UHGV virus genome: UHGV-0118721
Strand: one strand, 5' to 3'
Length of the DNA: 13,237 bases
Origin: a virus
Positions within the stretch are counted from its first letter, which is position 1. Each line of letters begins with the position of its first letter. The translations under genes were made by a program, and so were the position numbers. Shown in pieces: positions 1-13,237 of this stretch. The notes beneath the pieces are model-generated. The model made no database searches, had not been told where the DNA came from, and was given only the letters and a program-made list of their open reading frames with translations.

Positions 1-3
1 CTT

Positions 4-44
4 TGTGTACACTTTTGTGTACCCAAAAACAAAAATGTGTACCC
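4..44 (+). repeat. Three direct repeats of TGTGTAC(C)C immediately upstream of int (4-12, 16-24, 36-44)
   Basis: TGTGTACAC, TGTGTACCC and TGTGTACCC at 12- and 20-nt offsets, at the very edge of the window, upstream of the likely int start. Confidence 0.5.
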
Positions 45-49
45 ATTCA

Positions 50-1243
50 ATGATCACCGACACAAAGCTCAGGAAGGCGCTCGGCAAGAAAAGAGATGAT
101 ATCGAGATTATTTCTGATTCGCACGGGCTCAACGCCAGAATCAGCCAGGCCGGAAAAATATCATTTTTCTATCGGTATCGCTGGGCCGGTAAAGCGGTAA
201 AACTCAATGTTGGTGATTATCCTGCAATGAGTATCACCCAGGCAAGAGAGCGTCGCCAACAATTCAGAAACTGGTTAACTGAGGGACTGGATCCGCGAGA
301 GCAGGTGAAGCTGGATAAGCAGACCCGACAGGAAGCGATGTCCGTTGCCGAAGCGTTCAATTACTGGATTGAAAGGCACTGTATCGCTAACGGGCTAGTT
401 AAAGTCGATTACTATCGCCAGGTGTTTGAGAAACATATCGCCGAACCGATGAAGAATGTCAAAGTCGATAACACAGCGAAAATGCACTGGATCAACGTCT
501 TCGATTCTATAGAAAGCAGGGTGATGGCTCATTACATGCTTTCGCTGTGCAAACGGGCGTTTAGGTTCTGCGTTAACAGAAGTGTGATCGCCTCAAACCC
601 ACTCGAGGGATTACTGCCATCTGATGTCGGGCAAAAGCCTAAAAAGAGAACTCGCAGGATGGACGATGACGATCTGCGCAAAATCTATCAGTGGTTGAAA
701 AGCCATATGTCGATAGAGTCCGTTTTCCTGGTGAAATTTATTATGCTTACCGGATGCCGTACGGCTGAGATTCGACTTAGTGAGAGATCATGGTTTCGAT
801 TGGATGATAATGAGTGGGTCGTGCCTGCGGGCAGTTATAAAACTCGGGTACATATTAGAAGGGGACTCTCAGACGCCGCCGTTAACCTGGTCAGAAATCA
901 CCTCAAGAAAATAAACACCAATCACCTGGTGACTTCACAACGTAAAATTGATGGCGGGATCAAAGATTCGCCCGTTCATTCACCTGTGGCATCCAATTAC
1001 GCCCGTTCTATTTGGAATGGAACAGGTATGGCAGAGTGGTCGCTTCATGATATGAGGCGGACGATAGCCACAAATCTCTCTGAGTTAGGTTGCCCGCCGC
1101 ACGTAATTGAAAAGCTGCTCGGGCATCAGATGGTGGGGGTTATGGCGCATTACAACCTTCATGACTATATCGATGATCAGAAACACTGGCTCCGCGTTTG
1201 GCAGAGCCATCTTGAAGAGATCATCGGAGAGCCCTTCAGTTAA
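50..1243 (+). CDS. int: Phage integrase, tyrosine recombinase (P4-like N-terminus [13 protein letters not shown])
   Basis: ORF track 5..1243 begins at GTG; first plausible start is ATG at 50 ([10 protein letters not shown]...). The C-terminus carries the tyrosine-recombinase residue pattern: [11 protein letters not shown] (Arg), HDMRRT (H-x-x-R), [12 protein letters not shown] (Tyr). Neither the ATG at 35 nor the one at 50 has a clear SD, so the start is uncertain by about 15 nt. Confidence 0.85.
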
Positions 1244-1482
1244 TTTATCTTCTTTTTATCCTCCCACTCTTTGATTGACTCAGAGCGCCAGCGGTTAGGG
1301 TTGCCGGGCCAGTCAGGGGGTGGGAACGGGCATACGAAGCCCCGAGGCATTGTGTCTGCACTTTGCCATGACCAAAGGGTTTTGCGTGAAATTTTGTAGC
1401 GACTGGTCAGGTCTGACGTTACCAAAATATCATCCATAGCTCTCTCCAGTTGCCCGTTCGGGCCATTCAAAATCTTTTTCAA
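1240..1482 (-). CDS. xis: Excisionase-like small DNA-binding protein (AlpA/Xis-type HTH)
   Basis: 80 aa ORF convergent with int; stop codons overlap in the palindrome TTAA (1240-1243). Motif [23 protein letters not shown] resembles the winged-helix recognition region of phage excisionases. Start overlaps the upstream gene stop (ATGA). Homology not verified. Confidence 0.6.
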
Positions 1483-1721
1483 CCAATCTGCCCGGGCAGG
1501 GAGCGGAGACGGCGCATGCCGGTCATCGCTGTGGCCACGTAGCTCGCCTTTCGGTTCACCACCTCCACCCAGACTTTCACGCCTTCAACCTTCACCGTAT
1601 AAGTCTCTTTCATCTTGCTTCGCCCATAGTCGCCATATGTTTGCAAGTGAGCTGCCAGCGCGATGTCGCATGCTTGGCGAGCTAAAGGTGATTGCTTACT
1701 TCCTCGATTGATCAGTCGCAT
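1479..1721 (-). CDS. Hypothetical small protein (80 aa)
   Basis: ORF with a strong SD (AAGGAG, about 7 nt upstream of the ATG at 1721) and ATGA translational coupling to the downstream xis-like gene. No family recognised by eye. Confidence 0.5.
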   Translation of the reverse strand: MRLINRGSKQSPLARQACDIALAAHLQTYGDYGRSKMKETYTVKVEGVKVWVEVVNRKASYVATAMTGMRRLRSLPGQIG

Positions 1722-1733
1722 ATAATCTCCTTG

Positions 1734-1752
1734 AGGGAGGGTTACCCCTCCC
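1734..1752 (-). other. GC-rich stem-loop (GGGAGGGG-TTA-CCCCTCCC) in the 38-nt spacer between the recT-like stop and the next gene's SD
   Basis: Perfect 8-bp G/C stem with a 3-nt loop. No U-tract follows on either strand, so it is not a canonical intrinsic terminator. Confidence 0.4.
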
Positions 1753-1759
1753 GGTCTCG

Positions 1760-2878
1760 TCAGGCCACGTATTCCGGTTTCATATCCGCCAGGGTGATGC
1801 TGAATTGATCGTGCAGTTCATCGCCTAAGTGACGCTTTGAAGATGCAAGCATGCGCTCGGCTTCAGCGAACCGTTCGGCTGCATGCGGCTCGTCGGGCTG
1901 GGGCAGGGATTTAATAGCCTCCTCAACCTTGTTGCGTGCATCCACTAGGTAATAACGCTTTACGGCTTTGTTTTTCAGCTCGGTGAATAGTGCGGATCCC
2001 AGCGTAGCTTTCGCCGTTTCAATGTCGGCACGCAGCGATTTGGCGCTATCCACGTCCTGAGCAGATTCGATGCGTTCGCGGAAATCATCGGCAAGAGAGT
2101 CGACATTTACCGACGATTCCTGTGCGCTTTGCGTGGTTGTGACGGTGTCACCTGAGATATCAGCCAGGCTAACGCGTTGCGGCGTTGGGTTGATCTCTTT
2201 TTCTGTGCGCTGTTCAATCTCATCAGGGGTGTACACACCAAGAACAACTGCAGGGCAATATAGGCGCGCCCAGTATTTGAGTGCCAGATAAGCGATCTGC
2301 TGTTTCGGGTTTGATACCCAAAGTGGAGAATTACGTGTGATTACGCTGGAGAGGAAAACAGGCTCTCCCCAGGTGATATCACTTTCACCGCGAATAACGG
2401 CACCTACCCGTACCGACAGTCCTTGTTCATCAGCACTTTCCCAACCGCGTACCATTTCTTTCTTGTCGTACGTCCCGCCACCTTTCGCAGGCTTTTTAAC
2501 GGTTATCTCGCGGCTGCTGGCACATTTCGACCAGTCGCCCTCGTACTCATAGTGAAAGCGGCCAACGATGGCGTTTGAGCTGGAGATCACCGCATTAACC
2601 AGTTGCGCTTCGTATCCCAGGACACCGTTAACCAGGTGCGTCTTTTGCGCCACGGCGTAAGGGTTCATACCCCACTGCATCGCCTGCATGATGATGGCCA
2701 TGCAGTCTGCCGGATTGCCGCGGAGGTGCTCAGGCACCGTTACGGCTGCCTGTGCCATCAACCCGGCGACAGACTGAAGCTGGGTTAAAGCCTGCACGTT
2801 GAAAATGGCATTGCTGGCTGAGATCGTGTTTGGAGTCTGCTGTTCAGCGGTTACGATATTCGTGTTTTCCATCATCAT
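1760..2878 (-). CDS. recT: RecT/Redbeta-family ssDNA annealing protein (probable), with an acidic C-terminal extension
   Basis: 372 aa ORF immediately downstream of the RecE-like gene. Segments CMAIIMQAMQWGMNPYAVAQKTHLVNGVLGYEAQLV and WVSNPKQQIAYLALKYWARLYCPAVV resemble the conserved core and C-terminal helix pattern of RecT. Three tandem ATGs at 2878/2875/2872 follow SD GGGGA; true start is probably 2872 or 2875. Confidence 0.65.
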   Translation of the reverse strand: MMMENTNIVTAEQQTPNTISASNAIFNVQALTQLQSVAGLMAQAAVTVPEHLRGNPADCMAIIMQAMQWGMNPYAVAQKTHLVNGVLGYEAQLVNAVISSSNAIVGRFHYEYEGDWSKCASSREITVKKPAKGGGTYDKKEMVRGWESADEQGLSVRVGAVIRGESDITWGEPVFLSSVITRNSPLWVSNPKQQIAYLALKYWARLYCPAVVLGVYTPDEIEQRTEKEINPTPQRVSLADISGDTVTTTQSAQESSVNVDSLADDFRERIESAQDVDSAKSLRADIETAKATLGSALFTELKNKAVKRYYLVDARNKVEEAIKSLPQPDEPHAAERFAEAERMLASSKRHLGDELHDQFSITLADMKPEYVA

Positions 2879-2883
2879 TCCCC

Positions 2884-5800
2884 TTATGCCTGAGTACGCA
2901 GCGCTTCAAGGCGGCGCAGGTCGAAGTCGTTCAGTTCGTCGGTGTAGTCAGCAGTGATTGGCGCTGGCCATTCACCTGTGTCGAATCCGGTTGCGATATT
3001 GCGCATCGCTTTGCGGTACTCGAGCATACCCAGCTCCAGTAGTTCAGCGGATGCCTCGATGATGGCGATCCAGTGGTAGTTCTCGTCTTTGTTGACGAAA
3101 ATCCAGAAGAACTGATCCAGCGCTGCGGTTTCGCAGTACATAGCCGCGCTCAGGTGATAATCACGTTCAATAATTTCCCGGTGTAGCCTGGCGCGCAGGC
3201 TTTCCTGCTTAACATTCCACATGCTGATGGTTTTCAGGTCTGCACCTATACGCACGCCATCCAGGTCGATCTCAAGGTCAGGGCGCACACGAACTTCCAA
3301 GCCCGTCTCCTCGTCAAAACCAAAGTAGCTCACCTCAACGGCTCGGCTAGGGTGGGTCAGCAGCATGCCGGCGGTCGGGTGTGCCAGAAGCGCTTTTTGA
3401 ATATTCAGCGCGGTGCTCAGCTGCTGGCGGGTGACCAGCACTTTTCCTTCCGGGTTATCGCGCCAGGCATCCAGCAGTTCGTCGGCAAATACGGCATCTG
3501 GTTTGACTGCCTTCACGGCCTGGATCATGTCTGCTTTGGTACCGGACACTTTCAGTGGTGCCGGTTTCTGTGCTTCCTGAGCCACAAGGTCAGGGTTGAT
3601 GATTGCCAACTGCTCCAGCAGCGCGTCACGGCTGCCGCTGGTTTTAACCGGCGGCGGCAGGGTGGCGTTGTACTCTTTAATGCATGCCTTCATTGCCGTC
3701 GCCGTCTGCTTCTGGTCACCATCAATACGCTGGAAGTCAGCTGGCAGCGCCATATAGTTCTGTGCCGTTTCTTCCAGGTTAGCGCCAAGCGGAACCTGCG
3801 GCGGCAGGGTGGCGTTGTACTCTTCCAGTAACACCTTGATGTCGTCGGCAGACAGCAGCGCCGGCAGGCTGGCATTGTGCTCATCGATAAAGGCGCGCAG
3901 GGTCGCGGCCGTTGTGAATGCGCCTTCAGGGATCACCGGTTCAACGCTGAATTCTGCGTCCAGTAGTTCAGGCTGCAACGCCAGCGCATGCACCAAGTTG
4001 CCCATGTCCAGCACCGCTGAGCGCTCTTTGACGATGGTTTTCTCTACGTGGCGCGCATTGAAGTACATCAGCGAAACGCGCGCATCTTTCACCTGGGTTG
4101 AGCTGATGCCGTTGGCGGCGTGGTAAACCTCGTTTGGCAGCCCTTCATAGCGGCCTGGCTCGAAATAAGCGGGATAAACAACAGCTGGTTCGTCAGATTG
4201 CGCTTCTGGCTCGGTTTGTGCTGCAACTGGTTCGGTTTGGCTTACAGAATCGCTATTTTTGGCGACAGAATCCGTATTCTGGTCTACATCGTCCTTCTGG
4301 CTGGTATCTGACTCTTCACCAGACTCCAGACTGCTTTCGCCTGGCTGTACTTCATCACCAGCTTGTTTTTCATCACTGACAGTTTCTTGAACCTGCACAT
4401 TGCTGGTGGTCTCCGTAGCCTTTTTCGTGCCATGAGTTGCTGAGTTCTGCAGCAAAGCCGTAACGTCGAATATTCCGTTGCCGACATTTTTAACCAGTTC
4501 TTGTTCGACTTTCTGCGGTTGTGCTGCCGCTTCCTCTGCGCGGCGGCGTGCTCCTTCTTCACGCACGCGTTGCAGGTTCTCTTCGTGAGTGCAGAAGGAT
4601 TTGCGCGGAGACTCCTTACCTTCAGGTTGGGGAATTTCCTGTGCTGCGGGTTCAGCCTCATGCAACGGCAATAACTCGACCGCGGAATTGAACGCGGCTG
4701 TCATGGTCTGGTTAACAAATTCCAGGTGAGCGACAGGAGTTAAATGAATATTTTCCGGTGCGATACGTACCAGGTTAAAAATAGCCGTGCGGTTAACACC
4801 CAGAACGCCTGGCTGATTGCGCAGGATGTTGCTCCATGATTTCCATGGTTCTTCTTTTTTGGTCACGATTTCTTTAGCGCGACGAAGAATGCTGCCCGGG
4901 ATCTCGAAGTGGTTGAAGTCCATAGGCAGAAGGGCACACGCAATCTCTAAATCGAGAGTGTCCAGTGTGTGGTGTGCGTCAGGTCCACGGTCAGTGACGT
5001 AACCGCCGTCGGCATTAGTGCCGGAATCAGTACGCTGCACACTACTGATGCGATTACCGGCGGCCCATTCGCGAACGAGGATACCGCGGTCGATGTGATC
5101 TGTAGCGAACCACAATTTCAAAAACTGGATTAAGGTTGCGAGTTCAGGGATTTTTCCATCGACAGGGAAGACTTTCTTAACGGCATTCACGACTTTATGA
5201 ATATCGTGCTCAATGGCTTTTTTGAATGCTTCCACATTCTCAGCTGCCAGCAGCAGGTTCTGGACGTACGCGTCATCGGTGTCCATCTCAAGGCGGACAA
5301 TCTCATTTTTCTGCCCTGCGTCGATGTGATAGAGATATTCACCATCACCGATGAACTGAGCCAGTACGCGCTGGCGGAATGGCAGGGTGGCAACAACGAT
5401 CAGGTTCGGTTGCTGTGTCTGCTGGGATTGCTCTTCGGTATCGACTTCACCATCAACGACGCCACCTTCTGCCCGGCCGTTCTCGTCGGTCTGGATACCG
5501 TCCTCAACAGTGAGATCTTGACCCGTTGTAACGTCAGCAGCGTTGCTGGTTTCAGTTTTGAGCAACTGCAACTTACCACTGCGCCAGTCTTCTACCAGTT
5601 GATTGCGGTCACCGGCATCGGTGTTCACCCAGTCAGACATGAATGCAGCGATCAATCTTGGTTCGTGCTCTTCGTCTGGTGTGAAAATGTCCTTAACCGC
5701 CCGAATCATTTTCCACTCAGCATTCAGGCTGAGTTTGGCGGTCGCGGGCACATCGTTCCTTGCCACAAGCAGGCTATGGAGATATGTATTGCCTTCATCC

Positions 5801-6273
5801 AGTGACATTTCGCTGGCAGCCAACTGCTGCTCTTTAGTGACGTGGGTTTGGTATTTATCGTTCATCAGATGGACGGCAAAGCGGACCGCTGGAGTACGGT
5901 TTTCAACCGGGACAATTTCGGACGCAGTCGCATCTTCAACGATTACGGTCGGAGTAGGTGTGTAGGGGGCGTCAACGGAACCAGTAGACACACCAGCGGC
6001 TTTTGGCAGCCAGGTGCGCCCATCGTCCTGAAGCTCGTAGCGATCACACCAGGTAAAATCAACTTCACCTTCTTTCGGCAGGCCGTCGACAACTGGGAAA
6101 TCAGTGCGAATCGGTTTGGCGTAGTCCTTACCCCGACCTGTTTCGATACCTGCATCTTCCAGCGCAACATCCAGCATCAGATTGGCGCGAGCCTCGGTTT
6201 TAGCAGTGAACCAGACCACTGCATCTTGCTTTCCGGATTTCTGAGTGGCTTTAACCACATTAAAGAATTCCAT
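2884..6273 (-). CDS. recE: RecE-like exodeoxyribonuclease VIII (large, 1129 aa, C-terminal PD-(D/E)xK nuclease domain)
   Basis: Long ORF with SD GAGGA 7 nt upstream of the ATG at 6273. Near the C-terminus, RPDLEIDLDGVRIGADLKT has the D...D-x-K spacing of PD-(D/E)xK nucleases as in RecE. Gene order (large exonuclease then annealing protein, same strand) matches the Rac recE-recT operon. Contains an acidic Ser/Asp/Glu-rich linker and an internal 147-nt periodic repeat. Confidence 0.75.
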   Translation of the reverse strand: MEFFNVVKATQKSGKQDAVVWFTAKTEARANLMLDVALEDAGIETGRGKDYAKPIRTDFPVVDGLPKEGEVDFTWCDRYELQDDGRTWLPKAAGVSTGSVDAPYTPTPTVIVEDATASEIVPVENRTPAVRFAVHLMNDKYQTHVTKEQQLAASEMSLDEGNTYLHSLLVARNDVPATAKLSLNAEWKMIRAVKDIFTPDEEHEPRLIAAFMSDWVNTDAGDRNQLVEDWRSGKLQLLKTETSNAADVTTGQDLTVEDGIQTDENGRAEGGVVDGEVDTEEQSQQTQQPNLIVVATLPFRQRVLAQFIGDGEYLYHIDAGQKNEIVRLEMDTDDAYVQNLLLAAENVEAFKKAIEHDIHKVVNAVKKVFPVDGKIPELATLIQFLKLWFATDHIDRGILVREWAAGNRISSVQRTDSGTNADGGYVTDRGPDAHHTLDTLDLEIACALLPMDFNHFEIPGSILRRAKEIVTKKEEPWKSWSNILRNQPGVLGVNRTAIFNLVRIAPENIHLTPVAHLEFVNQTMTAAFNSAVELLPLHEAEPAAQEIPQPEGKESPRKSFCTHEENLQRVREEGARRRAEEAAAQPQKVEQELVKNVGNGIFDVTALLQNSATHGTKKATETTSNVQVQETVSDEKQAGDEVQPGESSLESGEESDTSQKDDVDQNTDSVAKNSDSVSQTEPVAAQTEPEAQSDEPAVVYPAYFEPGRYEGLPNEVYHAANGISSTQVKDARVSLMYFNARHVEKTIVKERSAVLDMGNLVHALALQPELLDAEFSVEPVIPEGAFTTAATLRAFIDEHNASLPALLSADDIKVLLEEYNATLPPQVPLGANLEETAQNYMALPADFQRIDGDQKQTATAMKACIKEYNATLPPPVKTSGSRDALLEQLAIINPDLVAQEAQKPAPLKVSGTKADMIQAVKAVKPDAVFADELLDAWRDNPEGKVLVTRQQLSTALNIQKALLAHPTAGMLLTHPSRAVEVSYFGFDEETGLEVRVRPDLEIDLDGVRIGADLKTISMWNVKQESLRARLHREIIERDYHLSAAMYCETAALDQFFWIFVNKDENYHWIAIIEASAELLELGMLEYRKAMRNIATGFDTGEWPAPITADYTDELNDFDLRRLEALRTQA
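3651..3824 (-). repeat. Intragenic direct repeat inside recE-like gene: 27-nt identical copies at 3651-3677 and 3798-3824 (147 nt = 49 codon period), degenerate third copy near 3860-3882
   Basis: gcggcggcagggtggcgttgtactctt occurs twice on the + strand; in the coding frame it gives the repeated peptide EYNATLPP (also IDEHNASLP). Confidence 0.8.
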
Positions 6274-6412
6274 GTGAGATCCTCATTTTTGGGTGTTAGA
6301 ATCCCCGGACCATTGATAGCGCCCATTGGGTTAACTTTGGTTTTAATGTTGTTTCCGGTGTAACTTTGGTCGGTACCACCGGACGTAGATCCCGCCTTGC
6401 GCGGGTTTTACG

Positions 6413-6574
6413 TTAGCCTTCGTGAGCCATCTGGTCGTGCGAAGCGCAACGTTTGGAGCAATACTCTTTTTCTTTGCGCGCCAGCTGTGAGCCGTTGCGA
6501 TAGAGAAGGGTGCTCTTGATTACTTCCTCCGTTTTAACCGGCTTGCCGCAATATCCGCATTTCTTGTCTAACAT
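6413..6574 (-). CDS. Small zinc-ribbon protein (53 aa; CxxC...CxxxC), possibly YdaE-like
   Basis: Not in the ORF track (below length cut-off). ATG at 6574 is preceded by SD GGAGG at 5 nt spacing. Translation MLDKKCGYCGKPVKTEEVIKSTLLYRNGSQLARKEKEYCSKRCASHDQMAHEG has four Cys in two pairs. Sits in the position of Rac ydaE between recE and a kil-like gene. Identity is inferred from synteny only. Confidence 0.45.
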   Translation of the reverse strand: MLDKKCGYCGKPVKTEEVIKSTLLYRNGSQLARKEKEYCSKRCASHDQMAHEG

Positions 6575-6585
6575 GACATCCTCCG

Positions 6586-6792
6586 CTAGTGGCTGAGTCC
6601 ATGCCCCAGACCGTTCAGATAAACTTCAACCAGCAAATCCCTGGTGTAAGTCATCTCAACGCCGCGATGCAGATACAAACGACCACGAGCATTAGCTGAT
6701 GCCGTCCAGGTTGAATCCTTGTGTTTGACGAGCATTCCAGGCTGAACTGCGCCGCGGTTTACCGTCTGTGTACCGTAGTGCTGATGAACCAT
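6586..6792 (-). CDS. Hypothetical small protein (68 aa from the internal start; the ORF is open to 6951)
   Basis: ORF track gives 6586..6951 (121 aa), but the ATG at 6951 has no SD, whereas the in-frame ATG at 6792 has GGAGA 5 nt upstream. Stop is 11 nt before the downstream small zinc-ribbon gene. Occupies the position of kilR in Rac; function unverified. Confidence 0.4.
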   Translation of the reverse strand: MVHQHYGTQTVNRGAVQPGMLVKHKDSTWTASANARGRLYLHRGVEMTYTRDLLVEVYLNGLGHGLSH

Positions 6793-6971
6793 GATGTTCT
6801 CCACTATTGCTGAGTGAACTTCGCTGGTGGTGCCGTGACGCTGATCTTCACAGTTGAGCGTTTTAACTCTGCAGTTCACCACCGCGAAACCCACTCTTAT
6901 GTGCCTGTCTTTTATCCACTTCAGGCTCGGTGGTATGCTGGTAGTTCTCACACAGCCAGCAAGGAATAACT

Positions 6972-7265
6972 ATGAAATCAGTAACTAAGCCATGTCCTAT
7001 TTGTGGTGAAGATTCTTTGTCTTTTAACCAGACAAATCAGTTGGTTAACATCAAAGTAAAACCACCAACTATTCGTGAAGTTCCATCAGTGGTTTACGTT
7101 TGCGATACTCACGGATGGTTTTCACTTTCAGAACAGATAAACAGACTCGTCACATCTAATGACGACCCTGCGGCTAAGCAAAAACTGGCTGTTATTGTCA
7201 AAGAGCGATATGTGCCGGAACAGGATCAGCCGTTAGCCCTGAAACCTATTGAGTCGCTCGCATAA
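6972..7265 (+). CDS. Small zinc-finger protein (97 aa; CPICG...C-x2-H, resembles a YgiT/MqsA-type N-terminal zinc ribbon)
   Basis: SD-like AAGGA upstream of the ATG at 6972. Ligand pattern C8, C11, C44, H47. Oriented opposite to the surrounding leftward genes, as sieB is in Rac, but it has no transmembrane segment so it is not SieB-like. Confidence 0.5.
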   Translation: MKSVTKPCPICGEDSLSFNQTNQLVNIKVKPPTIREVPSVVYVCDTHGWFSLSEQINRLVTSNDDPAAKQKLAVIVKERYVPEQDQPLALKPIESLA

Positions 7266-7515
7266 GGTCTTTTCGGCTCTCGCTGCGATATCCCAGGCGG
7301 TACATTTTCACGTAGGCTTTGCCGCGAGGAATGCCGCCTGTTTTGTTGAATCTCTGCTGGGCGCGGCGATGGTGTTTTGCTTCAGGGCTGTTTGAACCTT
7401 TCCCGCCATTCGATCGAGAACTTGGGAGTTGCATTGGCTTTTGGCGTGAATAGAATTTACGTGCCCAGCATGCTCCAAAGCCGATCATGCCTGTTTTCTT
7501 CGTATTACCTTTCAT
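7246..7515 (-). CDS. Hypothetical basic, low-complexity protein (89 aa); candidate N-like antiterminator by position only
   Basis: First leftward ORF downstream of the predicted pL-like promoter. Rich in Lys/Arg/Gly/Ser. SD GAGGGG upstream of the ATG at 7515. Its 3' end overlaps the convergent + gene by 20 nt, which lowers confidence. Confidence 0.3.
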   Translation of the reverse strand: MKGNTKKTGMIGFGACWARKFYSRQKPMQLPSSRSNGGKGSNSPEAKHHRRAQQRFNKTGGIPRGKAYVKMYRLGYRSESRKDLMRATQ

Positions 7516-7594
7516 CTCAATCCCCTCGTTTGCCCTTGTCGCCAGGCCAGCGGAACGTTTGAACTTGATGCGCTTAGTGTTTCTCGATGGGGTG

Positions 7595-7623
7595 ATGATA
7601 GCTAAGGCGATTTATTTTATCAA
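7595..7623 (-). promoter_or_regulatory. Candidate leftward early promoter (pL-like): -35 TTGATA (7618-7623), 17-nt spacer, -10 TATCAT (7595-7600), with overlapping operator-like half-sites
   Basis: Read on the minus strand: TTGATA-17-TATCAT. Sequences resembling the ATCGC-N4-GCGAT operator motif of the OR region occur at 7621-7636 (AATCGC ttaa ACGATA) and 7597-7612 (GATAGC taag GCGATT). Confidence 0.35.
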
Positions 7624-7960
7624 TCGCTTAAACGATAATATTGTGATTTTGCCGATTATTATTTGATTTATAAAGTGATTTATTTTTGTATGAGATGCGT
7701 GATATGCTCAAAAAAACACCAGGCGGGGATATTGATATGGGTTTAGGAATGGATATGTCACGTGATGAGCTGCTGGAAGATCGCGCTGCTTTCATGGCTG
7801 GCGAGATTGGCGGTGCAGTTGTCGAGTAGATAATCAACGGTGTGGTGATAAGTCGAGATGCGATAGTAGATAGCTTGGAGACTAAGCGTCGCGCGGTTGG
7901 AAATGTGATTCACAAAGGAGTGTTGTGGGATGTCACTGCTATGGTGAGAAAAGGAATATG

Positions 7961-7983
7961 AAAACCGGCATAATGCCGGTTTA
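7961..7983 (-). terminator. Intrinsic terminator after the membrane-protein gene (analogous in position to lambda tIMM)
   Basis: Minus-strand RNA: stop UAA, then stem ACCGGCA / loop UUA / UGCCGGU (7964-7980), then UUUUCAUAUUCCUUUU. The palindrome also reads as a hairpin on the + strand. Confidence 0.6.
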
Positions 7984-8610
7984 CTTTGATTTTTCCTGTT
8001 GGTGAAGTACTCGTGGAGTAGTTGGTTCTTGAGGTAATTGGATGATAACAGGTTGCTGCGCTACTGGTTGAACTACGGGCGGATCACTCTTCAAGGCAGA
8101 AACAAGACTAGGTAATGCAACGACAACCGCAATGATAACGCCAAAAATAGCAAGCCTAGTGGAAATACCTGATTGAATACCGCCAATCGCAGTGTTTATT
8201 CCTGTAATTTGCCCTTGTATACCTTCGAATTTGCCATTGATGGCTTTTACATCCCCATCAACGCTATCCATTTTCCCTTCAATTTTAGAAGAAATAGAGC
8301 TAATAGATGAATTGAGCGATGCCAGCTGAACGTTCATATTCTCGCGTGACAAAGCCATTTCAGCTCTAATCGAAGATGCAATGGACTCCATCTCCGCCTT
8401 ATTGGCAGCTAGAAGTGCTTGCATTTCTTCACGGCTAACTGATGACATTTCATTTCCCCCATCAGTTTCATTAGCTTCATCTGTTGATTTGATAAAGTTA
8501 GTATACATTTCTTCTTTATCGACGCGTAGTCTGTTTTGAACATTGGGGTACAGGTCATCTTTATCAATGCCAGAACCGCAGTCTGGGACAGCTTTGAGAG
8601 ATGGGCCCAT
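7981..8610 (-). CDS. Membrane-anchored coiled-coil protein (209 aa): N-terminal soluble coiled-coil region, one transmembrane helix, Pro/Gln-rich C-terminal tail; candidate exclusion/abortive-infection effector
   Basis: ATG at 8610 overlaps the upstream gene stop (ATGA); the track's GTG at 8613 is one codon upstream. Heptad-like Ser/Ile-rich region (SLNSSISSISSKIEG...GIQGQITGINTAIGGIQSGIS), hydrophobic helix LAIFGVIIAVVVALPSLVSAL, then tail PPVVQPVAQQPVIIQLPQEPTTP. Low-GC sequence. Confidence 0.75.
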   Translation of the reverse strand: MGPSLKAVPDCGSGIDKDDLYPNVQNRLRVDKEEMYTNFIKSTDEANETDGGNEMSSVSREEMQALLAANKAEMESIASSIRAEMALSRENMNVQLASLNSSISSISSKIEGKMDSVDGDVKAINGKFEGIQGQITGINTAIGGIQSGISTRLAIFGVIIAVVVALPSLVSALKSDPPVVQPVAQQPVIIQLPQEPTTPRVLHQQEKSK

Positions 8611-8972
8611 CACTTCCCATCCTCTCCTTGATCTTCTTTTCTTTTATTAATCAGTGTCCTGGCTTTTTTATAAGAAAAAAGCAGTACATGTGCGCAGTGA
8701 TCACACGTGATTCGAAATAGTGGCATACCGCCAGGATATGTCACAGCACTATCAGTATCAGGTTTGTATTGTGCATAACTAAGTGTTTCGATCACATGAT
8801 GTTTTGGCTGATTTTCTTCTACATCAAGATCAAAGGCACCAACTACAGACCATGACTGGTTCCCGCAGATTTGGCAAGTTATTGGTTTTTTGAATGAATT
8901 TATGAAATCAATGAACTCATCCGCTGTGATAATCTCGGAGTTTGCTTCACTATGAAATAATTCCGATTTCAT
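8610..8972 (-). CDS. Zinc-ribbon protein (120 aa; CxxC at C33/C36 and C90/C93); first gene of a two-gene operon downstream of the repressor
   Basis: Track ORF starts at TTG 8996; the first ATG (8972) has SD AAGGA 8 nt upstream. Motifs ITCQICG and ITCDHCAH. Low-GC sequence, 44 nt after the repressor stop. No family recognised by eye. Confidence 0.7.
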   Translation of the reverse strand: MKSELFHSEANSEIITADEFIDFINSFKKPITCQICGNQSWSVVGAFDLDVEENQPKHHVIETLSYAQYKPDTDSAVTYPGGMPLFRITCDHCAHVLLFSYKKARTLINKRKEDQGEDGK

Positions 8973-9016
8973 AATTATGATCCTTTTCTGGGCCAAAGTA
9001 GATAAAAAGTACAGTT

Positions 9017-9700
9017 TTACAATCGGTTATACTTTATTGATTCATGAATCAATGCCTTACCCATTACGTAGAGTTGATCCTGATTACCTTCGTTAATGTA
9101 CCACTTCTCATAAGCTGAGTTATCAGACAAAACTGCCAACCTATCGCCCTGCATCTGCAAGCGCTTCACATGGAAATGTTGTCCGAAAACGAACGCATAA
9201 ACACCGTCGACCTTGAAGTTTCTTACAGAAATATCGAAAAACAATCTGTCACCAGACTGTATAGTTGGACACATGCTGTCGCCATCGACCGTCATTACTT
9301 TTACGTCTTCCTGAGAACGATTTCCGAAGAGTGAACGAGCGTGTTCGGTTGTGAACTCAATGGCGTGTAGAACCTCAACAAACTCAGAAATCATGAAAGA
9401 ACCTGGCCCCGCGCTAAATGTCAGGTCAAGTACGTCAACTCTGAATATGTTTGAGTCTTTTTTTGTCGCGGTAATGGGAGGCGGTAGCTGGCCATCGTTA
9501 CGCATCGGTCCGGATCCCGTGGAAAGCCATTCAGGGCGAACATTGAGAACAGAAGCTATCTCGACCGTTTTTCTTGAGCTTGATGCACCATTTAGCAGCT
9601 TGTTAACACTTGACTGTGCCATGCCAACTGCCTTAGCTAGCTTGCCCTGTGTATAACCCGCCTCATTCATTGCGCGATCTAATCGCTCAGAAAAACTCAT
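9017..9700 (-). CDS. CI-like prophage repressor: N-terminal XRE-type HTH plus C-terminal S24 (LexA-like) autopeptidase domain
   Basis: Start chosen at ATG 9700 (MSFSERLDRAMNEAGYTQGKLAKAVGMAQSSVNKLL = HTH). The track's upstream extension is read-through of the promoter region. C-terminal VDGDSMCPTIQSGDRLFFD...HFHVKRLQ matches the Ser/Lys dyad context of S24 peptidases. Confidence 0.9.
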   Translation of the reverse strand: MSFSERLDRAMNEAGYTQGKLAKAVGMAQSSVNKLLNGASSSRKTVEIASVLNVRPEWLSTGSGPMRNDGQLPPPITATKKDSNIFRVDVLDLTFSAGPGSFMISEFVEVLHAIEFTTEHARSLFGNRSQEDVKVMTVDGDSMCPTIQSGDRLFFDISVRNFKVDGVYAFVFGQHFHVKRLQMQGDRLAVLSDNSAYEKWYINEGNQDQLYVMGKALIHESIKYNRL

Positions 9701-9729
9701 TAAAGATACCCCCCTAATAACCTTCATAA

Positions 9730-9803
9730 ATATTATCGCCACAGCGATTAATAAGCAAAAAATCGCATAGGCGATTGACATTCGTTAAAGCGATAAACAT
9801 AAT
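9730..9803. promoter_or_regulatory. Divergent immunity switch: repressor promoter (minus; -35 TTGCTT 9753-9758, -10 TAATAT 9730-9735), rightward promoter (plus; -35 TTGACA 9775-9780, -10 CATAAT 9798-9803), and palindromic operators
   Basis: Both promoters have 17-nt spacers. Operator-like palindromes: AATCGC-ATAG-GCGATT (9761-9776, perfect arms, overlapping the rightward -35) and TTATCGC-CACA-GCGATTA (9733-9750, overlapping the repressor promoter spacer/-10). A further GCGAT half-site at 9790-9794 lies in the rightward spacer. Confidence 0.6.
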
Positions 9804-9830
9804 CAACCTAAATTGATAGAAGGAGCGATT

Positions 9831-10061
9831 ATGAAAAACCCTGCTGTAGAAAAAGCGATTGCAATCGCCGGTAGTCAGAAAGAGCTAGCGAAGCGATGTG
9901 GTAAGGCCCAATCCACGGTCTGTGACTGGTTAAATGGGAAAAAACAAATCTCCCCGATCCATGTTCCTGTTTTGGTAAAGGCAAGCGAAGGACAGATTCA
10001 AGCTCATGAATTCCGTCCCGACCTTCCTGAATTGTTTCCGCATCCACATTCAGCCGCCTGA
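9831..10061 (+). CDS. Cro-like / YdaS-family HTH regulator (76 aa)
   Basis: ATG at 9831 with SD AGGAG at 5-nt spacing (the track's TTG at 9813 is unlikely). HTH-like segment SQKELAKRCGKAQSTVCDWLNGKK. Divergent from the repressor across the operator region. Confidence 0.75.
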   Translation: MKNPAVEKAIAIAGSQKELAKRCGKAQSTVCDWLNGKKQISPIHVPVLVKASEGQIQAHEFRPDLPELFPHPHSAA

Positions 10062-10092
10062 CCGGCGGCGCTAACCATCAAGGGAAAGCACT

Positions 10093-10632
10093 ATGCAATC
10101 ACTTACGTTTTACCAGGATACAGGAGTACCGCAACAAGCGGTGATAAATCGCGCTCAAACCTATAAGGGGCCGTGTCACGAAGATATTCGAAATGCCGTT
10201 CGTTCATGGGCGGGTGTAGATGGTCAGGATGTCGTTTCTGCTCTGATCGTCGAAGAGTACCGGGCGCAGGGTGGTTATGACATCACTTTCCCTGACGATC
10301 TCTGCCGAAAGCGGCAGAAGCTTTTCCGCTTCCTGGATAACCATTTCAACAGCGAACGGTACCGTGAGAACGTTCGCCAGCTGACTCCGGCAATCCTGGC
10401 GGTCCTGCCGATTGAATACCGCAACCGTCTGCTACCAGAAGACAACGTTATGGCCCGCCTGGCTCGGCTGGAGAAAGAAACCAGCGAAGCGAAGATTGCC
10501 GTCGCAATGGATGCGCCACGCCATCAAAAGCTGAAAGAGTTGAGCGAGGGGATCGTGGAGATGTATCGCGTTGACCCTGGGTTAACCGGTCCACTGATGG
10601 AGATGGTGCAGATGATGCTGGGGGCTATATGA
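10093..10632 (+). CDS. YdaT-like (CII-position) regulatory protein (179 aa)
   Basis: SD AAGGGA upstream of the ATG. Lies immediately after the cro-like gene as ydaT does in Rac. Segments HEDIRNAVRSWAGVDGQDV and QKLFRFLDN resemble YdaT as I recall it; family assignment unverified. Confidence 0.5.
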   Translation: MQSLTFYQDTGVPQQAVINRAQTYKGPCHEDIRNAVRSWAGVDGQDVVSALIVEEYRAQGGYDITFPDDLCRKRQKLFRFLDNHFNSERYRENVRQLTPAILAVLPIEYRNRLLPEDNVMARLARLEKETSEAKIAVAMDAPRHQKLKELSEGIVEMYRVDPGLTGPLMEMVQMMLGAI

Positions 10633-10716
10633 CCGGTTCAAAAATGGCGAAAGCCGCGGTGCGCGAACACCAACGGCTTTCAGGTGCAAAAACAGTGCGT
10701 AATTGCGGAGAACAGT

Positions 10717-11625
10717 ATGTCAAACACCGCTGAAATAATCAATTTCCCAAATAAAACCGAACAACCGGGAGGTCGTATGGCCGACCTGTCGAACGGGTAT
10801 ACCAAGGTCGCTAACGAGATCCAACAGCTTAAGCCTCGCCTGAGACTGTCAGGCCGGGAATGGCAATGTTTTGAGGCGGTGATCTGGCTTACCTACGGCT
10901 GGAACAAGAAACAGGACCGCGTGACAAATACGGTTATTGCCGAGCTTACGGGCCTGAGCGATACGCATGTATCGGACGCGCTTAAGTCTCTCGCAGAACG
11001 CAAAATCATCTTTTCACAGAAGCAGGGCATGATGAAAATCGTCGGTGTAAACACTGACCTTTCAGCATGGATTTTAGACAAACCGGAAACGGGAAGAAAA
11101 TTCCCGAAAACGGGAAAATCCTTCCCGAAATCAGGAATAACCTTCCCGAAAACGGTAGACACCCAATACAAGAACAAGAACAGTATTAAAAGATCTTCGT
11201 CCGAGAATTCTGACGAATCCTCTGACGCACGTCTGAAGAAATTTTTATCAACTCATCCTGAAGCTGCGGTCTACACACCATCCGGTGCGAAGTGGGGCTC
11301 TGCTGAAGACCTCGAGACAGCTAAGTGGATTTCCTCCAGGGTGAAGCTGATTAACCCAACCTGCAAAGCCCCGGACATGACCTCCTGGTCTAACACTGTT
11401 CGCCTGATGCGCCAGATAGACAACCGGTCGCACCAGGACATCTGCGCGCTGTATGACTGGGCTAGCAAACACCACTTCTGGCAGACCAACATCCTGAGTC
11501 CCGAAAGCCTGCGTAAGCAGTGGGACAAGCTGACAATGCAGCGTAACGCCGGAGGTGAGCAGCGCGCTGTCAAGCCAGATCTGGACTTCAACAACACTGA
11601 CTGGGCCTATGGGGTGATCCGATGA
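10717..11625 (+). CDS. O: Replication initiation protein, lambda O-like (302 aa)
   Basis: Start at ATG 10717 (SD GGAG, 7-nt spacing; the track's GTG at 10684 is unlikely). N-terminus MSNTAEIINF...ADLSNGYTKVANE...LTYGWNK closely parallels lambda O (MTNTAKILNF...ADLDDGYARLSN...KTYGWNK). Iteron repeats lie inside the gene as in lambda. Confidence 0.85.
   Translation: MSNTAEIINFPNKTEQPGGRMADLSNGYTKVANEIQQLKPRLRLSGREWQCFEAVIWLTYGWNKKQDRVTNTVIAELTGLSDTHVSDALKSLAERKIIFSQKQGMMKIVGVNTDLSAWILDKPETGRKFPKTGKSFPKSGITFPKTVDTQYKNKNSIKRSSSENSDESSDARLKKFLSTHPEAAVYTPSGAKWGSAEDLETAKWISSRVKLINPTCKAPDMTSWSNTVRLMRQIDNRSHQDICALYDWASKHHFWQTNILSPESLRKQWDKLTMQRNAGGEQRAVKPDLDFNNTDWAYGVIR
11081..11161 (+). repeat. Origin-of-replication iterons within the O-like gene: about four 20-22 bp repeats (consensus TTCCCGAAAACGGGAAAA), followed by an AT-rich stretch (11162-11260)
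   Basis: Copies at 11084-11097 (CCGGAAACGGGAAG), 11102-11119, 11124-11141 and 11144-11161. Each contains an internal inverted repeat (TTCCCG/CGGGAA). They encode the FPK(T/S)G peptide repeat. The downstream segment is AT-rich. Confidence 0.6.
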
Positions 11626-12311
11626 AATCTCTTGCAGAGCAGGTGCGTAACCACGACCGCGAGCAGATGAGCCGCATGGCCCATAACCTGCCAGAGCAGT
11701 ACCAGGAGTGCGCGCCGGTCGAGCAGGTGGCGCAGGTATTCAACAAGCTGTTCAACGAGCTGCGCGCCGCGTTCCCGGCCAGCATGGCGAACTTCCGCAC
11801 CCAGGAAGACCTGAACGAATTCCGCCGTCAGTGGCTGCTGGCGTTTCAGGAGAACGGGATCCACACCATGGCTCAGGTCGATGCCGGCATGCGCATTGCC
11901 CGCCGCCAGGAGCGCCCATTCCTGCCGTCGCCGGGCCAGTTTGTCGCCTGGTGCAAGCAGAGCGGCGGCGCGCTGGGCGTCAACGTTGACCAGGTGATCG
12001 CCGAATACTGGGACTGGCGTAACCGCTCGTTCGAATTCATCTCCAGCGAGCAATTTCCATGGTCGCAGCCGGTCATGTACCACATTTGCGTAGAATTGCG
12101 CCACCGCAGCACCGAGCGCCAGTTAACGCATGGTGAACTGGCACGCGAGGCAGGCGATCTGCTGGACATGTGGGAAAGGCGCGTCACCGAGGGTAAGCCA
12201 GTGCCGCCGGTACGCCGGGCTATTGCCGCACCAGCTGCCGAGCAAGGGCCGACGCCGATCCAGCTGCTGCTGGCCAAGTACAACCGCAACAAGTCGAACG
12301 GGATGGTGTGA
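11622..12311 (+). CDS. P: Replication protein P-like (lambda P family, DnaB helicase loader)
   Basis: Translation MKSLAEQVRNHDREQMSRMAHNLPEQYQ...RPFLPSPGQFVAWCKQ parallels lambda P (MKNIAAQMVNFDREQMRRIANNMPEQYD...RPFLPSPGQFVAWCRE). Start overlaps the O stop (ATGA). Confidence 0.85.
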   Translation: MKSLAEQVRNHDREQMSRMAHNLPEQYQECAPVEQVAQVFNKLFNELRAAFPASMANFRTQEDLNEFRRQWLLAFQENGIHTMAQVDAGMRIARRQERPFLPSPGQFVAWCKQSGGALGVNVDQVIAEYWDWRNRSFEFISSEQFPWSQPVMYHICVELRHRSTERQLTHGELAREAGDLLDMWERRVTEGKPVPPVRRAIAAPAAEQGPTPIQLLLAKYNRNKSNGMV

Positions 12312-12312
12312 C

Positions 12313-12657
12313 ATGAACATAACAATCCGTGAGCAGGTGCTGGCAGCCCTGCGCAACAACCCAGGGTTGAACAACGCCAAACTGGCAGGGCTTATCGGCA
12401 TGGACACCAAAAAGATATCCGGAACGGTGAGCACGCTGCTGGCAGACGGCCTGATCCGCTGCGAAGGAAAATACGGCCAGCGCCTTTACAGCCTGACCAG
12501 CTACGGAATGCGCTTCGCCCCTGACACGATACCTGGCATGAAGCAGGGTAAGTCGAAGTTAATTCAGCGGACGGACACAAACGTGATCTGCCAGGAGTTC
12601 CGCAACAGCGCGGCGATGAAGCGAGTATTGATGGTTTGGGGGAGGGCAGGGGTATGA
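12313..12657 (+). CDS. ren: Ren-like protein (114 aa)
   Basis: Starts 1 nt after the P stop. C-terminus ICQEFRNSAAMKRVLMVWG parallels lambda Ren (FKECRQSAAMKRVLAVYG); the mid-region alignment is also plausible. The track ORF 12130..12657 includes an out-of-context N-terminal extension. Confidence 0.6.
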   Translation: MNITIREQVLAALRNNPGLNNAKLAGLIGMDTKKISGTVSTLLADGLIRCEGKYGQRLYSLTSYGMRFAPDTIPGMKQGKSKLIQRTDTNVICQEFRNSAAMKRVLMVWGRAGV

Positions 12658-13187
12658 GCAATAAATACGAAGATCTGATTAAAAGCGCCAGGATGAATGC
12701 CGATTGTGGTGAGCACATGTCACCGGCAGAAGTTACGACTCTCCTTAACGTGGTTGAAGCCAAGTGCGCGGCGCTGGCTGCGGAGTTGAGTGCAATTGAA
12801 GCAATTCACAATGACGCGGTGTTCATCACCGATGCTCATTACGATCAATGCCATCCAGAAGTACAGAAGATTATCGGAGCTCTGGCTGTGCTGCAGATTC
12901 CTGCGTACCAGGCTTTCCTGGCTGAAGTGCGGGCGCAAGCCCACAAGGAAGGCGCTCACTTTGTTGCCAACCGAATGCTGGCTGCATGGGAGGCTGGGTT
13001 TATCGAAGACACAGCGAAGAACGCTGCGGACATCGCACGAATGATACTGACCTCCACAGAGTTTATGGATGATGCGCCGGAAGGCGATTTCGATCGCTCG
13101 TTCGCTGATGGTGTACTCGAAGACATCGCCGCCCAGATTCGCAAGGGGGAGCGCAATGGACCAACATCGAGGAAGAAAAATACCTGA
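12654..13187 (+). CDS. Hypothetical protein (177 aa), nin-region position
   Basis: ATG at 12654 overlaps the ren-like stop (ATGA); purine-rich GGGAGGGCAGGGG upstream. No family recognised by eye. Confidence 0.55.
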   Translation: MSNKYEDLIKSARMNADCGEHMSPAEVTTLLNVVEAKCAALAAELSAIEAIHNDAVFITDAHYDQCHPEVQKIIGALAVLQIPAYQAFLAEVRAQAHKEGAHFVANRMLAAWEAGFIEDTAKNAADIARMILTSTEFMDDAPEGDFDRSFADGVLEDIAAQIRKGERNGPTSRKKNT

Positions 13188-13237
13188 GCCGTCACGACCT
13201 GACGGGACGGACGGTACTGGTGGATTGTGTCACGCTA

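Follow-up and report, generated by a model that had tools for sequence, protein, structure and literature searches.

In phage lambda the immunity region has the order cI-rexA-rexB-tIMM. Its two accessory proteins, the 279-aa RexA and the polytopic membrane protein RexB, are known for excluding T4 rII and other phages while the membrane potential is lost. Published work on this pair describes RexA as binding DNA and reports that the two proteins tilt the lambda switch to the lytic side (bioRxiv 10.1101/2021.04.19.439022; PMC11077077). The cI-N interval is an already recognised mosaic hotspot in which rexAB and bstA are found, and the same interval downstream of the repressor is highly transcribed in lysogens (PMC8585504). 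BstA is an abortive-infection defence encoded downstream of a prophage repressor, and the protein localises to sites of phage DNA replication (PMC8585504).

A further occupant of this interval is found in the records of two wild lambda-immunity phages, HK244 (ORFs HK24405/HK24404; GenBank EF120457) and HK542 (gp35/36; JQ086373), where both ORFs are annotated as hypothetical. The order in both is lambda cI, a 144-aa ORF, a homologue of the membrane protein described below as gene 2, an annotated Timm and OL; the gene 2 homologue therefore stands in place of rexAB. Here we describe a related two-gene cassette, whose second protein has been combined with at least five unrelated partners.

Layout of the immunity region

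The window is the whole 13,237-nucleotide stretch of virus genome UHGV-0118721. Its immunity region contains the following features.

7595..7640, minus strand: PL/OL equivalent, with promoter-like TTGATA-17-TATCAT (7623-7595)
7962..7982, unstranded: hairpin terminator (tIMM equivalent), AAACCGGCA-TAA-TGCCGGTTT, overlapping the gene 2 stop codon
7981..8610, minus strand: gene 2, 209 aa, with an Ile-zipper coiled coil, one transmembrane (TM) helix and a Pro/Gln tail
8610..8972, minus strand: gene 1, 120 aa, with CxxC at C33/C36 and C90/C93; predicted cytoplasmic zinc-ribbon protein
8973..9016, minus strand: repressor-gene 1 spacer, 44 nt, with an AAGGA Shine-Dalgarno sequence 8 nt 5' of the gene 1 ATG
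9017..9700, minus strand: CI-like repressor (HTH_3 and Peptidase_S24), identified with Pfam, PHROGs and RefSeq
9701..9812, unstranded: divergent control region (OR equivalent), from operators and promoter scan
9735-9748 and 9762-9775: OR-side operators ATCGCCACAGCGAT and ATCGCATAGGCGAT
9775-9803, plus strand: PR-like promoter TTGACA-17-CATAAT, reading into a cro-like gene (11/12 match in the promoter scan)

A pattern search with the operator consensus ATCGC-N4-GCGAT gave five matches against 0.6 expected by chance, and repeats I2, I5 and D6 are common to the 9701..9812 region and to 7598-7642. The PL-like promoter is overlapped by operators at 7598-7611 and 7623-7636, and a leftward PRM-like promoter would lie in the 9701..9812 region. 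With the operator pairs 7598/7623 and 9735/9762 flanking the repressor, gene 1, gene 2 and the terminator, the slot is, as the sequence-only reading had it, the positional equivalent of lambda cI-rexA-rexB-tIMM.

The repressor matches PF00717 (6.7e-17), PF01381 (9.9e-8) and phrog_4 (6e-58), and RefSeq labels it a LexA family regulator. Its reading frame is open up to 9781, where its start had been placed, but ATG 9700 is most likely the true start, because the operators occupy 9735-9775; RefSeq also starts the protein at 9700. The AT-richness that had been noted relative to recE (GC 0.51-0.59) and the O/P side (0.52-0.64) holds for the two-gene segment (0.38-0.43 over 8000-9200), but the repressor gene is AT-rich as well (0.41-0.47). 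The gene junction was earlier given as ATGA at 8610; it actually reads TGATG, with a one-base overlap at 8610, or GTGA with a GTG start at 8613, although ATGA does occur at this junction in relatives.

A terminator scan found nothing terminator-like downstream of the repressor stop codon until the hairpin at 7962-7982, which overlaps the gene 2 stop. The hairpin stem is 9 bp with 5 G-C pairs and receives a terminator score on the plus strand only; on the minus strand, reading the stem as 6 bp leaves the tail TTTTCATATT, and the hairpin is usable as a terminator from both strands. A membrane gene followed by a strong terminator occurs in equivalent position in four further loci (L054, L056, L058 and L060), HK244 has Timm annotated there, and DNA homology with loci L012-L015 begins within the C-terminal half of the repressor and stops exactly at the terminator, which marks a mosaic boundary.

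Both genes are real and under selection

Both ORFs are present on the minus strand at these coordinates, and in five complete E. coli genomes RefSeq annotates the identical pair, WP_016247090 and WP_016247089, as hypothetical; the exact cassette occurs in 5 of 5426 such genomes. Compared with an 80%-identical relative, gene 1 has a dN/dS of 0.08 and gene 2 one of 0.145 at a dS of ~0.8-1.0, and within gene 2 the ratio is 0.25 for the N-terminal head, 0.05 for the coiled-coil/TM core and 0.42 for the tail outside its short motif. These values place both genes under strong purifying selection. Low GC and hypothetical annotation are what spurious or decaying ORFs in an AT-rich spacer would have, but the probability of this reading is negligible: it is ruled out by the dN/dS values, the invariant cysteines of gene 1 and the heptad-preserving indels of gene 2, the AlphaFold model of gene 1 is confident, and the pair is conserved in eleven genera, so that conservation data already refute it.

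Gene 1 is a predicted zinc-ribbon protein

The two CxxC pairs reported for the 120-aa protein are indeed there, and all four cysteines (C33, C36, C90 and C93) are invariant in an alignment of 14 homologues with identities down to 23%. The AlphaFold model (pLDDT 84) has a helix at 17-25, a beta sheet at 41-100 and a basic C-terminal helix at 101-117. In the model strands flank both CxxC knuckles, as in a zinc ribbon, and we accordingly describe gene 1 as a predicted zinc-ribbon protein with predicted metal binding. A search with this model retrieved no fold relative in the structure libraries searched. Gene 1 matches phrog_4293, a PHROG of unknown function, over its full length (2.5e-33, residues 3-118). 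Homology to HK24405 was considered and ruled out, because BLASTP gave only E 0.047.

Gene 2 is a predicted tail-anchored coiled-coil protein

Hydropathy, heptads and composition bear out the architecture proposed for the 209-aa protein, which is divided as follows.

8452..8610, minus strand: residues 1-53, variable N-terminal head defined by alignment, with a recurrent hLxhV motif (SLKAV)
8161..8451, minus strand: residues 54-150, conserved helical SREExxAxLxANKAE..., then eight Ile-rich a/d heptads
8092..8160, minus strand: residues 151-173, the one transmembrane helix, RLAIFGVIIAVVVALPSLVSAL, into which the coiled coil runs without a break
7981..8091, minus strand: residues 174-209 and stop, Pro/Gln tail with the family motif QP(I/V)IIQ(V/L)PQ

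Hydrophobic residues occupy 13 of the 16 a/d positions, the heptads directly precede the TM helix, and indels among homologues are multiples of 7 residues. The heptad region is predicted to be a parallel coiled coil, which is probably trimeric because Ile is found at both a and d positions; the weak PDB matches of gene 2 (HA2 and reovirus sigma-1) are trimeric coiled coils. The Kyte-Doolittle maximum falls at residues 153-171 (mean 2.66), and in this region L153, F156, V164 and A165 are invariant in the alignment. In the tail (P7 Q7 V5), P187 is invariant and Q191 and P193 are nearly so. The predicted topology is tail-anchored in the inner membrane, which would presumably leave the Pro/Gln tail in the periplasm. 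Gene 2 matches phrog_5820, likewise a PHROG of unknown function, over its full length (1.3e-70, residues 7-207).

Neither protein scored above any curated cut-off in Pfam, NCBIfam or PADLOC, and nor did the other partner types described below. In PADLOC-DB 2.0, gene 1 and the four other partner types gave no match and gene 2 only PbeC (E 0.019); PADLOC 2.0 has no model for either protein, and there is therefore no guilt by homology. Homology to RexA/RexB was absent from Pfam, NCBIfam, PHROGs and PADLOC at permissive E-values, homology of the SieB, SieA or HK97 gp15 type was absent among Pfam and PHROG matches, and no known toxin or antitoxin domain was found in either protein with Pfam and NCBIfam. 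Sequence searches of the PDB gave chance or coiled-coil matches only. Some database names would make gene 2 a relative of baculovirus PEP or P10, a relationship we reject, the matches being sub-threshold and of coiled-coil composition. These searches agree with the view that neither protein is RexA, RexB, SieB or a member of another named family. The pair was also called unrecognised, which is right in that no characterised family contains it, but its relatives have been hypothetical ORFs in GenBank since the 2007 HK244/HK542 immunity-region records, and both families are in PHROGs (phrog_4293 and phrog_5820). A literature search found no mention of HK24404/05, the WP accessions or the PHROG ids, and found HK542 solely as a test phage.

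One membrane protein with interchangeable partners

The coiled-coil/TM family of gene 2 comprises 46 clusters at 90% identity, all from Enterobacterales. Across the 46 prophage loci analysed, the window itself included, the family gene lies 3' of a repressor in 45, with one or two small ORFs between. Recurrence beside unrelated repressors, which the sequence-only reading had proposed as a check, was found: the adjoining repressors form 17 clusters at 80% identity across 43 loci, the HK244-type cassette adjoins 11 of the 17, and one repressor cluster occurs with two cassette types.

The ORFs upstream of gene 2 fall into five mutually non-homologous partner types (the Zn-ribbon, and proteins of 144-150, 84-92, 98-101 and 149 aa), and the table of partners and heads shows that each is tied to its own type of gene 2 head. 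A head-less homologue of 146 aa (locus L049) has no small partner, and is adjoined by a RelB/RelE-like pair. Distant Zn-ribbon homologues (23-37% identity) also lie 3' of a repressor, and are followed by an overlapping gene for a single-pass coiled-coil membrane protein and then a strong terminator. At L059 a pair of Zn-ribbon and coiled-coil/TM genes, only marginally homologous (E 9e-4), lies in a chromosomal context that is not phage. Twelve loci also carry a PADLOC defence candidate, PDC-S43 (DUF3024), as an insertion in the repressor-cassette interval, in keeping with its character as a hotspot. A scan of genome contigs gave two loci only, and megablast against the phage collection gave no match. 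Going by these sequence comparisons, the cassette is a small mobile family in which one membrane coiled-coil protein is joined to interchangeable small partners. The family is narrow and small and the exact cassette rare, unlike broadly successful defence systems.

Discussion

We tentatively favour, with a confidence somewhat short of even, the reading that the two proteins form a membrane module, expressed in lysogens, which excludes phages by means of a conserved effector and an exchangeable partner; the cassette is a candidate for a new sort of prophage-encoded anti-phage module. The cassette would be a mobile accessory unit inside the prophage immunity region, and in lysogens the maintenance promoter would probably drive both genes together with the repressor, transcription ending at the 7962-7982 hairpin, short of PL. 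Gene 2 would be the conserved working part, running from Ile-zipper coiled coil through TM helix to a short periplasmic Pro/Gln tail, and gene 1, made in coupled amounts, would dock onto its variable head. By analogy with RexA/RexB, the job is most likely to protect the lysogen from other phages: the gene 1 partner would hold gene 2 or sense infection, and infection would free or re-arrange the membrane module, which might then damage the membrane barrier (abortive infection) or block a membrane step. Co-variation of partner and head fits a 'sensor plus effector' pairing, and we propose gene 1 as the head-specific partner, be it sensor, regulator or antitoxin-like. Three single TM helices do not obviously make a pore, and the position beside the repressor is also compatible with switch-modulating or addiction functions. 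A bolder version, which we consider rather unlikely, is a new plug-in abortive-infection system in which the tail-anchored Ile-zipper breaches the inner membrane from inside, its heptad-TM junction being faintly like the membrane-inserting head of ClyA-type alpha-pore-forming toxins. It would be armed by exchangeable heads and partner sensors, with each of five or more partner types reading its own phage cue, and a small convergent gene that lies between the terminator and OL, intact in L056 (4922-5128), might be the prophage's own antidote.

Interference with phage DNA entry has precedents in P22 SieA, HK97 gp15 and T4 Imm, and gene 2 could be a superinfection exclusion protein of the envelope: present constitutively, it would use its conserved TM helix and periplasmic QPIIIQVPQ tail to hinder incoming DNA, perhaps through contact with ejected phage proteins or with a host factor of the inner membrane or periplasm. 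Expression in the lysogen is expected from the operon position, and the coiled coil, TM helix and presumed-periplasmic tail motif are both the most conserved parts of gene 2 and just the parts that the head-less homologue retains. However, this leaves a coupled cytoplasmic partner with a co-varying head in five versions unexplained, apart from its short motif the tail is the fastest-evolving part (dN/dS 0.42), and Pfam, NCBIfam, PHROGs and PADLOC gave no homology to any known Sie protein; we regard it as unlikely. Alternatively, gene 2 would be a membrane toxin and the upstream protein its antitoxin, in an addiction or switch-tuning module that serves prophage stability or the commitment to and timing of lytic growth after induction. 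Type II toxin-antitoxin systems pair toxins and antitoxins by mix-and-match, which one conserved 'toxin' with many unrelated partners resembles; the order is also that of type II systems, small partner first with overlapping stop and start codons, and a RelB/RelE-like pair stands beside the head-less homologue. The lytic bias of the lambda switch attributed to RexA/RexB points the same way (bioRxiv 10.1101/2021.04.19.439022; PMC11077077). But Pfam shows neither a DNA-binding nor a protease-labile antitoxin signature in any partner type, the operon would be driven by the repressor promoter instead of an autoregulated one of its own, and the stand-alone head-less homologue would be an unguarded toxin; we regard this as decidedly unlikely.

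Lysogenic conversion unrelated to phage is more improbable still. ElaB and YqjD are tail-anchored coiled-coil proteins, and gene 2 could similarly be a membrane-tethered scaffold that alters the physiology of the host, for instance in stress tolerance or by tethering ribosomes or proteins; the weak sub-threshold CCDC90-like match in relatives and the pair in a non-phage chromosomal context would agree with this. That pair is only a marginal homologue (E 9e-4), however, and the near-exclusive link to prophage repressor genes and the rapid turnover are typical of conflict genes and not of housekeeping additions.

The comparative result, a gene 2 module beside many repressors with swapped partners, is a new finding and amounts to a natural experiment in which one conserved membrane module has been joined to no fewer than five unrelated partners, with heads to match. 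Were it a defence system, the cassette would provide a tractable case of sensor swapping onto a fixed membrane effector; if its role is instead in the switch or in stability, it would still account for a recurrent part, so far without annotation, of the immunity regions of Escherichia, Klebsiella, Salmonella, Yersinia and relatives. A sister version is carried by an isolated phage, HK542 (complete genome JQ086373).

Comparison with known systems

A helical coiled coil that runs straight into a hydrophobic membrane segment is shared by gene 2 with XhlA (PF10779), the CCDC90-like/DUF1640 proteins (PF07798), MakE and SmhB. XhlA and the CCDC90-like family are not listed for gene 2 and do not reach the Pfam gathering score; relatives of gene 2 score 18-26 bits against cut-offs of 33.5-34.7. 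The junction of heptads and TM helix weakly resembles the membrane-inserting head of ClyA-type alpha-pore-forming toxins (MakE, E 1.8e-4; SmhB, E 0.2 over 57 residues), but these profile matches lie far below the curated cut-offs (for MakE, 20.6 bits against 360), and the similarity to MakE and SmhB could be compositional.

BstA, found in BTP1 and other prophages, is likewise encoded directly 3' of a prophage repressor and highly expressed in lysogens, but it is one large protein with no homology to gene 1 or gene 2, and PMC8585504 describes no membrane module for it. HK24404 is 70% identical to gene 2 over 146 aa (residues 54-199) and has the same slot, coupling and terminator. In HK244 and HK542 the part that corresponds to the N-terminal 53 residues of gene 2 is unrelated, as is the whole upstream partner: HK24405 (phrog_5893) has 144 aa, is rich in beta structure and is no zinc ribbon.

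The cassette and lambda RexA/RexB agree exactly in slot and strand logic: both lie within OL-OR, are read on the repressor strand and end at a terminator before OL/PL, and in both the soluble protein comes first and the membrane protein second. The proteins themselves show no relationship in sequence or fold (for gene 2, by sequence alone): RexA is a 279-aa DNA-binding protein and gene 1 a 120-aa predicted zinc ribbon, and the polytopic membrane protein RexB contrasts with gene 2, a predicted single-pass, tail-anchored coiled coil. Unlike in RexA/RexB, the partner here is swappable among five unrelated types, and the cassette would add a third, unrelated solution to a repressor-PL interval that already hosts rexAB and bstA.

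A two-gene cassette in a lambda-type immunity region

The window comes from a Rac-like lambdoid prophage of E. coli and covers part of it, with the following layout.

5-1243, plus strand: integrase
1760-2878, minus strand: RecT
2884-6273, minus strand: RecE
7981-8610, minus strand: gene 2, encoding a 209-aa protein with a coiled coil and a transmembrane (TM) helix
8610-8972, minus strand: gene 1, encoding a 120-aa zinc-ribbon protein
Minus strand: CI-like repressor (HTH/S24)
9813-10061, plus strand: YdaS-type cro gene
10093-10632, plus strand: YdaT-type cII equivalent
Within 10689-13237: lambda-type O and P genes (PF04492, PF06992)

Genes 1 and 2 lie exactly where the sequence-only reading had placed them, and RefSeq has the identical two CDSs, named hypothetical proteins, in 5 of 5,426 complete E. 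coli genomes, each of which matches the window at 100% identity over 7900-9100. The ATGA junction reported between them needs correction: it is TGATG, a one-base overlap, or GTGA if the GTG at 8613 is used; ATGA does occur in relatives of the cassette. The pair is AT-rich as described (GC 0.38-0.43, compared with 0.51-0.59 for recE and a maximum of 0.64 for P), but so is the repressor gene. The two CxxC pairs described in gene 1 are present, and all four Cys are invariant across 14 sequences with identity down to 23%. Against L013, an IMG/VR relative with proteins ~80-85% identical and dS of 0.8-1.0, dN/dS is 0.08 for gene 1 and 0.145 for gene 2 overall; within gene 2 it is 0.05 for the coiled-coil/TM core, 0.25 for the N-terminal head (residues 1-53) and 0.42 for the C-terminal tail. 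Judged by their sequences, both genes are real.

With one mismatch allowed, the pattern ATCGC-N4-GCGAT has five copies in the window where 0.6 would be expected by chance, and four of them form two pairs. One pair (9735-9748 and 9762-9775) adjoins a PR-like promoter at 9775-9803 (11/12 match), and the other, at 7598 and 7623, coincides in part with a promoter-like site directed leftward (7623-7595). The order OL/PL, terminator, gene 2, gene 1, repressor, OR parallels lambda’s OL, tIMM, rexB, rexA, cI, OR, and the slot is a genuine immunity region laid out as in lambda. The terminator hairpin (7962-7982) overlaps the stop codon of gene 2, and a scan from the repressor stop codon found no terminator-like site before it, so co-transcription of the pair with the repressor in lysogens would be the natural reading. 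As listed (ATG 9781), the repressor ORF runs across both of its OR operators, which favours the start that RefSeq gives, at 9700, with a GGGGGG Shine-Dalgarno sequence in front of it; a repressor started there would have a leader, in contrast to lambda cI.

A small plus-strand gene (7686-7961) converges on the cassette and shares its hairpin; an in-frame stop at 7830-7832 interrupts it, and RefSeq lists it as a pseudogene. Intact genes for acidic, helical 58-68-aa proteins lie between terminator and OL in five related loci (L056, L057, L060, L061 and L062), those of L056 and L057 being recognisably similar in sequence to the window’s, and the convergent gene might act with the cassette as a partner in self-immunity or regulation. 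The prophage of E. coli 2018-10-1CC (L001), otherwise 98-99.7% identical, lacks a 631-bp segment (6898-7528) that holds a plus-strand 97-aa ORF (6972-7265) with an N-terminal CxxC and a weak Lar-like match (E 0.03). The segment also contains a basic 89-aa minus-strand ORF (7246-7515), for which a Pfam search gave no match; it follows closely on the PL-like promoter, where an N-type antiterminator would be placed. The window and the L001 prophage cease to be homologous at 10689, beyond which L001 has a DnaT-like protein and an ATPase in place of O and P, a replication-module swap at a mosaic boundary.

Distribution and linkage to repressors

The gene 2 family comprises 46 clusters at 90% identity, all from Enterobacterales and none with a functional name. 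Over its C-terminal 150 residues gene 2 shares 70% identity with HK24404 from phage HK244 and with the HK542 counterpart, both of which sit between lambda cI and the annotated Timm, the rexAB position. We compared 46 loci, including the window, from Klebsiella, Kosakonia, Yersinia and Salmonella genomes, 39 IMG/VR contigs and phage records. In 45 of them the family gene follows a same-strand repressor with one or two small ORFs between, an arrangement repeated in two further genome loci. Clustering at 80% identity divides the repressors into 17 groups, a positive outcome of the proposed check for recurrence beside unrelated repressors; the HK244-type cassette adjoins 11 of the 17, and one cluster carries two different cassette types. 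At the DNA level the window matches its closest relatives from inside the C-terminal half of the repressor gene to exactly the terminator, indicating that cassette and terminator move as one block that includes this half.

The exception, L049, has a head-less 146-aa family protein (3992-4432) with no small partner. Its gene lies among tail genes (region 2484-5297), with an ORF6N antirepressor and two small regulators of ribbon-helix-helix-like type upstream and a RelB/RelE-like pair after it; the region resembles a secondary immunity region of the P22 immI type, one that gathers accessory genes as well. Twelve IMG/VR loci (L016-L025, L027 and L032; for example L016, 2996-3337) have a 113-aa DUF3024 protein between the repressor and an HK244-type cassette. 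This protein matches PDC-S43, a candidate defence gene in PADLOC (E 7e-42), and its insertion stacks a second moron in the same hotspot.

A conserved membrane module with exchangeable partners

Neither protein belongs to a named family, as had been supposed: Pfam, NCBIfam and PADLOC gave no match over thresholds, and the families that they do match, phrog_4293 for gene 1 (2.5e-33) and phrog_5820 for gene 2 (1.3e-70), are PHROGs of unknown function. The sole strongly hydrophobic stretch of gene 2, residues 153-171, is directly preceded by eight a/d heptads in which 13 of 16 core positions are hydrophobic, mostly Ile, and is followed by a P/Q-rich tail of 36 residues. Repeat regions of homologues differ in length by multiples of seven residues, as expected of a coiled coil in which register matters. 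By established coiled-coil rules, Ile at both a and d favours a parallel trimer. Since the helix enters the TM segment without a break, oligomer formation would gather the TM helices into a bundle. The 150 N-terminal residues are hydrophilic and there is no signal peptide, which should place the N terminus in the cytoplasm and the tail in the periplasm. Among PDB sequences the matches were trimeric coiled coils from viruses, HA2 and reovirus sigma-1, with non-significant E-values. The membrane-inserting head of SmhB aligns to the heptad-to-TM junction over 57 residues (E 0.2), paralleled by a sub-threshold NCBIfam match to MakE, another ClyA-type toxin component; this possible resemblance is a lead only.

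The upstream partner is not conserved. It belongs to one of five mutually non-homologous types: the window’s zinc ribbon, a 144-150-aa protein (phrog_5893), and proteins of 84-92, 98-101 and 149 aa. Each type has its own version of the gene 2 head, and junctions are as a rule tight or overlapping in all cassette types. A short motif near the N terminus, a basic residue followed by L-x-(V/A)-V and often G-G/S, recurs in otherwise differing heads with different partner types (SLKAV, RRLKVVGGS, SSLRVVAGT, PKLRVVSG and PRLQAV).

Zinc-ribbon homologues at 23-37% identity stand directly behind the repressor in six loci (L054, L055, L056, L057, L060 and L061), each followed by an overlapping gene for a single-pass membrane protein with coiled-coil segments. 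This partner is family 2 proper in L055, L060 and L061 and a 96-aa miniature in L054; in L056 and L058 its TM helix is central and its coiled coil C-terminal. A strong terminator follows the membrane gene in all four loci read that far (L054, L056, L058 and L060). L059 (4001-4670) pairs a 107-aa protein, marginally homologous to the zinc ribbon (E 9e-4), with a 119-aa coiled-coil protein that has a C-terminal TM helix, in a non-phage, chromosomal context (ileS, lspA, DUF3035, the pair, then M16 peptidases), so this pair type may occur outside prophages.

Possible function

The pattern combines a membrane module that is conserved, a head that varies, a translationally coupled partner that co-varies with it and a head-less solo form. 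Its simplest explanation would be that the partner binds to the head and either controls the membrane module or informs it. A published study (PMC8585504) describes the repressor-PL slot as holding rexAB and bstA and as highly transcribed in lysogens. Together with the PDC-S43 insertions at 12 loci and the rapid turnover of modules beside many different immunity specificities, this points to phage exclusion. Protection of the lysogen against other phages is thus the most likely function; we tentatively prefer a Rex-like mechanism for it, in which the partner would sense and the membrane protein execute, and give the two parts jointly slightly less than an even chance. Superinfection exclusion by blocking entry is a live rival; so are a toxin-antitoxin-like or switch-tuning role, in which the pair would serve the prophage itself, and a role in host physiology.

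Comparison with known systems

That defence cargo lies beside repressors is already expected by specialists, and to find unknown genes at this place is not in itself new, since sister ORFs have been public, as hypothetical proteins, from the time of the HK244 and HK542 records, and a mosaic hotspot is already recognised in this interval. Our literature search, in which potentially relevant papers were partly out of reach, found no description of the gene 2 family, its strict repressor linkage, its interchangeable partner/head modules or the recurrent pairing of zinc ribbon and membrane coiled coil. At curated thresholds the proteins do not fall into PADLOC systems or the Sie, XhlA, CCDC90-like or ClyA-type toxin families, and homology tests place the cassette outside the rexAB family. 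What it shares with rexAB is position and a proposed, Rex-like way of working. It is a well-defined and experimentally easy candidate for this putative function.

Follow-up and report, generated by a model that had tools for sequence, protein, structure and literature searches.

The closest described counterparts of the locus reported here are the immunity switches of phages 434 and lambda and of CP-933P from E. coli O157:H7. In phage 434, operators of the form ACAA-N6-TTGT are arranged as OR1-3 together with OL. Phage lambda uses 17-bp operators, and the fold of its Cro is unrelated to that of YdaS-type Cro proteins. In CP-933P, YdaS acts as Cro; its footprints fall in the intergenic region that the repressor also protects, and PRM, PR and PL are all repressed by it, with an OL/PL analogue present (PMC8630535). 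Our analysis of UHGV-0118721, using a window of 13,237 nt (the whole stretch of DNA analysed, to which all coordinates refer), indicates that positions 9701-9830 very probably constitute the OR of a lambdoid prophage immunity switch, in which a 434-type CI and a YdaS-family Cro would read 14-bp ATCGC-N4-GCGAT operators. Direct evidence underlies the sites themselves, how they are arranged, and the way they track the CI and Cro recognition helices.

The window covers the early region of an E. coli lambdoid prophage that is present in 5 of 5,426 complete E. coli genomes. Its genes are ordered as integrase, RecE/RecT, a kil-like gene, small ORFs, cI, cro, ydaT and replication genes. Three of these surround or follow the region of interest:

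9017..9700, minus strand: cI-type repressor, 227 aa; HTH_3 (PF01381, 33 bits) and Peptidase_S24 (PF00717, 62 bits); phrog_4
9831..10061, plus strand: cro-like gene, 76 aa; YdaS-family HTH (PF15943, 53.9 bits, cut-off 30); phrog_35
10093..10632, plus strand: YdaT-family gene, 179 aa; PF06254 (88.5 bits, above cut-off); phrog_163, CII-like activator; CII-equivalent position

The repressor and cro-like genes expected from the sequence-only reading do flank the region, as a 227-aa HTH_3/Peptidase_S24 CI and a PF15943 Cro. They diverge from starts at 9700 and 9831, 130 bp apart, and the PF15943 gene is followed by the PF06254 gene, which is the order of a YdaS/YdaT module, with both above their cut-offs. 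Among solved structures, the N-terminal domain of CI is most similar to the 434 repressor (E 4e-5, residues 2-62); the structures matched are 2r63/1per, with E values of 4e-5 to 1e-4 over residues 2-64. The recognition helix of CI is QSSVNKLL, and its C-terminal S24 domain contains Ala97-Gly98, Ser142 in GDSM and Lys180 in VKRL. Cro has the recognition helix QSTVCDWL; compared over its whole sequence, it shows no paralogy to the N-terminal domain of CI. An upstream in-frame ATG at 9727, which would give a CI of 236 aa, was rejected as the cI start: in near-identical relatives this frame is disrupted by an indel in a C-run, and all other relatives begin at the MSFSERL/MGFSERL position. The cargo genes that separate cI from OL gave no match with PADLOC, and an Rfam scan for put-like and other RNAs gave only a sub-threshold match to isrB.

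Four putative operators and two promoter-like sequences were located between cI and cro:

9735-9748: O1 operator, ATCGCCACAGCGAT = ATCGC-CACA-GCGAT, exact; inside the PRM spacer; placed as lambda OR3
9762-9775: O2 operator, ATCGCATAGGCGAT = ATCGC-ATAG-GCGAT, exact; between both -35 elements
9781-9794: O3 operator, TTCGTTAAAGCGAT = TTCGT-TAAA-GCGAT, two mismatches; fills the PR spacer; placed as lambda OR1
9816-9829: O4, probable weak operator, ATAGAAGGAGCGAT = ATAGA-AGGA-GCGAT, two mismatches; over the cro Shine-Dalgarno (SD)
9775..9803, plus strand: PR-like promoter, TTGACA-17-CATAAT, 11/12 (consensus scan)
9730..9758, minus strand: PRM-like promoter, -35 TTGCTT at 9758..9753, 17-bp spacer, -10 TAATAT at 9735..9730

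Most of this layout had been read from the sequence alone. The two palindromes were correctly described as sharing ATCGC/GCGAT arms, which occur as exact ATCGC-N4-GCGAT at 9735-9748 and 9762-9775. The span of 9761-9776 given for the second also holds, O2 having 6-bp arms over that span, whereas the 9733-9750 given for the first is too wide, with T9734 and T9749 unpaired beyond 5-bp arms. The GCGAT half-site reported at 9790-9794 is present and forms the right half of the imperfect 14-mer at 9781-9794. As for the promoters, the rightward TTGACA-17-CATAAT was recovered where it had been placed, and the leftward TTGCTT-17-TAATAT is readable in the sequence but weak (7/12, from 3/6 and 4/6); it fell under the threshold of the consensus scan because its -35 matches at only three of six positions.

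O2 shares 1 bp with the PR -35 and is separated by 3 bp from the PRM -35. The predicted PRM start is at about 9723, upstream of the cI SD GGGGGG (9715..9710), which places the centre of O2 at about -45.5. The lambda counterpart is centred at -42 of PRM, and activation of PRM by CI is therefore uncertain here. Spacings between successive operators are 27, 19 and 35 bp, which differ from those of lambda and from the 24-25 bp of the sister classes described below. The perfect palindromes are O1, at PRM, and O2, between the promoters, and the O3 site in the PR spacer is imperfect, an arrangement opposite to the simple expectation that the strongest CI site lies over PR. At O4, the cro SD lies within the central 4 bp. 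Its role as an operator is only suggested by these data, since the SD and start codon also constrain this region. A further palindrome, ATCAA-N6-TTGAT at 9802-9817, separates the PR -10 from the cro SD. It was rejected as a candidate for an additional operator; it is broken in one relative (L006) and missing in most.

The motif is concentrated at this locus and at one other. O1 and O2 are the only exact ATCGC-N4-GCGAT sites in the 13,237-bp window, where 0.02 are expected, and none of 200 dinucleotide-preserving shuffles gave two. Allowing up to one mismatch, the window contains five sites against 0.60 expected (0/200 shuffles reach five), and all but one of them are at OR or OL. The density of GCGAT/ATCGC half-sites across the window peaks at about 9670-9870, with 10 per 200 bp. 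Searching the motif across the prophage had been proposed as a check on the switch, and in 25 kb of a 99.9%-identical prophage clustered sites were found only at OR and OL. The second cluster is composed of the following:

7598-7611: OL-type operator, ATAGCTAAGGCGAT = ATAGC-TAAG-GCGAT, one mismatch; overlaps the -10 of the PL-like promoter
7623-7636: OL-type operator, ATCGCTTAAACGAT = ATCGC-TTAA-ACGAT, one mismatch; abuts the -35 of the PL-like promoter
7595..7623, minus strand: PL-like promoter, TTGATA-17-TATCAT, 10/12 (consensus scan)

The two sites are 25 bp apart and bracket the leftward promoter, which is predicted to drive the early-left operon (first ORF 7246-7515, minus strand). They correspond to the half-sites already noticed about 2.1 kb from OR at a leftward promoter, each now seen to be a 14-mer with one mismatch. 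The accompanying suggestion of an OL-like second operator set is borne out by conservation. The pair (ATAGC-N4-GCGAT, then ATCGC-N4-ACGAT at 25 bp) is kept in most relatives with enough flanking sequence, 0.86-2.9 kb from OR on the cI side, and is also found in Klebsiella phage Mulock. Many relatives have a third OL site 21 bp beyond the pair; it is degenerate in the window (7643-7656).

Since a megablast of 9000-10100 against sequenced phages returned zero matches, relatives were sought with the protein sequences and with the operator motif. When IMG/VR was scanned with the pattern alone (two ATCGC-N4-GCGAT sites separated by 8-16 nt), at least 120 viral contigs matched. Among the matches listed, 84 have the 13-nt gap of the window, and all but two of these 84 are flanked by a CI with QSS[VI][NH][KR]LL or a Cro with QST[IV]CDW, the remaining parts of these proteins being divergent. 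In the one-genome-per-species data, this OR occurs in Citrobacter, Leclercia, Enterobacter, Trabulsiella and Escherichia.

Alignment of the 52 unique OR variants from the matches listed showed that both promoters are conserved together with the sites. The PR -35 (TTGACA, fused to the end of O2) and -10 (cATAAT) are near-invariant; for PRM, the -35 TTGC[TC][AT] and the -10 T-A-n-n-n-T are conserved, 17 bp apart. Although outside the search pattern, an imperfect O3 is found at +19 from O2 in 50 of the 52 variants, in forms such as TTCGC..GTGAT, ATCTC..GCGAT and the ATCGC..GVGAT type (e.g., ATCGC..GTGAT). The O4 position in most relatives reads ATAGC-TGAG-GTGAT, over the cro SD. The central 4 bp behave differently from site to site: there are 17 variants at O1 (64% A/T), nearly always ATAG or its complement CTAT at O2, and 97% A/T at O3. 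An additional half-site, GCGAT at 9855, falls in cro codons 9-10, where the GCG codon is kept in 26 of 27 unique variants and neighbouring synonymous sites vary.

Relatives with other operators were informative as well. An IMG/VR scan with the CI protein gave 293 relatives, of which 80 were kept. Those with a CI at least 89% identical to that of the window keep both exact palindromes, whereas those at 69-78% have none, because their N-terminal domains differ. The differing relatives carry palindromes of their own, also of the 5-N4-5 form, in the cI-cro region and at similar OR positions. A change of operator is accompanied by a change in the opening three residues of both recognition helices, that of CI and that of Cro, as follows:

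CI QSS, Cro QST: ATCGC
CI QPS, Cro QPS: ATAGC (ATAGC..GCTAT)
CI QPT, Cro QPT: ATACG (ATACG..CGTAT)
CI QPA, Cro QPA: ATAAC (ATAAC..GTTAT); this class includes phage HK639
CI QAA, Cro QAA or QQA: ACAAC (ACAAC..GTTGT)

Four of the five motif classes have their own motif again 1.4-2.6 kb away on the cI side, there as two copies spaced by 24-25 bp. A matrix of six helix classes against five motifs is diagonal in OR, with no cross-matches there, and at OL it is diagonal except for ATACG; from the QPT/ATACG class, one OR site and zero OL recurrence were recovered. In two of the other classes, a one-mismatch copy of the class motif also lies at the cro SD (AAAGC-AGGA-GCTAT in relative L007 and ACTAC-GGAG-GTTGT in relative L058). 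The leading Gln of the helix and the A at operator position 1 are constant across classes. Both are likewise found in 434, where a helix starting with QQS is paired with the half-site ACAAG.

This helix-operator covariation strongly supports the prediction that the palindromes are operators of both CI and Cro, and it is the strongest evidence for that assignment. The CI/Cro switch proposed by the sequence-only reading is also supported, as the palindrome changes with the CI helix and the OR layout stays similar. A substitution-pattern test among the closest same-immunity relatives found 0 half-site changes among about nine variable columns (P ~0.1); these relatives are about 98% identical, too similar for the test to be informative.

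Of the alternatives, the best surviving is that the palindromes are operators for CI only, with the YdaS-like protein binding elsewhere or being a toxin/antitoxin-type protein. Its Pfam family is indeed named 'YdaS toxin', and the lack of whole-sequence paralogy to the CI N-terminal domain noted above would fit. Nevertheless, the Cro helix varies from class to class in parallel with the CI helix at its first three residues, and the described YdaS of CP-933P binds in the intergenic region of its repressor and acts on all three promoters (PMC8630535). We therefore consider a CI-only role improbable.

The sites could instead be bound by another regulator, for example a host factor or the YdaT/CII-like protein. 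Proteins of the YdaT family form tetramers and bind DNA at inverted repeats (PMC9986795). However, the window shows no enrichment of the CP-933P YdaT motif (TTGATT-N6-AATCAA) and has no copy of it near 10000-10100, at the cro-ydaT junction. The diverged YdaT of the window may use a different site. Further, phage Mulock has identical operators with a lambda-type CII in place of YdaT, and changes in the motif go along with changes in the CI and Cro helices. Another regulator at these sites is thus very unlikely.

It was also considered whether the palindromes act as minus-strand RNA hairpins or intrinsic terminators that stop, for example, antisense or PRE-type transcripts. A terminator scan did return three minus-strand matches on the palindromes, with T-rich tails after each, and RNA stems are also expected to change sequence while keeping palindromy. 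But the stems have only 5-6 pairs and fold at -5.5 to -6.1 kcal/mol (z -1.3 to -2.2), and the imperfect sites (O3, both OL sites and O4) keep half-site identity and break pairing. In addition, the palindromes occupy promoter spacers that precede the two predicted starts, and their sequence tracks the CI/Cro recognition helices. With such weak stem energy and imperfect sites, we reject the terminator reading as extremely improbable. The arms are short (5 bp), yet chance occurrence in an AT-rich intergenic region is excluded for practical purposes by the shuffles, none of which reached the observed counts, and by the retention of the sites in dozens of diverged relatives.

Based on the proposed role of these sites as CI and Cro operators, and by analogy with lambda, 434 and CP-933P, we can outline how the switch may work. 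In the lysogen, CI dimers would occupy O2 and O3 cooperatively and block PR. CI at O2 may stimulate the weak PRM, and CI at OL would shut PL, possibly through an OL-OR loop. With high CI, or with Cro present, O1 would be filled and PRM shut; Cro is expected to use the same sites with a different preference, which, if opposite to that of CI, would make the switch bistable; the helix covariation and the CP-933P precedent speak for this only indirectly. RecA-stimulated self-cleavage at Ala97-Gly98 would inactivate CI, so that PR fires and Cro takes over. An A/T-rich operator centre favours binding of the 434 repressor. If this rule carries over, which is speculation, CI would prefer O3 and the OL sites, and O1, with its CACA centre, would be weak, as in lambda logic.

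A broader idea is tentative, and we think it possible but rather doubtful. The operator array may exceed that of classical phages, by O4 on the cro ribosome binding site (RBS) and the GCGAT in cro codons 9-10. In that case, CI or Cro might additionally work at points beyond the start of PR transcription, by forming a roadblock or through extra cooperative anchors. The allelic series, for its part, may represent a direct-readout code for re-targeting 434-type HTH domains.

The O2 sequence was found on neither strand in any paper reached by our literature search, which covered searchable papers. The architecture is textbook lambda/434, and immunity with ATCGC-N4-GCGAT and QSS/QST occurs in sequenced, uncharacterised phages; to the lambda/434 paradigm, this work makes no conceptual addition. 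Its contribution is that an uncharacterised type of lambdoid prophage, spread over the Enterobacteriaceae (Escherichia, Klebsiella, Citrobacter, Enterobacter, Leclercia and Trabulsiella), now has operators, promoters and a predicted immunity group assigned to it. This assignment predicts which prophages and phages are homoimmune, Klebsiella phage Mulock being an example. The most useful by-product is a natural series of orthogonal 434-type repressor/operator pairs in a similar architecture, which could serve as synthetic-biology parts or in studies of HTH recognition.

Compared with known systems, the locus shares with lambda the logic of PRM and PR placed back to back and an OL 1-3 kb away. 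Its likeness to 434 is closer in detail: the operators are 14 bp long, with conserved outer bases and a variable centre (arms kept, 17 O1 centres), three main sites lie amid the divergent PR and PRM with a second set at PL, and the repressor has an S24 cleavage domain. In contrast, the half-site is ATCGC rather than ACAA, and the ACAA...TTGT form is not that of these operators. The locus should therefore be of the same structural type as 434 without having 434 immunity, and the two should be heteroimmune. Other features that set the window apart from 434 are its YdaS-family Cro (PF15943), a cI leader with an SD, the 27- and 19-bp spacings and a possible fourth site over the cro RBS.

In both CP-933P and this locus, PR is followed by genes for a Cro of the YdaS type and a CII analogue of the YdaT type; also shared are cargo genes in the rexAB position, multiple intergenic repeats, and a PL/OL analogue beyond the repressor operon (PMC8630535, PMC9986795). 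The repressors are different. That of CP-933P is PaaR2, encoded by a leaderless gene that heads the paaR2-paaA2-parE2 toxin-antitoxin operon, whereas the 227-aa HTH and S24 CI of the window is not of the PaaR2/RacR type. The operators differ too, being 18-bp inverted repeats with the half-site GTTTAGTAA in CP-933P and ATCGC-N4-GCGAT in the window.

Phage HK639 has a CI that is 72% identical overall to that of the window, and a similar OR/OL architecture. Its OR and OL each contain three ATAAC-N4-GTTAT operators, and its recognition helix is QPAIQKM; the papers on HK639 found by the literature search do not treat its operators. Since both helix and operator differ, HK639 should be heteroimmune.

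The nearest sequenced phages are from Klebsiella. In Mulock (MN098327) and the prophage-derived ST13-OXA48phi12.5, ST11-VIM1phi8.1 and ST512-KPC3phi13.1, the CI N-terminal domain is 81% and Cro 78% identical to those of the window; over the full length of CI the figure drops to 62-63%, owing to differing C-terminal domains. Mulock is the one phage of these four whose DNA was read, the ST phages being compared as proteins. Its operators are unannotated, and our literature search found no study of them. The OR layout of Mulock is identical to that of the window (ATCGCCAAGGCGAT, 13 nt, ATCGCATAGGCGAT-TGACA, ATCTCTTTTGCGAT). Its OL consists of ATAGCCAAGGCGAT, ATCGCTAAAACGAT at +25 bp and ATCGCATAAGTGAT another 21 bp beyond that, the third site being intact, unlike in the window, and the PL counterpart is TTGACC...TATTAT. 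OL lies 0.86 kb from OR in Mulock versus 2.1 kb in the window, because Mulock has no cargo genes after cI. The cII gene of Mulock is of the lambda type (PF05269), whereas the window has ydaT. That OR and OL are the same despite this difference indicates that the motif tracks CI and Cro rather than the CII-type gene, and from the shared OR and OL we predict that Mulock and the prophage in the window have the same immunity specificity.

We have identified an operator-like palindrome inside cro, the rightward YdaS-family gene of the immunity switch, and several further repeats around it, which are located in the window as follows:
9855-9868, part of 9846-9868 (cro codons 6-13), operator-like palindrome GCGATTGCAATCGC
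10495-10508, YdaT-codon counterpart of an operator-like site found in relatives, ATTGCCGTCGCAAT, with two mismatches
9802-9817, palindrome ATCAA-CCTAAA-TTGAT, in the interval from the -10 of the cro promoter PR to the cro SD
10004-10033, direct repeat TCATGAATT / TCCTGAATT at the cro 3' end, copies 21 bp apart
9709-9716, C-run in the cI leader/SD (reverse complement GGGGGG)

The cro-internal palindrome is perfect and contains both operator half-sites in swapped order (GCGAT-N4-ATCGC), while encoding the peptide K-A-I-A-I-A. Its Ala codon is GCG in 26 of the 27 unique cro variants of the ATCGC immunity type, and adjacent synonymous positions vary. The V-E codons upstream of GCGAT retain GTAGA, giving GTAGA-AAAA-GCGAT, which is similar to the weak candidate operator O4 (ATAGA-AGGA-GCGAT). 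Further, the equivalent cro codons of two classes of relatives with other operator half-sites, L007 and L015, read as the half-sites of their own class (GCTAT and GTTAT, respectively). Based on these sequence patterns, the palindrome may serve as an additional weak operator.

Many same-immunity relatives carry an exact ATCGC-N4-GCGAT within the gene 3' of cro, at +746 to +750 from operator O1. The codons of its counterpart in the window specify I-A-V-A-M of YdaT. In those relatives, the exact site could result by coincidence from coding for I-A-x-A-I, or it could act as an additional operator.

On the leftward side, between cI and the second operator set (OL) and beyond, four open reading frames (ORFs) were considered:
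8610-8996 (-), 128 aa, phrog_4293, unknown function
7981-8613 (-), 210 aa, phrog_5820, unknown function
7686-7982 (+), small ORF or pseudogene, lying between OL and the cargo genes
7246-7515 (-), 89 aa, very basic, phrog_29236, unknown function, first ORF of the PL-like operon

The 128-aa and 210-aa ORFs occupy the rexAB position between cI and OL, and neither gave a Pfam match above cut-off or a PADLOC match; inspection of the translation by eye gave the 210-aa product a coiled-coil-rich look with a hydrophobic C-terminal segment. The distance between the switch region (OR) and OL ranges from 0.86 to 2.9 kb in relatives, and in the Klebsiella phage Mulock the OL sites lie ~115 bp from the cI end with no annotated gene in the gap. 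These observations are consistent with a swappable cargo slot between cI and OL, the gene-free gap having been checked in Mulock only. A near-identical E. coli record labels the ORF at 7686-7982 a hypothetical protein and marks an internal stop in it; the ORF ends at a good stem-loop terminator (7962-7982). A divergent rightward promoter at this locus could likewise be under the control of the OL sites. The 89-aa protein was not recognised as an N homologue, and an Rfam scan detected no put-like RNA; an N-like antiterminator or another RNA- or DNA-binding protein is possible. Rfam also returned a sub-threshold match to the Hfq-binding sRNA isrB at 6315-6411 (+); its score of 28.6 bits (E 0.084) falls short of the gathering score, 35.

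Among near-identical relatives, the cI-leader C-run differs in length or sequence (C6, C5, TC4), thus placing an upstream ATG (9727) in or out of frame with cI. The palindrome at 9802-9817 is disrupted in the relative L006 and is replaced by ATCGC-TTTAAA-CTGAT in most relatives. Two copies as short as those of the cro 3' repeat may reflect chance; the position of this repeat matches that at which a PRE/CII-type site is expected from lambda and CP-933P.

Follow-up and report, generated by a model that had tools for sequence, protein, structure and literature searches.

The stretch of DNA analysed here, 13,237 nt in length and referred to as the window (all coordinates are positions in it, 1-13237), carries a series of short direct repeats in the middle of a gene for an O-like replication initiator, and the question raised by this locus is whether the repeats form a replication origin embedded in coding DNA or merely specify a repetitive stretch of protein. 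The original prediction favored a lambda-style origin, with about four internally palindromic iterons at 20-22 bp periodicity followed by an AT-rich segment. The replication genes themselves are readily assigned by domain content:

10717-11625, plus strand: O-like initiator gene, equivalent to gene 15 of phage phi80; 302 aa, Pfam PF04492 Phage_rep_O (E=6e-25, aa 20-118).
10774-11070, plus strand: N-terminal DNA-binding domain of O (aa 20-118, Pfam match), winged-helix type; it presumably recognises the iterons.
11622-12311, plus strand: P-like helicase-loader gene, equivalent to phi80 gene 14; 229 aa, Pfam PF06992 Phage_lambda_P (E=2e-49).

The O protein also showed weak matches to HTH_Crp_2 (aa 68-102) and to a DtxR-type regulator (aa 52-108), and a PDB sequence search with O returned no solved homologue, only a weak match to a winged-helix regulator (E=0.009). 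The start codon of P overlaps the stop codon of O (ATGA, 11622-11625), which makes P a translationally coupled gene, and the P-type helicase-loader gene lies immediately 3' of O, as in modules of the ori-lambda type.

The repeats were found where they had been predicted, as four 16-bp units in an exact 21-bp register between positions 11080 and 11158:

11080-11095: iteron 1, AAACCGGAAACGGGAA; right arm intact, left arm degenerate (3/6).
11101-11116: iteron 2, TTCCCGAAAACGGGAA; perfect palindrome (6+4+6).
11122-11137: iteron 3, TTCCCGAAATCAGGAA; one mismatch in an arm.
11143-11158: iteron 4, TTCCCGAAAACGGTAG; two arm mismatches, adjoining the A-rich tract.

The predicted periodicity is real and can be narrowed to exactly 21 bp; the palindrome claimed for every unit is perfect in iteron 2 alone among the four, and iterons 1, 3 and 4 are imperfect versions of it. 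Tandem Repeats Finder reports the same array (11083-11155, period 21, 3.5 copies, score 90), and a general repeat search detects three 31-nt copies spaced by 21 and 21 nt, with several inverted repeats among them. When the motif TTCCCGAAAACGGGAA was searched with up to 3 mismatches, the 13.2-kb window gave three matches, all of them at the iterons, against 0.14 expected by chance, so that chance is excluded; a count of three was reached in none of 200 shuffles. Thus the locus displays four direct repeats, internally dyad-symmetric and about two helical turns apart, as is found in ori-lambda-type origins. The units are in frame and encode the peptide KFPKTGKSFPKSGITFPKTV, with 7 residues per unit, and the predicted FPK(T/S)G repeat therefore does exist in the protein. 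It occupies aa 122-148 of the 302-aa O homologue, between the N-terminal DNA-binding domain and the C-terminal domain.

Comparison with known phages identifies the module. The region 10707-12311 is 99.5% identical in DNA sequence to genes 15 and 14 of phi80, and 99.6-99.8% identical to the corresponding region of the deposited phages HK225 and mEp237. Across the origin DNA proper (11041-11300) the identity to phi80 is 100%, base for base. The O protein is likewise 100% identical in amino acid sequence to phi80 gp15, and P matches phi80 gp14 at 227 of 229 residues, the two substitutions (V8M and D131E) being conservative. The GenBank entry for phi80 (JX871397) contains four features annotated 'protein_bind, gp15' inside gene 15; transferred with the offset given by the alignment, these fall at 11081-11095, 11101-11116, 11122-11137 and 11143-11157, that is, on the four iterons. 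By sequence, the repeats are therefore the already known replication origin of phi80, located inside the initiator gene and annotated as such in GenBank. The phi80 origin is represented by the records JX871397 and X13065, and it was reportedly first sequenced and compared with that of lambda by Grosschedl & Hobom in 1979 (Nature 277:621), a reference cited in both PMC3349717 and PMC5043065. With respect to phi80, only the surroundings differ here, namely the other immunity region, the RecE/RecT recombination genes and the two substitutions in P. The module is present in 176 of 5426 complete E. coli genomes (~3%).

The module was also compared with lambda, whose origin consists of four 18-bp iterons and a 38-bp AT-rich tract (PMC3349717). 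The gp15 protein aligns colinearly with lambda O over the whole length at 41% identity, the N-domains being diverged, and the DNA alignment pairs the four units with the annotated ori-lambda iterons 1-4; the A-rich and right-hand segments that come next are likewise homologous. In both phages the origin (lambda 39034-39160, inside gene O) lies between the N- and C-terminal domains of O and combines four iterons of the dyad-symmetric TCCC...GGGA type, A-rich in the center, with an adjacent A-rich tract (~38 bp in lambda) of equal strand bias, a right-hand conserved segment, and a coupled P gene. The iterons themselves are different: the unit is 16 bp long here (TTCCCGAAAACGGGAA) and 18 bp long in lambda (ATCCCTCAAAACGAGGGA-type), with another arm sequence, and the spacing is a regular 21 bp in contrast to 20, 24 and 23 bp in lambda. 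On the basis of hybrid work with lambda and phi80 by Furth and colleagues (1978), the initiators of the two phages are reportedly expected not to cross-recognise each other's sites. The Shiga toxin phages 933W and P27 also have iterons and an AT-rich region laid out inside O, with six lambda-type iterons as opposed to the four phi80-type iterons here, and Stx-phage O proteins have been footprinted on their iterons (PMC7466680). Taken together, the phi80 identity, the annotated gp15 sites and the lambda alignment bear out the reading of this locus as a lambda-style origin in an O-like gene, and we consider it very likely that the window contains a theta-type replication origin, located within the initiator gene of a lambdoid prophage of the phi80 type.

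The right-hand part of the origin comprises two further elements:

11159-11195: A-rich tract, 37 bp, strand-asymmetric, the presumed DNA-unwinding element (from composition and nearest-neighbour stability).
11196-11226: conserved segment on the right-hand side of the origin, TTCGTCCGAGAATTCTGACGAATCCTCTGAC; it contains an imperfect palindrome with AGAATTCT at its center.

The AT-rich segment that was predicted to follow the iterons is real, although modest. It has 32% GC and 20 A against 5 T on the top strand, and it contains the 40-mer of lowest stability in the O-P operon, which nevertheless ranks only 244th among the 13197 40-mers of the window; beyond it, the GC content stays at 38-47%, below that of the flanks, until ~11260. 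A strand-asymmetric A+T-rich tract of ~40 bp thus directly follows the last iteron, and beyond it lies a conserved segment with a palindrome, in the arrangement known from ori-lambda. The 31 bases of the right-hand segment are 100% identical to those of several lambda-like phages, and the segment TTCGTCCGAGAATTCTGACGAATCCTCTGAC is nearly identical to its lambda counterpart TTCGTCAGAGAATTCTGGCGAATCCTCTGAC around an EcoRI site. The right-hand segment is also the junction at which relatives exchange the C-terminal half of O, the DNA homology of many of them stopping at ~11220. The lambda records contain misc_recomb points (39157/8 and 39165/6) beside the conserved segment.

An alternative is that the repeats are a feature of the protein only, a flexible FPK[T/S]G tandem linker joining the two O domains with no role for the DNA. 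The 21-bp unit is in frame, the peptide repeat has a period of seven residues, and the linker is of low complexity, all of which would be expected under such an explanation. The two possibilities make different predictions about natural variation, and these were compared in 110 loci, comprising 107 from viral and genome collections, the phages PHB10 and Meifeng, and the window itself, with hosts spread over many Enterobacterales, including Enterobacter, Citrobacter, Klebsiella, Kluyvera, Pectobacterium, Xenorhabdus and Morganella. Four sites are present in 104 of the 110 loci and five in one, the rest being below the motif threshold, and 325 of 326 iteron spacings are exactly 21 bp. The original prediction had named the absence of the repeats from otherwise identical O genes of functional relatives as evidence against it, and none of the 110 loci is without them, so that the prediction stands.

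Variation by codon position was measured as the mean minor-allele fraction in 31 sequences thinned to <97% identity. In the N-domain of O it shows a normal coding signature (0.086, 0.044 and 0.308 at positions 1, 2 and 3, respectively), whereas in the iterons the corresponding values are 0.093, 0.032 and 0.065. Third positions in the iterons are therefore ~5-fold less variable than in the N-domain (0.065 vs 0.308, Mann-Whitney p=1.6e-8), and those of 11159-11220, which includes the A-rich tract, are also conserved (0.108, p=3e-6 vs the N-domain). The 4-5 bp spacers between the iterons are, in contrast, the most variable positions (0.256 vs 0.064 in the iterons, p=1.3e-5), and their variation extends to codon positions 1 and 2. 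Among the 31 diverged relatives the segment ACGGTAGACACCCAA at iteron 4 is nearly invariant. Since iteron third positions are conserved and the spacer codons are free to change at all three positions, the peptide is not the conserved object; the iterons are under selection as DNA sites, and not as an FPK(T/S)G linker peptide. The dyad symmetry of each unit, which a peptide repeat does not need, and the gp15 binding sites annotated on the units in the phi80 entry argue in the same direction. The explanation by peptide repetition alone, ruled out by the codon-position analysis, is accordingly left with hardly any probability.

Another interpretation concerns iteron 2, which together with a T run on the minus strand could form an intrinsic terminator of antisense transcription, either instead of or besides binding the initiator. 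A terminator scan does list TTCCCGTTTTCGGGAA followed by TTTTCTTCCC on the minus strand at 11116-11101. However, the scan found 6 sites against 3.1 expected by chance, the stem has only 6 pairs, and the same pattern arises from any palindrome followed by an A-tract; moreover, no antisense promoter is known downstream, and the four phased copies would be left unexplained. We rejected this interpretation as extremely improbable.

The genes around O and P have the composition of an immunity-replication block. The upstream promoter is:

9775-9803, plus strand: pR-like sigma-70 promoter, TTGACA-17-CATAAT (consensus scan, 11/12 matches), 5' of the cro-like gene.

Its position corresponds to pR of the phi80 annotation, and it would drive the cro-like and cII-like genes, O together with the origin, and P. 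Upstream of O are located a divergent S24/HTH repressor gene (9017-9781, minus strand), a YdaS/Cro-like gene and a YdaT/CII-like gene, and the whole set is the immunity-replication block of a lambdoid prophage. A search of the window for DnaA boxes (TTWTNCACA) found two matches, with 1.15 expected by chance; both are far from the origin and so give no sign of a DnaA-dependent element there.

Several other elements were noted in this neighborhood. Just upstream of the O start, a stable minus-strand hairpin (10649-10681) is followed by GCCAUUUUUG (10639-10681 in total), and the 88-nt stretch that contains it (10625-10712) folds at -27.5 kcal/mol with z=-3.05. This is the place of the M3 RNA in phi80 and of oop in lambda, the DNA to the left of 10707 being unlike that of phi80, and the hairpin probably terminates an antisense RNA, similar to oop, that is directed against the cII-like gene. 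A scan of the whole window against Rfam gave no family above threshold. A second terminator-like hairpin with a T run, a consensus match only, lies on the minus strand at 10761-10776, within the first 20 codons of O. The plus-strand gene directly after P (12313-12657) encodes a small winged-helix protein of HTH_24/MarR-like type; the domain corresponds to aa 66-110 of the ORF 12130-12657, the likely start of which is the ATG at 12313. A different gene occupies this place in phi80, and in Klebsiella relatives a MarR-family regulator is annotated there.

The probable mode of action of the origin can be described from the lambda paradigm. In lambda, the binding of O dimers to the iterons bends the DNA and opens the neighboring 40-bp A+T-rich region (PMC5043065), the opening taking place on supercoiled DNA and the origin being activated by transcription from pR (PMC5043065, PMC3349717, PMC7466680). 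By analogy, we infer that O binding, melting and DnaB loading proceed in similar steps in the phi80-type copy. Dimers of the O N-terminal domain would bind each of the sites, so that all of them line up along a single face of the helix and the DNA is wrapped into an O-some; if the DNA is supercoiled, and aided by pR transcription across the origin, the adjacent A-rich tract would then melt. The C-terminal domain of O would recruit a P-DnaB complex, in which P delivers DnaB, and the release of DnaB by host chaperones would lead to bidirectional replication.

The prophage in which the module resides is a mosaic. It begins with int and xis of phi80 (1-1700, 99.4%), continues with RecE/RecT genes of the HK225/mEp237/Gifsy type and with an immunity region unlike that of phi80, containing the S24 repressor and homologues of YdaS and YdaT, and then returns to phi80 in the replication genes. 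The large minus-strand ORF 2884-6273, the matching gene of which is annotated as RecE or exonuclease VIII in phage records, contains a tandem repeat of its own at 4236-4278 (unit of 21-22 nt, 2 copies, 81% match). The highest coverage of the window by any record of the phage collection is 67%, and by an E. coli genome 90%.

This context bears on a third possibility, that the origin sequence is intact but never fires, being a silent remnant within a defective prophage. No late genes are in view in the window, which ends ~900 bp after P, the E. coli genome closest to the whole window carries an IS903B insertion, and a decayed copy of the module does exist in Kluyvera. On the other hand, O is identical to the deposited phi80 protein and P is only two conservative changes away from it, the ORFs for int, recE/recT, cI and the cro-like and cII-like proteins are all open, and the same module is found in the deposited phages phi80, mEp237 and HK225. 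A silent relic is thus unlikely, and the preservation of O and P together with the presence of the same module in deposited phages indirectly supports the view, held in the original prediction, that the module would be functional rather than remnant.

Among the relatives, the two ends of the module have different histories. The N-domain of O remains 76-100% identical at the amino acid level and the phi80-type sites are kept with it, while identity in the C-terminal domain of O falls to ~46-55% and P ranges from 30 to 95%. To judge from these alignments, the N-domain and the iterons are inherited together, and the C-terminal half of O and P are swapped. This co-inheritance fits the two-domain picture of O, with the N-domain recognising the origin and the C-domain interacting with P, a picture that is said to have been built with lambda-phi80 hybrids by Furth and colleagues (1978). 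In two loci (L062 and L068) the O C-domain is only 50% identical to that of the window and P is 94-95% identical, which shows that these two parts are not strictly co-inherited. A Pectobacterium locus (L107) has kept the N-domain and the iterons, but homologues of the O C-domain and of P were not detectable downstream of them, and its partner protein may thus be another one.

Some relatives depart from the common architecture. The five-iteron origin belongs to an E. coli-type sequence (L062, IMGVR_UViG_3300013612_000006, positions 1864-1963), in which an exact in-frame 21-bp duplication of iteron 3 and its spacer adds FPKSGIT to the O linker. In Kluyvera genomosp. 3 YDC799 (L112, 1885-1905) a 1-bp deletion in iteron 2 reduces the spacing to 20 bp and shifts the frame of O, and this looks like a decaying copy. 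The locus of Morganella morganii H1r (L111, 1376-1454) has the left arm TTACCG in three of its four iterons, and at sites 1-3 the right arm shows the matching G-to-T change, reading CGGTAA or CAGTAA, so that the half-site changes are largely symmetric; its O N-domain is the most diverged of the set (76%). In Enterobacter relatives, however, iteron 3 by itself has TTACCG, and iteron 4 ordinarily has CGGTAG as its right arm. The Morganella origin may be a co-evolved specificity variant, and the broader proposal that the phi80-type origin family holds natural specificity variants is a tentative one that we regard as possible but rather doubtful.

For the window itself, the main outcome of this work is a correct annotation, the repeat-containing stretch being the origin of a phi80-type prophage replication module, with little significance beyond that. 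The small additions to what was known are: i) the signature at synonymous sites, ii) the five-iteron origin, iii) the frameshifted and decayed Kluyvera copy, and iv) the Morganella variant. The first of these is a clean illustration of the measurable trace that an origin leaves in the gene harboring it, the loss of the codon-position periodicity of variation. For the family, the comparison shows that the O N-terminal domain and the iterons move through phage genomes as a single recombination unit. Finally, if the arm change in Morganella is a co-evolved switch of initiator and iterons, the phi80-type family would provide a natural series for mapping how the O winged helix reads its site.
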